DNA of 64,000 nucleotides, taken from IMG/VR virus record IMGVR_UViG_3300034685_000168, positions 1 through 64,000 of that record. One strand, given 5' to 3'. A program made the position numbers and the translations under genes. Of this stretch, positions 1 through 64,000 are shown piece by piece. The DNA is from a virus. Below the pieces are notes generated by a model. It was not told where the DNA came from. It did no database searches and saw only the letters and a program-made list of their open reading frames with translations. How positions within the stretch are numbered: the first letter of the stretch is position 1; each line of letters starts with the position of its first letter.

Positions 1-13
1 TTATTGATTACTA

Positions 14-1201
14 TTATTTTTTATGTGATACTTCTTTTATCAATCGTTCATGATATTTTTTATTAATTATAAGTCGTGATGTATAAATATCAGTTACTTG
101 TCCAATTTGTTTTATTTTTAAGAATAAATCGTCTGGATATTCATTAGGACAAAACATATCAGTTATTGTGAGTTCTCCTGATAATATTTTTTCATATGTA
201 GAAATCATAAAATCTGATATATAATCTGTTAATCTTATATTTTCAGGTATTTCTTTACCTTGAAATAATTGCTTCAATACTTCAAAATCAGTTTTATTAA
301 CATATGAATAGTTTCCACTATCCATATCATACACCACTCCATATCGAAATGATGATGGGTTTCTTGGAAAGAAAAAAGTAGGAGCAGCTGATTGCTTTTC
401 ATATAAAAATTCAAAAAAGATCATATCGTTTGATAATTCTTCATCATCGATAGATATGATATTATCATAATCAATAATTTGTATAAATTCCGGCAATAGA
501 TCATTTTGCGGCAAGTTAATGATATATTCTTTTTTTTCCTTAGGAATCATACGATCTTCTATGATATTTAAATTTTCATCAATATCAATCGAAGGTATTG
601 TTATTCTACACAATTTAGATTTATCCATTATTTCTTTTACTTTAGGATCTTTGAATTTTATATCTCCAATACTCAAACTAAAATAATCAAAGGGATTTCT
701 ATCGTCGATTATCTCATATGTATTTTTTAGATTAATTATTTTATTCTGATATGTTAATAGGTCTGGAATATCAGAAATATTTTCTTCCAATATTTTCAAG
801 GTAATTAAAAGTCGTTTTTTTCCATCCAATAAATGATATTTATGAAATAATTCAAATACTTTATTATCAAAAATATTTAAAAATATAATATTAGACTTAT
901 CATCTAATTTATCATAATTAAAGATTTCATATTCTGTATAATCTAATATTACTTTATAATCATTATCGTCATATATAGATAAGCTACTATCATTTGTACC
1001 TGACAACATCGGCATTCGAATTGCTATATAATATTCACTATCTGACAATTTAGGAAATTTATCTGTTTTGAGTTTAATAATTTTAAAATATCTATTAATA
1101 ATATCATTTAATGATTCTGCACAATTTACACCATAGGGTACATTAAACTTATACTGGTTATTACTAACTCTTGGAACACGTGGATGATTAAAATTTCTCA
1201 T
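14..1201 (-). CDS. Hypothetical protein (~395 aa)
   Basis: Long ORF. Start moved to ATG at 1201 (MRNFNHP), preceded by purine-rich GAAAGAGAG, because the track start at 1321 lies inside tRNA-Asn. No recognisable motif. Confidence 0.75.
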   Translation of the reverse strand: MRNFNHPRVPRVSNNQYKFNVPYGVNCAESLNDIINRYFKIIKLKTDKFPKLSDSEYYIAIRMPMLSGTNDSSLSIYDDNDYKVILDYTEYEIFNYDKLDDKSNIIFLNIFDNKVFELFHKYHLLDGKKRLLITLKILEENISDIPDLLTYQNKIINLKNTYEIIDDRNPFDYFSLSIGDIKFKDPKVKEIMDKSKLCRITIPSIDIDENLNIIEDRMIPKEKKEYIINLPQNDLLPEFIQIIDYDNIISIDDEELSNDMIFFEFLYEKQSAAPTFFFPRNPSSFRYGVVYDMDSGNYSYVNKTDFEVLKQLFQGKEIPENIRLTDYISDFMISTYEKILSGELTITDMFCPNEYPDDLFLKIKQIGQVTDIYTSRLIINKKYHERLIKEVSHKK

Positions 1202-1294
1202 AATAAAACTCTCTTTCTTTTTTTGGTTAATAATGATAATTACTATTGTGGATTTATTCCACAATAGTAATATTAAAAAATTAGATTTTAGTTT

Positions 1295-1370
1295 TGGCTC
1301 CCTAACGTGGACTTGAACCACGGACCGGACGGTTAACAGCCGTCTGCTCTGCCAACTGAGCTATTAGGGA
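1295..1370 (-). tRNA. trnN: tRNA-Asn (GTT)
   Basis: Reverse complement TCCCTAATAGCTCAGTTGGCAGAGC-AGACGG-CT-GTT-AA-CCGTC...GGTTCAAGTCC-ACGTTAGGGAG-CCA folds into a cloverleaf with encoded CCA. Confidence 0.97.
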
Positions 1371-1378
1371 GTATTTTA

Positions 1379-1453
1379 TGGCTGAGGTTATAGGATTCGA
1401 ACCTATGAATACTGGGATCAAAACCCAGTGCCTTACCGCTTGGCGAAACCTCA
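1379..1453 (-). tRNA. trnQ: tRNA-Gln (TTG)
   Basis: Reverse complement TGAGGTTTCGCCAAGCGGTAAGGCA-CTGGG-TT-TTG-AT-CCCAG...GGTTCGAATCC...CCTCAG-CCA. Confidence 0.97.
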
Positions 1454-1475
1454 GTATTGTTGGAATTCTATAATA

Positions 1476-1501
1476 GATATATATAAATGAAAATTTAATG
1501 A
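1476..1501 (-). promoter_or_regulatory. Putative phage early promoter (TCA-N10-ATTTATATATATC) driving tRNA-Gln/tRNA-Asn
   Basis: Matches the repeated intergenic motif with identical spacing; about 20 nt upstream of tRNA-Gln. Confidence 0.7.
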
Positions 1502-1620
1502 TTTTTATTTATAAATATTTTAATATTACAATAAAGTAATTGTTCATTAATAGACAACTTTCGTTGTTTACTTAATGTATATAATTCATTTAATTTTTCA
1601 TAACATTTTTCTATAGTCAT
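1495..1620 (-). CDS. Small hypothetical ORF (41 aa, MTIEKCYEKL...) between tRNAs
   Basis: Read by hand; ATG preceded by AGGA; below the ORF track cutoff. Confidence 0.35.
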   Translation of the reverse strand: MTIEKCYEKLNELYTLSKQRKLSINEQLLYCNIKIFINKNH

Positions 1621-1647
1621 TATAAAAATTCCTAATTAAATTAATGT

Positions 1648-1734
1648 TGGTGCCGGGAGTGGGATTCGAACCCACACGACTTTATAGTCGACGGATTTTA
1701 AGTCCGTTTTGTCTACCAGTTCCAACATCCCGGC
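1648..1734 (-). tRNA. trnL: tRNA-Leu (TAA)
   Basis: Reverse complement GCCGGGATGTTGGAACTGGTAGACAAA-ACGGA-CT-TAA-AA-TCCGT, long variable arm, GGTTCGAATCCC...CCCGGCA-CCA. Confidence 0.97.
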
Positions 1735-1918
1735 ATAATACATTTTCGTATATAATTATAATCTACTGTATTTTTTTATGGTTGTAAACATTTTTCTATA
1801 TCTTCACTAATAGACTCTATATTTATTACTAAATTATAAAATTCTGTGAAATAAGTCCAAACAGCAATATTTAATAATTCTCCTTAATTTTAAAAAAATA
1901 ATCTATATAAAATTATAT

Positions 1919-1956
1919 ATATACTTAGGTAGATATAATAGTCTACCTAAGTATAT
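1919..1956. terminator. Inverted repeat, probable intrinsic terminator
   Basis: ATATACTTAGGTAGA / TCTACCTAAGTATAT 15-bp stem downstream of ORF 1980-2429. Confidence 0.7.
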
Positions 1957-1979
1957 TTTATTTATATTAAAACACTATC

Positions 1980-2429
1980 TTATTTTGAACTTATTTTTGT
2001 TATTCCTTTTATCCAAATACAAGAAATGTTCTCATCAATATAGATATTTTTATCTATTTGATAAATATCGAAATCTCTAATAGAATAATTAGACCAATAA
2101 TTTTTGGGTAAAATATTTCTCATTTTACCAGGTATTTTTTCAGAGTTTGTTGTGTCCTGTTCTATCTTTAATTTCCATACTGTATCGACTTTAGTTAAAA
2201 TTAAGTTAACTTTTATATCCTCTATATAAAGTTCACAGAATAAACAATTATCTTTAGCTTGTATAAAGAAATTATCGTCACTATGAAGTAACATATCTTT
2301 ATTTTCTATTATCTCTAATTTAGGAAATAAATCTTTTAATATATCTTTATTTTCCCAATGATTTCTTATTTCGTTATATAGTTTTTTTCCGTTATCAGAA
2401 TCCATTAATTTAACAAATACAATTGACAT
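1980..2429 (-). CDS. Hypothetical protein
   Basis: 149-aa ORF with AGGA RBS, directly after the preceding gene. Confidence 0.75.
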   Translation of the reverse strand: MSIVFVKLMDSDNGKKLYNEIRNHWENKDILKDLFPKLEIIENKDMLLHSDDNFFIQAKDNCLFCELYIEDIKVNLILTKVDTVWKLKIEQDTTNSEKIPGKMRNILPKNYWSNYSIRDFDIYQIDKNIYIDENISCIWIKGITKISSK

Positions 2430-2439
2430 ATTTTTTTCC

Positions 2440-3861
2440 TTAATTATTTAACAATTCAACTAATTTTTCTCCAAGGTCTTTTTCAGCATCAGAAGGATAC
2501 TTATCGTTTAAGCCCCAGATTTGTTGAAGATAGTATTTTCCATCTTTTTTACATATTTCAACAGTAGCACCACCAGGTGCTTTGTCACCAACATGAAAAA
2601 TATAAGATTTGTTACTTAAACATGCATTGACATATCCACCAACACAATGTTGCATCAACTCTCCTTCATTACGGAGATCATCCGTGTTAGTTATTTGTAT
2701 TATATTTTTCTTTTTTGGAATATTAAATTTTGTAAATTCTTTATATACTCCTAAGTTGGCTTCGATTTTATCAATGACTTTCTGTTCAATTAAATTCATA
2801 ATTTTCTTCCATCCTGTCTTTGGTCCTTTATCTAACATATCAGGAGTAATCCTATTAAGCAATTCATGGTAATGAAACGTTCTAGATTCACCTGCTGGAC
2901 CATAAATTTTTCTTGATTTCCGTAATTGTGGCAAATGTTCCATTGCCCAATCAACTATTTCTTTTTCATTACAATCGTAGAACCATTCTTTCGGAAATCC
3001 GATCATACATTTATATTCATATAATGCCAAATTATCAATTCCTGAACATACAAAAATTTCATGATGATTTTCTTTATTTAATTTTGAAATTATTTCATTA
3101 GCTATTTTTTTAGGATATTTATGATCGAGAATCTCAACCGGTTTAAGACCAGCTTTTATTGCAGTTTTGAGATCAAATTTTGAATCTTGTTCAATAAAAT
3201 TTGGATCAACTCTGTGTAAATATTTATTTAAAAAAGAAATATCTTCTAATGTCAAATACGATAGTTTGTTACATATTGTAACAAGCTTTGGTTTAAGGAC
3301 ACCAGTCTCTATTAATATTAAGACCTCATTTATTGGTCTATTTAACCAATTGCATCTTTTTAACATTTTTAAATTGTTCACATATTTTTCTTTTATTTCA
3401 GCTGTATATCTAGATATATCTAAATAATCGGATAATTCTTTTATTCTTTCTATATCCGACCTTGATGATGGTTTTATTATATCTATTAATATATAGTTAT
3501 CTAAATATTCAGGTAACGATGCAATTCTATATAAAGCTTTATACCAATACATAACCTTTTTCGGTGTATATAAATCACCATATGAATTAAAAGGTGTTAC
3601 GGAAGATATTATTTTATCTAATATTTTTTCTGGTAATTTCAGAATCCAATCTATATCTTCTTGTGGAGTAAGAAGAGCAACTTTTGCTTGTTTGTTAGAT
3701 AATCCTAAATTTTTCATTACCGTGTCTACCCAGCTATTGAAACCATTCCACGATTTATACTCTGGATAATACGTGGGTCTATCAGATGTAATTACTACAC
3801 TATCTTTACAATTCGATAAAAATACCAAATCACTACCAAATTTCTTATAAGACAAATCCAT
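2440..3861 (-). CDS. PcfJ-like domain protein
   Basis: C-terminal DLRNEGELMQHCVGGY...TVEI...QIWGLND matches the PcfJ-like ExxxMxHCVxxY motif; AAGGAG RBS. Confidence 0.7.
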   Translation of the reverse strand: MDLSYKKFGSDLVFLSNCKDSVVITSDRPTYYPEYKSWNGFNSWVDTVMKNLGLSNKQAKVALLTPQEDIDWILKLPEKILDKIISSVTPFNSYGDLYTPKKVMYWYKALYRIASLPEYLDNYILIDIIKPSSRSDIERIKELSDYLDISRYTAEIKEKYVNNLKMLKRCNWLNRPINEVLILIETGVLKPKLVTICNKLSYLTLEDISFLNKYLHRVDPNFIEQDSKFDLKTAIKAGLKPVEILDHKYPKKIANEIISKLNKENHHEIFVCSGIDNLALYEYKCMIGFPKEWFYDCNEKEIVDWAMEHLPQLRKSRKIYGPAGESRTFHYHELLNRITPDMLDKGPKTGWKKIMNLIEQKVIDKIEANLGVYKEFTKFNIPKKKNIIQITNTDDLRNEGELMQHCVGGYVNACLSNKSYIFHVGDKAPGGATVEICKKDGKYYLQQIWGLNDKYPSDAEKDLGEKLVELLNN

Positions 3862-3883
3862 GATAAACTCCTTTGATAAATAA

Positions 3884-3917
3884 ATATATAGTGGTCTATT
3901 AATAGACCACTATATAT
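3884..3917. terminator. Perfect palindrome, probable terminator
   Basis: ATATATAGTGGTCTATT|AATAGACCACTATATAT, intergenic. Confidence 0.65.
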
Positions 3918-3924
3918 AGTAACA

Positions 3925-4203
3925 TTAAAATTTTATACTTTTAAAATAATTTCTTTTTAAATTAATTATATTAAATACTCTTTCTGTTGAACTTATATAA
4001 AATCCCGATAGTTTTGTTATTATAGTACGATCACTAACATACTCTATATTAATTTCATAAAATGGTAATGAAATTAATAATCTTTGATTAGATATCAAAA
4101 TACCTAACTCTATTTTTTTATGAATAATTAAATCTATACAGAAATTTTTTGTACTTAATAAAAGTTTATGAGTATTTTTTGTGTGATATATTATTTTTTT
4201 CAT
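3925..4203 (-). CDS. Hypothetical protein
   Basis: 92-aa ORF with ATGA overlap to the upstream gene. Confidence 0.65.
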   Translation of the reverse strand: MKKIIYHTKNTHKLLLSTKNFCIDLIIHKKIELGILISNQRLLISLPFYEINIEYVSDRTIITKLSGFYISSTERVFNIINLKRNYFKSIKF

Positions 4204-4790
4204 ATTTGCTCCAATTTCTTTTTAAGTGAAAAATCTTTATCAGAAAGTATGATAGAATGATATAGCCTATCATTACCTGATGGAGACTTATATTCCAATT
4301 CTACAAAGTATTTCTGCTTGGTATAAATGAATTTTGGGACACAAGTTAAGCACTCTTTATATTTAGCTATAAAATTAATTTTATAGTCTTTACCTTTATA
4401 ATGAAAATGATTAGTATATAATTCATTATCATTCAATGATACTTTATAAGGTATCCATTTTTTATCTTTATTTAATTGATATTGATCTAATATATACAAT
4501 TTAAAAGGTAAACTAAATGAATATAATTTTTTATTAGTTCCTATATAAATTCCATTTTCATCAATATCTATTCCTCTCATATTAATTAATTCATTAATCG
4601 GTTTTTTTCCTATTCGGTGAGGAATCATTATTGAAAAACCTATAAATAGAAATGATATATATATTCTACTATATTTTTTAGAATTAAAATCCCATATTGA
4701 AAAAAACAATGTTGGAATTAAATTAATAGTTATTTGGAATTTTCTATTTATATTAAAAATAATCATATTATTTTCATAAGTAATATCCAT
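4200..4790 (-). CDS. Hypothetical protein
   Basis: 196-aa ORF, AAGGAG RBS, hydrophobic N-terminal stretches. Confidence 0.7.
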   Translation of the reverse strand: MDITYENNMIIFNINRKFQITINLIPTLFFSIWDFNSKKYSRIYISFLFIGFSIMIPHRIGKKPINELINMRGIDIDENGIYIGTNKKLYSFSLPFKLYILDQYQLNKDKKWIPYKVSLNDNELYTNHFHYKGKDYKINFIAKYKECLTCVPKFIYTKQKYFVELEYKSPSGNDRLYHSIILSDKDFSLKKKLEQI

Positions 4791-4792
4791 AT

Positions 4793-5248
4793 TTATTTCT
4801 CCTTTTTATATATTACACATATATGTTTCATATTTATTAATTCTTCATCTATTATTTTAGAAATAATATTCCAATCTCCCCCCGCTAATCCGGCACCTAT
4901 CATGGGATAAATTATAATTCTGTTATTAAAATCTTTAGCTATTTTTTTAAATACCGATCTTATAGCGTTATAATCAGCATTACGGATTCTTCCACCATAG
5001 TGATATTGAGTATAAGCATTAACTATTGTAAAATTAATACTATTACGTTTAATATCTACTGAAGAATAATCTCCTAATTTAGATTTATCTCCTTTTATAG
5101 TTTTACAATCTACATTGTAGGCTTCAAAATAATTATCTTTTATTGTTCTTGCAATACCTGCTCCCATATTACAAAAACAATTACAACCATGAACTAAGAC
5201 ATAATCATTGTTAATATAATCAAAAATATCACCATAAACAATTTCCAT
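4793..5248 (-). CDS. Macrodomain (Appr-1-p processing / ADP-ribose binding) protein
   Basis: GDIF...VHGCNCFCNMGAGIA...NAYTQY...YPMIGAGLAGGDW, typical phage macrodomain motifs. Confidence 0.9.
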   Translation of the reverse strand: MEIVYGDIFDYINNDYVLVHGCNCFCNMGAGIARTIKDNYFEAYNVDCKTIKGDKSKLGDYSSVDIKRNSINFTIVNAYTQYHYGGRIRNADYNAIRSVFKKIAKDFNNRIIIYPMIGAGLAGGDWNIISKIIDEELINMKHICVIYKKEK

Positions 5249-5289
5249 TTTAAGTATTCTCCTTTTAATTAAATGTTTATATCATAAAA

Positions 5290-5315
5290 GAAATATATAA
5301 ATAAAAATAGATTGA
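5290..5315 (-). promoter_or_regulatory. Putative early promoter for the macrodomain operon
   Basis: TCA-ATCTATTTTT-ATTTATATATTTC on the minus strand. Confidence 0.75.
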
Positions 5316-5354
5316 AAAAAAAAATAAAATATATGTGGGGGGACCGAAGTCCCC
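5311..5354 (-). repeat. Cassette-end module copy 1: GGGGAC-TTCG-GTCCCC terminator hairpin plus conserved T-rich tail
   Basis: Near-identical to 36512-36552 and 36954-36996; C(UUCG)G tetraloop on the minus strand, right after the stop of ORF 5361-5759. Confidence 0.9.
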
Positions 5355-5360
5355 GTGATA

Positions 5361-5759
5361 TTATAAAGAGAAATATACTATTGACAATAGTCTCTTGTCC
5401 TCTATTGTTTCTCCCTCGAGAATCTTTTCCAGATTCTCCAACTCAAATTCAAACGCAGCACTTACCAGATAAGGGATGTTGTTATTACATCCCGCCGCAA
5501 CAACGTCTTCGTTTCCAACATAACGTTGGAATAATGTATTCCAGCTTTTTTCAATTCTTTCTTCTCCGGAATTACACACTTCTTTAACCGATAGAACCGG
5601 AAGTATATAAACAAATCTCCCGTGTATATCATACCCGTACGTATTAGGAGCATAAGAATCGAATTGGTCTGCGTATCCTGTAGGGCCAATAGAAATTGGC
5701 TCTTTTATTTCTGTTCCATATTTCTTAGCTATTTCTTTTAATTTTTCTAATCTAGTCAT
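5361..5759 (-). CDS. Hypothetical protein (cassette-borne early gene)
   Basis: 132 aa, AAGGAG RBS, visibly more GC-rich than flanks, own promoter and terminator. Confidence 0.85.
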   Translation of the reverse strand: MTRLEKLKEIAKKYGTEIKEPISIGPTGYADQFDSYAPNTYGYDIHGRFVYILPVLSVKEVCNSGEERIEKSWNTLFQRYVGNEDVVAAGCNNNIPYLVSAAFEFELENLEKILEGETIEDKRLLSIVYFSL

Positions 5760-5791
5760 TTTATTTCTCCTTTTAAATTAAATTAATATAG

Positions 5792-5823
5792 TTATTAGAG
5801 AGTAGATATCTACTCTCTAATAA
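5792..5823. repeat. Perfect 32-bp palindrome in the 5' leader
   Basis: TTATTAGAGAGTAGAT|ATCTACTCTCTAATAA immediately downstream of promoter 5825-5850. Confidence 0.85.
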
Positions 5824-5824
5824 T

Positions 5825-5850
5825 GGAATATATAAATAATTATGTAATGA
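5825..5850 (-). promoter_or_regulatory. Putative early promoter
   Basis: TCA-TTACATAATT-ATTTATATATTCC. Confidence 0.75.
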
Positions 5851-5903
5851 AAAAAAATAAAAAAATAAAGTACTATGGAAATAAACCCATAGTACTTATA
5901 TAT

Positions 5904-6101
5904 TTATTTAATTATTTCTATAACATTATCCCATTTAACAAATCTATCACCACACAAGGTTTTTATATTAATCCCTCTTCTACTAATAAGAGTTATAATT
6001 CCTTCGTGTATGGATGGTTGTCCTGTAGGATTAAAATTTACTTTAGCTTTTTGATATAAACGTATATGAGGTAGTTCTAGTTCTAATTCATCTTCGGTCA
6101 T
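5904..6101 (-). CDS. Small hypothetical protein
   Basis: 65 aa with AAGGAG upstream; last gene of the operon. Confidence 0.7.
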   Translation of the reverse strand: MTEDELELELPHIRLYQKAKVNFNPTGQPSIHEGIITLISRRGINIKTLCGDRFVKWDNVIEIIK

Positions 6102-6111
6102 AATATTTTAT

Positions 6112-7049
<938 letters not shown>

Positions 7050-7074
7050 CTATCATTACTCAATGTTGTTAAAA

Positions 7075-8226
7075 TTAGACCAAATTTAGAGATAAACGTC
7101 CCCAGGACTCGATGTTTTTTGCATCTAATTCTTCTTTAGATAAAAATTCAATTTTTCCACCAAGTTCTTCTTCTATATCAAAATTACTATCTATCCATTT
7201 ATCAATATCTATTAGATACACCAATCCTAAATGATAACTACTAACTTCATTTTTTTCATCATTGATATAACCTATGAATTTCATATCTAATATATCTGGA
7301 ATAGTTCCTAATTCTTCTTTGATCTCTCTAAATATAGCATTATAAAAAGATTCTCCTTTAGAAACATGTCCACCTATACCAATAGAATATTCCCCATGTA
7401 ATCTTTGTTCTGTACCATTGCGTTTAAATGTCAAAAATTTATTATCTAATCTTATTAATACATATGGAATTAATTGTTTATATTCTTTATCATATTCACA
7501 TATAGATCTTTTAATAAAATATTTTTCTTTTTCTAATAAACAAAGATTTTTAGATTTTAAATAAGTCATTGTATCTTTTTCTATATATGTACAAGGAACA
7601 GAATTTCTTTTAATACACATAACTTCTTCAGACATTTTTTCTTCTAATAGTAATTCTGGTATTAAAGTTTTATCTATAGCTTTTTTTATTTTTTGTCTAA
7701 GAATAAATATATTTATTTTTTTATCTTTATCATTTTTATCAAAATCATTATAGAAAATATAATCTGCTATATCTTTTGTTAAAGGAACTAAATCATCTGC
7801 ATCATTACCAATATTTTCATATTTAACGCTTCTATTTTCTATATAAATAAATTTAAATATAAATCCTTCTTTTTTACAAAGTTCTTTTAGATTTAATATT
7901 TCTTCTTTTTCTCTAATCATAGTTGTAAATATATTACCATCTAATTTTTTAACTTTATTAATAAAATCTATATTAGGTAAATTACCATATTCTACTAATA
8001 ATTTTTTATGATTAGCTAAGAAATTTCTTTTTTCTTTAGTCTTATTAGTAAACGGATTAATATTTAATTTATCCATAAAGATTTCATTTGTTAAATCCAT
8101 AGAAGTAAATTTATAAGTAGTTAAATTATACTTAGCTTCTAAATATTCACATAAATGATTTCTAATTGTGTCTTTACCTGAAGCTGAATATCCATTAAAC
8201 ACTAATACTATTTTTTTATTTATCAT
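7075..8226 (-). CDS. Fusion of a P-loop nucleotide kinase-like domain and a Nudix hydrolase
   Basis: N-terminal NGYSASGKDT Walker A; C-terminal KQLIPY...RLHGEYSIGIGGHV...REIKEELG Nudix box (COG4112-like). Confidence 0.85.
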   Translation of the reverse strand: MINKKIVLVFNGYSASGKDTIRNHLCEYLEAKYNLTTYKFTSMDLTNEIFMDKLNINPFTNKTKEKRNFLANHKKLLVEYGNLPNIDFINKVKKLDGNIFTTMIREKEEILNLKELCKKEGFIFKFIYIENRSVKYENIGNDADDLVPLTKDIADYIFYNDFDKNDKDKKINIFILRQKIKKAIDKTLIPELLLEEKMSEEVMCIKRNSVPCTYIEKDTMTYLKSKNLCLLEKEKYFIKRSICEYDKEYKQLIPYVLIRLDNKFLTFKRNGTEQRLHGEYSIGIGGHVSKGESFYNAIFREIKEELGTIPDILDMKFIGYINDEKNEVSSYHLGLVYLIDIDKWIDSNFDIEEELGGKIEFLSKEELDAKNIESWGRLSLNLV

Positions 8227-8630
8227 TGTTTTTCCTTTAACCTTTTTAATGAATTATAAATAGTAAATAATATTTCTTTTATATATAAATTACAATCTAT
8301 ATCATCGTGGAGATATTGTGAAAGTATATGATTTTTAAATATTTCATTTTCTCTTAGAATATTTAAATCTTTATTATTTAAAATATTATTATTTAAATAG
8401 TTATTTATTAAATTAATTACTTCATTAAGTTCTTGTTCTAACGAAATATCTTTTATCATACCAAAATAAGTTCTTAAAAAATTAACCACAATATTGTATT
8501 TAGTAAATTCTTTTTCTTGATTTAATTGTTTAAAATTTTCATATGATTTATTAAAAATAAATAGTACATTTTGAAATTGTTTATTGTCAAAATTATAAGT
8601 ATATAATTCTGTTATTGAATTTGTTTTCAT
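8223..8630 (-). CDS. Hypothetical protein
   Basis: 135 aa, GAGGA RBS, ATGA overlap with the next gene. Confidence 0.7.
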   Translation of the reverse strand: MKTNSITELYTYNFDNKQFQNVLFIFNKSYENFKQLNQEKEFTKYNIVVNFLRTYFGMIKDISLEQELNEVINLINNYLNNNILNNKDLNILRENEIFKNHILSQYLHDDIDCNLYIKEILFTIYNSLKRLKEKQ

Positions 8631-8658
8631 AATTATTTTATTCCTCTTAATAAAAAAA

Positions 8659-8684
8659 TAAGAGAGAGAATATTCTCTCTCTTA
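8659..8684 (-). terminator. Intrinsic terminator
   Basis: TAAGAGAGAGAAT|ATTCTCTCTCTTA palindrome followed by a T-run on the minus strand. Confidence 0.75.
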
Positions 8685-8688
8685 TAAA

Positions 8689-10179
8689 TTATATAGATTC
8701 TTCTATTTTGTTAAATGCTATATATAATTGTTCAAAAAGTTTATTGTCAGGTATTTCTTCATGAACTTTTTCAATTATAATTTTGTATAATGAAACTGCT
8801 TTATCAAATTGATTTTTAAGATTATCTTTCATTATAGCTTTTTCGTTATCCGTTGGTACAATGTCCATAGCTTCTACTTCATTTAGCATAAGGAAAATTA
8901 TATCACACATTCTCCGAACAAGAGAATTAACATTCCGTTCTGGACCATAATTCTCTTTAAATACATGAGCATAGATTTGATTATTATCTATTAACTCTTT
9001 TACAATAGAATAAATTTCCATTTCATTATTACGAATTTCTTCTTCATAATTATCGAAAGAAAATCCATTAATAAGATTATTAGTTTCATCAACATTCCCT
9101 TCATGATTATCATTTTCCATTTGTTCTTGAACCACATCTTTTATAGATGAGTAGAAAATAGAAATGATTATTTCATTGAATTCATCAGTATAATCACTAA
9201 ACAAAGTATTTAATACATAGAGTAAATACTTTTTATTCTCTTTTGTCAAACTAATAATTTTAAATTTATTATAAACAATAGAAATTAATTTAGTGATTTC
9301 CATTTTAATTAATTGATTACAAGAAAGCGATATAACATCTATTACTTGATTTTCTAAAGAATCCTCAAGTATGATTTCTCCATTTTTAATTAGATGTAAA
9401 TCTATTTTATTTTCACTTAAAGCTTCTTTTATTAAAGAAATATTGTTTATTATTTTTGTTTCGATAGTTTCATTGATAACTTTTTTCATATGATTTATGT
9501 ATTTAATAAAATTATCAATATTATCATTATTTGTTGAAATAGTAATTTCATCAATTTTAGCATTTCGCTTTTCTTCTTCTTTAATATCCAGATATAAATT
9601 AGCAACTTCCGGTACTATTATTTCTGGAATATTTAATTCTATCGTGTCAATTACATTTTTAACAAAGAATTTACAATTATTAGATATTAATTCCAATATA
9701 TTTTCAGAATCAATTTCATAGATATCATAATCATTTAGAAGAATATTTAAAATATCATAAACTTCTTGAATTTCAGAATCATCTGATTCATCTTCTTCTG
9801 TATCTTCTATTGGTTCTGGTATAACTTCTTCTTCTGTTGATTCTTTTTCATCTTCTGAAGTTAGATTATCTTCTTCTAATGAAGCTCCTTCATATATTTC
9901 TTTAACATTTTTAACAACTTCATTTTCTGGTTCATCAGACTCTGGATCTGACAATTGGTATTGTAGATTTTTTGGTTCTTCTTCTGTTGGTTCTGATGTA
10001 CCGACAATATGAAGATCAACTTTAGTGCCAAGAATATTATTCTTTTTTTGTAGAGAATAAGATGACTCACATTTGTTGCAAAATAAAGCTATTGTATTAT
10101 TTTCGCTATCTTCATTAACAATATTTTCATCTGTTAAAATATTGTTACATGTACATACTATTAAAATATTTGTATTCAT
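8689..10179 (-). CDS. Acidic hypothetical protein with N-terminal Zn-ribbon
   Basis: CTC...CNKC pair, then an E/D-rich linker and helical body; AAGGAG RBS. Confidence 0.75.
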   Translation of the reverse strand: MNTNILIVCTCNNILTDENIVNEDSENNTIALFCNKCESSYSLQKKNNILGTKVDLHIVGTSEPTEEEPKNLQYQLSDPESDEPENEVVKNVKEIYEGASLEEDNLTSEDEKESTEEEVIPEPIEDTEEDESDDSEIQEVYDILNILLNDYDIYEIDSENILELISNNCKFFVKNVIDTIELNIPEIIVPEVANLYLDIKEEEKRNAKIDEITISTNNDNIDNFIKYINHMKKVINETIETKIINNISLIKEALSENKIDLHLIKNGEIILEDSLENQVIDVISLSCNQLIKMEITKLISIVYNKFKIISLTKENKKYLLYVLNTLFSDYTDEFNEIIISIFYSSIKDVVQEQMENDNHEGNVDETNNLINGFSFDNYEEEIRNNEMEIYSIVKELIDNNQIYAHVFKENYGPERNVNSLVRRMCDIIFLMLNEVEAMDIVPTDNEKAIMKDNLKNQFDKAVSLYKIIIEKVHEEIPDNKLFEQLYIAFNKIEESI

Positions 10180-10234
10180 GAAAAATTATCTCCTTTTTTT
10201 ATAATAATATTTAATATAAAAAGATAGTGAATTA

Positions 10235-10639
10235 TTATTTTTTATTCTTAAGATCTTCCATTTCATTTTCAAGTTTATTAAGTCTATTTATAATACATCC
10301 AATATATTGTTCTGAATCTGACTGTGTGACATGACAATTAAACCTCTGGCTATATGGATTACAACGACCATAAATATCAGATGTAAATTGTGGTGGTATC
10401 CTAAATGGAGATATTTGTTCAGGTTGAGGAAGAATATTATATGCTTTCAGAATATTTTCCAAAGATAATACATTAGTTAAGTTACCAGATATAGATATTC
10501 CATTAAATATAATACAATGGTTCTGGCAGTCCGGACAAACAATTCTTTTAATAGAATTATTATATGATACATTAAAATGGTTTGATAATTTATTTTTTTT
10601 ACCACAAGTAGTACAATAAAATACTTTTTCGTTTTCCAT
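10235..10639 (-). CDS. Zn-finger protein with C-terminal coiled coil
   Basis: CTTC...CPDC; AGGAG RBS; own promoter. Confidence 0.75.
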   Translation of the reverse strand: MENEKVFYCTTCGKKNKLSNHFNVSYNNSIKRIVCPDCQNHCIIFNGISISGNLTNVLSLENILKAYNILPQPEQISPFRIPPQFTSDIYGRCNPYSQRFNCHVTQSDSEQYIGCIINRLNKLENEMEDLKNKK

Positions 10640-10672
10640 TTTTAAGACTCCTTTTTTTTATTGTTTTTAAAA

Positions 10673-10698
10673 GTAATATATAACTCAATATAGATTGA
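10673..10698 (-). promoter_or_regulatory. Putative early promoter
   Basis: TCA-ATCTATATTG-AGTTATATATTAC; contains TATATTAC, the described phiKZ early core. Confidence 0.8.
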
Positions 10699-10705
10699 GA
10701 TATTA

Positions 10706-10741
10706 ATATAACAGTAGACAATAATAAGTCTACTGTTATAT
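10706..10741 (-). terminator. Terminator after RNAP beta' gene
   Basis: TATAACAGTAGAC / GTCTACTGTTATA stem. Confidence 0.7.
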
Positions 10742-10743
10742 AT

Positions 10744-12192
10744 TTATTTTATATTGTTTTCTATACACCATGCTTTGTCAACTGGATCATCCATTAACCA
10801 ACTTTCCAATTGAGCAATTTCTTCATTACATGGTTTAATTTGATTGGATATTTTTCCATATTTCATGTCAGAAAACCCATAACATGGATGAAGTACTTTA
10901 AACTTTTCTTGTTCATCTCTTTCTTTGATTAATAAACCAAATAACTCATCTCCATCAAAATCTATGTTTGCATATTTTAATATTCTAGGAGATATATTAA
11001 TAGATTTATCATGTATATCTGTTTTAATTTCTGTTATACCTAATCCCATAATACTCAAAAACTGTAACACAGGATTTCTACCGAATATAGAAAATATACA
11101 ATGTTTATTTGATGTTAATGTTCTATGAGGAGATTCTTTAATTAAGATATGAAATATTTCATCTATTAACTCATTATAAGTTAATATACTATTTCTATAT
11201 AATTTCATAGCTTCATTAGTTTTATAACCATACCTTTTTGTTAAGATATTAATTATTTCTAATTTAAAAGAAGCAACTCCGATTTGCCAAGGAATTAATA
11301 ACTCATCACCATCGTGTTGATCTATTATTGGTGTAACAACTCCACGATATGTGAAGTGTAATCTAGATCCTAATATATTTTTTCTATTTAATCCTTTCTT
11401 TCCGTGAACTTTATTATAGAATACTTGGTATGAATATTCATAATATTTCTGATATATATTATTTATTTGTCTATCTATTTGAGATTGTTTAACAACATTG
11501 GTATTAATTTTAAATACTGTAATTGCTAATTCATTTATTGTATTGACAATATATTTAGATGTTGGATCAACTAACTTTAATTTTCCAACTACTGTCATTA
11601 TGTGTAGATTTCTATTTAGTATTGGTAATCTTTTTACCCATAAATTATTACCAAACAATTTTAAGAAATCCGATATTGTTTTTCTCTTTCTTTTTGGTTT
11701 ATATATATTTTCAAAAAAGTTTATTATGTAATCAAAATTTTCATAAAAATATTTGTAACCTTGACTCAATACTTCTGCTAAATCTTCTGGTAGATCGGCG
11801 TCTACATCCAATATCATATCTAGAATAGATTTTTTATTTACTCTACCTAACCAATTTTTTAAGATAGAATAAGCTCTTGGATGTAATAGAGGATATCCTA
11901 ATGCATCTTCTACATTGATCCATGTAGAAAAAGATAAATCATCACAAAATGCGGAAGTTGGTTTAGTTCCACATTTAGGACAAATTATATAATCAGAATA
12001 ATAATTACCATGTAAATATCCACATTTACAATGATTAATAAAATCTAATTCAGATTTATAATCACCAAATAACTCTTCAATCACATCTGTTATTTTAGCA
12101 GTATTAGAGCCAAGATCTAAATATTTCACAATATCAATAGGATTATTTTCTTTTTCATATTGATCATTAAATGGAAATATTTCTTTTTTCAT
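10744..12192 (-). CDS. rpoC: Non-virion RNA polymerase beta' N-terminal/catalytic subunit (phiKZ gp55-like)
   Basis: Zn finger CKCG...CPKCG, GKKGLNRKNILGSRLHFTYRGVV, GRNP and catalytic NIDFDGD; truncated relative to bacterial beta'. Confidence 0.92.
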   Translation of the reverse strand: MKKEIFPFNDQYEKENNPIDIVKYLDLGSNTAKITDVIEELFGDYKSELDFINHCKCGYLHGNYYSDYIICPKCGTKPTSAFCDDLSFSTWINVEDALGYPLLHPRAYSILKNWLGRVNKKSILDMILDVDADLPEDLAEVLSQGYKYFYENFDYIINFFENIYKPKRKRKTISDFLKLFGNNLWVKRLPILNRNLHIMTVVGKLKLVDPTSKYIVNTINELAITVFKINTNVVKQSQIDRQINNIYQKYYEYSYQVFYNKVHGKKGLNRKNILGSRLHFTYRGVVTPIIDQHDGDELLIPWQIGVASFKLEIINILTKRYGYKTNEAMKLYRNSILTYNELIDEIFHILIKESPHRTLTSNKHCIFSIFGRNPVLQFLSIMGLGITEIKTDIHDKSINISPRILKYANIDFDGDELFGLLIKERDEQEKFKVLHPCYGFSDMKYGKISNQIKPCNEEIAQLESWLMDDPVDKAWCIENNIK

Positions 12193-12212
12193 ATTGGTCC
12201 TTGTTATAACAA

Positions 12213-12248
12213 AAAAATAGAGTGGAAAATTAATCCCACTCTATTTTT
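12213..12248 (-). terminator. Terminator after the chimallin-like gene
   Basis: AAAAATAGAGTGG / CCACTCTATTTTT stem with T-run. Confidence 0.75.
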
Positions 12249-12257
12249 AATTATTTA

Positions 12258-13808
12258 TTAATAGTTAAATCCATATGGGTTGAATCCATTACCACCATAT
12301 GTATTTGCGTTCGTTGGTCCACCATAATTAAATCCACCCATGCCAAAATATCCACCATTACCAAGCATATTGGCATTGATGGCTGAATTCATTTGGTCTT
12401 CAGGATTACAATCAACAACAATATAAGGTAGAACCCAGTCTACTAGTGTCATGATAAATTTTTCATCCAAAAAGAGTTGCATATCTTCATAACAAATATC
12501 AAACTGGTCTCTGTAACCTCTTTCATTAATACAATGAACACGGTCCATTGGATCATTCCATCTGGTTAGTAGACCATCTTCCAACCCAGCATCTTCTGGG
12601 AATCTGTTTTTAAAGAATAGGTAATCGAGTCTTTCTACTGGGAAAGGTTCTGCACCAGTAGTATGAACGTTACCTGTATAGTATTTTAATATCTTTAGTT
12701 TCGCTATATTCACCTTATCTGCTTGGGAAGAATCAACTCCCAAGAATTTATACATAAATTTTACAACTTTAGAGTGATCATAAACGAAATCAGATAGACC
12801 TGGAATAGTCTGTCTACCATTGGATACCATAAGAGCAATTTCAGGTGATGTGAAAAAGCTATTAATGATATGAAAAGCTTCATTTTGATCAGTAAGTTGT
12901 GGTTTATTAATGAATGCACCAAGATTGAAGCTATCTTCTGCTCCTCTTGTAAGATATGGACGCATCCACATTGTACTTTCGATAAATTCTTTTACTATCA
13001 TAGGGAGAACTATAGCAAGTAGTTCTCTATCGGGCATTACTGCACCAATATAAGAAATGTTAATAATTGGAACTATTACTTTTTCATGTGGTTGATAAAT
13101 ATGACTTTTCTTAAGAAAGTCAGTATAAGCACCAACTACAATAAGTTCTTCTTTATTTTCAAAACTGTTATTATCATTATTATTATCTGTAACAGACAAT
13201 ACGAAACCATAATCAATTCTTGGTTTTACAGCATGAACACATGTTTGATCAACCATAGACATTACATTGTAATAATTAGTGTCTATGTAGAATTTCTTCT
13301 CTGGGTTTGCGTTACCATGACCACCAACATCTGCAAGTGTAAGTTTATTGGTATCAGTTGCATATACAAAAGCATTAATAATGTGTCTGCATGCAACATC
13401 AACAAGATGATAATCTTCCTCATTAATAACAAGAAGATCAAACAAAGATGCTTTCGGGCTATACATACTACGCATCTTATGGGTAATTTCTTTCATTCTT
13501 GTAGTTGGTGGTGGATTGTTAATATTTCTACCTCTTTTCATAATAAGAGCAAAAACATTATCTTTAATACCTTTAAGAAATACAACTTCACCATATCCAT
13601 GAAGAAACATGGACTTAACATCATCTGGGTTGATAAGATTTTTATCAACCAGTGCATCGATGATGGTATTTCTGTATTCAAGTCCTGCAGGAGACAGACT
13701 TGATCCTTTTGTATAAGAATTAAGCTTTTTATCAAGATTACTCATTCTTATTGGAGATGTTTCAGAACCTTCATTAAACTTTTTTTTCTGTACATTGATT
13801 TCGACCAT
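12258..13808 (-). CDS. chmA: Chimallin (nuclear shell protein ChmA/PhuN)-like, divergent
   Basis: Syntenic with phiKZ gp54 (just upstream of and co-oriented with nvRNAP beta'); early promoter; codon style like the capsid gene. Ordered motifs PRID, VGAYTDF, WMRPY..FNLGA, RLDYL resemble recalled ChmA blocks; Gly/aromatic C-terminal tail. Confidence 0.7.
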   Translation of the reverse strand: MVEINVQKKKFNEGSETSPIRMSNLDKKLNSYTKGSSLSPAGLEYRNTIIDALVDKNLINPDDVKSMFLHGYGEVVFLKGIKDNVFALIMKRGRNINNPPPTTRMKEITHKMRSMYSPKASLFDLLVINEEDYHLVDVACRHIINAFVYATDTNKLTLADVGGHGNANPEKKFYIDTNYYNVMSMVDQTCVHAVKPRIDYGFVLSVTDNNNDNNSFENKEELIVVGAYTDFLKKSHIYQPHEKVIVPIINISYIGAVMPDRELLAIVLPMIVKEFIESTMWMRPYLTRGAEDSFNLGAFINKPQLTDQNEAFHIINSFFTSPEIALMVSNGRQTIPGLSDFVYDHSKVVKFMYKFLGVDSSQADKVNIAKLKILKYYTGNVHTTGAEPFPVERLDYLFFKNRFPEDAGLEDGLLTRWNDPMDRVHCINERGYRDQFDICYEDMQLFLDEKFIMTLVDWVLPYIVVDCNPEDQMNSAINANMLGNGGYFGMGGFNYGGPTNANTYGGNGFNPYGFNY

Positions 13809-13890
13809 TTCTTAAAATCCTTTCTTAAATAAATAAATTAAACATTTTAATAATTATTAAAAAATTCAATCAATTGAATCTTTCATTATA

Positions 13891-13916
13891 GAAATATATA
13901 AATGAAAATTGATTGA
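13891..13916 (-). promoter_or_regulatory. Putative early promoter of the chimallin-like gene
   Basis: TCA-ATCAATTTTC-ATTTATATATTTC, consensus match. Confidence 0.8.
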
Positions 13917-14040
13917 AAAAATAGTAATCCAGATATCTGGATTAACTACTTATTAAATGATTATAGTATGTATTTTTTTATGATTATTTTTACTATAATC
14001 CTTATTTTATAACTAAAGTAAATTAACCAATAAAATATTT

Positions 14041-15159
14041 ATGGAGTTAAAATATATTACTATGATTAAATTACCTAATTACAATACTAATGTAAAAAAA
14101 ACTATAAGAACTTGGGATAGATTAATAAATAATGTTAATAATAAACTTAATATTTTTTTAGGTTCAAGATTTGAAAAAGATCATTTAAAAAGATCTACTG
14201 CTTTTCAAAAAATAAATTATTTATTATCACATGTTACTTATGAAAATATTTTAGAAGATAAATCTATAAGTTCTATTTATTTTGATTATATATTAAATAG
14301 ATATGATATATTTTGTGAAATACTTTCTTCACCTTACGATATACAACCTCAAGAAAATATTTTTCTTTATAATAAAGATGGAAAAGATACAATAGAATAT
14401 TTAATTCCAACATCAAGGAAAAATCCACTTAGAAATCTACCTATTAATAATCCAGATTACAATACTTGGAAAAAAATAGAATGTATAAAAATAATAACAC
14501 ATGATTCTAAAAAATTACCAGACCAATATAATTTTAATTTAACATTTAAAAATAATGGTCCCTCATATGGAATTGTAGTTGTTGATATAGTTGTATTAAT
14601 AATTAAATATATCACTAAATTAAAATCTATTAAAGAAGAAAATTATAATATTAATAAAGTTAGAGAAAACTTTATACATACCGAATTCTATAACTTAATA
14701 GATGATAGTTTAACTATATATTTAAAAAATATGATAATAGATGTTATAAATGATGAAATACCTGAATCATTACCAATGTTATATATTACCAACTATTCAG
14801 ATCTAGTGGATGAATTAGAGGATAAAATATTAGATGTAAAAATAGGTGCATTAAAACCAGAAGATTTCTTAAATATACCTTGGATAAATAATAAATCTAT
14901 TATTCATTTATTTAATGAATTGGAATATAATTGGTATATGGAAGATATAAGACAAAATATTGGAATAAAATTTCTTATGTATAGTGATTTATTTTACATT
15001 ATGAAATCTATATGTGAATTTTATCCTTCTTCAGGATTTACCGAATTATTTTTACAAAGATATGAAAGATTCACTAAGCAATGTTCAGAACAAAGAATAT
15101 GGAATAGATCTAATATAAGTGAATTTTCCGATATTATCCGTACTCTAATAAATAGTTAA
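14041..15159 (+). CDS. Conserved jumbo phage hypothetical protein (position and size like phiKZ gp52)
   Basis: 372-aa ORF divergent from the chmA-like gene; identity inferred from synteny only. Confidence 0.5.
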   Translation: MELKYITMIKLPNYNTNVKKTIRTWDRLINNVNNKLNIFLGSRFEKDHLKRSTAFQKINYLLSHVTYENILEDKSISSIYFDYILNRYDIFCEILSSPYDIQPQENIFLYNKDGKDTIEYLIPTSRKNPLRNLPINNPDYNTWKKIECIKIITHDSKKLPDQYNFNLTFKNNGPSYGIVVVDIVVLIIKYITKLKSIKEENYNINKVRENFIHTEFYNLIDDSLTIYLKNMIIDVINDEIPESLPMLYITNYSDLVDELEDKILDVKIGALKPEDFLNIPWINNKSIIHLFNELEYNWYMEDIRQNIGIKFLMYSDLFYIMKSICEFYPSSGFTELFLQRYERFTKQCSEQRIWNRSNISEFSDIIRTLINS

Positions 15160-15210
15160 TTAGTGTTACCTAATTAATATTTATATATAATGATAACCTT
15201 TTATAAAAAA

Positions 15211-15243
15211 ATATAAGAGAGGGTTTTATTCCCTCTCTTATAT
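15211..15243. terminator. Bidirectional terminator
   Basis: ATATAAGAGAGGG / CCCTCTCTTATAT between convergent genes. Confidence 0.8.
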
Positions 15244-15249
15244 TAAAAC

Positions 15250-15654
15250 TTATTTTGTTTTTTCTTCATTGTTTTCAATTAAAATACCTAATTGATATTC
15301 TATTGGTCCTATTAAATTTATTGTTAATATTAGACCAAGCATAAACATATCCAATAATGATGAATAATATTTACCTAAATCAAAAAAGTTAATTATAGAT
15401 AATCCAAGTATATGTATATAAATACAACAGAATATGTTGTAAAATAATGATAATTTGCTTGATACTTCATTATTTATTTTATTAAACATGGTAATATCAG
15501 AAAAAATATTTTTTAATTGAAATGTCATTGTTATTATGATAGTACAATAAACAATATAACTAACATAGGGTATATTGATTAAATGTATATTACTAACTAT
15601 TACAAGATATATTACAAACAATATTAGTTTAATAAATAATTTTTTATTTTCCAT
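15250..15654 (-). CDS. Small membrane protein (about 4 TM)
   Basis: Four hydrophobic segments; AAGGAG RBS. Confidence 0.75.
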   Translation of the reverse strand: MENKKLFIKLILFVIYLVIVSNIHLINIPYVSYIVYCTIIITMTFQLKNIFSDITMFNKINNEVSSKLSLFYNIFCCIYIHILGLSIINFFDLGKYYSSLLDMFMLGLILTINLIGPIEYQLGILIENNEEKTK

Positions 15655-15662
15655 TTTAATTA

Positions 15663-15836
15663 TTACTCCTTAACACTTAATTGGTTATTATAAAAAATAT
15701 ATGATTTCTCCTTTAATAATTTTATTCTTTCCTTTAAATCATATAGTTCTTTTTTTGATTCTTCGTGGTTTATACTTAATTCTGTTAATTGTTGTTTTAC
15801 TTTTTCAAACTGTTCATTAAAACCGGTTTCATTCAT
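15663..15836 (-). CDS. Small coiled-coil protein (57 aa, MNETGFNEQFEKVKQQL...)
   Basis: Read by hand; AAGGA RBS; first gene after promoter 15892-15917. Confidence 0.6.
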   Translation of the reverse strand: MNETGFNEQFEKVKQQLTELSINHEESKKELYDLKERIKLLKEKSYIFYNNQLSVKE

Positions 15837-15891
15837 TTTTATTTATTCCTTATTAATAAAAAAGTTAATATTATTTTGTATTCGTATAATA

Positions 15892-15917
15892 GATATATAT
15901 AAATAAAAATAAATTGA
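15892..15917 (-). promoter_or_regulatory. Putative early promoter
   Basis: TCA-ATTTATTTTT-ATTTATATATATC. Confidence 0.75.
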
Positions 15918-15926
15918 ATAATAGTA

Positions 15927-15962
15927 ATATATACTAGGAGTTTTTACACTCCTAGTATATAT
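15927..15962 (-). terminator. Terminator with GTAAAA loop
   Basis: Minus strand ATATATACTAGGAGT-GTAAAA-ACTCCTAGTATATAT. Confidence 0.8.
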
Positions 15963-15963
15963 A

Positions 15964-16869
15964 TTAAAATATTTTATTTTTTACACCTAGTTCTTTTATC
16001 ACATAAATCATATTATGCTCAATAACGGTATGTGTCGTTACATTAACAGAATAAGATTCGAATAATCCTGCTATATTTTTTACATAATCACTTAGATTAG
16101 CTAATATAGTTTTATCTATATCTTTATCTTCCATAACTTCTAATTTATTAATTATATCATCACATTTATTTTCACACTTTTTCATATTATCAAATATAGT
16201 AGTTACATTAAGAATATTTTGTTCCATAGTTAATAAATCATTAGTAACTAATTTTAGATCATTATTATCTTTAAATAATTTCTTTAAAGGTTTAGTAAAT
16301 GTTCTTTTATCTTCAAAATTTTTAGATACTAATTTATCACATCTATTTATTTTATCATCTAATGCGTTTATTTGATTATTATCCACTATATTAGATAATT
16401 TATTTAACTTAACTAGATCAGTAAAAATATCAGTTAATATTCTTACAATATTATTAGAAGTATCTTTCATATTAAGAATATTGTAAGTTGAATTAATATT
16501 GTTTATGACAGTCAAATAATCAGTCTTCATACCTCTTGGAAAATCAACTTCTATATCCGAAATAGATTCCCATGGAAGAGATAATACTCTTTGTATCTTT
16601 TTAGTATTAGAACTATAAAATATTTTAAACTCAGATTTATTAACATTAAAAGAAAACATCTTGTTTTTTAAAATATTACTAAATACATTACGAAGAGCTT
16701 GAAACATAGTTGAAATTATATCGGTAATAATAAATCCATTGAGAACTATTTCATTATCAGAATTATTAAGTAATATTTTTTTAATATTATGTAATTCTGC
16801 TAAAGCAAGTTCCAAAGACTCTTGATCTAATATATATTCTGGTTTTTTATAATCATTTATATCAATCAT
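15964..16869 (-). CDS. Putative virion internal head protein
   Basis: Acidic N-terminal propeptide-like segment then amphipathic helix (GFIITDIISTMFQALRNVF), an architecture typical of phiKZ head paralog families. Confidence 0.5.
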   Translation of the reverse strand: MIDINDYKKPEYILDQESLELALAELHNIKKILLNNSDNEIVLNGFIITDIISTMFQALRNVFSNILKNKMFSFNVNKSEFKIFYSSNTKKIQRVLSLPWESISDIEVDFPRGMKTDYLTVINNINSTYNILNMKDTSNNIVRILTDIFTDLVKLNKLSNIVDNNQINALDDKINRCDKLVSKNFEDKRTFTKPLKKLFKDNNDLKLVTNDLLTMEQNILNVTTIFDNMKKCENKCDDIINKLEVMEDKDIDKTILANLSDYVKNIAGLFESYSVNVTTHTVIEHNMIYVIKELGVKNKIF

Positions 16870-16875
16870 AATAGT

Positions 16876-18297
16876 TTAATTATTCCTTTTTTTAATTCTA
16901 TTGTTATGTTCATTTATTTTAAGATTATTAGAATTTATATAATCTAAATATTTATCTACCATAATAACTAATGCTTTTTTAGTGTAATTATTCATATCCA
17001 ATAATACATCAGAAACAGCTAAACAATAATTTAAAAGAGATGAATTAAAATTTAAATAATTATTAATTTCTAATAAATATGCATAAATTAATTCTATTTG
17101 TTCAGGTGATAACATTTGTTTTTGATATTCAACTTGATGAACTCTTTCCATAACTTTATATGCTTCTTCGAATACCCTAAATGTACTATTTAATTTAGCA
17201 CAAAGATTTATTATTTGAGTAATAGTTTGTTCATTTTTTTCAATATTGTTATTATTATCTCCAAATAGTTCTTCTAAGGAACAATTTTCAATATTTATAT
17301 TTCTGTATATAAATGTACTTGTCATAGGTATTGGTTTTTCTTCTACTTTTAAAACTTCATCGACATTATTCACAAATCTATTAGGAGAAACTTCTGGGTC
17401 TATTATTAGTATATCATTAATTAATTTATTATTAACAATAGATTCGTTAAATATTTTAAAGAAATTATATTTTTCTAATTCTAATAACATTACGTCTAAC
17501 ATAATATTATCTATATATTCTTTCTTTTTAAAATGATCAACAGATTTTAAAAGTTTATTAATACCTAGATTAGATATCATATCTATTAAATTATTAACTT
17601 CTAATACAAAAAATCCATTAATAAAATATTTATCATATACATTTAAATCCATTGATTTCAACTTAATTTGTCTTTTTATTAATGGTATAAAACTTTTATT
17701 AGAAGGTCTTAAATATGGAATAAAATAATCTGTGTTATAATTTATCTCTTTGAGATATTCAAAATCATCTATATAAAAATGTTCTGGATCTATATGTTTA
17801 TTAGTCGACATTTCTTTATTAATAGTACTAATAATATCATTAGACTTTTTAATCATATTATTTAATTCTTTATTAATCTTTTCTGATTCTTTTTGTTTGA
17901 TATTATTTTTTTTAGTAGAGTTAGTTATCCATCCTTTTATCTTATCAAAAAGATTTTTTATAAATCCTAATATTTTTTTTATTAATGACCATACAACATC
18001 AATAGATCTTTTAATAAAATTATTATTAAGAATTTCATTATCGGGATCTTCTACAAGTGAATTTAATAATAGTTTATCTTCATCATTATAAATTTCTATT
18101 AAACCAATATTAGTTATATAAGATTTTAATTCGGGAGTAAATTTATTATTTTTAATAGTTTTTTTAAAAGCCATTAAAATATCCAGAGAAATCAATAGAT
18201 TTTCTACTCTATTTTGTGCTAAAAGTACATCAGTGTATGATGATATTGGTATGTCTTTTTCTTTTAATTTTAGATTAGTATAATTACCTATATTCAT
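16876..18297 (-). CDS. Putative virion internal head protein
   Basis: Propeptide-like N-terminus then VWSLIKKILGFIKNLFDKIKGWI amphipathic helix, characteristic of phiKZ-like inner head proteins. Confidence 0.55.
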   Translation of the reverse strand: MNIGNYTNLKLKEKDIPISSYTDVLLAQNRVENLLISLDILMAFKKTIKNNKFTPELKSYITNIGLIEIYNDEDKLLLNSLVEDPDNEILNNNFIKRSIDVVWSLIKKILGFIKNLFDKIKGWITNSTKKNNIKQKESEKINKELNNMIKKSNDIISTINKEMSTNKHIDPEHFYIDDFEYLKEINYNTDYFIPYLRPSNKSFIPLIKRQIKLKSMDLNVYDKYFINGFFVLEVNNLIDMISNLGINKLLKSVDHFKKKEYIDNIMLDVMLLELEKYNFFKIFNESIVNNKLINDILIIDPEVSPNRFVNNVDEVLKVEEKPIPMTSTFIYRNINIENCSLEELFGDNNNNIEKNEQTITQIINLCAKLNSTFRVFEEAYKVMERVHQVEYQKQMLSPEQIELIYAYLLEINNYLNFNSSLLNYCLAVSDVLLDMNNYTKKALVIMVDKYLDYINSNNLKINEHNNRIKKRNN

Positions 18298-18343
18298 TTA
18301 TTTATCCTTTAAATTTAATTAAAATGGTTTAGTTATAAAATGT

Positions 18344-18383
18344 TATATTACATAAGTGAGAATTAACTCACTTATGTAATATA
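18344..18383 (-). terminator. Terminator
   Basis: TATATTACATAAGTGAG / CTCACTTATGTAATATA 17-bp stem. Confidence 0.75.
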
Positions 18384-18386
18384 TAA

Positions 18387-19661
18387 TTATTTATTTAAAA
18401 AAACAAATTCTTCATTTATTAATTGATCTAATCCCATTTTAGATATATTATTGAAAAAATTAGTAATAAATATATTTTCTATAGTATTTAACCAATTTTC
18501 TAATAATTCATTATTAATAAAATTAGGTAATACTAAAAATTCTTTTTCATTTATATTATCTATTTCGATACTCAATTCATTATCATCTAATTTAAATAAA
18601 ATAATATTGTAATCTTTATCAACTATGATTTCTGATATTGAATGTTTTTTATTGTTTATAGAAACTTTATTATAAGGTGGTATAATAGAAATATTGTCAC
18701 TATTAGGTATTTTATTTATTTTACCACAATATAACCCATAATTATTAAAAGTTACATTATAGACATCTGAATATTTTTTCTCATTTTCATTTTCTGAATA
18801 AGGAAAAGGATTTGCTGCTTTTTCCATTTCTTCTTTTTCTAATGAAATAAAATCATTAACTAATTTAGTTGCTACTTGTGGATTTATTCCCAACCCATAT
18901 AACCAATGTAATGTTCCATTACCTATTACACCTGAAGATATAATATCATAATAAGATTGGGTAAAACCTTTTCGTATTTTACCTTTAAGATCCAATTCCA
19001 TTAAATCAGTTTCTGACCAATTATCAGGTTCCCACCCAAGCTTTTCACAGATACTTATATATACTTCATTAAATGAAGCTATTTCTTTTAAACAACCTTC
19101 TATATAGACTATAGAACTATTAATAGAACTAACCAATTCAACCATTTTATTTTTTAAATAATCTATTCTTGCTTCTAATTCTATTATTTCTAATTCAGTA
19201 TTTATATTATCTAATTCATTATCTGTTTTATTATTTTTTAATATATTTATTTTTTTATCTAATAAAACTATTTCCTTTTTATATTTGGATAAATTTATTT
19301 TTTGTTCATAAATTTTATTTTTATTAGTTTCTAATGCTGATCTTTTAGATTCTATTTGAGCTACACATTGTTTAATAATCTCTGCTGGAGCACAACCCGC
19401 TTCCATTGTTAATGTCATTAATTTATTATCTATTTGATTATTAGATCTACCAAAATTATTTTGTATAATGTCTTGGTATTTTAAATCAGAAGATAATCTT
19501 TCTAATTTATCATTATCAAAAACTTTAAATTCTAAAAAATTATTTAAATCACTTAATCCTCTAGATGCTATTTTAGTTAATGAAGTATTAGACTTACTAA
19601 ATATACTATCAACTTTATCAATAACATCTAAATATTTTTCTTCTATAATAGTTAAATCCAT
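18387..19661 (-). CDS. Coiled-coil hypothetical protein
   Basis: 424 aa with a long heptad region; follows the recombinase gene. Confidence 0.7.
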   Translation of the reverse strand: MDLTIIEEKYLDVIDKVDSIFSKSNTSLTKIASRGLSDLNNFLEFKVFDNDKLERLSSDLKYQDIIQNNFGRSNNQIDNKLMTLTMEAGCAPAEIIKQCVAQIESKRSALETNKNKIYEQKINLSKYKKEIVLLDKKINILKNNKTDNELDNINTELEIIELEARIDYLKNKMVELVSSINSSIVYIEGCLKEIASFNEVYISICEKLGWEPDNWSETDLMELDLKGKIRKGFTQSYYDIISSGVIGNGTLHWLYGLGINPQVATKLVNDFISLEKEEMEKAANPFPYSENENEKKYSDVYNVTFNNYGLYCGKINKIPNSDNISIIPPYNKVSINNKKHSISEIIVDKDYNIILFKLDDNELSIEIDNINEKEFLVLPNFINNELLENWLNTIENIFITNFFNNISKMGLDQLINEEFVFLNK

Positions 19662-19671
19662 AATTAAAATA

Positions 19672-21054
19672 TTATTTCCTTTCAGATTCTAATATTTCTA
19701 ATATATCCATTATTGACAAATAAGGATATTTTTCTTTTTTAGGATCAAATACCCAATAACTTCTACTATTAAGTATTTTATCTATAGTTAGTTTTTTACT
19801 TTTTTTAATTGCTTCTACAAATTCTTCTGGCTTATAATCTACTTTATAAGGAAAATTAGATGTATTCCAAAATGCTTGAATAAAATACAAATGGAATGTA
19901 ATCTGTAATGCTCTTTTAACTTTATAATCCCGTACAACAGTTCTTAAATTTTTAGCATTAATAGAAACATCAGGTAATAACAACAAATGATGAGGTGCTC
20001 TTTGTTTATTAAATCCAAATCCATTTCCCATTTTAGTATTAGTTAAAATATTATATTCAGTTACTTCTTCTAATAAACCTTCATATTGAGAAACTACTAT
20101 AGGAATAGATTTACCTGAAGTATTATTTTTACATCTCTGAAGTGTAATAATAATTTCATTGAGTTCAACTGGATTATTATCATAATCAACTGGGTATTTA
20201 CATTCTTTATTGGAATCTTGAAGAGGTTTGGGTGTTTGTACTTCAGCCGCAATTGTATTTAAAAAAGTATATTGTGAACCAACTTGTTTTATTTTTGTAT
20301 TGTGTTTTTGATATTGAAGTTGTTTGGTTGTTGTAGGAAAAGGTCCTATATCACTAATATCACCAACATGACCTGTAGACAATAGCATTATACCAGCTTC
20401 ACCACAAAATCCATTAGCAGCTCTTGTGAATTTAGTTTTAGTATTTGCATCTCTCATATAAAGCGTATTAGTATCTGTTTCTAAATTCTTCTTATCATAA
20501 TCATCTAATTCAACTTTACTCTGTAATGCAGAATAACTATCTATAATTATTGGTGTTGGTATTAAAGTTTTTAATCCCTTACCTGTTGATGTATTAAGAA
20601 ATGGAGTTTCTTTTTTATAATCATTAATATTTTCCATTTTCTTTTTAACAATACCTATAATTATTTTAAACAATTCTCCCATTTTTATTCCATGTGCTGG
20701 AGAAATAAGTTTTAGTCTTTTATATAATTCGGTTCCATTTTCTTTTCCAAATAAAGATATTAATCTCTGTTCTGCATTGATCAAAGTATTTTCGCTATCA
20801 TATTCTAATGCTTCTTTTATTTCTTTATAAATAACCATTACTCTACCAAACAAACTCATTAATAGAGTACTTTTATAACATTGTTCTTTTCCAACTATAC
20901 AACTTTGTAACGCCGGTAATCCACCATCTAATAACCATTCTCCTGATGTTCCTCTTACAAAAGTTCCTGTTAATAAATCCCATACAGTATCCGTGTTAAA
21001 ATGAACAAAATGAATTGGTTCATAATTAATATCTATTAGACTCATATTTAACAT
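19672..21054 (-). CDS. uvsX: UvsX/RecA-like recombinase
   Basis: Walker A variant GKEQCYKST, Walker B IIIDSYS, TGHVGD and RCKNNTSG motifs; size matches phiKZ-type UvsX. Confidence 0.85.
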   Translation of the reverse strand: MLNMSLIDINYEPIHFVHFNTDTVWDLLTGTFVRGTSGEWLLDGGLPALQSCIVGKEQCYKSTLLMSLFGRVMVIYKEIKEALEYDSENTLINAEQRLISLFGKENGTELYKRLKLISPAHGIKMGELFKIIIGIVKKKMENINDYKKETPFLNTSTGKGLKTLIPTPIIIDSYSALQSKVELDDYDKKNLETDTNTLYMRDANTKTKFTRAANGFCGEAGIMLLSTGHVGDISDIGPFPTTTKQLQYQKHNTKIKQVGSQYTFLNTIAAEVQTPKPLQDSNKECKYPVDYDNNPVELNEIIITLQRCKNNTSGKSIPIVVSQYEGLLEEVTEYNILTNTKMGNGFGFNKQRAPHHLLLLPDVSINAKNLRTVVRDYKVKRALQITFHLYFIQAFWNTSNFPYKVDYKPEEFVEAIKKSKKLTIDKILNSRSYWVFDPKKEKYPYLSIMDILEILESERK

Positions 21055-21140
21055 TTCCTTTTAATTTGTTTTTATTTTATATAAGATAATTATTACATAT
21101 ATTTTTTAATTCTTTATAAAAAAGAGGAGTACCTTGGATA

Positions 21141-22577
21141 ATGCAAATCTTTCATGATACATTTTCAGATTATGATAAAAATTTATTAAAACCATTAGCA
21201 CAACAAGCTTTAATGAAAATATTAGATAAATTAGGTTTTATTAATTTCTTTGATAATAATTTTTATTATTACCACAATTCTTCTAGTGGTTCGAAAACTA
21301 AAACTAAAAATAATAATATTAAATTAAATGATAATAGAATTAATTGTAGAGTTACTGAAATTTTTAATCCTTCTAATGTAGAAAATATAAAACCTAAAAG
21401 TCTAGGTTATCAAGGATTTACAAGTAATAAAATTAATAGGACAACGCCTATATTTAATGACGAAGAACATAATATTTCATTACATAGTATTAGAGCTCCT
21501 ATGAAAATGACTTTAGATATAAGAGCATTATTTTTAGATATAACCCATGCACGTAATTTTATGATAAGAATGTTTAACGTATATGGATCAAAATTTGCTA
21601 ATATACCATTGAATTTTGCTTATGATATGTCAGTACCTAGTAATATACTTTTAATACAATTTATACTTTATAAATTATTAGATTTAGATATTAATAATTT
21701 TTATAACTATTTAAAAGATAATAGTGGTAATTCTATTACATTTAATTCTAATAGTTTTGGTACAAGAAAAGAATTAGTAATTAGACATGCTAATATAGAT
21801 GTTCCTGTAGATATATTGATGGAACAAGATAATATAGAAACCATACAAGTAGAACAAGTAGCTAATCATTTTGCTATAGAGTTTCAAGTAAATTTTCTAA
21901 TAGATGTTCCAACTATATTATTTTTACAATATCCAGAATCTATTAATAATAAATTAATACCAGAAGACATATGGCCTAATGCAGATTTTGAATCTAAATT
22001 ACATATAGATGGACACTATGATGCTAAATCATTGGATAATTATTTCCAAACTTATTGTAATTTACGAGATAAGTATTATAATATTCCTATTAAAAAATAT
22101 GATAAATATGTAAATGAATCAACTGATAATAAACCTTATTTTGAATCAGTATTTGTTTATATTCCATGGTTTGATACATGGCAAATTCCTGTTGGATCGT
22201 ATTTAAATAATACAAAAGATTATTCTCCTTTTATGTCTATTCTTTTTACATTAGATGAAGGCGAATATACTACATTGGATTTATCAGGTCCATTAGATCA
22301 TTTGGCTTTAACTGAATATACTCTAGAATGCCTTAATGAAGATAATAATAATTGTCTTTATTATTATCAAAATCCCAAAATACTATTACAAGTATTCAAT
22401 AATGACGAACAAGTTGAGCCTGCACTTTTAAATTTTAATAATAATATTTTAACAATACCTAATGTAGATTTTAAAAGTTCTTATAGGGTTGTTTTAAGTA
22501 AAGGAGAATGTTATGGGTATAATAAATACATCAAGAGATGGAATGTCGACATCAACGTTAGCAGACGCAATACTTAA
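21141..22577 (+). CDS. Virion structural protein (phiKZ gp98-like, neck/tail completion)
   Basis: 478 aa, GAGGAG RBS; first of a four-gene block; YPESINNKLIP and IPWFDTW resemble the recalled family. Confidence 0.5.
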   Translation: MQIFHDTFSDYDKNLLKPLAQQALMKILDKLGFINFFDNNFYYYHNSSSGSKTKTKNNNIKLNDNRINCRVTEIFNPSNVENIKPKSLGYQGFTSNKINRTTPIFNDEEHNISLHSIRAPMKMTLDIRALFLDITHARNFMIRMFNVYGSKFANIPLNFAYDMSVPSNILLIQFILYKLLDLDINNFYNYLKDNSGNSITFNSNSFGTRKELVIRHANIDVPVDILMEQDNIETIQVEQVANHFAIEFQVNFLIDVPTILFLQYPESINNKLIPEDIWPNADFESKLHIDGHYDAKSLDNYFQTYCNLRDKYYNIPIKKYDKYVNESTDNKPYFESVFVYIPWFDTWQIPVGSYLNNTKDYSPFMSILFTLDEGEYTTLDLSGPLDHLALTEYTLECLNEDNNNCLYYYQNPKILLQVFNNDEQVEPALLNFNNNILTIPNVDFKSSYRVVLSKGECYGYNKYIKRWNVDINVSRRNT

Positions 22578-23886
22578 CCCAGATCAATCTATAGAAGAAA
22601 TACAAAATGAACCTATAGTAGACACGACGTATGATAATATAGAAGATTTAGCTACAATAAAAGATATAAGTACTATTAGATCTAGTTTAAATACTGATAG
22701 AGATGTTAATACTATTAGATCTATTATTGCTTCTTTGTCAGGTAGTAAAATAGAATGTTCTTATTATCAAAAATATGATCAATCGGTTTTATCTCAAACA
22801 AGTTATAATTATATTTCTACTAATGAATCGGCTATAAAAACTCCCATGTTATGTATTCATAATTTTATTTTTAAACTAATTAATTCATTTGAATATAGTT
22901 ATGATACTGAAGGGAATATAAGTTCTGTAACTGGGACTGGAATAACTTATCCTAAATTTGAACCTAATAAAGGTGACGTATTTTTATATCCATTAGAAAA
23001 TAATCAATTAGGTTTATTTGTTATAAGTGATACTGAACGATTATCACCATTTCAAAATACTGTATTTAAAATTAATTTTTATTTAAGAGGATTTTTAGAT
23101 CAAGCATCATTAGATGAAGTAAAAAAAGCTTGTATTAAAGAAGTTTATTTTAATGAAAATGGATTTCTATCTGGTGATGATTCTTTATATTTAGATACTG
23201 AAGAATATGTTGATTTCGAAACAGCTAAAGAATTAGTATCAGCTATGATACAATATTACTATAAATTATTTTATGATAATAGATATAAAACTATATTTAG
23301 AAATGATAATATTTATGATATATTTGTAATAGAATTTCTTAATAAAATTACTGATTTTAGTGAAACATTTACTTTACCTAGATCTTTTTTAATTAAAGAT
23401 TTTATGGAATACACCATATTCGATGTAATACATTCTGATTATGATATAGAATTAAATGATATAAACCCATTTCTTTATTTGAAAAAACATACATTTTCTA
23501 ATTCAGATATTAATATAAATAACTTAATAAATAGAACTTATATTACTACTAATAGAGATAATACTTGTTATGCATCAGAATTATATATTTTCTCTAAAGA
23601 ATTTTATGAATATCTAGGTAAACCTATAGGTATAGATCCATTTTGTACAGACGAAGACCAATCTAATTGTATCGGATATGGACCAATATTAGAAGACCCT
23701 TCTACTTATACTGGGTTTACTACTATGGAAAATATATTAATAAAAAAAATAAATAAAACTTTAACAATAGATGAAATTATATCTTATGCATTACAATATA
23801 AAACATTTTCAGATAAAGATAAATTTTATCATATACCTATTTTAATTTATTTATTAAAAGAATATATGTATAGATTAATTAAATAA
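22513..23886 (+). CDS. Virion structural protein (phiKZ gp99-like)
   Basis: FEPNKGDVF...GLFVI...ERLS and YDIFVIEFL motifs; AAGGAG RBS at 22501. Confidence 0.55.
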   Translation: MGIINTSRDGMSTSTLADAILNPDQSIEEIQNEPIVDTTYDNIEDLATIKDISTIRSSLNTDRDVNTIRSIIASLSGSKIECSYYQKYDQSVLSQTSYNYISTNESAIKTPMLCIHNFIFKLINSFEYSYDTEGNISSVTGTGITYPKFEPNKGDVFLYPLENNQLGLFVISDTERLSPFQNTVFKINFYLRGFLDQASLDEVKKACIKEVYFNENGFLSGDDSLYLDTEEYVDFETAKELVSAMIQYYYKLFYDNRYKTIFRNDNIYDIFVIEFLNKITDFSETFTLPRSFLIKDFMEYTIFDVIHSDYDIELNDINPFLYLKKHTFSNSDININNLINRTYITTNRDNTCYASELYIFSKEFYEYLGKPIGIDPFCTDEDQSNCIGYGPILEDPSTYTGFTTMENILIKKINKTLTIDEIISYALQYKTFSDKDKFYHIPILIYLLKEYMYRLIK

Positions 23887-23909
23887 AAATAAAAGGAAGA
23901 GTCTTTACT

Positions 23910-24374
23910 ATGTTTAAAACAAATATAATATTTTATTCGTTAGAAGAATTAATGGATGCACCGTTACATAGAATTAAAAAAAAAGGAAGAATTTTAGTTG
24001 GTAGACCCCACCCATTAAAAATTAAATATGGTATCCCACTATTAGCAGATATGGATAATCAAAATGATAGGGTTCACCAAGGTAAAGTATCTATATCACA
24101 ACTGATAGATTTTACTTTAACCGAAACAGAATACGCTTTGATAGATATTGACCACATACCGGATATTATAAAAGTATTAGAAGAATATTTAGATTATCAA
24201 GCAGAGAATTATGATTTAAACAATGGTGAAGTTAAATTAATTCGAGATGGTTGTATAAAACTACATAATCAATATAGTAAATTTGTTGAAGATAACATTC
24301 ATAGAGATAAAAGATTACAAAAATCATCTAATTACACATTACTTGATAAAAAATTAAAACAATATAAATATTAA
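23910..24374 (+). CDS. Conserved hypothetical protein (phiKZ gp100-like position)
   Basis: 154-aa ORF within the structural block. Confidence 0.5.
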   Translation: MFKTNIIFYSLEELMDAPLHRIKKKGRILVGRPHPLKIKYGIPLLADMDNQNDRVHQGKVSISQLIDFTLTETEYALIDIDHIPDIIKVLEEYLDYQAENYDLNNGEVKLIRDGCIKLHNQYSKFVEDNIHRDKRLQKSSNYTLLDKKLKQYKY

Positions 24375-24389
24375 AGGTTTTTAAATAAA

Positions 24390-25730
24390 ATGGCAAATAT
24401 TAAACTTCATAAATCTATAGAAAATATAGTAAAAAAAATATCTGAATCTGATGATTATAATTTCTTTGTAATTAGAATGAAATTAATTAATCCAGCAACT
24501 GGTTACGAAATATATATTGGATCACCATCGCGGATAGATATAATTAGAGATTTAGAATCAAATATAATGGATTATATTGAAGTAGATTTTAAAATGTATT
24601 TAAAAGATTATATCAATGCATGTAATGAATATGAGAATCTTTATTCTATCATAGAATTTAGAAAATGTGATAGTGATTTAAATGTAGATAATAAACCTTA
24701 TAAAACTTTAAAATCTAAAATAATATTTAAAGATAAAGTAGATTTATTAAAAGTTATATCTAAAGAAAGAATTTATGGGCGAAACGGTATTCAGGAAACA
24801 GATGAACAGATGGCTAATGAAATTAATATTTCAGCTCAATTAATAGATCCTAAAGAATATATTGTTAGGAAAATACAATTGAATGGTTTATATAGTTCTA
24901 ATATTGAAAATATAATTTTAATGGCCCATTCTATTTTTGGTATTTCTAAATATAAACTAGCATTACCTGATAATACTAGATTTTATAATAATTTATATAT
25001 TCCTTCTACCAGAGATATAACTAATTTATTTTTTTATTTACAATCAGTTTATGGTATTTATAGAAAAGATATAACTTATTATATTCTTAATGATTGTTTA
25101 TATATTTACCCTAGATATGAAATATCTATGAATAAAGTATGGGATATAAATTCAACAGTTCATATTTATAGCGTGGATGAACAATCGTATTTAGGTGGTA
25201 AAAATTATCATACTTTCATTGAAAATGATTTACATATAATAAATAATTCACCTGTTGTTAATAATGACCCTCAAGCTTCTAATGTTGAGAATATAGCTAA
25301 TACATTGTTAATTACTTCTAAAGAAGAAATACTAGATAAAAAATCTAGTCTCAATAATGATAAAAAAAATGTAGATATAAAAAATACTGTTAAATTAATG
25401 GAGTTAACTGATATCCAATCTTTAGATGGAGAAAATACATTATCAGTAAAATATGCTAATAGTTATGGTAACCCATATATTTATGAATCATTAATGTATA
25501 GTTTACAAAATATAGCTACTAGTTTAATGTGGTATAGTGCCGATCCTTTCATAGAGATAGAACCAGGTACTCAAGTTAAATATCATTATGAAGATAAAGA
25601 TAAATATAAAACTGTCGATGCAACATTTAGAAGAATAGATTATTCTATTATAAAAGTTAAAGTTAATGGTGATGGAATAAATGACATTTTTCAATGTGTT
25701 GCGACTTTACATATGTATACTGGAAGATAA
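24390..25730 (+). CDS. Virion structural protein, possible baseplate hub (phiKZ gp101-like)
   Basis: PDNTRFY..LYIP...YLQSVYGIY...YIYPRY and W..ADP..IEPG..VKYHY patterns. Confidence 0.55.
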   Translation: MANIKLHKSIENIVKKISESDDYNFFVIRMKLINPATGYEIYIGSPSRIDIIRDLESNIMDYIEVDFKMYLKDYINACNEYENLYSIIEFRKCDSDLNVDNKPYKTLKSKIIFKDKVDLLKVISKERIYGRNGIQETDEQMANEINISAQLIDPKEYIVRKIQLNGLYSSNIENIILMAHSIFGISKYKLALPDNTRFYNNLYIPSTRDITNLFFYLQSVYGIYRKDITYYILNDCLYIYPRYEISMNKVWDINSTVHIYSVDEQSYLGGKNYHTFIENDLHIINNSPVVNNDPQASNVENIANTLLITSKEEILDKKSSLNNDKKNVDIKNTVKLMELTDIQSLDGENTLSVKYANSYGNPYIYESLMYSLQNIATSLMWYSADPFIEIEPGTQVKYHYEDKDKYKTVDATFRRIDYSIIKVKVNGDGINDIFQCVATLHMYTGR

Positions 25731-25731
25731 T

Positions 25732-25769
25732 ATATAGATAGATGAGGTTTTATCCTCATCTATCTATAT
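25732..25769. terminator. Bidirectional terminator
   Basis: ATATAGATAGATGAGG / CCTCATCTATCTATAT between convergent genes. Confidence 0.8.
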
Positions 25770-25775
25770 TAATAT

Positions 25776-27326
25776 TTATAAATTATTTAAAAATGTAACT
25801 ATATCAGTTTGTTCTTCTTCTTGTTTTAAATCTACTACATGAATATCTCTTACAAATGTTGGTTCTTTATCTATATCATCTTTAATACCATATATTGGAT
25901 CGAATGGTTGTGCAAAATATTTATATTCTTCTGGGGTATTATCAACATATCGATGTTTCTTTCGTCTAACGCATAAATAAGATCTTCCATCTGCACCTTT
26001 TTCTATATTTAAGAAAATAGATAAATCTACTTCTTCTTCTAATCTCTTACATTTACCTATACAGTTAGTATTAAATCTCATAATAAAATTAGGAATACCT
26101 GAGTTAACTATTTCTGTTGCTTTATCATTTAACTGAGCCGCACTTATTAATGCATAATTATTATAATTAGCATGGTTCTTTATACTAGAATATAAATCTC
26201 CTAAACTAAAAGCAGTTTTTTCACCTTCTGTTGCCATTAGAGTCACATAATCTATTATCATAGCCATTAACTGAAAACCTTCTTTTTTAAGTTTTTCAGT
26301 TAAAGCAGTGTATTCTCTAAAACCAAATGTATCACCTATTTTTCTATATATCTTAAAAGACCAACCATTTTTAACCAATTCTTTTTTAAGAAAAGCTAAT
26401 AATTCATGTTCTTCTATATTATCTTCTGGGAATACTCCAAATTTTTCTAAATAAACTTCTTTATATATTTTATTAAGGTTCTTAATAACATCATTTTCTA
26501 ATGAAATAAAACAACATAATGGTTTTAATCCAGGATCTACTTCTGGAATATTATAAGCCATTATCCATCTAGCAAATTTTAATAACATAGAAGATTTATA
26601 ATTATGAGATAGTGCATAAAATAAAACTGATTCACCTAATCTTATTCCATTATTCTCTCCAGTCATTAATTGAAGACCTTGTAAACCTAATTTTAAAACA
26701 TCACCTGTTGTTCTATTTTTAAAAGCTCTCATTGCTTTTAAAGTTTCTTCTTCATTATCAAAATCTATTTCATCTATAATAGCGTGTCTAGATTCTTCTA
26801 ATGATTCTAATGGTGTAAATTCTTTAGCTATATTCAAAATATTACTTAATAATTCATCTTGTTTTAAATTATTAATACTATATTTACATTTAGTAGCATT
26901 TTTCATCATTAATTGTATTTTATTATTATAATCATACCATAAAATAGTTTTATTTAATTTATTTCGTAATCCTCTTATCTTTTCTAAATCAGGATCATCT
27001 TCTATTATATACTGAATACTATGTATTATATCAGGATCGTCATCCATAATATTTTCTGATGATTTTATTTTTAAATATATTTTTTGTAAATCTGATTTAT
27101 CTATAGAGGAGTTATTATTAATTATATTCTGAATTATATTACATAATATATAATTAGTTTGGGAAGCTAAACCTTCTGATTTTTCACTTTCTTTATCAAA
27201 TAATACCAGTATTTTATCTATTAATTTTTTATCTAAATCTGTATTAGATTTAGCTAATAAATATATACAATCTATTAGAGTATCGGTTTCAATAGTTATC
27301 ATTTTAGTAACGCTCCAATCTAGCAT
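25776..27326 (-). CDS. dnaB: DnaB-like replicative helicase (phiKZ gp118-like)
   Basis: GES..ALSHNYKS (Walker A variant), FISLEN, IIDYV, SAAQLN, EEVD, RKKHR; divergent from the capsid operon as in phiKZ. Confidence 0.9.
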   Translation of the reverse strand: MLDWSVTKMITIETDTLIDCIYLLAKSNTDLDKKLIDKILVLFDKESEKSEGLASQTNYILCNIIQNIINNNSSIDKSDLQKIYLKIKSSENIMDDDPDIIHSIQYIIEDDPDLEKIRGLRNKLNKTILWYDYNNKIQLMMKNATKCKYSINNLKQDELLSNILNIAKEFTPLESLEESRHAIIDEIDFDNEEETLKAMRAFKNRTTGDVLKLGLQGLQLMTGENNGIRLGESVLFYALSHNYKSSMLLKFARWIMAYNIPEVDPGLKPLCCFISLENDVIKNLNKIYKEVYLEKFGVFPEDNIEEHELLAFLKKELVKNGWSFKIYRKIGDTFGFREYTALTEKLKKEGFQLMAMIIDYVTLMATEGEKTAFSLGDLYSSIKNHANYNNYALISAAQLNDKATEIVNSGIPNFIMRFNTNCIGKCKRLEEEVDLSIFLNIEKGADGRSYLCVRRKKHRYVDNTPEEYKYFAQPFDPIYGIKDDIDKEPTFVRDIHVVDLKQEEEQTDIVTFLNNL

Positions 27327-27394
27327 AAGTATTCATTTTATATAGAATTATAAAAAGGAATTAATTTTTAAAATTTAAGGAGAATAATAATACA

Positions 27395-28951
27395 ATGGGA
27401 GAAATATTTAATTTATATATTAGTACAAAATATACTAACAATTATGATCAATGGATTAATAATACTAATTCGATGTATAATAAATTATCATTTTATGATA
27501 AAATAAGATTTATCACAAGACAAAAATTTATTGATATTTATTCTAAGCTATTTTTACAGATTCAAGATAATGTATTCAATTCTATTTTCGATGATATAAA
27601 AAAAGATTTAGATTTTAAAATTAAATTATTAATAAAAGAAAGTCAATATAAAGAAAATAGACTTTATTATAATACATTAAATAAAGTTTTAATTGTATTA
27701 AACAATATGGAAGAACAAAATATTACTTTTTCTATTGAAGATCATTTACCTGTATTTTTATCTATGTTCTTAGAAGAAGATAATATATCTAATGTTATTC
27801 CATCAGTTGGTAATTATGATATTATAAAAGGATTAATTTTATTTTTATCTTTTTATAAACGAGGAAATTCACCACATATTAGAAACTATATTGATGAATA
27901 TAATAATTTTAAAAATACTGGTTTATTAAAATTAAATTATAAAAATAATAAAAGTGTAGTTATAGATGATATCATTATTAATAGTAATGGTGGATCATTA
28001 GATTTTAATAATGAAGGTTATGGTGTTGTACTTTTTTTTGAGTATATAAATAGTTTAGATTTAAGTGAATTTAATCATATTAAACTTTTTTCTCTAATTA
28101 CAAACTTATTAATAATAAGAGATAAATTTAATAGTAGTAGATTACAACAATTATTTTCATTTATAAATAAATCAATAATTAAATATTTTAATCCTAATGA
28201 TATGAATAGAGAAAAATGTAATGATATTATATATCAAGAATTAGTTAATTTTTTTCAAATAGCAAATAAAATTTATACTAAATATAGAGTTCCATTTAAT
28301 GAACAAATCGAACTTTATAAATATATTATAATTAATTATGATAAAAATATTGATCAACGATTATTAAGTTATATTACAATAAATGAACAAAATAAAGATA
28401 CTTTATTAAAATCGTTAACAAGTTCTGAAAATGTATTACAAAATAGTTATAATTTTATAACTAAGTTAAACGCAGCGGATGAAGAAGGATTAGAAGATGA
28501 AGAAATCGACGAAGACTTATCCGTTGAAGAAGATGAAGAAGATATTGGCGAAGAAGAAACAGATTCAGATTTGGAAGATGAAGATCTAGGAGATGAAGAT
28601 TTAGGTGACGATGATGAAGATCCTCTAGATGATGAAGTTGAAGGCGATGATGTATCCACTGAAGAAGGTGAAGAAGATACTGGTGGAGAACCTGAACCCA
28701 AAATAGAACATATTTCCGAATTTGACAAAAAAGGTATTGAGATGGAGCTTAATGATGGCGATCCAACACTTGCCGAATTAGCTCTAAGAGAAGAAATAAT
28801 TAAAAAACTTAATAAAGTATTGGCCAATCCAGGTAATTTACCTGCTTCGGAAATAGCTAAACTAAAATATTTTAAATCTCATTGGATTTATTTAATTAGT
28901 GTAAAAACACTTATGGCTATTTTTGAAGAAATTAAAGTTTTTAAAAAATAA
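27395..28951 (+). CDS. Head-associated protein with long acidic tract (phiKZ gp119-like position)
   Basis: Directly upstream of the capsid gene; D/E-rich tract of about 75 aa near the C-terminus. Confidence 0.55.
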   Translation: MGEIFNLYISTKYTNNYDQWINNTNSMYNKLSFYDKIRFITRQKFIDIYSKLFLQIQDNVFNSIFDDIKKDLDFKIKLLIKESQYKENRLYYNTLNKVLIVLNNMEEQNITFSIEDHLPVFLSMFLEEDNISNVIPSVGNYDIIKGLILFLSFYKRGNSPHIRNYIDEYNNFKNTGLLKLNYKNNKSVVIDDIIINSNGGSLDFNNEGYGVVLFFEYINSLDLSEFNHIKLFSLITNLLIIRDKFNSSRLQQLFSFINKSIIKYFNPNDMNREKCNDIIYQELVNFFQIANKIYTKYRVPFNEQIELYKYIIINYDKNIDQRLLSYITINEQNKDTLLKSLTSSENVLQNSYNFITKLNAADEEGLEDEEIDEDLSVEEDEEDIGEEETDSDLEDEDLGDEDLGDDDEDPLDDEVEGDDVSTEEGEEDTGGEPEPKIEHISEFDKKGIEMELNDGDPTLAELALREEIIKKLNKVLANPGNLPASEIAKLKYFKSHWIYLISVKTLMAIFEEIKVFKK

Positions 28952-28967
28952 TAAGGAGAATTTATAA

Positions 28968-31115
28968 ATGAGTGACACTCTAAATCTTAACGCAGCCCTA
29001 GCTAGACTAGATAAAGATGATTATTTCAAAGAACCTGATAAAATTAGCACACCTATTACTAAAAGAGCAAAGGTTATTCTTGATCAGTTCGATAGACTAA
29101 ATGACGAAATTGGTCTTGCTAACACATCAACAGATACTGGTGCTTATGTCCTTAACCCAACACTTAATCAAGCTGGTATGGGTTTTGATGCTATTAATAT
29201 TGATCCTGTTTTTGATTTTGTTAAAAATTCAATTAGTGAATCTGTGAGACCTAATGCTAGATCTATCGCAGAACAGACACTTTATACTCTAAATAAAGTT
29301 ACTACTCATGGTGGTAAGTCAGCAGCATTTGCTCTTAACCTAAGTGATAACCCAATGAAAGTTAGTGGGTATAAATCTATTACACCTATTAATAACTCTT
29401 TCAATTTCCTTAAGCCAAATAACCAGTCTTTTGGTGTTGAAATTGATAAAGTTACTTCTGATATTAGAATGACTACTTCTGTGGATATTCTAAGATATCA
29501 TGCAAGTCTAACTCATAAACTTGTTCCTGTTATTCCTACTAAAGATGCTATTATTAGATTTATTAAATCTGATCCAGTTTTCTTTGACGATACTATTCAA
29601 AACAGCAATGAAGATAGTGATTACACTAAACTTGTTTATCTTTATGAAGATGATTCTTTAGTTAAACCTAATCTTCCTAGAGTTGAAGTTCTTGCTATTA
29701 ATGGAGAACCAGTTATTGAAGATGGTATTCTTGCTCCTGGTAAATTCGATCTTCTTAAACTAAGTCTTAATGAAAATAGACCTGGTTATGAATCATTCAA
29801 TAAAACTGATACTATTGCTGATTCTGTGTATGTAGAACATGTTGTAGTTCGTGTTTATGATGGTACAACTGAAGAATTTTTTAAAGTTGCCATTGGTAAA
29901 AATCGTGGTAGACTTTCTATGATGACTAATGCCGATGGCTCTAAAAGAATTTGTAACTACAATACTCAAGTAGCATTTACAGCTGAATCCAAAAAAGTCG
30001 ATGGAACCGTTTCGTCTATCTTTAGTACTGCTCTTGCTGCTGGTGAAGAAATTGTATTCGACCTGGCATTTAGTGTTGACATTCTTCTACGTAATGGACA
30101 GGGTAATTTCCTTCCGTCATTTACACCAATTAAAGCTGTTGGTATTGGTGGTGCTGCTCCACAGGCTCCTGCGGATGCTCTACTAGCACTTCTTCAAACT
30201 AATGCTAATGGTAATAAACTTACAGAATGGAAACCATTCGCAGAATTCTCTGAAGAAAACCTTTCCAAGTCTTCGTTGGAAGTTACTAACCTTATCAGTG
30301 AACCAACATATAATCTTCCTACTGGTACTAACTACTTCTATAGTGAAACCATTATGGACAATGTTGAATCTGATGCTTCAAGAGCAATGAGTGTTATCAA
30401 TGCTATTATTGATATTGGTCAGGGTGGTAAACTTATGGACGATATCTACACCACTCTTATGGAAACAGAAGCTAATGTTAAGATCGATGTTAATGGTAGA
30501 TATCAAGCTAATGGTTGGGATGATCTATTCGTCGCAGGTTCTAAAGTTCTACCTTTTGTTGCTACAGATGGTCTTGATGTTGCTGTACATAAAACTCTAC
30601 AACCTATCGATCTACCTGGTAACGTTAAGCAGGAAGCAGTTCAGAAACTTCTTGAACTAGTAACTAATATTCATCAGGTTACTAAATTCCAGCAGCAACT
30701 TGGTGGTTCCATGGCAAGATATAGAGTGTTCACTTCTGGTGATGTTCTTGGTCTTGTACTTGGAAGAAAATTTACCTATACTCATTTTGAAAATGGTTCT
30801 GAATTCATTGATGGTGGTGCTGGTTACAGACTTGTTCTTGATAACGACACAATACTAGAAATCTTTACAACTACTCAAGCTGATTACTCTGGTAAAATAA
30901 TTGGATTCCCTGTTGTAAGTGATAAAGAATCTGAACTTAACATGGGTGCATTTTATACATTTGGAACAACTGTTGGTCATTATACTCAGACAAGAAGAGA
31001 AGTTATCAACAGAATGGTTGCTAATACAAGAGAATCATTTATTCCTAAGAACCCTATGGGATTCGTTTGTTCTATTTCTAATGTATACCAGATTCTTGAT
31101 GCATACAGACCTTAA
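28968..31115 (+). CDS. Major capsid protein (phiKZ gp120-like)
   Basis: 715 aa, strong AAGGAG RBS, biased codons, strong terminator, helicase-X-MCP synteny, FDLLKLS...TDTIA motif. Confidence 0.85.
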   Translation: MSDTLNLNAALARLDKDDYFKEPDKISTPITKRAKVILDQFDRLNDEIGLANTSTDTGAYVLNPTLNQAGMGFDAINIDPVFDFVKNSISESVRPNARSIAEQTLYTLNKVTTHGGKSAAFALNLSDNPMKVSGYKSITPINNSFNFLKPNNQSFGVEIDKVTSDIRMTTSVDILRYHASLTHKLVPVIPTKDAIIRFIKSDPVFFDDTIQNSNEDSDYTKLVYLYEDDSLVKPNLPRVEVLAINGEPVIEDGILAPGKFDLLKLSLNENRPGYESFNKTDTIADSVYVEHVVVRVYDGTTEEFFKVAIGKNRGRLSMMTNADGSKRICNYNTQVAFTAESKKVDGTVSSIFSTALAAGEEIVFDLAFSVDILLRNGQGNFLPSFTPIKAVGIGGAAPQAPADALLALLQTNANGNKLTEWKPFAEFSEENLSKSSLEVTNLISEPTYNLPTGTNYFYSETIMDNVESDASRAMSVINAIIDIGQGGKLMDDIYTTLMETEANVKIDVNGRYQANGWDDLFVAGSKVLPFVATDGLDVAVHKTLQPIDLPGNVKQEAVQKLLELVTNIHQVTKFQQQLGGSMARYRVFTSGDVLGLVLGRKFTYTHFENGSEFIDGGAGYRLVLDNDTILEIFTTTQADYSGKIIGFPVVSDKESELNMGAFYTFGTTVGHYTQTRREVINRMVANTRESFIPKNPMGFVCSISNVYQILDAYRP

Positions 31116-31163
31116 TTTATAAGTCCTCTTACCTTAGAATAAAGGTGATCGTTATAATACCTT

Positions 31164-31201
31164 AGTTATAGGATACGGTGTAAAAGCCGTATCCTATAAC
31201 T
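31164..31201 (+). terminator. Terminator after the capsid gene (GTAAAA loop)
   Basis: AGTTATAGGATACGGT-GTAAAA-GCCGTATCCTATAACT. Confidence 0.85.
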
Positions 31202-31265
31202 TAAAATTATATATATTTATCATATTATATTTAAAAGAGATTTTTAATGAAAGAGGAGTTTAATT

Positions 31266-32966
31266 ATGTCTAATCAAGGAGAATGGGTAGTTGTTCATAC
31301 TTGTAGTTTTTTAACTAATAAACAAAATATAACTAAACCTATACCTAACTTTTACAACAATGATGTTAAGACATTGACTGAAGTTGTAAAATTAACTTTA
31401 CAAAATAATGTAACAGGAGAAGTTAAATCTAAATATATAGAAAATCCCATGAGAAGTTTCTATATAGCTAAACCACAATTTAGAGATCCTAATTCTCCAT
31501 ATTATTATAATTATAAAAAAGAAAATGAATCATTAGATAATTTAGATGAATATAAATGTATTAATAAAGATTTACCTATAGAAATTATGAAAGCATTAGG
31601 AGAATCAACATTCGGTTATAGAGGTCTTAGTTTAAAACAAGCATGTAATAGTCCTTATGTATATGGAGCCGATATACCACAAGAAGTTATATTTAAACAT
31701 GCTATTAATAGTAAAGTGGAACATGGGTTAAGTAAAATTAACACAGGTTTTCTCGACTTAGAAACTTCTGTATTACCTACCTCTAAAAATAAAGTAATTA
31801 TTAGTTCTTTCATAGATAATAATTATAATTTATATATAACAGTTTTAAAAGATTTTCTTCCTAAAGACTGGACAGAAGAAGATATTACTAATCATGTAAA
31901 AGAAAGACTTAAAAATGTTATATTGGATTATGGTTTAAAAATTACTATAGATTATTTTAAAACCGAAACTGAAGTAATCTTACATTCATTAAAACAAATA
32001 CATGAAAGTAATATTTGTATGTGTGGTATCTGGAATATAGATTTCGATATTCCACGTATTATAGAGCGATTACAGTTTTTAGGTGTAGATGTTAATATGG
32101 CATTTAACTCTCCTAAAACTCCTAAAAAATATAGATTTTTTCAATATTTAAAAGATCATGCTCAAGTCGCACATATTACAGATAAATGGCATGTTGCTGT
32201 CACTGGTTCTAATGTATTTTTTTATGATAGTATGTGTCTCTATAGTAGAGAAAGAAAGATTAAAGGAAGAGAGAAAAATTATCAACTTGGTTACATAAGT
32301 AGTATAGAAACAGATTTAACTAAATTAAGTTTTGGTAAAGAAAAAGGTCATTATGAAATGCAAAGTGATCCTAATAATTTCCCTGACTATATTGCTTATG
32401 GTGGACTAGATCCTTCATTATTACGTATAATGGAATCTAAGAATAATGATACTGTTGCATTAATAAGTGGATTAAATGATAGTAGAGTTCAAGATTATGC
32501 AAGAGCAACTGTATGTTTACGAGATGACTTATTCGCTTATTATAAAAAAATAAATAGGATAAATGGTTCTGTTGGTACTGCTGATGCTATGATGACTAAA
32601 TGGGATAAGTATATACCAGCAGTTGGTGGTAATGTATTAGATCCATCTTTATGTTTTGGTACTGGATTAAAATGTCTTAGAGAAGCACCATCTATAGTAA
32701 CCAATATAAGTAGAGCTGTATGTGATATAGATGTTAGTTCTATGTATCCTAACTTAAATATTACTTTTAATATTAGTAAGAAAACTAAATTATCTACTTG
32801 TATTTATATAGTAGATGAAAATAAAAAGAATTATGATTTAGTCCAATTTTTTAGTCATATAGTAAGTCCCCATGAAAATGCAGTTAGAATATGTAATGAA
32901 TATTTTAATTTACCTGATTATATACAAATGGAAAATATAGTAGATTCTATGTTAGAAAAAAAATAG
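31266..32966 (+). CDS. Split family B DNA polymerase subunit (3'-5' exonuclease plus palm motif A; phiKZ gp82-like)
   Basis: ExoI FLDLET, ExoII WNIDFDIP, motif A DIDVSSMYP; ends without motifs B and C. Confidence 0.9.
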   Translation: MSNQGEWVVVHTCSFLTNKQNITKPIPNFYNNDVKTLTEVVKLTLQNNVTGEVKSKYIENPMRSFYIAKPQFRDPNSPYYYNYKKENESLDNLDEYKCINKDLPIEIMKALGESTFGYRGLSLKQACNSPYVYGADIPQEVIFKHAINSKVEHGLSKINTGFLDLETSVLPTSKNKVIISSFIDNNYNLYITVLKDFLPKDWTEEDITNHVKERLKNVILDYGLKITIDYFKTETEVILHSLKQIHESNICMCGIWNIDFDIPRIIERLQFLGVDVNMAFNSPKTPKKYRFFQYLKDHAQVAHITDKWHVAVTGSNVFFYDSMCLYSRERKIKGREKNYQLGYISSIETDLTKLSFGKEKGHYEMQSDPNNFPDYIAYGGLDPSLLRIMESKNNDTVALISGLNDSRVQDYARATVCLRDDLFAYYKKINRINGSVGTADAMMTKWDKYIPAVGGNVLDPSLCFGTGLKCLREAPSIVTNISRAVCDIDVSSMYPNLNITFNISKKTKLSTCIYIVDENKKNYDLVQFFSHIVSPHENAVRICNEYFNLPDYIQMENIVDSMLEKK

Positions 32967-32978
32967 ATTAATATTATT

Positions 32979-33017
32979 AACTTATATAAGAGGGAATAAA
33001 ACCCTCTTATATAAGTT
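32979..33017. terminator. Bidirectional terminator
   Basis: AACTTATATAAGAGGG / CCCTCTTATATAAGTT. Confidence 0.8.
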
Positions 33018-33018
33018 T

Positions 33019-33408
33019 TTATAATGTATTATAGACTTCATTATTAATAGGTTTTTTAATAGGAATAGTTCCTATTATTTTACACTGGTAATTTTCTTTT
33101 ACTTCTTCTTCTTTTTTGAAGTTATATACCCATGTCCTTAGATATGGATATTTAGAATAAATTGATTCCAATAATTTTCTTGTTGTCATACTTTGCATAT
33201 TGTCAGAATGATTAGCAAGTAATATTACTGGTTTTGCATTTTCATATGGTAAGAAAGATCTTAAAATATAAAAATCTTTATTAAGATCAACTTTTTGTTT
33301 CGTTTTTTCTTTATTTACAAATTCAGCAAGTTCTAAACCATATTTGTAAATATAGACTTCTTTTCTTGTATTATCCATTGTAATACAATCTTTAACAATA
33401 ATCTTCAT
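33019..33408 (-). CDS. Hypothetical protein
   Basis: 129 aa, AAGGAG RBS. Confidence 0.75.
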   Translation of the reverse strand: MKIIVKDCITMDNTRKEVYIYKYGLELAEFVNKEKTKQKVDLNKDFYILRSFLPYENAKPVILLANHSDNMQSMTTRKLLESIYSKYPYLRTWVYNFKKEEEVKENYQCKIIGTIPIKKPINNEVYNTL

Positions 33409-33580
33409 TTTAGTTAAACTCCTTTAGTTAAGTTTTTTACATAAAACTCCCATAGTTTAAATTACATTAAAAACTTGTTGATTTTCAATACGAAAAAGTC
33501 TCTAGAATTTTAAAAATCAACTAGGGTGTATGATGATACAACCCCTATCTAAATCTTATGAAATCTTTAATTAATAAATA

Positions 33581-33612
33581 ATAAGTGTAGGTCAATATTG
33601 ACCTACACTTAT
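33581..33612. terminator. Perfect palindrome, probable terminator
   Basis: ATAAGTGTAGGTCAAT|ATTGACCTACACTTAT. Confidence 0.7.
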
Positions 33613-33620
33613 CTAATATT

Positions 33621-34073
33621 TTAAAAATATTTAAATTCCAATTTCATTGGTTCATATTTTCTAAACTCTTGTCTATCATTTTGATTTTTATATATTATTT
33701 TCTTTAAAACAATTGAAGAAAAATTAATATTTAATAACATATTGTATGGTTCAGTTTCATTTATGTTATTATATATATTTTCAAAATTATTATTTAATTC
33801 TAAAACAACATTTTCATTTAATTTAAAAGTTTTATTTGTTTCATTTATTATAAGGTTACTATCATCTTTCATTATTTTACATTTAAACAAATGATCTTTT
33901 AAATCCAAATCTTTAATTGTTACAAGAAAATTATGTGTAGATTGTGTTGAATCTATATATGAAAATAAAATAGATTTATTGTTATTAAGTAAAAGAAGTA
34001 GTTGTTCTTTATAATCTTCTTTTACTTCGAAATAACCTGTGAGTTTTCCAGTATATTTACCTAAATAATTCAT
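33621..34073 (-). CDS. Hypothetical protein
   Basis: 150 aa, GAGG RBS. Confidence 0.7.
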   Translation of the reverse strand: MNYLGKYTGKLTGYFEVKEDYKEQLLLLLNNNKSILFSYIDSTQSTHNFLVTIKDLDLKDHLFKCKIMKDDSNLIINETNKTFKLNENVVLELNNNFENIYNNINETEPYNMLLNINFSSIVLKKIIYKNQNDRQEFRKYEPMKLEFKYF

Positions 34074-34086
34074 TATGCACTACCTC

Positions 34087-34467
34087 TTAAATTGCTGGTT
34101 GTTTCATATTATACCCATAACCATTAGGTCTGTTATAACTAGGTATACCTGTTCCATATCCTGTATTCATAGGATAACCATGGTGCGGTGGTGGATACCC
34201 ATATCCAGGTACTGGAGAACCTTGTTGAGGATAACCATGATGGGGCTGTGGATATATTGGTGGTGGTGTATATGATTGTGTTGGTGGATATCCACCAGGA
34301 TTGTATTGTGGTGCTTGAGGATTAATACGATTAGCACCAATACATTCCCTCAATTTTTCCATCCGTTCTTCCATAAATTGAACTTGTTTTACATACGTAT
34401 TAAATGTATGTTTCATTTCTGTAAGAGTTTGTTCAATCAAACTCAATTCTTCTGATGCGGTTGTCAT
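34087..34467 (-). CDS. Coiled-coil protein with Pro/Gly/Tyr/Gln low-complexity C-terminus
   Basis: Helical first ~45 aa, then PQYNPGGYPP...HHGYP...HHGYP...GYGY; AAGGA RBS; own promoter. Confidence 0.8.
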   Translation of the reverse strand: MTTASEELSLIEQTLTEMKHTFNTYVKQVQFMEERMEKLRECIGANRINPQAPQYNPGGYPPTQSYTPPPIYPQPHHGYPQQGSPVPGYGYPPPHHGYPMNTGYGTGIPSYNRPNGYGYNMKQPAI

Positions 34468-34526
34468 AATTAAATTTCCTTTTTAATTTAGTTTAAAAAT
34501 ATATTTTTAGACTCTATATCATAACT

Positions 34527-34552
34527 GTAATATATAAATAAAAATGATGTGA
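34527..34552 (-). promoter_or_regulatory. Putative early promoter
   Basis: TCA-CATCATTTTT-ATTTATATATTAC. Confidence 0.8.
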
Positions 34553-34614
34553 AATATAAAAAGTTTATTATGTTATAATTAAACTGTAAAAAATAACATA
34601 AGGATTTGAGTATT

Positions 34615-35190
34615 ATGAGAAAACCAAAAAATATAATTAGAGTTATGGGAATAGATCCAGGATACACATGTTTAGGTTGGAGTATAATAGATTATAATCC
34701 AGATGATAATACTAAAACAGTAATTAAAACTGGAGATATAAAAAGCAATTATGTTGCTAAAAAGAGAAAAGATGAGATATTAAAATTTAATTCTAAAATG
34801 GTAAGTTCATCTGTATTAAAAGAATCTATAAATCCAGTATTAGAAACTTATAAACCTGATTATATAGCATCTGAAGATGCATTCTTTTATAGAGCAGCAT
34901 TTTCAGCATATTTATCAATTGCTTTATGTATTAATGTTATAGAAACAATATTATACGAACAATATCAAAAACCTCTTTATAAATATAAACCTAAATATAT
35001 TAAATTAATATTTACTGGTAATGGTAATGCTTCTAAAACATTAATGAAAGAAACTGTATTGAATAATGATTCTATTATATTTAAACAAAAATCATTAGTT
35101 ATACATGATAAGTTAAGTGAGCATATATATGATTCAATAGCTGTAGCAACTGTATTTTTAACACAAGAAATAATACCTAATTTAAAATAA
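34615..35190 (+). CDS. ruvC: RuvC-like Holliday junction resolvase
   Basis: MGIDPG..LGW, ASEDAF, TGNGNASK, HIYDSIAVA; ATG at 34615 preferred over TTG at 34606. Confidence 0.92.
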   Translation: MRKPKNIIRVMGIDPGYTCLGWSIIDYNPDDNTKTVIKTGDIKSNYVAKKRKDEILKFNSKMVSSSVLKESINPVLETYKPDYIASEDAFFYRAAFSAYLSIALCINVIETILYEQYQKPLYKYKPKYIKLIFTGNGNASKTLMKETVLNNDSIIFKQKSLVIHDKLSEHIYDSIAVATVFLTQEIIPNLK

Positions 35191-35200
35191 AAAAAATAAT

Positions 35201-35232
35201 ACTACTAGAGAGGACAAAACCTCTCTAGTAGT
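35201..35232. terminator. Bidirectional terminator
   Basis: ACTACTAGAGAGG-ACAAAA-CCTCTCTAGTAGT. Confidence 0.8.
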
Positions 35233-35255
35233 TAATTAGGTATAAATAATATTAT

Positions 35256-35666
35256 TTACTTTCTTGCTTTAGAAACTCTTTCTCTAATATCTTTATAAAC
35301 AGTTTCCATTTCTTTATTTCTTCTTTTAAAAAGTTTTACAGAAACATTACCATGTACTTTATCAGTTGTTCCTGTCTGAAGATTTCTTATTTCTTTTTCT
35401 TCTTCATATTTAAATGTAACACCGGAGCCTGAACCAGTGAAAACATTGATTTTACAGTTCTCACCTTTTTCCTCTCCAATTTTTCCAATATATTCCATAC
35501 CTGAAAGAATCATTTTATTATCAGCATCTTCTTTCTTCTTAAGAAGATCTTTAGAAAAACCTTCTTCTTTCATGTAATCTACATATGTAGACTTTTCAAC
35601 TTTGGCTTCGTGGTAATCACCCTTCTTTGTAAATTCAACGTTGTCGAACATTTTTACTTCTGTCAT
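35256..35666 (-). CDS. Putative HU/IHF-like DNA-binding protein
   Basis: Lys-rich; EKEIRNLQTG resembles the HU beta-arm RNPQTG; AAGGAG RBS. Confidence 0.5.
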   Translation of the reverse strand: MTEVKMFDNVEFTKKGDYHEAKVEKSTYVDYMKEEGFSKDLLKKKEDADNKMILSGMEYIGKIGEEKGENCKINVFTGSGSGVTFKYEEEKEIRNLQTGTTDKVHGNVSVKLFKRRNKEMETVYKDIRERVSKARK

Positions 35667-35821
35667 TTTAAACTCCTTAATTGATTATAAGATTAAATTA
35701 TTAATTAATAAATTAATCAACACATACTTTTTTTATATTAAGTAGTATTAATTAACTATAGTGTTATAACATATTAATGCACTGTAAAAAAGTACACTAA
35801 TATGTTATGGGTTGATGAGTT

Positions 35822-36436
35822 TTAAGTAGACAAATAGTCTACTATGTTTTTCAATATAATTAATTTATCTTTTTCTTCCTTTAAATCATTATACATTTTA
35901 ATATAATTTTTTATTAGAGGATACTCTGAATAAAAATCAGAAGTTTTATTTTTATCAACTTCATTATCCAAAGTGTCCAAAAGAGATTCTGGCATTAATA
36001 TATTTGATGTTTTCTCCGGTATTTCATTAATAATTATTTGAGTATTATCAAATTCTTTAGGGAATGCATATATTGTATTGTCATCGGGATCTTCTTCTAT
36101 TTCAAGTAATCCAACGAAAAAAGACATGATATTTACTCTCATACAATATGCGAGTTTAATAAGTTCTTCCCATGATGGTTTTACATAACCAACATTTTTA
36201 CAAAAGGAATAGAATTTTGGTTTTTCTAATTCCTCTGAAAAATTCTTTTCATAGGTTAAATCTTTTTCTTGTTTAATACTAACAATATTTTCTCTTATTG
36301 TATTATAAACACCTGTTCCATATTTTTGAGTAAAAGATCTGCGAATAATCCTTTCATAGAATTCTTTTATCTCATCAATGTCATATTCAATGTCGTCCCA
36401 GTTCAGTTGTTTTTTGTCAAGTGTACATAAATTCAT
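35822..36436 (-). CDS. Hypothetical protein
   Basis: 204 aa, GGGAG RBS, own promoter. Confidence 0.75.
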   Translation of the reverse strand: MNLCTLDKKQLNWDDIEYDIDEIKEFYERIIRRSFTQKYGTGVYNTIRENIVSIKQEKDLTYEKNFSEELEKPKFYSFCKNVGYVKPSWEELIKLAYCMRVNIMSFFVGLLEIEEDPDDNTIYAFPKEFDNTQIIINEIPEKTSNILMPESLLDTLDNEVDKNKTSDFYSEYPLIKNYIKMYNDLKEEKDKLIILKNIVDYLST

Positions 36437-36490
36437 ATCTCGTCTCCCATGTGTAAATTAAATTAATATTATTAACTCTATATTATTAAT

Positions 36491-36516
36491 GAAATATATA
36501 AATGAAAATTAATTGA
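36491..36516 (-). promoter_or_regulatory. Putative early promoter
   Basis: TCA-ATTAATTTTC-ATTTATATATTTC. Confidence 0.8.
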
Positions 36517-36552
36517 AAAAAAAATAAAATATATGTGGGGACCGAAGTCCCC
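36512..36552 (-). repeat. Cassette-end module copy 2 (UUCG terminator plus tail)
   Basis: ATTGAAAAAAAAATAAAATATATGTGGGGACCGAAGTCCCC, near-identical to 5311-5354. Confidence 0.9.
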
Positions 36553-36564
36553 TCATGATATTGT

Positions 36565-36795
36565 TTATTCTTTTAGTATCTCTTCTGGTCTTAAGAAAGA
36601 CCAGATACCTCCCGAATGGAGGTAATTTAAATAGTCAACAGTGCTCATTTCATACAACTTGTCGGGGATTACTTCCCCATTTTGTTCATATCCCCTTGGA
36701 GAAAACACAAGGTCCTTGTCCTCTCCTAAAGAAGATTTTATTATTTCTACCCAATCTTTTGGCATTTCATCTTTTTCTAAAATTATTGAATTCAT
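36565..36795 (-). CDS. Hypothetical protein (cassette-borne early gene)
   Basis: 76 aa, AGGAG RBS, own promoter and terminator. Confidence 0.8.
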   Translation of the reverse strand: MNSIILEKDEMPKDWVEIIKSSLGEDKDLVFSPRGYEQNGEVIPDKLYEMSTVDYLNYLHSGGIWSFLRPEEILKE

Positions 36796-36956
36796 TTTAA
36801 ACTCCTATAATTTAATTAAATTAATAATAGAATAAAACAACTTATTTTGCTTTATTCTATTATAGATATATATAACTGAAATTCACTGATTAACACTTTT
36901 TTATATTATCTGAATATTCTATAATGATAATGAATTAAATAGAAAGTATATTAATT
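36793..36956. repeat. ~164-bp direct repeat, copy 1 (start codon, RBS, leader hairpin, early promoter, upstream region)
   Basis: Aligns with 37295-37458 with only a few differences; includes the promoter at 36865-36889. Confidence 0.95.
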
Positions 36957-36996
36957 GAAAAAAAAAAATAAAATATATATGGGGACCGAAGTCCCC
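36954..36996 (-). repeat. Cassette-end module copy 3 (UUCG terminator plus tail)
   Basis: ATTG-A11-TAAAATATATATGGGGACCGAAGTCCCC. Confidence 0.9.
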
Positions 36997-37003
36997 TTTT
37001 ATT

Positions 37004-37297
37004 TTATTCTTCCTCTTCAGTTTTTTCTTCAGTTTTATAAAATTCTGGACGACGAGCTTTTAACTCATCGATATTTGATTCGGTTCTTGTCTTAATCCTT
37101 TCATATGCGATAAAACATCTGGTCGCAATCGTTGCGATCGCGTCCTGCACATGAGGGTCCTCAAGAACTTCAAGTGCCTCTTCGGCACCAACTACCATGT
37201 TTTTGTACATCGTAGTTACGATGTCACCACCGATTACCATGTTGTTTATGAAAAGTTCGATTTTTTCTTCTGTGGTTTTGTTGTTTTCTGTAGTCAT
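37004..37297 (-). CDS. Hypothetical protein (cassette-borne early gene, 97 aa)
   Basis: Start moved to MTTENN (ATG at 37297, AAGGAG RBS); more GC-rich than flanks. Confidence 0.8.
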   Translation of the reverse strand: MTTENNKTTEEKIELFINNMVIGGDIVTTMYKNMVVGAEEALEVLEDPHVQDAIATIATRCFIAYERIKTRTESNIDELKARRPEFYKTEEKTEEEE

Positions 37298-37458
37298 TTT
37301 AAAACTCCTTAATTTAATTAAATTAATATAAGAATAAAACAACTTATTTTGCTTTATTCTATTATAGATATATATAAATGAAATTCACTGATTAACACTT
37401 TTTTATATTATCTGAATATTCTATAATGATAATGAATTAAATAGAAAGTATATTAATT
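37295..37458. repeat. ~164-bp direct repeat, copy 2
   Basis: Matches 36793-36956; contains the promoter at 37367-37391; ends exactly before the SbcC ATG. Confidence 0.95.
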
Positions 37459-39981
37459 ATGTTTATTAAGAAACTAATATTAAAAAAATATATTCCTCAT
37501 ATGTCAGGTGGAATACAAGAATTATCAGTAGATATAAAAAGTCCTGTTACTATAATAATAGGACAAAATAATAGTGGTAAATCAACAACATTTAATCAAC
37601 TACATCCTTATGCTAAAAGTACTAATATATTCTCTAAAGGATTAAATTATTTAGAAATAGAACATAAGAATAATATATTTATTTTAGAATCTAATTTTAC
37701 TAGATCTAATAATAATCATTCTTTTTTATTAAATAATGAAGAATTAAATAAATCTAATATAAGTACAATACAAAATACTTTAGTGGAAGAACATCTAGGT
37801 TATACTGCTTTAATACATAGTCTTTCTCATGGTAAAATATTAATATCTAATCTAGGAAAAGCTGAACGTAAAAAATTATTTATGGAAGCTAATCCTGTTA
37901 ATATAGGGTTTATTTTACAATATCATAAAAAAATATCTAAAGATATAAGAACTTTTAATAATCAATTATCTCTATTAAAAACTAGAGAAATAGATTTAAA
38001 ACAAAAGTTAATGGATAAGAATATATTAGATAATATCAATAAACATACTGAAGAATTAAAGAATAAAGAAATAGAACTTTCTAAAGTAATATATTTATTA
38101 GAACAACAATTATCTGAACTTATAAATAATCCATTAGATGATTATGATTTAGAAGATGAAAAAGTAGCTAAAAATCTATCTTCTATTCTAAACAATTTTA
38201 AGCCTCAGATTGTCTTAAAAAACGAACAGCCTATCATCACTCACCTTAGTGGTCAGAAGCAGTATTACGACTATATAAAGTCATCTATACAAGACAATTT
38301 AAGCACCTTAAAAGAAGAGGTTGATAATTATGAAAAAAATGAAAATCTAAATATTAATAAAGAATTAGAAGATTATACTTTTAAGTTAAATAGTCTTAAT
38401 AAAGTTATTGAAAAAATTAACTATAATGATAAAATTCCATATATAGATTTAGATAATAGAATTAATATAGAAAATAGATTAGATGAATTAACTAATCTAT
38501 TACATATTATTAGAAATGTTGATAAAGTTATTAATCTAGAACAACTAAAAGATTTAGAAGATGAATATACTTTAATTAATAATAGATTATCTATTATATC
38601 AAGAGAAATTAATCATCTTAATGATTTACTTAATAATTATAAAACTGAATATACCAAAATAGGAGATAATCCTTATCCTGAAGATTGTAATAGAAAATGT
38701 AATATTAGAATTAATATAAAAGAAAAAGTAGATGAACTAACTAAATTAACAACTTCTTTAAAAAATAAATTAAAAGATTTAGAAAAAGATAAAATAGAAT
38801 TAGAAGAAAAAAAAGAACAATTTAAAGATAACTTAAGTAAATATGATAATACTTATAAAAATGCTTTTACTAAAATAAATTCTTTTATAGATAGATATTA
38901 TTTATTATCTGAATATATCCTTAATAAAGACTCATTGTTAAAAACTTTAAATAAAGATCCTTTTTCTATAAAGAATAAATTAATAGAAGTAATAGAAAAC
39001 TCTAAAGAAAGAGATAAATTATATGAAGTTAATAAAGAAAAAGAATCAATTGAATTTAAAATAAAAACATTAAGAGAAACTAATTTAAAAGAATTAGAAA
39101 ATATAACTAAAATATATTTAGATAAAAAAGAGCAACTAATTAAATATAATAAAAAATTAGATAATCTTAATGATAAGATTAAAATTAAAAATGATCAAAT
39201 TAATTTAGTTAATGAATCATTAGAACGAAAAGAATCTTTTAATAAACTTCAATTACAACTAAAAAGATATTATGAATATCTTATTTATGAAAAAACAATA
39301 GAATTTTATAAAACTACTATAAAGAAATTTAATGAATATAAATTAGAAATATTAGAAGAAATAACTGAAAAAAATAAAACTATTAAAACACAAAATGAAT
39401 ATATAACAAGATTAGATCAAGAAATACTTCCTAATATAAAAGACTTAGAAGATAAATTAGAGAAGTGGGAACTTATTAATAAAGTGATTAGTCCCGATGG
39501 TATTCCTAAAAGACACAATAGAGTATTTATTAATAAGATTATAGATATAGTTAATAACCATTTAGAATGCGTATGGACTAATACATTAAAAATAAAAAAA
39601 ATAAGAAAAAATCAAGATATAGATTTTAATTTTAAAGTAATAGTTAAAAATGATATTGTGTCTGATATTAGTTTATGTTCTAGTAGTCAAAAGGATATGA
39701 TTAATTTAGCTTTTCAATTAGCTATAATGGAAGTTACAGGTTGGAATAAAGAATATCCTTTTTTCATAGACGAGTGTGATGCATATATGAGTGAGTATCA
39801 TAAATCTAAAGTATTAGAATTAATAATCAAATTGATAAGAGAAAAAAGAATAATGCAATTATTTTTTATTAGTCATAGTGCTGCATTAATGGGAATACCG
39901 AATGCAGAAGTAGTTTGTTTAGATGATACAGAAATGGTTGTACCAGAAAGCTATAATAATTATACTACTATAATTAGATAA
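37459..39981 (+). CDS. sbcC: SbcC/Rad50-like SMC ATPase
   Basis: Walker A GQNNSGKST, long coiled coils with central CNRKC, signature CSSSQ, Walker B FFIDE, ISH switch. Confidence 0.92.
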   Translation: MFIKKLILKKYIPHMSGGIQELSVDIKSPVTIIIGQNNSGKSTTFNQLHPYAKSTNIFSKGLNYLEIEHKNNIFILESNFTRSNNNHSFLLNNEELNKSNISTIQNTLVEEHLGYTALIHSLSHGKILISNLGKAERKKLFMEANPVNIGFILQYHKKISKDIRTFNNQLSLLKTREIDLKQKLMDKNILDNINKHTEELKNKEIELSKVIYLLEQQLSELINNPLDDYDLEDEKVAKNLSSILNNFKPQIVLKNEQPIITHLSGQKQYYDYIKSSIQDNLSTLKEEVDNYEKNENLNINKELEDYTFKLNSLNKVIEKINYNDKIPYIDLDNRINIENRLDELTNLLHIIRNVDKVINLEQLKDLEDEYTLINNRLSIISREINHLNDLLNNYKTEYTKIGDNPYPEDCNRKCNIRINIKEKVDELTKLTTSLKNKLKDLEKDKIELEEKKEQFKDNLSKYDNTYKNAFTKINSFIDRYYLLSEYILNKDSLLKTLNKDPFSIKNKLIEVIENSKERDKLYEVNKEKESIEFKIKTLRETNLKELENITKIYLDKKEQLIKYNKKLDNLNDKIKIKNDQINLVNESLERKESFNKLQLQLKRYYEYLIYEKTIEFYKTTIKKFNEYKLEILEEITEKNKTIKTQNEYITRLDQEILPNIKDLEDKLEKWELINKVISPDGIPKRHNRVFINKIIDIVNNHLECVWTNTLKIKKIRKNQDIDFNFKVIVKNDIVSDISLCSSSQKDMINLAFQLAIMEVTGWNKEYPFFIDECDAYMSEYHKSKVLELIIKLIREKRIMQLFFISHSAALMGIPNAEVVCLDDTEMVVPESYNNYTTIIR

Positions 39982-39989
39982 AAAAATAT

Positions 39990-40024
39990 TATTATAAGAG
40001 GACTTTTATAGTCCTCTTATAATA
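39990..40024. terminator. Bidirectional terminator
   Basis: TATTATAAGAGGAC / GTCCTCTTATAATA. Confidence 0.8.
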
Positions 40025-40028
40025 GGTT

Positions 40029-40481
40029 TTAATAATTATTAATAAATTTTGTTACCATATTTTCATATCTTTGTATTACAGGATTGTAATTACTCAATTG
40101 TCTTTGCAAAACAATATCAGTAACACCATGATTATTATTTTTCAAACATTTATCCATACTTGTATGGACTTCTATAATCTTTACTTTATAATCCATAGAT
40201 AATGCCACTTGTATATAAGGAGCATATTCTTCTGGTTTCAAATTAGTATTATCAACAACTATTTTTTCTTCATCATTGATAAGTAAATGTAAATATTTTT
40301 TCATACAACTTATGTGTGCTTCGGTTAATTTATTAACATCAAATATATACTCATTATTATCATTAATAAAATAATGATCAGCAGAACAAATTTTATGATC
40401 ATTTAAATTATTTTTAATATAAGTACTTTTACCTGAACCAGATATACCTCTCATTAATATTACTTCTTTTTTATTGTCCAT
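40029..40481 (-). CDS. AAA_33 / polynucleotide kinase-like P-loop kinase
   Basis: MRGISGSGKST, CSADHYF, VVDNTN, NHGV. Confidence 0.88.
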   Translation of the reverse strand: MDNKKEVILMRGISGSGKSTYIKNNLNDHKICSADHYFINDNNEYIFDVNKLTEAHISCMKKYLHLLINDEEKIVVDNTNLKPEEYAPYIQVALSMDYKVKIIEVHTSMDKCLKNNNHGVTDIVLQRQLSNYNPVIQRYENMVTKFINNY

Positions 40482-40535
40482 TTTGTTTTTCCTTTAGTTT
40501 TCTATTAAATGATTTATTTTCTTGGCTTTCTGATA

Positions 40536-40739
40536 TCATTTTAATTTATCCTTTTTGTTGAAAAATGGTCTTTCTCTCAATCTAATTGCTTTTTTAAATT
40601 CAATACCTTTCCTTGATATAGTTAATTTAATTTTGTCTTTACCTTCTTCTAAATTCATTTCTTCTCTTATTCGTTTCGGTATTGTTATTTGACCATTTTT
40701 AGATACTGGTATAATGTAAGTGTTACCTAAAAAAATCAT
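40536..40739 (-). CDS. AbrB/MazE/SpoVT-family DNA-binding protein
   Basis: VSKNGQITIPKRIREEMNLEEG signature. Confidence 0.88.
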   Translation of the reverse strand: MIFLGNTYIIPVSKNGQITIPKRIREEMNLEEGKDKIKLTISRKGIEFKKAIRLRERPFFNKKDKLK

Positions 40740-40790
40740 AATGAAACAATATCTCCTTTCTTTAATTAATTAAATTATTATATCATAAAA

Positions 40791-40816
40791 GAAATATATA
40801 AATGATTTTTATATGA
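40791..40816 (-). promoter_or_regulatory. Putative early promoter
   Basis: TCA-TATAAAAATC-ATTTATATATTTC. Confidence 0.75.
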
Positions 40817-40821
40817 AAAAA

Positions 40822-40850
40822 AAATAAGAGGATTTAAGTTCCTCTTATTT
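40822..40850 (-). terminator. Terminator
   Basis: AAATAAGAGGA / TCCTCTTATTT stem followed by a T-run that runs into the promoter TCA. Confidence 0.75.
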
Positions 40851-40853
40851 ATA

Positions 40854-41027
40854 TTAGTGAGGAAGAGATAAATCAACTTCCTCAACCAATGTTTTATTTA
40901 TTGGGATGTAAACTTCTTCACATCCCAATTCATCACAGAGTTTGATATTAATTTCAAGTCCAGGTTCGTATGATGAGATATAGATCGCTTCGCCATTTAT
41001 TTCTATTTTAATTTTTCTTGCATTCAT
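40854..41027 (-). CDS. Small hypothetical protein (57 aa, MNARKIKIEINGEAIYISSYEPG...)
   Basis: Read by hand; AAAGGA RBS; followed by a terminator. Confidence 0.65.
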   Translation of the reverse strand: MNARKIKIEINGEAIYISSYEPGLEINIKLCDELGCEEVYIPINKTLVEEVDLSLPH

Positions 41028-41086
41028 AATTTTTTCCTTTCTTTTTTGTTATGGAGAAATATTATATGTTTTATATAGGTAAGTAT

Positions 41087-41124
41087 AATAAGTAACAAGG
41101 GAACTTAATCCCTTGTTACTTATT
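41087..41124. terminator. Inverted repeat (terminator or leader hairpin)
   Basis: AATAAGTAACAAGGGA / TCCCTTGTTACTTATT. Confidence 0.6.
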
Positions 41125-41235
41125 TTCTTATTTTTCCTCGATCACATCGAGGATGTCTCCTATGTCCAACATCTTTTTTTCTCCTTTTATAATAATTAAT
41201 ATTTCTATCTTCTTATAAAAGGAATATATAACTAA

Positions 41236-41823
41236 TTATTTTTCATTAACAGTATATTTCTTATATAATACAAAATCATATCTACCTTTATGCCAATCCC
41301 AGTTTAAAATAATTCTTTTAAAAAATTCAGGCATTATATGTAGATCTAATGAACTTATTTCATTATTACTTATTACATAACATTTTTCATCAGATATTAT
41401 ATCTACATTTTTACTTACTGTTCTTCTGAGATATAATAACTTTTTTTCTATAAAGAAAATTGCATTATGACCTCTTTTTAAATCATTAGAAAATAAATAA
41501 CAATCTATAATTGTTCCTTTAGTTTTACTATTTTTTAAATATTTTTTTAATATTAATTTATTTATACTAACTAGATCTTCACAATCACCTTGTTTATTAC
41601 GTAATATAGTCGTAATAGGCCAAGCTTGCCAATCTATATAATCTCGTTTATATTTAAAAGTATTAATTAATGATAAATCTTCTATAGTATTAACTTTTTT
41701 ATAAAATTCTATCACATTTTTTATTCTATAACAATATCTTAGAATATATAATAGATTAAAAAAAATACTATAAAACTTTTTAAAATAAAAGCTATAAAAA
41801 TAAAGTAATTTGTATTTTAACAT
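41236..41823 (-). CDS. Transglutaminase-like cysteine protease domain protein
   Basis: YKRD..DWQAWP.T...KQGDCEDL...GHNA pattern; hydrophobic/aromatic N-terminus. Confidence 0.6.
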   Translation of the reverse strand: MLKYKLLYFYSFYFKKFYSIFFNLLYILRYCYRIKNVIEFYKKVNTIEDLSLINTFKYKRDYIDWQAWPITTILRNKQGDCEDLVSINKLILKKYLKNSKTKGTIIDCYLFSNDLKRGHNAIFFIEKKLLYLRRTVSKNVDIISDEKCYVISNNEISSLDLHIMPEFFKRIILNWDWHKGRYDFVLYKKYTVNEK

Positions 41824-41910
41824 TTTCTTATTTTTCTCCTACATTTTAAATTATTAATATTTTATATATAATAAACAATTAACTTATAAAATAAAAAGGA
41901 TATTTAAAAT

Positions 41911-42738
41911 ATGTCTGGTATATATAATCCAATAGAATTATTTTTTAGAGAATTACAATTTATAGATATCCCATCTGATATACTACAAATAACATTTAAT
42001 CCTGATAGAAACCCTTCTGTTAGTATTCATAATTTAATTTATCAAAAAATAATAATTAATAAAGTACTACATGATTTAAACTTAGCAGGTGGAAGAACTA
42101 AAAATATTATATTAAGACGAGAATGGAGAATCCAATCGGTTCTTAATAGAAATGATAGACAATATAATAATAGTTCTTTTGTATTATATGAAATACCTAA
42201 TGAATATTTAGAAAATGGAATTATAACTAATGTAATAGCTATTAATATTCCTTCTTTATATAATACATTAGGTGGAGAATATATTAATAGATCTTATAAT
42301 ACTATGAACACTTATGGAAGTGCCACATCTGCTGTATTAGATAGTAATTTAAATAGAGGTGGTGGGTTTAGACCTAAAGGTATTCCAGAAGCTCCCAATA
42401 TAATTAGAATAGAACCTGGATTTAGAAGCCATATGGATTTAGAGGTAGTATTAAAAATATCTATAGATCCTAATTTAAACACATTACCTGAAAATTTAAT
42501 TAGACCTTTTATTGAATTATCTACATTAGCATTACAAGCATATATTTATAATGAACTTATAGTTAAAATAGAAAGAGGATATATAGAAGGTGGTTATGAA
42601 ATAGGTGTTATAAAAGAATTAGTGGAAAGATATAGTGATAAGTACATTGAATATAAAGAAAAATTAAGTACTCTTCCAGGCAAATCAGCCTATTCAGATC
42701 CCAGATCTAGACAGAGGATGTACTACTATATGATATAG
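41911..42738 (+). CDS. Virion structural protein (phiKZ gp139-like)
   Basis: IP.DIL..TF, DLNLAGG, AYIYNEL...GG.EIG patterns; convergent with a ~420-aa gene as recalled for phiKZ. Confidence 0.5.
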   Translation: MSGIYNPIELFFRELQFIDIPSDILQITFNPDRNPSVSIHNLIYQKIIINKVLHDLNLAGGRTKNIILRREWRIQSVLNRNDRQYNNSSFVLYEIPNEYLENGIITNVIAINIPSLYNTLGGEYINRSYNTMNTYGSATSAVLDSNLNRGGGFRPKGIPEAPNIIRIEPGFRSHMDLEVVLKISIDPNLNTLPENLIRPFIELSTLALQAYIYNELIVKIERGYIEGGYEIGVIKELVERYSDKYIEYKEKLSTLPGKSAYSDPRSRQRMYYYMI

Positions 42739-42748
42739 CTTAAATAGA

Positions 42749-42782
42749 CTTATATAGAAGGACAAAAGTCCTTCTATATAAG
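42749..42782. terminator. Bidirectional terminator
   Basis: CTTATATAGAAGGAC-AAAA-GTCCTTCTATATAAG. Confidence 0.8.
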
Positions 42783-42784
42783 CA

Positions 42785-44032
42785 TTATTTAGTGATAAAA
42801 TTAAAACTTCTAAATAATAGATAAATTATTAATGCTAATCGTAAAGCTACAATTGATTGTGGTCTAATTGTAATTTTAGTATTAATAACAAAATGATCAA
42901 AAGATCTCTTAACCTTTAATATTTCTGGATCTTTAATTTGTGATGAAGAATAAGTATTAAAAGCTTTTTCTAAAATACGAAGTGGTTTAGAAATATCAAC
43001 TTTATCTACAATACAAATATTATAAATTTGTTTTAACATTGTAGAAGTTAATGTTTTTAAATGTATTATAAAATCTTCACCTTGTATTGTTTTTTCATAA
43101 TTATATTTATCCATATTAACTTGTTGTACAGCTAAATCAGAAAAATAATTTAATATTCTTAATACATTTTCTTCTCTAACTTTTTTAACAAATAATGTTG
43201 TTTTTTTAATATCATCATGATTTATAAATGTTGTTGTATTAGTAATTTGATTAGTTACATTTAGAACTAAGTTTTCTAATCCTTTAACATCTTTTAATAT
43301 TTTTTTACCTTCTATTTCTCCTATTAATGTATAACTATCTATAGCTTTATTTTCTTGATTGTATTTATAAAATAAATTAGCTATAACTTTTATTCTTGAA
43401 TTTAAATTAGCATAACTATTAGCTATTACATATTGAACTAAATAATCAGAAGAAAAAAATAAAATAGATGTATGGTGTTTGTTATTTTTATCATAAACTA
43501 ATCTTGTAACTAAATCTTCTATTACAGCTTTCCATGATTGTAGTTTAACTAATATAAAACTATTATCTAATTGACTAATTGTATATTCCATTACTGATTC
43601 CATTGGTGGAAATTCAAAATATTTTCTTATAAGCCCAGAAAATAATTTATAATGTAACATCTTAATAACATTAAAACACCCAGATAATATATCTTTCTTA
43701 GGTAAATTAGAATTCAATATTAAATGTGATAACCATAAACAAAATAAATTATAAGGATCAGTAATTGTATTATTGGATAAATCTATTCCATCAACTTGTT
43801 TAATTGCATTATAAAAAGATTTAATATCCGTATCAAATATTTCAAATAAATAATCTTTATCTTTATCAGTAAAACTAATAGTTTTTACTGCTAATAACAT
43901 ACCATTAAGAGCTTCTGGGTGATTTCTATAAACTTCCCAAGCTCTTGTATATTTTTCTATAGCTATTATATGGCTTTTTGTTATTTCAAAATTAAAAGAT
44001 TTTTTAAAACTATTTTTTAATGAAGTTTCCAT
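42785..44032 (-). CDS. Conserved jumbo phage protein (phiKZ gp140-like)
   Basis: DPYNL..LWL.H, YKLFS, LRLALIIYLLFR patterns; start moved to METSLK after AAGGA. Confidence 0.5.
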   Translation of the reverse strand: METSLKNSFKKSFNFEITKSHIIAIEKYTRAWEVYRNHPEALNGMLLAVKTISFTDKDKDYLFEIFDTDIKSFYNAIKQVDGIDLSNNTITDPYNLFCLWLSHLILNSNLPKKDILSGCFNVIKMLHYKLFSGLIRKYFEFPPMESVMEYTISQLDNSFILVKLQSWKAVIEDLVTRLVYDKNNKHHTSILFFSSDYLVQYVIANSYANLNSRIKVIANLFYKYNQENKAIDSYTLIGEIEGKKILKDVKGLENLVLNVTNQITNTTTFINHDDIKKTTLFVKKVREENVLRILNYFSDLAVQQVNMDKYNYEKTIQGEDFIIHLKTLTSTMLKQIYNICIVDKVDISKPLRILEKAFNTYSSSQIKDPEILKVKRSFDHFVINTKITIRPQSIVALRLALIIYLLFRSFNFITK

Positions 44033-44046
44033 AATAATCCTTATTT

Positions 44047-44745
44047 TTAATATATACAAAATAATGAAGTAGCAATTATTGTTTTATTTCTCGTAGAATA
44101 CACTGTTCTCTTTACATAAGGAAATATTAAATCTATTCTTGTATGAAAATATTCAGCTATTTCTTTAGTTACTAAATAATAATTATTACCTTCATTTATT
44201 TTTAAATTACCTGAGAAGAAATTATTTACTTTTTTAACATTTATTAAATTATTTAATTTTATTATTTCTTTAAATTCATAATTTATTTTAACAACTTCAT
44301 CTATATGTTCTTTTAAAAATAATATATATTTATTTTCATCATATAAATATACATCAGCAGTTATTTTATTAAATATATTAATATAAGTTTCTTCTATATT
44401 TTCTTCAGTATAATCTAATTCATAAATCATACCTTCTTGAGTTAATAATACATCTAGACCATCTTTATAAGTTTTTTGGAATAAAAATACTATATCTTTA
44501 CGCAATTCATATATATTGGTTAATACTGATAAATTATAATTTTCAGGTGTTAAGATATATAAATTATTAATATCTTCTTTTTCAGGTAAAGTTTGATTAG
44601 ATGGTAATAATTTTATTGTATTTTTACCATTATTAATTGTAATAGCTTTATCTGTACAATTAATTATATTACGTATATCTTTTTTAATTACATTATTCTT
44701 TACAATATGTTGTATATATCCACAATTTTTAATTAAACATCTCAT
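44047..44745 (-). CDS. Hypothetical protein with two internally similar halves
   Basis: LYILT..NY...ELRKDIVF resembles YYLVT.EIA..FHTRIDLIF; start moved to MRCLIK after AAGGA. Confidence 0.6.
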   Translation of the reverse strand: MRCLIKNCGYIQHIVKNNVIKKDIRNIINCTDKAITINNGKNTIKLLPSNQTLPEKEDINNLYILTPENYNLSVLTNIYELRKDIVFLFQKTYKDGLDVLLTQEGMIYELDYTEENIEETYINIFNKITADVYLYDENKYILFLKEHIDEVVKINYEFKEIIKLNNLINVKKVNNFFSGNLKINEGNNYYLVTKEIAEYFHTRIDLIFPYVKRTVYSTRNKTIIATSLFCIY

Positions 44746-44797
44746 AAATATATAATCCTTTAAAAATACTAACATTACAGTTATATAATTATAGATA

Positions 44798-44833
44798 ATA
44801 GATAGGTATAGGAATATTCCTATACCTATCTAT
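44798..44833 (-). terminator. Perfect palindrome after terminase
   Basis: ATAGATAGGTATAGGAAT|ATTCCTATACCTATCTAT. Confidence 0.75.
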
Positions 44834-44842
44834 AATATGTTT

Positions 44843-46960
44843 TTATTTATTAAGTAATCTTCTTAATGTATTAGATAAATTTAATCTTTTATCTTTTTTA
44901 TTTTCTATGGTTTCAGTATCTAAACTAGATTGAGATTGGATAGCTTGTTTGATTTCATGATTAATAGAACTTTCGACTAACAACAATTCTCTTTTATAAA
45001 TCTCTTTTAAACTATTAGAAGAAGTAATTTCTATTAATTCTTTTAATCCATCTCTACGTTTACGTAATTCCATTTGATTTTCTATTTCAGTTTTACTATA
45101 AGTATTATTAGGGTCTATATGTTTAATCATAAACTTATTTGCATCTATGTTATATATATAAGTATTTTTAGCATATTTAATAAACCATTGACCTATCATC
45201 CATGCCATTAATAAGTCATCGTGTTTACCATCTGGGTGATCTATTCTACCATTTTTATTTTTAATACTTTGTATTTCAAGTATTAATCTTTCATCATATA
45301 ATTTAGTTTTACATTCAGGTATTACGTCTTTATAAATAGAAGAATATAAAATATGTCTTGAAGCAGTAGTTGTTCTAAATCCAAAACACTTTTTATCAGG
45401 ACCAACTATACTTCCAACATGATAGAAATCTCTTTTTTCCGGATGTATTGCGGTATCTACTTTTGTATTAAATATTCTTAAATACGGATTTATATTTGCA
45501 TTTTCACAAAATGCTAAAACGTTATCTAATATAGATGCACCTACATGATTACGTTCAGGTATATAAAGTAATTTATCATAATTAACTATAAAATCAAATG
45601 CTAATTCACTTATATGGAATAAATTACTTATATTACATTTACAACTTGCAACTAATGATAAATCTTCTGGATCTAATACAACAAATGTTGTAAAGTCTTC
45701 CCCAATATCTTCAGAACTATCATTAGCTAATATTAAACTTTTATTTTTTCTAAATTCATTAGATTCTATTTCACTTTTCTCTCTAAACCAATAAATTAAT
45801 ATATTATTAAAATTTTGTACATAACAAGCATCTTTTTTATAATTACTTAATTCAGATAATAAAATTGGATTTAATATACTTGATGACCCTGAACCAACTG
45901 ACCATTTCCCTAAGAAATCTCGTTCTACTTCTTCTCTTGTTAAGTTACCATTACGAATACGTTCTTCTAACCATGCTTTATCTTTACCTAATTGTAAATA
46001 TGATTTAGTTATATAAACCATATTATTTTTAGAATTCTTAGTTACCAATGCAATTAATTCGTCATGATCTTTACAATCATAGATACCTTCATACCAAGGC
46101 ATACATTTTTTAACAATAGAATATGCAAAATCTCCAGAAGCAGTTGTTAAATCACCAGCGGTTGTAAATATCATATTAGCTGTAGGCATATCATTTTTTT
46201 TAGCTTGTTCTGATGCAGCTGACATGGCACTTATAGCTGCTTTATACATAACTTCATTATTATTAATATATGGAAATTCATCCCATGCTAATAGTGGAAC
46301 AGACATACCTCTAACTTTTCTATCAGCAGCTCGTCTATCACTTTGACCAACGAATGTTAAAACTTTATTAAATAATTTATGATAATATAAACCTTCTTTA
46401 TTATCTGTGTCTTTTATACTAGTATTAATTAACCATTGTGGTAAATCATCTCTCATAGATTTTAATCTACTAATGTTTTCTTGTCTAAGATCATTGGTAC
46501 TCATTATTAATCCAATAGTATATCTAAATCCTAATAAATACATCATTAAAATAACAATGGATAATAATGTAATAGTTTTACCTATCTGTCGTGCTATGAC
46601 TAAAAATAAATTTATATCATTAAAAAATAACCACAATACTGCTAAGTTAGCTTGATTAAATTCAAACATTACTGAATCACCAGATGATTGTGGTACTCTT
46701 AATATTTCTCTAAAAAAATATATAGGATTTATTTTTATTTCAACTGCTATTTTTAACATAGTAGAATAAGATAAATTAGGATCTAAAGGATCTATATATC
46801 TAAGATCTTCTTGACATAAAGTTAAAAACCAATAATAATTTTCTATACCTTTTTCTTTTAGTTTTTTAGCTTCTTTTATAGCTGATAAATTTTTAGTTTC
46901 CCAATGGATACCAATATTATTATTTTGTATCCCGTTTATGTATAATAAATTTTTTTCCAT
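44843..46960 (-). CDS. terL: Terminase large subunit (phiKZ gp25-like)
   Basis: Walker A ARQIGKT, Walker B LAWDE, motif III FTTAG, nuclease ANDSSE...ERN...RIDHPDGKHDDLLMAW. Confidence 0.95.
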   Translation of the reverse strand: MEKNLLYINGIQNNNIGIHWETKNLSAIKEAKKLKEKGIENYYWFLTLCQEDLRYIDPLDPNLSYSTMLKIAVEIKINPIYFFREILRVPQSSGDSVMFEFNQANLAVLWLFFNDINLFLVIARQIGKTITLLSIVILMMYLLGFRYTIGLIMSTNDLRQENISRLKSMRDDLPQWLINTSIKDTDNKEGLYYHKLFNKVLTFVGQSDRRAADRKVRGMSVPLLAWDEFPYINNNEVMYKAAISAMSAASEQAKKNDMPTANMIFTTAGDLTTASGDFAYSIVKKCMPWYEGIYDCKDHDELIALVTKNSKNNMVYITKSYLQLGKDKAWLEERIRNGNLTREEVERDFLGKWSVGSGSSSILNPILLSELSNYKKDACYVQNFNNILIYWFREKSEIESNEFRKNKSLILANDSSEDIGEDFTTFVVLDPEDLSLVASCKCNISNLFHISELAFDFIVNYDKLLYIPERNHVGASILDNVLAFCENANINPYLRIFNTKVDTAIHPEKRDFYHVGSIVGPDKKCFGFRTTTASRHILYSSIYKDVIPECKTKLYDERLILEIQSIKNKNGRIDHPDGKHDDLLMAWMIGQWFIKYAKNTYIYNIDANKFMIKHIDPNNTYSKTEIENQMELRKRRDGLKELIEITSSNSLKEIYKRELLLVESSINHEIKQAIQSQSSLDTETIENKKDKRLNLSNTLRRLLNK

Positions 46961-46976
46961 ATCAAATCCTTACAAA

Positions 46977-47007
46977 AGTTATAGGTTGGAAATACCAACC
47001 TATAACT
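46977..47007 (-). terminator. Terminator
   Basis: AGTTATAGGTTGG / CCAACCTATAACT. Confidence 0.75.
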
Positions 47008-47014
47008 ACATATT

Positions 47015-47635
47015 TTATTTATTAGCTATTAATTTATTAATTCTATTTTGTAAATCATTACCATAAAATAATTTAAAATAATCATGTTGTTGATTAATAA
47101 TTTCCATATCTTCATTATTTAAAAAACCTCTTTTATAAAGAGTATTATATAAATCATTAATTATATATTGTTCTATATTAAGTAAATTAATTGTTTTATT
47201 ATATGATCCATAAGAAAAAACATTAACTGGTTTTGCTTCTATAGATGAAATAGGATTCAAAATAATTTCATCCGCTATTTTAATAAAAAATAAAGAATAA
47301 GTATTAGTTCTTCTAATATCAACTTTAATTTTACATGGAAGATTTTCTAATAAATTAACTAGACCATTAATACAAAATATCTCTGAATTAATTATATCTA
47401 AATGAAAATAAATAGTATCTTCATTGGTTAATTGTAATGCAATGTTAATAAGTTCATATACAAACTTATTATGGTAATGAAAATCTACTAAATATACATC
47501 TACTATTTTATTACCATTTTCATCTAATCTAATATTAGATAAACTAGCTTCTTTTTTATTTTCATCATTAGCTGGTTGAGGTGGTTCGATTTTGTCATTT
47601 TTCATATTCATAAGATAAATATCAAGATCTTCCAT
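47015..47635 (-). CDS. Catalytically degenerate ClpP paralog (ClpR-like)
   Basis: Aligns by eye along its length with the adjacent ClpP but lacks the INSxGG, ASMG serine and MFH histidine motifs; TAATG start/stop overlap. Confidence 0.7.
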   Translation of the reverse strand: MEDLDIYLMNMKNDKIEPPQPANDENKKEASLSNIRLDENGNKIVDVYLVDFHYHNKFVYELINIALQLTNEDTIYFHLDIINSEIFCINGLVNLLENLPCKIKVDIRRTNTYSLFFIKIADEIILNPISSIEAKPVNVFSYGSYNKTINLLNIEQYIINDLYNTLYKRGFLNNEDMEIINQQHDYFKLFYGNDLQNRINKLIANK

Positions 47636-48408
47636 TATTCATCTCCTTCATTTTCAGTATTTCCACCCATTCTTCTAGAAAACTCTTCATAAGTTATAAA
47701 TATATCTTTTTTATTTTTAACAATATCTACAACTTCTTCTGGAGTTAAGATACCATCTTGTTGAGCTTTATTCATAAAAACTTCTGTCATATAATCTTGT
47801 AAACTAGATTCTGATTCAATATTTACAGTCGTATTACCTGCAACCCCACCAGAACTCATATGAAACATTATAACAGTACCAGGGAGTATTATTCTATTAT
47901 GACCAAATAACCATATTCCAGAACCCATAGATGCAATTATACCAAATCCAACTGTGGTTATTTCTGCTTTACACCTAGTTATTGCTGAAATCAAACTACT
48001 ACCACCATTAACATAACCACCGGTACTATTAATAAGGAAAAATACTTCATCATTTTCTGTTAATCTATCTAATACCATTTCAATACATCTATAAAAATAA
48101 AATAATTCTATACCACCAACAATTACTATAAATACTGTTAAATTACCCGATTCATTAGGTAATATTTTAACAGTAAAAGAAGGAAATTGAACATCATCTG
48201 GCCAAGCATCTATTGTATTTTTATCTAAAAAATCTTTTAATGGTATTTCTTGATCTAATAATTTATTGTTAATAAAATTATTTTGAATTATTTCATTGAA
48301 ATCAATATTAGATTTATTATTTATATTACCAAAAGATGGAGAAAAATTATTATTAATTGGATTAATACTATTAATATCTGTTTTATTTTTATTTATAACA
48401 AATGACAT
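47635..48408 (-). CDS. clpP: ClpP-family serine protease
   Basis: LINSTGG, IASMGS (catalytic Ser), IMFH (His), KDIF (Asp); start moved to MSFVIN after AAGGAG. Confidence 0.9.
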   Translation of the reverse strand: MSFVINKNKTDINSINPINNNFSPSFGNINNKSNIDFNEIIQNNFINNKLLDQEIPLKDFLDKNTIDAWPDDVQFPSFTVKILPNESGNLTVFIVIVGGIELFYFYRCIEMVLDRLTENDEVFFLINSTGGYVNGGSSLISAITRCKAEITTVGFGIIASMGSGIWLFGHNRIILPGTVIMFHMSSGGVAGNTTVNIESESSLQDYMTEVFMNKAQQDGILTPEEVVDIVKNKKDIFITYEEFSRRMGGNTENEGDE

Positions 48409-48409
48409 T

Positions 48410-49288
48410 TTAATTATTTTCTCCTTTATATAGAATATCAAACAATGATAATCTTTTGCCTTTGGAAGATACTATTTGTTTTTTTCTTTTATCTATAAAA
48501 GATATTGCATCACTATAACTAAAAGACTCATCTAATAATATTTTTTTAATATCATCTATTATATTAGAATGCATTCTAATATTTCTATTATTATCATAAA
48601 TCATTTCAGCTAATGTGAGTGTTATATCATATTCTTCTTTTAAAGGATCAACTTCAGGAAACATATTGTTCATAATAGTTGTAGCATCATTTTCTATCAT
48701 TTGAAATCTTTTAGATGCTACTTCAAATCCAGGTATATCACAATGGTCTATTGTTTTTGCCGCTCTCACAGGAAGATATCCTGTTTTAGGATCTTGTTTT
48801 CCAACAAATGTTCTGATACTAAAAGCCGTGTTCATATAAGGATCTTCTAATGATTGTCTTAAATAATCACCATATGGACCAAATGGTTTAAAATTTAAAT
48901 ATAAAGTTTTTTTATTATTAATTTCTTTTCCTGGATTTATTTCTCTAATATAATGTGATACTAATGTTGAGTCTATAAAGAAACATCTTTCTACCCATTC
49001 ATTCATTGGTCTATTGTTTCTTTTTGGATGTCTATATTCTCCATAACAACCACCTTCTAATATAGATTTAGCCAACATTCCAACACTTGGGTCTAATAAA
49101 TGTTGAGATAAAGTGATTGGGTCATATAACCCTTCTCCTTGTCCTCTAAATTTAGTATCAAGTTGGATAAATGGAACATTATAGTATCCTTCTTGAGAAG
49201 GTTTAGCTTGTTTTAAAACATACCCATTAAGTTCTTTTGCTACTTTAATTGACTTGTAAAATAATTTATTTAATCTTGTATCACTCAT
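48410..49288 (-). CDS. Prohead (head maturation) protease (phiKZ gp175-like)
   Basis: GEYRHP, VSHYI, KPFGPYG, NTAFSIR, TID...PG motifs. Confidence 0.9.
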   Translation of the reverse strand: MSDTRLNKLFYKSIKVAKELNGYVLKQAKPSQEGYYNVPFIQLDTKFRGQGEGLYDPITLSQHLLDPSVGMLAKSILEGGCYGEYRHPKRNNRPMNEWVERCFFIDSTLVSHYIREINPGKEINNKKTLYLNFKPFGPYGDYLRQSLEDPYMNTAFSIRTFVGKQDPKTGYLPVRAAKTIDHCDIPGFEVASKRFQMIENDATTIMNNMFPEVDPLKEEYDITLTLAEMIYDNNRNIRMHSNIIDDIKKILLDESFSYSDAISFIDKRKKQIVSSKGKRLSLFDILYKGENN

Positions 49289-49313
49289 AATTATTTTATC
49301 CTTTTTTATTTAT

Positions 49314-49991
49314 TTAATCTCGTAATAAACTTTCTAGCTCAGAAGTATTACTTGTTGGATTAGCTAATGAAGCATCTTCACCTAAACTTGCATAGTTACC
49401 ACCTATTCTACTAAGTGATGTCATAGCGGCATGGTAAGGTCTTCCAACAGGTACAAATACTGGTTCTGATTTTTGTTCAGTGTCCTTATATAATAACATT
49501 GGATTATCTTTATCTCTGTAACAATACATTAACATCATTTCAAAAGATAACCTATCGGAGTTAAAATTAATATTAAGTAATTCTTCTGTATTTTCGAATA
49601 ATTTAATAGCATTATTAAATGATAACCACTTAGGAACATTCCCTACTTTAATAAATTCATTAAATAAATTACCAACATTAGATGACTTAGGGATATATTC
49701 TTCGGATACTAAAAATACATCATTTTTTTTATATATTAAATATACCATATTATTACCATCTATATTTTTAGTTATTATATCTGATGGTATTGTTTCTATA
49801 GTAGCTTGGAAATTATAACCAACTTTAATAGAATCATTAATAGTCATTGTAAAAATACCTATACATTTTACAACTTCTTCTAATTCTAACCAACCTATAT
49901 TTTCAAATCTTTCGGGTATTTCTATTTCTAGTTTATCACCTATAAATAAAACACTACCATCTTTTTGTCTTTTAAAATAATCTTTATACAT
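49314..49991 (-). CDS. Virion RNA polymerase beta' C-terminal fragment (phiKZ gp176 / SPN3US gp244-like)
   Basis: GNVPKWL and C-terminal SRIGGNY..G..ASLANP...ELESLLR resembling beta' region H; adjacent to the prohead protease. Confidence 0.7.
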   Translation of the reverse strand: MYKDYFKRQKDGSVLFIGDKLEIEIPERFENIGWLELEEVVKCIGIFTMTINDSIKVGYNFQATIETIPSDIITKNIDGNNMVYLIYKKNDVFLVSEEYIPKSSNVGNLFNEFIKVGNVPKWLSFNNAIKLFENTEELLNINFNSDRLSFEMMLMYCYRDKDNPMLLYKDTEQKSEPVFVPVGRPYHAAMTSLSRIGGNYASLGEDASLANPTSNTSELESLLRD

Positions 49992-51273
49992 AATTTAATC
50001 CTTTTATTTTTATTAGATTAAAAGAACCTTCATTAAGATTTATACCTATTTCTTCTGGTTCATTACAATAACTAGTATATAATCTTTCATTATTGACTCT
50101 ATCTACGAGGTATTGATCTTTATGTGGTTTTATAAAATAAAAATAATCTTTTAATTGTCCTTTATGTCTAACATAATTTACCATATCTAAATTACTATTG
50201 CGTTGTAACAATGATTGATTAGTAAAAATTTTAGATTGGAATAAATTCTTTAATCCTATTCTTGGAATATTATTAATTTCTACAAATACTTTACTATCTA
50301 CCAAAATAACAAAAGAGTCAAAACTATATTCTTCATTCCAAAATTTAGTAATCATATCTTTTACTGAATAAGGAATAACGGCATTTAATTTAGCTGGTCT
50401 AAATTTATTTTTTCCATAATCAGATATCATCATAGCTTCTATAGGAATATCATTTAAATTTAACTCAATATTGCTTGTATTATAATGATATTTATTAGGT
50501 AATATTAATCTACCATTAATTACTAATAAAGGAGTTTTATTAACTAATTCATTTTCATTGAACTTTATTTTTAATTTACCATTAAATCCATTATCTAAAT
50601 CAATAGAACTATAATCTATATTTAATTCATTAAATTGTTTAATAGTAAAATTATTAAAATTACTAAAGTCTAATAAAAAAGTTCCACCATTATCTTCTTG
50701 TAACTCTTTAGTTGCATTTAAAATATAATATTCATTATTAATAATTTTAAAAGGTAAAAACTTTCCATTAATATTAAAAATACAATTGTTTAAATTAATA
50801 ATATCTGAATAAAATAATTCAGGTATTTTAACTCTTAAATCTTTAGGTTTTTTGATTAAATATTCTCGTTTAACTAAGTGTGGTTTTTTATAATTAGCTT
50901 CTTGTATAATAATATCTTTTATATATTCTATTGGTATTATTTTTAATAAACTATTATAGTTATCTTTATTAACTTCTATATATTTATTAATTCTATTACC
51001 ATCTTTAAAATAAATTATTTCTCCTCTAGGAATGTTAGATTTATAATTATTTAGATCAGTAATTGTTATCTTAGATAAAAAGTCTTCCCATGTAAAAGCT
51101 CTTATTTTTTTAGCATTAATTAATTTATTATAATTTATATTAATATTATTTATTGTTAATATAATAGTTTTATTATTAGATAAAGAATTAAGTATTTCTT
51201 GATAAGTAAAAAAACTATATTCATAAGTTTTTATTATATGGTTTTCTAAAAAAGTAATATATGTTAGTTCCAT
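49984..51273 (-). CDS. Putative virion structural protein
   Basis: CIFNING.F and KTPLLVINGRL repeats; within the late morphogenesis operon. Confidence 0.5.
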   Translation of the reverse strand: MELTYITFLENHIIKTYEYSFFTYQEILNSLSNNKTIILTINNININYNKLINAKKIRAFTWEDFLSKITITDLNNYKSNIPRGEIIYFKDGNRINKYIEVNKDNYNSLLKIIPIEYIKDIIIQEANYKKPHLVKREYLIKKPKDLRVKIPELFYSDIINLNNCIFNINGKFLPFKIINNEYYILNATKELQEDNGGTFLLDFSNFNNFTIKQFNELNIDYSSIDLDNGFNGKLKIKFNENELVNKTPLLVINGRLILPNKYHYNTSNIELNLNDIPIEAMMISDYGKNKFRPAKLNAVIPYSVKDMITKFWNEEYSFDSFVILVDSKVFVEINNIPRIGLKNLFQSKIFTNQSLLQRNSNLDMVNYVRHKGQLKDYFYFIKPHKDQYLVDRVNNERLYTSYCNEPEEIGINLNEGSFNLIKIKGLNYV

Positions 51274-51319
51274 AATTAAGTAATCTCCATATTAATTAAA
51301 TTTAATTATATATAATGTC

Positions 51320-51349
51320 TATAGGTAGGAAGATATCTTCCTACCTATA
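51320..51349 (-). terminator. Perfect palindrome, probable terminator
   Basis: TATAGGTAGGAAGAT|ATCTTCCTACCTATA. Confidence 0.7.
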
Positions 51350-51354
51350 ACATA

Positions 51355-52938
51355 TTATTTAATTTCTACAGGTACTCCATAAATAGGATAATAAACATCA
51401 TTAATCTTTTCTAAAAATTCCATTATTACTATTTTATTTTTATATTCACCTGGAATATTTTCAGTAATAAAAATATCAGTATTATAATCTATTATAGCTT
51501 TTGGTATACTCAATATAGCTTGGCCAGTTACAGCATCTAATATATTAAAATGAGTTGGTTCTATGGCTGTTGATTCCCCATTATCTGGATTATAAGGTGG
51601 ATTAGCATTATAATAAAATGAATCTAAAAATATAGTAGAATTATGAAATTCTGTTTCTGGAATATTATACAATTGTGTTGTTTGATTATATATTAATCTA
51701 GGTCTTGGAGTATTTTGTCCTATTCCACCATAACTATCTATAACAAATGGTGTATTATTAGAGAATGTTGTAAGATTAATAAATCCTGTTTGATTAGTAA
51801 ATACTAAAGCATTATCTGTAATGTTAAATTCAAATGGTTGTATAGAATTTATTAATGTTAAATTAATATTTTTAATCCAATTTATTTTATTAGTAACATC
51901 TCTTATTGCTTTGGTTCTATCTTTCATATATGCTCTAAGTATTAAAGACCATTTGCTTGTATTATGATCCCATTGTGGAATAATAGATACTTTACCAACA
52001 GTACTAATTTCTATAGGACTTACAACTACCCATTTTTCTGCAGTAATATGATTACTATTAAGATCTAATAAATTAGTATTTAATTCTGATGTATCGGGTG
52101 GAAAATATTTAGCTATTATTTTAAATCTTGTTTGAAAATATGGTGGTATTAATTCATCTATACCATAAACAAAACAATCTAAATTATTTACATCCACAGC
52201 TAATTCTGCACCATCTGCATAAATTAATGTTGGATAAATACCTATTTCATAAGGATCTTGATTTTCATATAAAATTATTTCTTCTCCAACATCTTGAGAA
52301 GATCTAATAATAAAATCTACTATAGGATTTTCTACTACAGGAAGTTGATTAATTACAGTAGATGAAGTACTAACTACCATAATACGCATAACATATTCAT
52401 CAGAGTTATTATAAATTTCTATTTTAAATACATCATTATCTTGTATATCATAATTAGTATAACATGGACTGCAAGTATATATATTATCTACATTAGATTC
52501 TACTAAAGGAATTTTATAAGTAATAGATTGATCACTAGGATCTATATGATATCCAACATCAACCCAATTTTCATTTATATACTTTTTTAATTTATAATAA
52601 TAAGAGTTTAATCCAAATATAGGAATTTTATTATCTACTATTAATTTAGTTGGTATTACTTCTTTATTGTAATATAAAAAGAAAATATCATTTCCATAAT
52701 CAATTAAATATTCAGATTCCACAGTTTCAAAAAAAGCAGTAGCATAAGTAACTTTATATCTTTCATCTATAGATTTAACACGTCTATAATATCCATTTTG
52801 ATCAAAAACAAAAGCTCCTATTTCAGGAACTATCTTACCCACAGCTAAAGAATTAGTTGTATGTATATCCGGATCATAAATATTTACAATATTATGTATT
52901 TCAGGTTTTTCTCTATGATTTAATCTTAACTGAACCAT
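51355..52938 (-). CDS. Virion/baseplate protein (phiKZ gp26-like)
   Basis: Size, synteny and FYY...P......E..A.EPTHF motif. Confidence 0.6.
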   Translation of the reverse strand: MVQLRLNHREKPEIHNIVNIYDPDIHTTNSLAVGKIVPEIGAFVFDQNGYYRRVKSIDERYKVTYATAFFETVESEYLIDYGNDIFFLYYNKEVIPTKLIVDNKIPIFGLNSYYYKLKKYINENWVDVGYHIDPSDQSITYKIPLVESNVDNIYTCSPCYTNYDIQDNDVFKIEIYNNSDEYVMRIMVVSTSSTVINQLPVVENPIVDFIIRSSQDVGEEIILYENQDPYEIGIYPTLIYADGAELAVDVNNLDCFVYGIDELIPPYFQTRFKIIAKYFPPDTSELNTNLLDLNSNHITAEKWVVVSPIEISTVGKVSIIPQWDHNTSKWSLILRAYMKDRTKAIRDVTNKINWIKNINLTLINSIQPFEFNITDNALVFTNQTGFINLTTFSNNTPFVIDSYGGIGQNTPRPRLIYNQTTQLYNIPETEFHNSTIFLDSFYYNANPPYNPDNGESTAIEPTHFNILDAVTGQAILSIPKAIIDYNTDIFITENIPGEYKNKIVIMEFLEKINDVYYPIYGVPVEIK

Positions 52939-52943
52939 AAGTT

Positions 52944-55553
52944 TTATTCCTTATCTTCTACTTTATCTATAGGTAGAATTTCTTTTATTTGTTGTATTTG
53001 TTTATAAATTTTAGCAGTTACATTAACTGGTGTATGAACAACTTCCATATCAATAAAATCTAGATTTACTGATTTATTAAATATAATATCTCTGTTTTTG
53101 ATATGTTCATAAAAATAAAAATGTATTTTAGTAGTTTCATTAGAAAATGTTTTTGGTATTTCTATTTCACCATTTATTAAATCCTCTATTAAATTTTGTG
53201 TATAGATAGAATACAAATGATATTCTTCAGGTATAAGAAGTATTTCTTTTTGAGTAAGTCCTATATGTCCATTAAGAAATCTCATAACATCAAGCATTAT
53301 TTGTATATGTTCTAATAATTGAAATTGTGGTATTTGATCTAATATATATTTATTAAATCTTGTGAATAAACTATATAAAGTTCCTGGTTTAGATTTATCT
53401 GATTCATTATTACTTATGTAATTAGTATATACATTAAAATTATTAATTGATTTTCCTCTTATATATAAATCAGACAATCCTTTAAAAAATGATTCAGCAA
53501 AAGGTAATATATCTTTATTTTCATATATGAGAAAATCTTTATGTTTAAATAAACTTTTACCAGATAAAGTGTATACTTCTATATCGTTTTTTGTTATATC
53601 ATCATAATTAATATATTCTATTGTATATATACATAATTGATTAAAACACAATTTACCATTTAAATATAATGGTTCAATTTTATAATCAATTCCTTCTGTT
53701 AAATAATACCCATTAAAAAATACTATATTTTCATTAATATTTATAACTGGTATATTTTCATTAAATATTAAATTTATAACTAATGCTTGGTTATTAATTA
53801 ATTTATTTTCTAAATTATATTTATTATAAGTTATGTTCCCATTATCTATTTCATATTTGGGATATATAACAAATTCATTATCTACTTCTGTGTTTTTAAA
53901 TGTTAATCTTTTATTTTCTTCATCTATATTTTCAACAAATAAAATATCAGATATATTATTTATTTTATCCCAATAAAAATTATAAATTTTATGATCCATT
54001 CCATTAGATTTAAATATAGGGAAATTAATTCTTTTATATATAACAAAATCAGTATAATTTATATCTATTGACATATCATCTATAATAGGTTTTTTATATA
54101 ATCCATTATTGGGAATATGTTCTAATAATTTTATTTCATGTATTAAATTATCTCCGTTATAATCTTCATTAAAATTTATACTAACCATACCAGTTTCTGT
54201 ATTATCTTCATATGTAAAATTATCATTATTTATTTTAACACCATCTTTAAATATAAGAGGAATTGTTTTAATATCTTGCCATAACAAATCTTTACGTAAC
54301 CATATTTCAGTAAAAGTTGTATTTATTTTTAAATTATATTTATTTATAGCAATTAACGATAGTGTTTTAAACAACCCTAATATATTAACATAAGTATTAA
54401 AATTATGATCTTTTGAAGAAAAATCATATAAAGTTTTTAAATAATTTGTATTCTCTAAAAAAGAAGCTTTCCAGAAATTAGGTTTATTAATTCCTATATC
54501 ATTAAAAAAACTATCCTCACACAAGATTTCTATTATATTAGAATCAGATAAAGAATATAATTTATTTATATAGTATTTATCTTGTTCCATGTAATTATCG
54601 TTATCTTCAGGAAAACGAATATGAATCTCTATGTATACATCAGTTGTATTTAATATAGATTTACCAAATGTAATTAAATATTCAGGTATACTAAAATCAT
54701 TATGAGTAACTTGTTTAGGTGGTTTGTTATATATAGCATCATTAACTATTATACCTTTATGATTATCTTTTCTTCTTACATAAATCATTAATGAGTTAAG
54801 AGTTATTATTTTATTATCTTTATTTAATTCTTTTGGTATATGTATTAAAAATCTATTTTCTAATAAATCATCTTCATAATATCTACCTTGATTAATATCT
54901 GTTATATCTATTTTACATTTATTTTTTATATCTTCATCTATAAGAATTTCTATAAAGTCACCATTTTTTATTTCTGATGTAGTCATACTATCAACTAAAT
55001 AACCATTATGAAAACATATATTATTTTTTATTTTGTTAATAATATTATTTTTATTAGAAGAACTTGTAATAAAATAGTTTTCTACAAATAAATTAGTATT
55101 TTTAACTATATCTTTCCATGTTTTTAAATATATATCTAAGCTTTTTATATTAAGTTTTTTATAAGCTTTTTTATTTATTATTATGACAAAATATTCATCA
55201 AGTAAATTAAAATTTAAATAAAAATTATCTTTTGGAATCGATTTGCCTTCTCTACTTATTAATTCACAATATCGTCTTTTATCATTAATAAGTTCATTAC
55301 CAGAATACCATTTATCTTCATAATTAAAAGATAAATCGAATAATAAATTTTTATCAAAATAAAATACATAATAAGGACCGTTATCTGGTAATTTATGGTT
55401 TTTACCAAATAGATAAAAATAATTAGTTTGTGATCTTGTATGTAAATATGATAATTTTATATTATTCCTATAATCTTGATGTTCTTCATTCCATATATTC
55501 TGTGTAACATATGATTGTAAATACCTAAGAACTCGTTGGTTATTGAAATCCAT
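52944..55553 (-). CDS. Virion/baseplate protein (phiKZ gp27-like)
   Basis: NIW....QD, VTHNDFSIP, W.A..LE, FFNGYYLTEGIDY motifs; synteny. Confidence 0.65.
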   Translation of the reverse strand: MDFNNQRVLRYLQSYVTQNIWNEEHQDYRNNIKLSYLHTRSQTNYFYLFGKNHKLPDNGPYYVFYFDKNLLFDLSFNYEDKWYSGNELINDKRRYCELISREGKSIPKDNFYLNFNLLDEYFVIIINKKAYKKLNIKSLDIYLKTWKDIVKNTNLFVENYFITSSSNKNNIINKIKNNICFHNGYLVDSMTTSEIKNGDFIEILIDEDIKNKCKIDITDINQGRYYEDDLLENRFLIHIPKELNKDNKIITLNSLMIYVRRKDNHKGIIVNDAIYNKPPKQVTHNDFSIPEYLITFGKSILNTTDVYIEIHIRFPEDNDNYMEQDKYYINKLYSLSDSNIIEILCEDSFFNDIGINKPNFWKASFLENTNYLKTLYDFSSKDHNFNTYVNILGLFKTLSLIAINKYNLKINTTFTEIWLRKDLLWQDIKTIPLIFKDGVKINNDNFTYEDNTETGMVSINFNEDYNGDNLIHEIKLLEHIPNNGLYKKPIIDDMSIDINYTDFVIYKRINFPIFKSNGMDHKIYNFYWDKINNISDILFVENIDEENKRLTFKNTEVDNEFVIYPKYEIDNGNITYNKYNLENKLINNQALVINLIFNENIPVININENIVFFNGYYLTEGIDYKIEPLYLNGKLCFNQLCIYTIEYINYDDITKNDIEVYTLSGKSLFKHKDFLIYENKDILPFAESFFKGLSDLYIRGKSINNFNVYTNYISNNESDKSKPGTLYSLFTRFNKYILDQIPQFQLLEHIQIMLDVMRFLNGHIGLTQKEILLIPEEYHLYSIYTQNLIEDLINGEIEIPKTFSNETTKIHFYFYEHIKNRDIIFNKSVNLDFIDMEVVHTPVNVTAKIYKQIQQIKEILPIDKVEDKE

Positions 55554-55557
55554 ATTT

Positions 55558-56568
55558 TTATATTCCTTCTAAAGTAGAAAGAAACAATCTTGATTTTAAT
55601 AATGAAGATATTAATTCTTCTACATCTGACATTAATTTAAAAGTATTAAGTGGCTTTCTATGCCAATCTTTATTACCACCAACTATCTTTAATAAATGAC
55701 TAACCCAATATGGTGGATATTCTATGGCTATCATTAATTCTGTACTGTTATTGTGGGATATACTAAAACTTCTCATTAGATAATATTCATTAAATCTATC
55801 TTTTAGTATAGGAATTAATTTAATTAATCTTTTACAAAACTCGACAATGGTCATTGGTTCTGTAATTTTATAATCTAATAGAAATTCATTTAATATATTT
55901 TCCATTTCTATTTTAGATAAATTAATTTTTAATTGTGTTAAAACGAAAGGAGAAAAAAAATCATCTTGATCAAATTTATACAATCTAGTAAAGTAAAACC
56001 AAGCAAATAACATCCGAACCATTTCAATATCTCTAACATTATTAAGTAAACGTATAGTTGATGTAATAATCATATTATAGGATTGAACTATTGTTTTTAA
56101 AATACTTTTTTCTAACCACATAGGAATATTTTTATTATTTAAAAAAGTTTCATATGATAGAAAAAGTGTATATTTCATAATTAGTTCATGAAAAGCATCG
56201 AGATTATTTATCTCAACATCATCGTCACTAAATTTTTTCTTTTTAATAAAAGGTGTAATATTAACAATAACTTTATTATTATGTATTATAGGAATATCAG
56301 AGATATTAAAAACATCAGGAATACTATCAGAGTTTATATTAGATAAATCAATTAATTCAAATAAACCAGTTAAATCATTTTGTACTACATAATTAGTTAT
56401 GACTTTAGCTGGATTTTCAACTAGTGTTTTTTTCTTAAAGAAAATATTTTTATTTCTTGTGTTTAAAACACATTCATTATGCTTTTTTAAGAATATAATT
56501 GCTTTATTAGTTTGTTCTTTAACGTTATGGATTTTAGTAAATGATGTATTTTCAAATTTATTTTTCAT
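55558..56568 (-). CDS. Virion protein (phiKZ gp28-like)
   Basis: AIEYPPYW motif; divergent from the sheath gene. Confidence 0.55.
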   Translation of the reverse strand: MKNKFENTSFTKIHNVKEQTNKAIIFLKKHNECVLNTRNKNIFFKKKTLVENPAKVITNYVVQNDLTGLFELIDLSNINSDSIPDVFNISDIPIIHNNKVIVNITPFIKKKKFSDDDVEINNLDAFHELIMKYTLFLSYETFLNNKNIPMWLEKSILKTIVQSYNMIITSTIRLLNNVRDIEMVRMLFAWFYFTRLYKFDQDDFFSPFVLTQLKINLSKIEMENILNEFLLDYKITEPMTIVEFCKRLIKLIPILKDRFNEYYLMRSFSISHNNSTELMIAIEYPPYWVSHLLKIVGGNKDWHRKPLNTFKLMSDVEELISSLLKSRLFLSTLEGI

Positions 56569-56659
56569 TTGTAAGCTCCTATGCTTAATTAAAATATGTT
56601 TAAATATATTATTTATTAATTTACTTATAAAATTATAAAAATATATAAGGAGAATAATA

Positions 56660-58354
56660 ATGCCTACTTATTACCACCCAGGTTATCTTATCAATACCAT
56701 TGATACTGGATTATATGTACCTGTTGAAGAAATCGTAAGATCTCTTCATAGACCATGTGTTTTTATGTTTACTCAATCTGGACCTTATAACAAACCAGTT
56801 TGGGTTAATAACATCACCGAAGCTAAACGTATATTTGGTGAAGAAACTTTCAATAAGTTTAATTCTGAATATTTTAGTAAAGAATCTAGATTAGCTGAAA
56901 CCTTTTTCCCTCATCATGGTTGTTATATAGTACGACTATTACCAACAGATGATTTTCAGGTTAGTGGAGAACAACCAGAAAGTGCTAGAGTAATTCTTGC
57001 ACTAGATATAACTGAATCAAAATTAACTAATTACCAACGTAATTTAGATGGATCATTTGTTCTAGATGGTGCTGGTAATAAAGTCGTTGATCCTGATACA
57101 CCTTCTGTAGAAGGATTCAAATTCTTTTTTCATTATAAATATGTGTCTGATGCAGATTGGACTACCAAAACTACACAAGAACTATTAACTAAATCTACAC
57201 CTACTCCTGGTACTACATCATATAACATTATGTTAATTAATGATATTTACCCAGGTAAAGATGGTAATAGATTTGGATTTAATTTCTATAGAGATATTGA
57301 AGCTTATGACTCTAATTTCATAGATGAAATAAAAGCTATGATGTACACATTTAAACCTAAGAAAAAGGTTTATAATAATGTACAAGTTACTCCTATGTTA
57401 GATAAATATAATAGTGTTTTTAATAATTTCAGTTTAAAAGAAAATACTATTGATCCCAATACTAATATAGAACTAAGTATTGATAAAGTACTTGATAATA
57501 AATATGATAATTTTAATTATGAGTTTGTAGTTAATACTGAATTAATAAAAGAAATAGGTAATCTATATTTAGCTAAAAGACAAGTTATAGATGGAACAGA
57601 AACACCTGGGTATATCGATGGTGGAATACTTGTAGATGAGCCGTTTATGATAGATTTTATTAATTTCAAAGATTTTAATGGTAATCCACTTATTGGTACT
57701 GAAAAAGAAGCTATAGAAGATCAACCTGGACTTAACCCCATTACTAAAGATACTATCATTTATCTTGATGGTGGTAAAGATGGTAATAAAACAGATACTA
57801 CTAAAGAATTTCTTATTAGTGAATTCTGCAAAGCTACATTATTCCCTGATATACTAAATAAAGCTAAATACCCTATTACTCATATTTATGATATGGGTTA
57901 TACAATAGATACTAAAAAGAAAATGCTTGATTTTATGGCAGTGCGTGATGACGTAAGTGTTACAACAGTAACTCAGGTATTTAGTATTGTTGCCAAAATG
58001 GCAATGCCAGTTATTGTTGATGTTGATAGTGCTGCTAATATTACTGATGTTAAATTAGGAATCGCCGCACCCGAATTTATTAATGGCGATGGAACTGTTA
58101 CAAGTATTTACTTAGAATTAGAAAATACAGATACATCTACATTATTATACGATGGTCCAATAGAGTTTAGTACATTAATACCAACTAAAGAACTAGAACA
58201 AGCATCTGGTGATTATTGGATTCCTATGATAGATCTTACATTAAACCCTGGTATTGGTACTGGAAATTTCCGTGCTAGAATTAAATTTACTGATAACAAC
58301 GGTGTTGAATCTGATTTCTCTCTATGGAAATCTTTTAGTGTTGTTGGTGTTTAG
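56660..58354 (+). CDS. Contractile tail sheath, N-terminal part, with appended Ig/FN3-like domain
   Basis: GP...P......RIFGEETF, YLDGGKDG, YPITHIYDMGY..DTKK....AVRDD match the phiKZ gp29 sheath; the last ~122 aa are unrelated and beta-rich. Confidence 0.85.
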   Translation: MPTYYHPGYLINTIDTGLYVPVEEIVRSLHRPCVFMFTQSGPYNKPVWVNNITEAKRIFGEETFNKFNSEYFSKESRLAETFFPHHGCYIVRLLPTDDFQVSGEQPESARVILALDITESKLTNYQRNLDGSFVLDGAGNKVVDPDTPSVEGFKFFFHYKYVSDADWTTKTTQELLTKSTPTPGTTSYNIMLINDIYPGKDGNRFGFNFYRDIEAYDSNFIDEIKAMMYTFKPKKKVYNNVQVTPMLDKYNSVFNNFSLKENTIDPNTNIELSIDKVLDNKYDNFNYEFVVNTELIKEIGNLYLAKRQVIDGTETPGYIDGGILVDEPFMIDFINFKDFNGNPLIGTEKEAIEDQPGLNPITKDTIIYLDGGKDGNKTDTTKEFLISEFCKATLFPDILNKAKYPITHIYDMGYTIDTKKKMLDFMAVRDDVSVTTVTQVFSIVAKMAMPVIVDVDSAANITDVKLGIAAPEFINGDGTVTSIYLELENTDTSTLLYDGPIEFSTLIPTKELEQASGDYWIPMIDLTLNPGIGTGNFRARIKFTDNNGVESDFSLWKSFSVVGV

Positions 58355-58384
58355 TAAAAATAACAATTAAGGAGATAGTTTAAA

Positions 58385-59095
58385 ATGACTGTTAAAATAA
58401 ATAACGCATATGAAGATGAGTCTGTTGCAATATCTCTAGCTGCTTATGGCAGACTCATTCCTGAATCAGTAGAAAAAGGAACTGAATCTTGTAGATTTAG
58501 TATTTTTGTTCAATGTGGAAAAACCCATGATAATATTATGATGCCAGCTGGACTTCGGATAGCACAAATGCGTGCAGAAAAGATGGGAACCCAATCTCTT
58601 AGAGGAGATTTTGGTGGAAGACCTGATAGTGAATGTCATCTGTTTAAAGAACTTAGTTATATTCCAGCAGGTGATGAAAGCAAAGCAAGATTGTGGGCCG
58701 CAGGTGCTAATTATCTTAGTTCTTGTAATGAAAAAGATGTTTATTATGAAGGACTTAAATCAGGGTATGCACACCAAAGTTCTGCATTAAGTGATTTATA
58801 TTTTTGTGATACATTATGTTATGTTAAACAAGCGGTTGGAGTATCATACTCTATGTTTGCTGGTGTTAGATGGCCTTTTAATATACTTAAAGATAAAATA
58901 ACTAAAGACCTTACTACTAGATTAAATACTCTATTCAATGGTAAATATGTATTTTCTGTTGATGTTTATCAGACTGTAGAAGAACAGAAAAAAGGTTATG
59001 AAACACACGTAGCTATTAATATAGAATCTCCTAATCAAAATCTTAGGTGGAATGTTGATATAAACTGCTCAAGAGAAGGTTATGTTGCAGAATAA
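58385..59095 (+). CDS. Contractile tail sheath, C-terminal part
   Basis: EDES.A..L....RLIPES..KGT.SCR..I..QCG continues the sheath sequence where the upstream gene departs; own AAGGAG RBS. Confidence 0.85.
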   Translation: MTVKINNAYEDESVAISLAAYGRLIPESVEKGTESCRFSIFVQCGKTHDNIMMPAGLRIAQMRAEKMGTQSLRGDFGGRPDSECHLFKELSYIPAGDESKARLWAAGANYLSSCNEKDVYYEGLKSGYAHQSSALSDLYFCDTLCYVKQAVGVSYSMFAGVRWPFNILKDKITKDLTTRLNTLFNGKYVFSVDVYQTVEEQKKGYETHVAINIESPNQNLRWNVDINCSREGYVAE

Positions 59096-59123
59096 TCTTT
59101 AACAATAAAAGGATAAAATAATT

Positions 59124-59951
59124 ATGAGTGATGCTATTTTAAACGAAGTAGAAAGTATCTACTACGGACGAAATAAAAAAATATCCAATATAAACAATGG
59201 TGGTTTGGCTGGTATTGCAGCCCAAGTTAAAAATCTAGATGCAGCAGCTTCTTTGATTTTACCCCCAGCGGTACCAATTGTTATACATGTACCAACTATG
59301 TATGATCCTTGGCCAGACCTTCAACAATTCATTACAGATCTTGTAGAAACTCATGCGACTTCTATTACTGGAGTTGATGTTGGATATACAACAGAAACTG
59401 ATGATAGACCTGGTGGAGCAGATGGACAAACTATAGCCACACCAACACAGACCAAACGAAAAGCTGTTAGTCCGAGTATGACATTTCCTGAACTTAATGG
59501 GTCACCTATTTGGACAATATTAACTCAATGGCAACATGATATACAACACCCTGATACTAATATCTTCTGTGCTAGAATGACTAATCCCCCACCATTTATT
59601 CCATCGAGTTATTCTATGTCATTATTAATGATACAATTTGGTGTATCTCACAGACCAGATGATATTCTTATAGCTAATTATATCACTAATATATTTCCAA
59701 CTGATGTTGGAGATTATGGTTTAGAGATGAATATTGGTGCAAGTAAAAGAATGGAAAGAACTGTTCAATTTACTGGTTATGGTATACAAAATAATATGGT
59801 TACAGAATTGGCTTATGAAATAGCTTCTAAACTACAAATCCATAAAGGAGATTTTAACAGATTATCTCCTGAATATAATAAAGTTATGGATTCTATATCT
59901 AAATCAGGTATAGTCAGACAGTTAGATAGTATTCCTAAAATACAAGAGTAA
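59124..59951 (+). CDS. Tail tube protein (phiKZ gp30-like)
   Basis: LVETHA..ITG, R..VSP..TFPE..G, YSMS.L.IQ, TNIFP, FTG motifs; follows the sheath. Confidence 0.85.
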   Translation: MSDAILNEVESIYYGRNKKISNINNGGLAGIAAQVKNLDAAASLILPPAVPIVIHVPTMYDPWPDLQQFITDLVETHATSITGVDVGYTTETDDRPGGADGQTIATPTQTKRKAVSPSMTFPELNGSPIWTILTQWQHDIQHPDTNIFCARMTNPPPFIPSSYSMSLLMIQFGVSHRPDDILIANYITNIFPTDVGDYGLEMNIGASKRMERTVQFTGYGIQNNMVTELAYEIASKLQIHKGDFNRLSPEYNKVMDSISKSGIVRQLDSIPKIQE

Positions 59952-59968
59952 TATAAGTTAAATGTTAT

Positions 59969-60000
59969 TATCTATGGTCCTGTAAAAAGGACCATAGATA
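59969..60000. terminator. Bidirectional terminator (GTAAAA loop)
   Basis: TATCTATGGTCCT-GTAAAA-AGGACCATAGATA. Confidence 0.85.
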
Positions 60001-60014
60001 AAACACTTTTTATA

Positions 60015-62681
60015 TTACCATCTACTTCCACCAGAATCACTAGATGTATCAGCTGTTGCATCATCTAGTTTCTTTTTCCAATCACTTATACCTTGAGTTA
60101 TATTACGTAACCGTTTATATAGATCTATAGACTCATCTTGATCAAATGCATCTATATCAGATTCCATAATATTAGCCATTCCATTAGTAGCTACAAAATT
60201 CTTAATTAATCGTCGTATAGCAGTTGCTTTCATAGCAGGTAAACTATTACGTAATTTATCATCTTCTATCGGTAATAGTTCTTGACTAATAACTTTATCC
60301 ATATATTTTTCACATAGATCAATAAATGAATCTAATTCATCTATTCTATTTTTATCTATTACTAAATTGGGTTTAGGTAAAAATGCAGTTACATTTTCAA
60401 TAATTTCATAAAGAATATCAACAAGTTCTTTTTTCTCACCTGTTATTATTCCATCTTCTATATTAATAACTCCACCAACAAATAAATTATTAGATTTTTT
60501 ATCATCAGGTTCTTCAGTTTTATACTTATCTTTTACACTATCTGGATCATCCTTTTTTTTACTAAAAAACTGCTTAGTGATGTATGCATCACCCTTTAAG
60601 ATTTCGAGGATTCTACGCTGAATTACTTCCGAGTATATAAGCTCATTTTGAGCTAATTTAGAACATAACGAAATTATCTTATTTTGTATTATTTTTACAA
60701 TATTAGCTAAAAAGAGATTATTAGACAATATAGATGTTGCTAGTTCATTTTCTCCAACAGCATTCAATGAACTATAAGGGACATTTAAATAAGCCAATAC
60801 TTGTTTATCTAATTCTTCTATTAAATTATCTACATCCCCTCTACTTCTTGTAGAACTTGATTCCATTCTAGTTTCAGATAAACCTTCTAATCCTTGAATA
60901 TTTTTAGGTATTATTTTAATGTGTCTATCTATTATATCTTTACCTATATCAGAATAATGAATATTAGGTTTAAAATTACGTTTATCATTAACAACTCTTC
61001 TAATATCTTCCATTATTTCTTCTATATTAGTTGTTCCTTCAGGAATATCAACTTCTATAGTTCTACTATCCATAGCATTTTCCATAGTCTCTAATACTTT
61101 AGAAACTAATAATGTATTTTTCATTGCTATTAAAAGTTTAGCACCATCTTCTAACTTAGATTTACCAGTACCATCTTCTCTATAATCAAAAGCAAAATAA
61201 GTTATTAAATTTTCAGGAACAAATATTAATCTAACTTTTCTTTCGTGTAAAAAATTTTGAAATATAGTAGAAGCTATATTATTATAAATATTGATATTAA
61301 TATTGTTTAAGCCCATATCAGATAGTTTAGTTTCTATCATATATTTCAATGCGATATTAAATATAGTAGAAGCATATTTTTGTTTTTGTTTATTATTTAA
61401 TTTATTTAACTCTGTCATATTAGGAGAAAATACTTCTTTTAAAATATGGGTTGTATTACTAAAATCTGAAGTATTATTTGCACCATTTGTAATATCATTA
61501 AATAGTGGATTTATATTTTCATCTGTTACAACAAAATACCCTGCTTTTTCATTAGAACCAGGGATAGTTATAGGAATAACATTTTTAGATTTCAATATAA
61601 TAAGAAATGGATGATCTCCTTTAACAAGATTTGTATTGTTATCAACTTTATAAATAGAATTATCTACTCCTATAAATTGATCATTAAATGTTTTATTAAT
61701 TCTATCCATTGCTTTCTTGACATTTTTCTTAGACTTTTCTAATACTCTAAAATTATCTGATATAATTACATTGTTATCTTCACTCATTTTGTTCAATATA
61801 GGTTTTGCTATTTTTTTTATATTTTCTATATTAAACATTTTTTTATTTTCTTTTAATTCTTTATTCGTAAATTCATTAGTAAATTCATTAGTAATTGATT
61901 GATTTAAAACTTTTAAAAACTTAGAATCGTTTTTATCTTCTTGTATTATATTTTTAAAATTATTTAATATCAAACTATTAGAATTATTATTAACTGAAAA
62001 TATATTTTTTTTAAGTAGAGAATCTATATCTTCATTATCTAAATTACTATTATATATATCGTCTCTAATAAATACTTCTTTATTATTTTGATTCTTAACC
62101 ACTAATTTAATATCTTCAGTTAATTGATACAATATTCTATTATTAGAATTCGGTATTGTTAATATAGGTACTGCACCAGAACTCATAATTGCTTCATAAA
62201 TCCAATCTGGAAGTAATGTATTTAGTTTTCTATATTTACACATATGTTCTGTTAATAAATCAGATAATGCTTTATTAGTATCATCTGTTATATTGGGATG
62301 ATTGATTATAAATCGTAACGAATCAGTTTGTAAATCATCTGGTGATAATATAGTAGAAACTAATAATTTACCAGCTTGTTGTAAATTAGGTGATAATTCT
62401 AATAAAGATTTAGTATCTTCTATTTTATCAGAATTATCTTTTGTTAATGTTTCTAAATAAGATTTAATATCATTTAAACGAACATCTTGTTTAATATCTT
62501 TATCAGGAGATAACATATATCTAACATGTTCTTTTTTATACATATCAGAAAAATAATTATCTTTTTTAAATTTATTTTTCTTATCTTGTTCATGATATGG
62601 TGCTTCTGCTTGAGAAAATAAAGAAGTAAATGCTCGTTTTATTTCTATTAAAATCTTATTTTTATTTTTTTCTTCTTCCAT
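60015..62681 (-). CDS. Portal protein (phiKZ gp129-like)
   Basis: LVSTILSPDD, VIPI.IPG, FVPENLITYFAFDYREDGTGKS, ELATSILSNNL motifs; 888 aa. Confidence 0.8.
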   Translation of the reverse strand: MEEEKNKNKILIEIKRAFTSLFSQAEAPYHEQDKKNKFKKDNYFSDMYKKEHVRYMLSPDKDIKQDVRLNDIKSYLETLTKDNSDKIEDTKSLLELSPNLQQAGKLLVSTILSPDDLQTDSLRFIINHPNITDDTNKALSDLLTEHMCKYRKLNTLLPDWIYEAIMSSGAVPILTIPNSNNRILYQLTEDIKLVVKNQNNKEVFIRDDIYNSNLDNEDIDSLLKKNIFSVNNNSNSLILNNFKNIIQEDKNDSKFLKVLNQSITNEFTNEFTNKELKENKKMFNIENIKKIAKPILNKMSEDNNVIISDNFRVLEKSKKNVKKAMDRINKTFNDQFIGVDNSIYKVDNNTNLVKGDHPFLIILKSKNVIPITIPGSNEKAGYFVVTDENINPLFNDITNGANNTSDFSNTTHILKEVFSPNMTELNKLNNKQKQKYASTIFNIALKYMIETKLSDMGLNNININIYNNIASTIFQNFLHERKVRLIFVPENLITYFAFDYREDGTGKSKLEDGAKLLIAMKNTLLVSKVLETMENAMDSRTIEVDIPEGTTNIEEIMEDIRRVVNDKRNFKPNIHYSDIGKDIIDRHIKIIPKNIQGLEGLSETRMESSSTRSRGDVDNLIEELDKQVLAYLNVPYSSLNAVGENELATSILSNNLFLANIVKIIQNKIISLCSKLAQNELIYSEVIQRRILEILKGDAYITKQFFSKKKDDPDSVKDKYKTEEPDDKKSNNLFVGGVINIEDGIITGEKKELVDILYEIIENVTAFLPKPNLVIDKNRIDELDSFIDLCEKYMDKVISQELLPIEDDKLRNSLPAMKATAIRRLIKNFVATNGMANIMESDIDAFDQDESIDLYKRLRNITQGISDWKKKLDDATADTSSDSGGSRW

Positions 62682-62715
62682 ATTTAAAACTCCTTAAAGT
62701 AAGGTAAAAATAATT

Positions 62716-64000
62716 ATGTTACAAAATAATATTTATAAATTAGAAATATTGAATTTTTTAAAATCTATTACTATAAAAAATTCAGCTAAAGCTAATTTGA
62801 TTAAAGAACAAACTATAATAGATTATGGATTAGATGAATTATCAGAATATGATAATCCTTATTACAAAAATCTATTCGGTGAATATAGTATTTATGATGA
62901 AATGATGTATATAAAATCTTTAGATACATATGAAATAATTGAATATACAAAAGAAAATTTAAATAACCACCCCAAAACTAAAATGAGTTATGTTATAGGT
63001 AGTGATTTCTATAAAAAATTATGTGATAAATATCCTTTACAAAAAGATCTTATTAAAAATATTAGATATCCTGTTAATTCTAAAAAAGAAGCAATAGAAT
63101 CAAGTAATTTTTCATTACTTGTTTATGATGGGTCTTTATTACAAGAAAATGAAAAAGATTATATTATTATTAATATAAAAAAATATCTACAATATCTTAA
63201 AGAAAGATGGTACGTAAAAGAATTTGAATATGATAAATACTATATTGTAGTATTTGAATATTTAATTTATGGTATATTATTTAATTATATTGAATCATTG
63301 AGATTAGATAATTTACAAACTCCTTATGTTCATATTTTTCATGTAAAAGAATATTTGAAAAGTAAAGGATTAGGTGAATATCTTCCTTATTTAAATTATA
63401 ATCAGTTAATGTTTTTATATAAAAATATAGATTATATTTATAACAATGAAGGAAAAAAAGAAATATTAGAACTAATAACAGATCAGTTATTATCACAAGT
63501 TGGAGCTGGTATTACTTATAAAGAAATTTATTTAAATACTAAAAATAGTGAAAATACTTTAACATTAATACCCGAAGTAATTACTAAAAAATTAAATGAT
63601 AAGTCTGACTCTATTAATATAAATAATATAGAGTCTTTAGAAAATTTTATTTATCTTTTAAATGAAAATGAAAATGTAGAACCAGATATTTCTACTAATA
63701 ATATTAATAATTTATCTAAACAATTACAATTACAAAAATATACCAAAATACCAACGAAGTATTTACAACTTAATAATAATTTTAAAATAAGAAATTTCGA
63801 TGAATTTGTATTGAACCATATAAATAGTATGTTTGTTTATGGTTTAGTAGAAAAAAATTTAAATTATAATTTATCACTTTCTACTTCATATACAGATATT
63901 TTAATATTAGATACGATTGATGCATATCTGTTATATAATTATTGTTACTTAAAAAGTAATAATATAGAACCTACTATGATACCAACAACATTCAGTATGT
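62716..64000 (+). CDS. Virion/baseplate protein (phiKZ gp128-like), truncated by window end
   Basis: Open frame MLQNNIYK...PYYKNLFGEY..YDEMMYIKSLDTYEIIEYTKENL..HPKT; divergent from portal; missing from the track, apparently because no stop is reached. Confidence 0.75.
   Translation, partial: MLQNNIYKLEILNFLKSITIKNSAKANLIKEQTIIDYGLDELSEYDNPYYKNLFGEYSIYDEMMYIKSLDTYEIIEYTKENLNNHPKTKMSYVIGSDFYKKLCDKYPLQKDLIKNIRYPVNSKKEAIESSNFSLLVYDGSLLQENEKDYIIINIKKYLQYLKERWYVKEFEYDKYYIVVFEYLIYGILFNYIESLRLDNLQTPYVHIFHVKEYLKSKGLGEYLPYLNYNQLMFLYKNIDYIYNNEGKKEILELITDQLLSQVGAGITYKEIYLNTKNSENTLTLIPEVITKKLNDKSDSININNIESLENFIYLLNENENVEPDISTNNINNLSKQLQLQKYTKIPTKYLQLNNNFKIRNFDEFVLNHINSMFVYGLVEKNLNYNLSLSTSYTDILILDTIDAYLLYNYCYLKSNNIEPTMIPTTFSM

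Follow-up and report, generated by a model that had tools for sequence, protein, structure and literature searches.

The window analysed here is a stretch of 64,000 nucleotides (positions 1 to 64,000) of the IMG/VR viral record IMGVR_UViG_3300034685_000168, a linear contig of 107,638 bp that CheckV estimates to be 45% complete and that has a GC content of 23.9%, in keeping with the very low GC noted in a first-pass annotation of this DNA. On the minus strand, positions 12258–13808 (ATG start, stop codon included) encode a protein of 516 amino acids, P0001, which that annotation had proposed to be a divergent chimallin (ChmA). Downstream on the same strand, positions 10744–12192 encode an N-terminal piece of the nvRNAP β′ subunit of the phiKZ gp55 type (phrog_2987, E 4.6e-78; BLASTP against phiKZ gp55, E 4e-31), which places the gene for P0001 directly upstream of an nvRNAP β′ gene, as had been claimed. 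On its other side lies a divergent gene (14041–15159, plus strand) for a 372-amino-acid homologue of phiKZ gp52, a relative of Goslar gp190 and RAY gp221 (phrog_3938).

The background of the contig is that of a phiKZ-like phage. It carries phiKZ-like genes for TerL (33% identity to the phiKZ protein), the major head protein, a split sheath, the tube and DNA polymerase, as well as genes for a DnaB-like helicase and topoisomerase II, a gp77-like gene and, besides the gp55-type gene, two further RNAP subunit genes (phrog_2962 and phrog_2943). Models of PhuZ, PicA/Imp1 (gp69), gp2, gp67, gp68 and nvRNAP β (phrog_3295) found no match in the contig; since it represents only ~45% of the genome, these results are not evidence of absence. 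A phage ClpP-like gene is also present and is apparently too divergent for host prediction.

The gene for P0001 is equipped with expression signals of its own. Upstream of it, at 13894–13916 (minus strand; position 13916 being the 5′ edge), TCA-N12-TTATATAT with TTTCTATAATG after it forms a phage-specific promoter-like motif from which the gene is presumably transcribed. TCA-N12-TTATATAT occurs nine times in the window against 1.18 occurrences expected, and none of 100 shuffled sequences reached nine. The minus strand carries all nine, and the copies compared with the table of open reading frames are intergenic. More copies are found in the contig beyond the window, and the sequences flanking the motif belong to a longer consensus common to about 14 intergenic sites of the contig. 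Given this enrichment over shuffled sequence, the restriction to one strand and the intergenic location, the consensus promoter noted in the first pass represents a genuine promoter-like element that recurs in this phage. Its assignment to the early class is made by likeness to phiKZ-like phages. A scan with the sigma-70 consensus returned nine sites as opposed to 13.3 in shuffled sequences, and thus promoters of the host type are not indicated.

Between this motif and the start codon lies a leader (13809–13893, minus strand) that contains an inverted repeat, ATTCAAT-TG-ATTGAAT, and a ribosome-binding site, AAAGGA, at 13818–13823, 9 nt 5′ of the ATG. The terminator attributed to the gene is also there, just beyond the span originally reported: an intrinsic terminator at 12213–12248 (minus strand), consisting of a 15-bp stem followed by a run of T (–21 kcal/mol, z –6.9). 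With 33.3% GC the gene ranks fourth among 73 open reading frames of at least 150 amino acids, beside the major head and sheath/tube genes, and its GC at third codon positions (21.7%) is the highest of the contig, the median being 10.9%. This is the capsid-like codon style described before; together with the promoter motif it is consistent with high expression. A promoter and terminator of its own and a composition suited to high expression are features that the gene shares with those of cultured chimallins.

Chimallin is the defining protein of nucleus-forming phages. CRISPR and restriction systems that target DNA are ineffective against these phages, which also attract study as an example of a nucleus that arose by convergent evolution. 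As references for it we used 201phi2-1 gp105 (7SQQ–7SQS, 8IGG), Goslar gp189 (7SQT–7SQV), PhiPA3 PhuN (8FNE) and phiKZ gp54 among the characterised proteins, and the family models Pfam PF25677 (Chimallin_Phikzvirus) and phrog_4795 (nuclear shell protein). Direct searches with P0001 did not connect it to any of them. Pfam gave no match at E≤1, PF25677 and the GNAT and nuclease families included. In PHROGs, phrog_4795 was not matched at E≤1, and the sole, weak match was to an unrelated family (phrog_19545, E 0.025); phrog_4795 has no match anywhere in the contig. As a control, all six cultured chimallins that we took from GenBank records (phiKZ gp54, 201phi2-1 gp105, Goslar gp189, RAY gp222 and those of RP12 and Eowyn) matched both models, with E values no higher than 4e-52 for phrog_4795 and 5e-25 for PF25677. 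Sequence searches of the PDB with P0001, with a profile of P0001 and one relative, and with a profile of 133 family sequences retrieved no chimallin, and tblastn of P0001 and two family members against 50,697 phage records returned noise and no relative. BLASTP of P0001 against phiKZ gp54 was not significant, the best segment (E 0.35) aligning one Gly/Tyr-rich C-terminal tail with the other. In the ESM Atlas the model of the protein itself was poor (pLDDT 0.33) and its neighbours were uninformative.

Relatives of P0001 were found in metagenomic data. A word-indexed search of 5.8 billion proteins recovered only nearly identical copies and a single more distant relative (32% identity). A HMMER search of 1.84 billion cluster representatives with a profile of P0001 and this relative yielded 354 proteins at E≤1e-3, of which 250 reached E≤1e-10; most of the 354 have 505–580 amino acids. 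None of 70 family members scanned against Pfam and PHROGs matched any family (E≤1e-3). Two members come from contigs 221 kb and 295 kb long, the size of jumbo-phage genomes, and one of these two contigs was deposited in a metagenome-assembled genome labelled Alphaproteobacteria. Scans for related loci found none in viral contigs (three scans), in genome contigs or in a first scan of metagenome contigs, and two short ones, L012 and L013, in a second metagenome scan (contigs of 36% and 28% GC). Each of the two encodes a family member that scores 455–464 bits on the family HMM, whereas the HMM built from cultured chimallins gives it about 3 bits.

A link between this family and the cultured chimallins emerged when profile was compared with profile. 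Scores of HMMs against single sequences, family versus cultured chimallins, were only 3–23 bits, and the HMM built from the six cultured chimallins scored family members at 14 bits or less. Alignment of a 70-member family profile with the six cultured chimallins by hhalign gave a probability of 98.4% and an E value of 9.1e-15 over 276 columns, residues 193–470 of P0001 being placed on residues 251–578 of phiKZ gp54. The first-pass annotation had based its proposal in part on the order of a set of ChmA-like motifs, and had suggested a profile comparison as a check. The motifs occur in P0001 in the order given (PRID at residues 196–199, VGAYTDF at 225–231, VPIINI at 246–251, WMRPY at 281–285, FNLGA at 294–298 and RLDYL at 393–397), and hhalign sets them opposite chimallin blocks, pairing PRID with P-I-R-S-D, VGAYTDF with v-GYvDL, VPIINIS with P-x-VIT, FNLGA with DIGALG and RLDYL with D-x-L. 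Homology of P0001 to characterised chimallins is detectable in sequence by profile–profile comparison only, where the outcome is decisive, and extends across the C-domain. P0001 is also unusual within its own family: it has Pro and Glu at columns occupied by Asp in 99% and by Arg in 92% of the members. In the hhalign alignment these columns face a D-x-R that all six cultured chimallins keep unchanged and that belongs to the conserved block D-x-R-x-x-D-x-L, the Asp and Arg of which are replaced in P0001.

Structure prediction extended this comparison to both domains of the protein. An AlphaFold2 model made from the 133-sequence family alignment, with no templates and with the cultured chimallins absent from the alignment, had a pLDDT of 87.5 and a pTM of 0.86; a model made from just two sequences had a pLDDT of 33 and was discarded. 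In a Foldseek search of the PDB, ranks 1–9 were all chimallin or PhuN (8igg, 7sqq–7sqv and 8fne; E 4e-15 to 1.5e-12, TM about 0.6), and rank 10 had an E value of 1e-2. By VIA-align, seven of the eight chimallin entries superimposed with Z scores of 24.0–26.9 and rmsd of 3.4–3.7 Å over 409–434 residues, and 7sqq_A with an rmsd of 6.5 Å over 440 residues. The top score was that of residues 35–475 of the model on residues 63–584 of 201phi2-1 gp105 (Z 26.9, rmsd 3.4 Å, 409 residues); identity in the structural alignments was 10–14%. The next-best fold after the chimallins, of the GNAT type and confined to the C-domain, had a Z score of 6.9. Single domains aligned with GNAT folds (residues ~170–450) and nuclease-like folds (residues ~34–153) at Z scores of 4.8–6.9. 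Among the matches in BFVD, ranks 1–18 had E values of 2e-17 to 6e-12 and the named ones were all jumbo-phage proteins of 618–691 amino acids, including those of Eowyn and RP12, two of the phages that supplied the six cultured chimallins; some 'endonuclease-like' phage proteins appeared at ranks 19–31. Every strong match was thus to chimallin or PhuN and covered both core domains, a positive answer to the comparison with ChmA structures that had been advised, and the model gives P0001 the chimallin two-domain core fold, with an α/β N-domain (residues ~35–165) and a GNAT-like C-domain (residues ~170–475), encoded together at 12384–13706.

The segments flanking this core resemble the chimallin tails in composition. 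In 201phi2-1 chimallin the NTS (residues 48–61) precedes the N-domain (62–228) and C-domain (229–581), which are followed by CTS1 (590–611) and CTS2 (622–631) (PMC9365700). In P0001, residues 1–34 (13707–13808) lie outside the structural alignment, which begins at residues 34–39; mean pLDDT is 55 for residues 1–20, and a short helix is predicted at residues 24–31. This segment may correspond to the N tail and NTS of chimallins. The C-terminal tail (residues 476–516; 12261–12383), in which Gly, Asn and Tyr are abundant and the last residues are PYGFNY, may likewise correspond to CTS1 and CTS2. Mean pLDDT drops to 43–62 from about residue 471 and is below 50 at residues 489–516, and tails rich in Gly, Asn, Ser and Ala with aromatic residues at the extreme C-terminus are common to the family and the cultured chimallins. 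A short N-terminal segment and a putatively flexible Gly-rich tail with terminal aromatics are likely further similarities, beside the shared two-domain core of ~410 residues. The sizes differ. The earlier estimate that P0001 is about 100 residues shorter than characterised ChmA proteins agrees with their lengths (516 versus 626–711 amino acids); relative to 201phi2-1 chimallin, the core of P0001 is ~80 and the N-terminal segment ~28 residues shorter, and the C-terminal tail is similar in length (41 residues as opposed to 50). A dimer prediction with two copies of residues 20–516 and the family alignment scored 0.01, which is evidence neither way.

The genes around P0001 are those found around chimallin genes. 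The shell genes of Goslar, RAY, RP12 and Eowyn are located between a divergent gene for a protein of ~365 amino acids and a gp55-type gene. The order in phiKZ agrees with this except that the small gp53 separates gp52 from the shell gene; for 201phi2-1 the check covered the shell and gp55-type genes, which are one small gene apart. In the three phages scanned for it, the divergent gene product belongs to phrog_3938 (phiKZ gp52, Goslar gp190 and RAY gp221). BLASTP of the 372-amino-acid neighbour of P0001 against Goslar gp190 and RAY gp221 was unconvincing on its own, and as a single sequence it reached a probability of 62.8% in hhalign. Combined with its equivalents from L012 and L013 it aligned with five cultured gp52-like proteins with a probability of 95.5% (E 1.4e-8, 292 columns). 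BLASTP against its counterpart in L012, an independent locus where the gp52-like gene is again divergent from the family member, gave 6e-11. Since the neighbour is a gp52 homologue, the three-gene order of cultured chimallin loci (divergent gp52-like gene, shell gene, gp55-like gene) is, as judged from these alignments, conserved here and in at least one other locus of the family. The argument from the ChmA slot, made originally from the β′ gene on one side, is therefore stronger than first stated, the gene on the other side being conserved as well.

Taken together, these results indicate, with a probability that we would put at roughly 0.8, that P0001 is the major nuclear-shell protein (chimallin, ChmA), in a compact (516 amino acids) and extremely divergent form, of an uncultured phiKZ-like jumbo phage of 24% GC. 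P0001 has the fold and the locus of a chimallin but is seen by neither PF25677 nor phrog_4795, nor by sequence search of the PDB or tblastn, all of which separates it from cultured chimallins; it is therefore classed as a divergent chimallin variant and not as an ordinary member, and it belongs to a large chimallin branch that comes from metagenomes only and is missed by standard family models. P0001 most likely forms the nuclear shell. The protein would be made early and abundantly, and its protomers would form tetramers and then a flexible square lattice. Assembly may proceed through docking of the disordered residues 1–34 and of the Gly/Asn/Tyr-rich residues 476–516 onto neighbouring cores, in the way of NTS, CTS1 and CTS2 of the 201phi2-1 and Goslar proteins, on which this proposal is modelled. 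The resulting shell would enclose replicating phage DNA along with nvRNAP.

Alternatively, P0001 might be a chimallin-fold paralogue or minor component of the shell, with the true major shell gene in the unsampled ~55% of the genome. The estimated coverage of the genome (~45%), the lack in P0001 of the Asp and Arg that are kept across the family and the cultured chimallins, and the failure of the curated chimallin models to match it would all suit such a protein. We nonetheless consider this explanation unlikely, because the gene occupies the canonical chmA slot between gp52-like and gp55-like genes, comes with a promoter and a terminator of its own and exceeds every other gene of the contig in third-position GC, and its product keeps both terminal tails. 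Furthermore, all 354 clusters are of this size and none of the 70 members scanned matches a canonical chimallin model, which fits a lineage whose sole chimallin is the compact form.

It is less likely still that the lineage has kept the chimallin fold without making a closed nucleus, the protein serving in a partial scaffold or some other assembly. The shorter core and N-terminal segment (by ~80 and ~28 residues relative to 201phi2-1) are compatible with this, as is the result that no PhuZ or import factor was matched in the available half of the genome. Those absences, however, come from a genome fragment, PhuZ is not known to be required for shell formation as such, and nvRNAP genes, which accompany nuclear transcription, are present. 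Least credible is a GNAT-type acetyltransferase, acting as an enzyme or toxin, that is fused to a nuclease-like domain and has no role in a compartment: the resemblance of the C-domain to GNAT/AtaT-type folds and of the N-domain to nuclease-like folds, and the 'endonuclease-like' proteins among the lower BFVD matches, point that way, but the matches to chimallin are four times stronger than these structural ones, each of which is limited to a single domain, Pfam shows no GNAT or nuclease family at E≤1, and the C-domain of solved chimallins is reported to be equally GNAT-like while lacking the acetyltransferase active-site residues (PMC9365700). The likeness to the GNAT-fold tRNA-acetylating toxins AtaT and TacT and to N-terminal acetyltransferases lies in the topology of the C-domain (Z 5–7); P0001 differs from them in that this concerns one domain, with weak scores and no Pfam GNAT match, and in the structural role proposed for it.

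Returning to P0001 as a major shell protein, we asked what its family as a whole may represent. Read jointly, the data would make the 354-cluster family a deep, unannotated branch of chimallins, carried by AT-rich jumbo phages (24–36% GC at three loci) with hosts outside the studied Gammaproteobacteria and building the nucleus from a protomer with a core ~80 residues smaller. We offer this composite only tentatively, and think it somewhat doubtful that all of its parts will hold. If it is true, sequence-based surveys greatly understate how widespread the nuclear-shell strategy is, and its minimal building block is smaller than they suggest.

Divergent metagenomic chimallins have already been grouped by structure-based surveys, and neither the fold nor the locus nor the probable function described here is new, so that the gain is incremental. 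What the family adds is a large group of uncultured jumbo phages with a shell-protein homologue that escapes Pfam, PHROGs, BLAST and those HMMER screens that start from cultured phages. Because members score 14 bits or less on the cultured-chimallin HMM, a screen of the last kind would probably miss the family, and counts of nucleus-forming phages obtained in this way are therefore likely to be underestimates. A further use of the compact protomer could lie in defining the minimal shell-forming unit. A 2025 survey that combined HMMER with RoseTTAFold reported 2,001 chimallin-encoding genomes, with 27–59% GC in the final set of 406 (PMC12625630), a range below which our contig falls at 24%. PBS1 was found by PSI-BLAST to have multisubunit RNAPs but no chimallin (PMC10299810). 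In a preprint based on structure clustering, 650 chimallins fall into one cluster and 631 of the 650 adjoin an RNAP β gene (bioRxiv 10.1101/2025.02.27.640493); this cluster might include the 354-cluster family. With both metagenomic collections P0001 shares its origin in uncultured jumbo phages and the position of a chimallin-fold protein next to an RNAP subunit gene.

The motif preceding the gene for the 516-aa chimallin-like shell protein (P0001) recurs along the window. TCA-N12-TTATATAT was found nine times, against 1.18 copies expected, and all nine copies are on the minus strand (1479-1501, 5293-5315, 5828-5850, 10676-10698, 13894-13916, which is the copy upstream of the shell gene, 15895-15917, 34530-34552, 36494-36516 and 40794-40816). 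About five further copies are present on the contig past the window, at 70.7, 78.5, 83.6 and 84.1 kb. The motif is probably the phage's own class of promoter.

Two symmetrical elements flank the shell-gene copy. A perfect 20-bp palindrome, TAATCCAGATATCTGGATTA, is located immediately upstream of it in the divergent intergenic region (13925-13944), and both of its strands received a terminator-like score in the terminator scan. On the other side, the leader of the shell gene carries an inverted repeat, ATTCAAT-TG-ATTGAAT (13855-13888, minus strand), which is placed downstream of the promoter motif and ahead of the ribosome-binding site. The shell gene also contains, in antisense, a 205-aa open reading frame (13086-13703, plus strand), which is most likely spurious.

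Within the shell protein itself, residues 390-394 (12627-12641, minus strand) include two substitutions at conserved positions: P0001 has Pro390 and Glu392, as opposed to Asp (99%) and Arg (92%) among the 133 aligned members of its family. By hhalign, these positions correspond to a D-x-R that is invariant in cultured chimallins. In P0001 an Arg is present one position later; in P0003, its closest relative, the Asp is retained and a Lys is present.

When the predicted structure (model me28aa719371e) was searched against BFVD, the chimallins were followed, at ranks 19-31, by proteins of 420-700 aa from uncultured myoviruses, annotated as 'endonuclease-like' or 'restriction endonuclease-like', with alignments of approximately 430-450 columns, E values of 1.5e-5 to 1e-2 and a TM score of about 0.3. 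These proteins may be distant relatives of the two-domain architecture of chimallins.

Elsewhere in the window, two adjoining open reading frames (56660-58354 and 58385-59095) both match the tail sheath protein gp29 of phiKZ (E values of 1e-10 and 9e-8, respectively), indicating a split sheath gene. Three clustered tRNA genes, for Asn-GTT, Gln-TTG and Leu-TAA, lie at 1295-1734 on the minus strand. Past the window, at contig positions 72580-78406 and 94426-96174, the contig encodes two topoisomerase II subunits (phrog_551 and phrog_543) and a GroEL-like chaperonin (phrog_5725).
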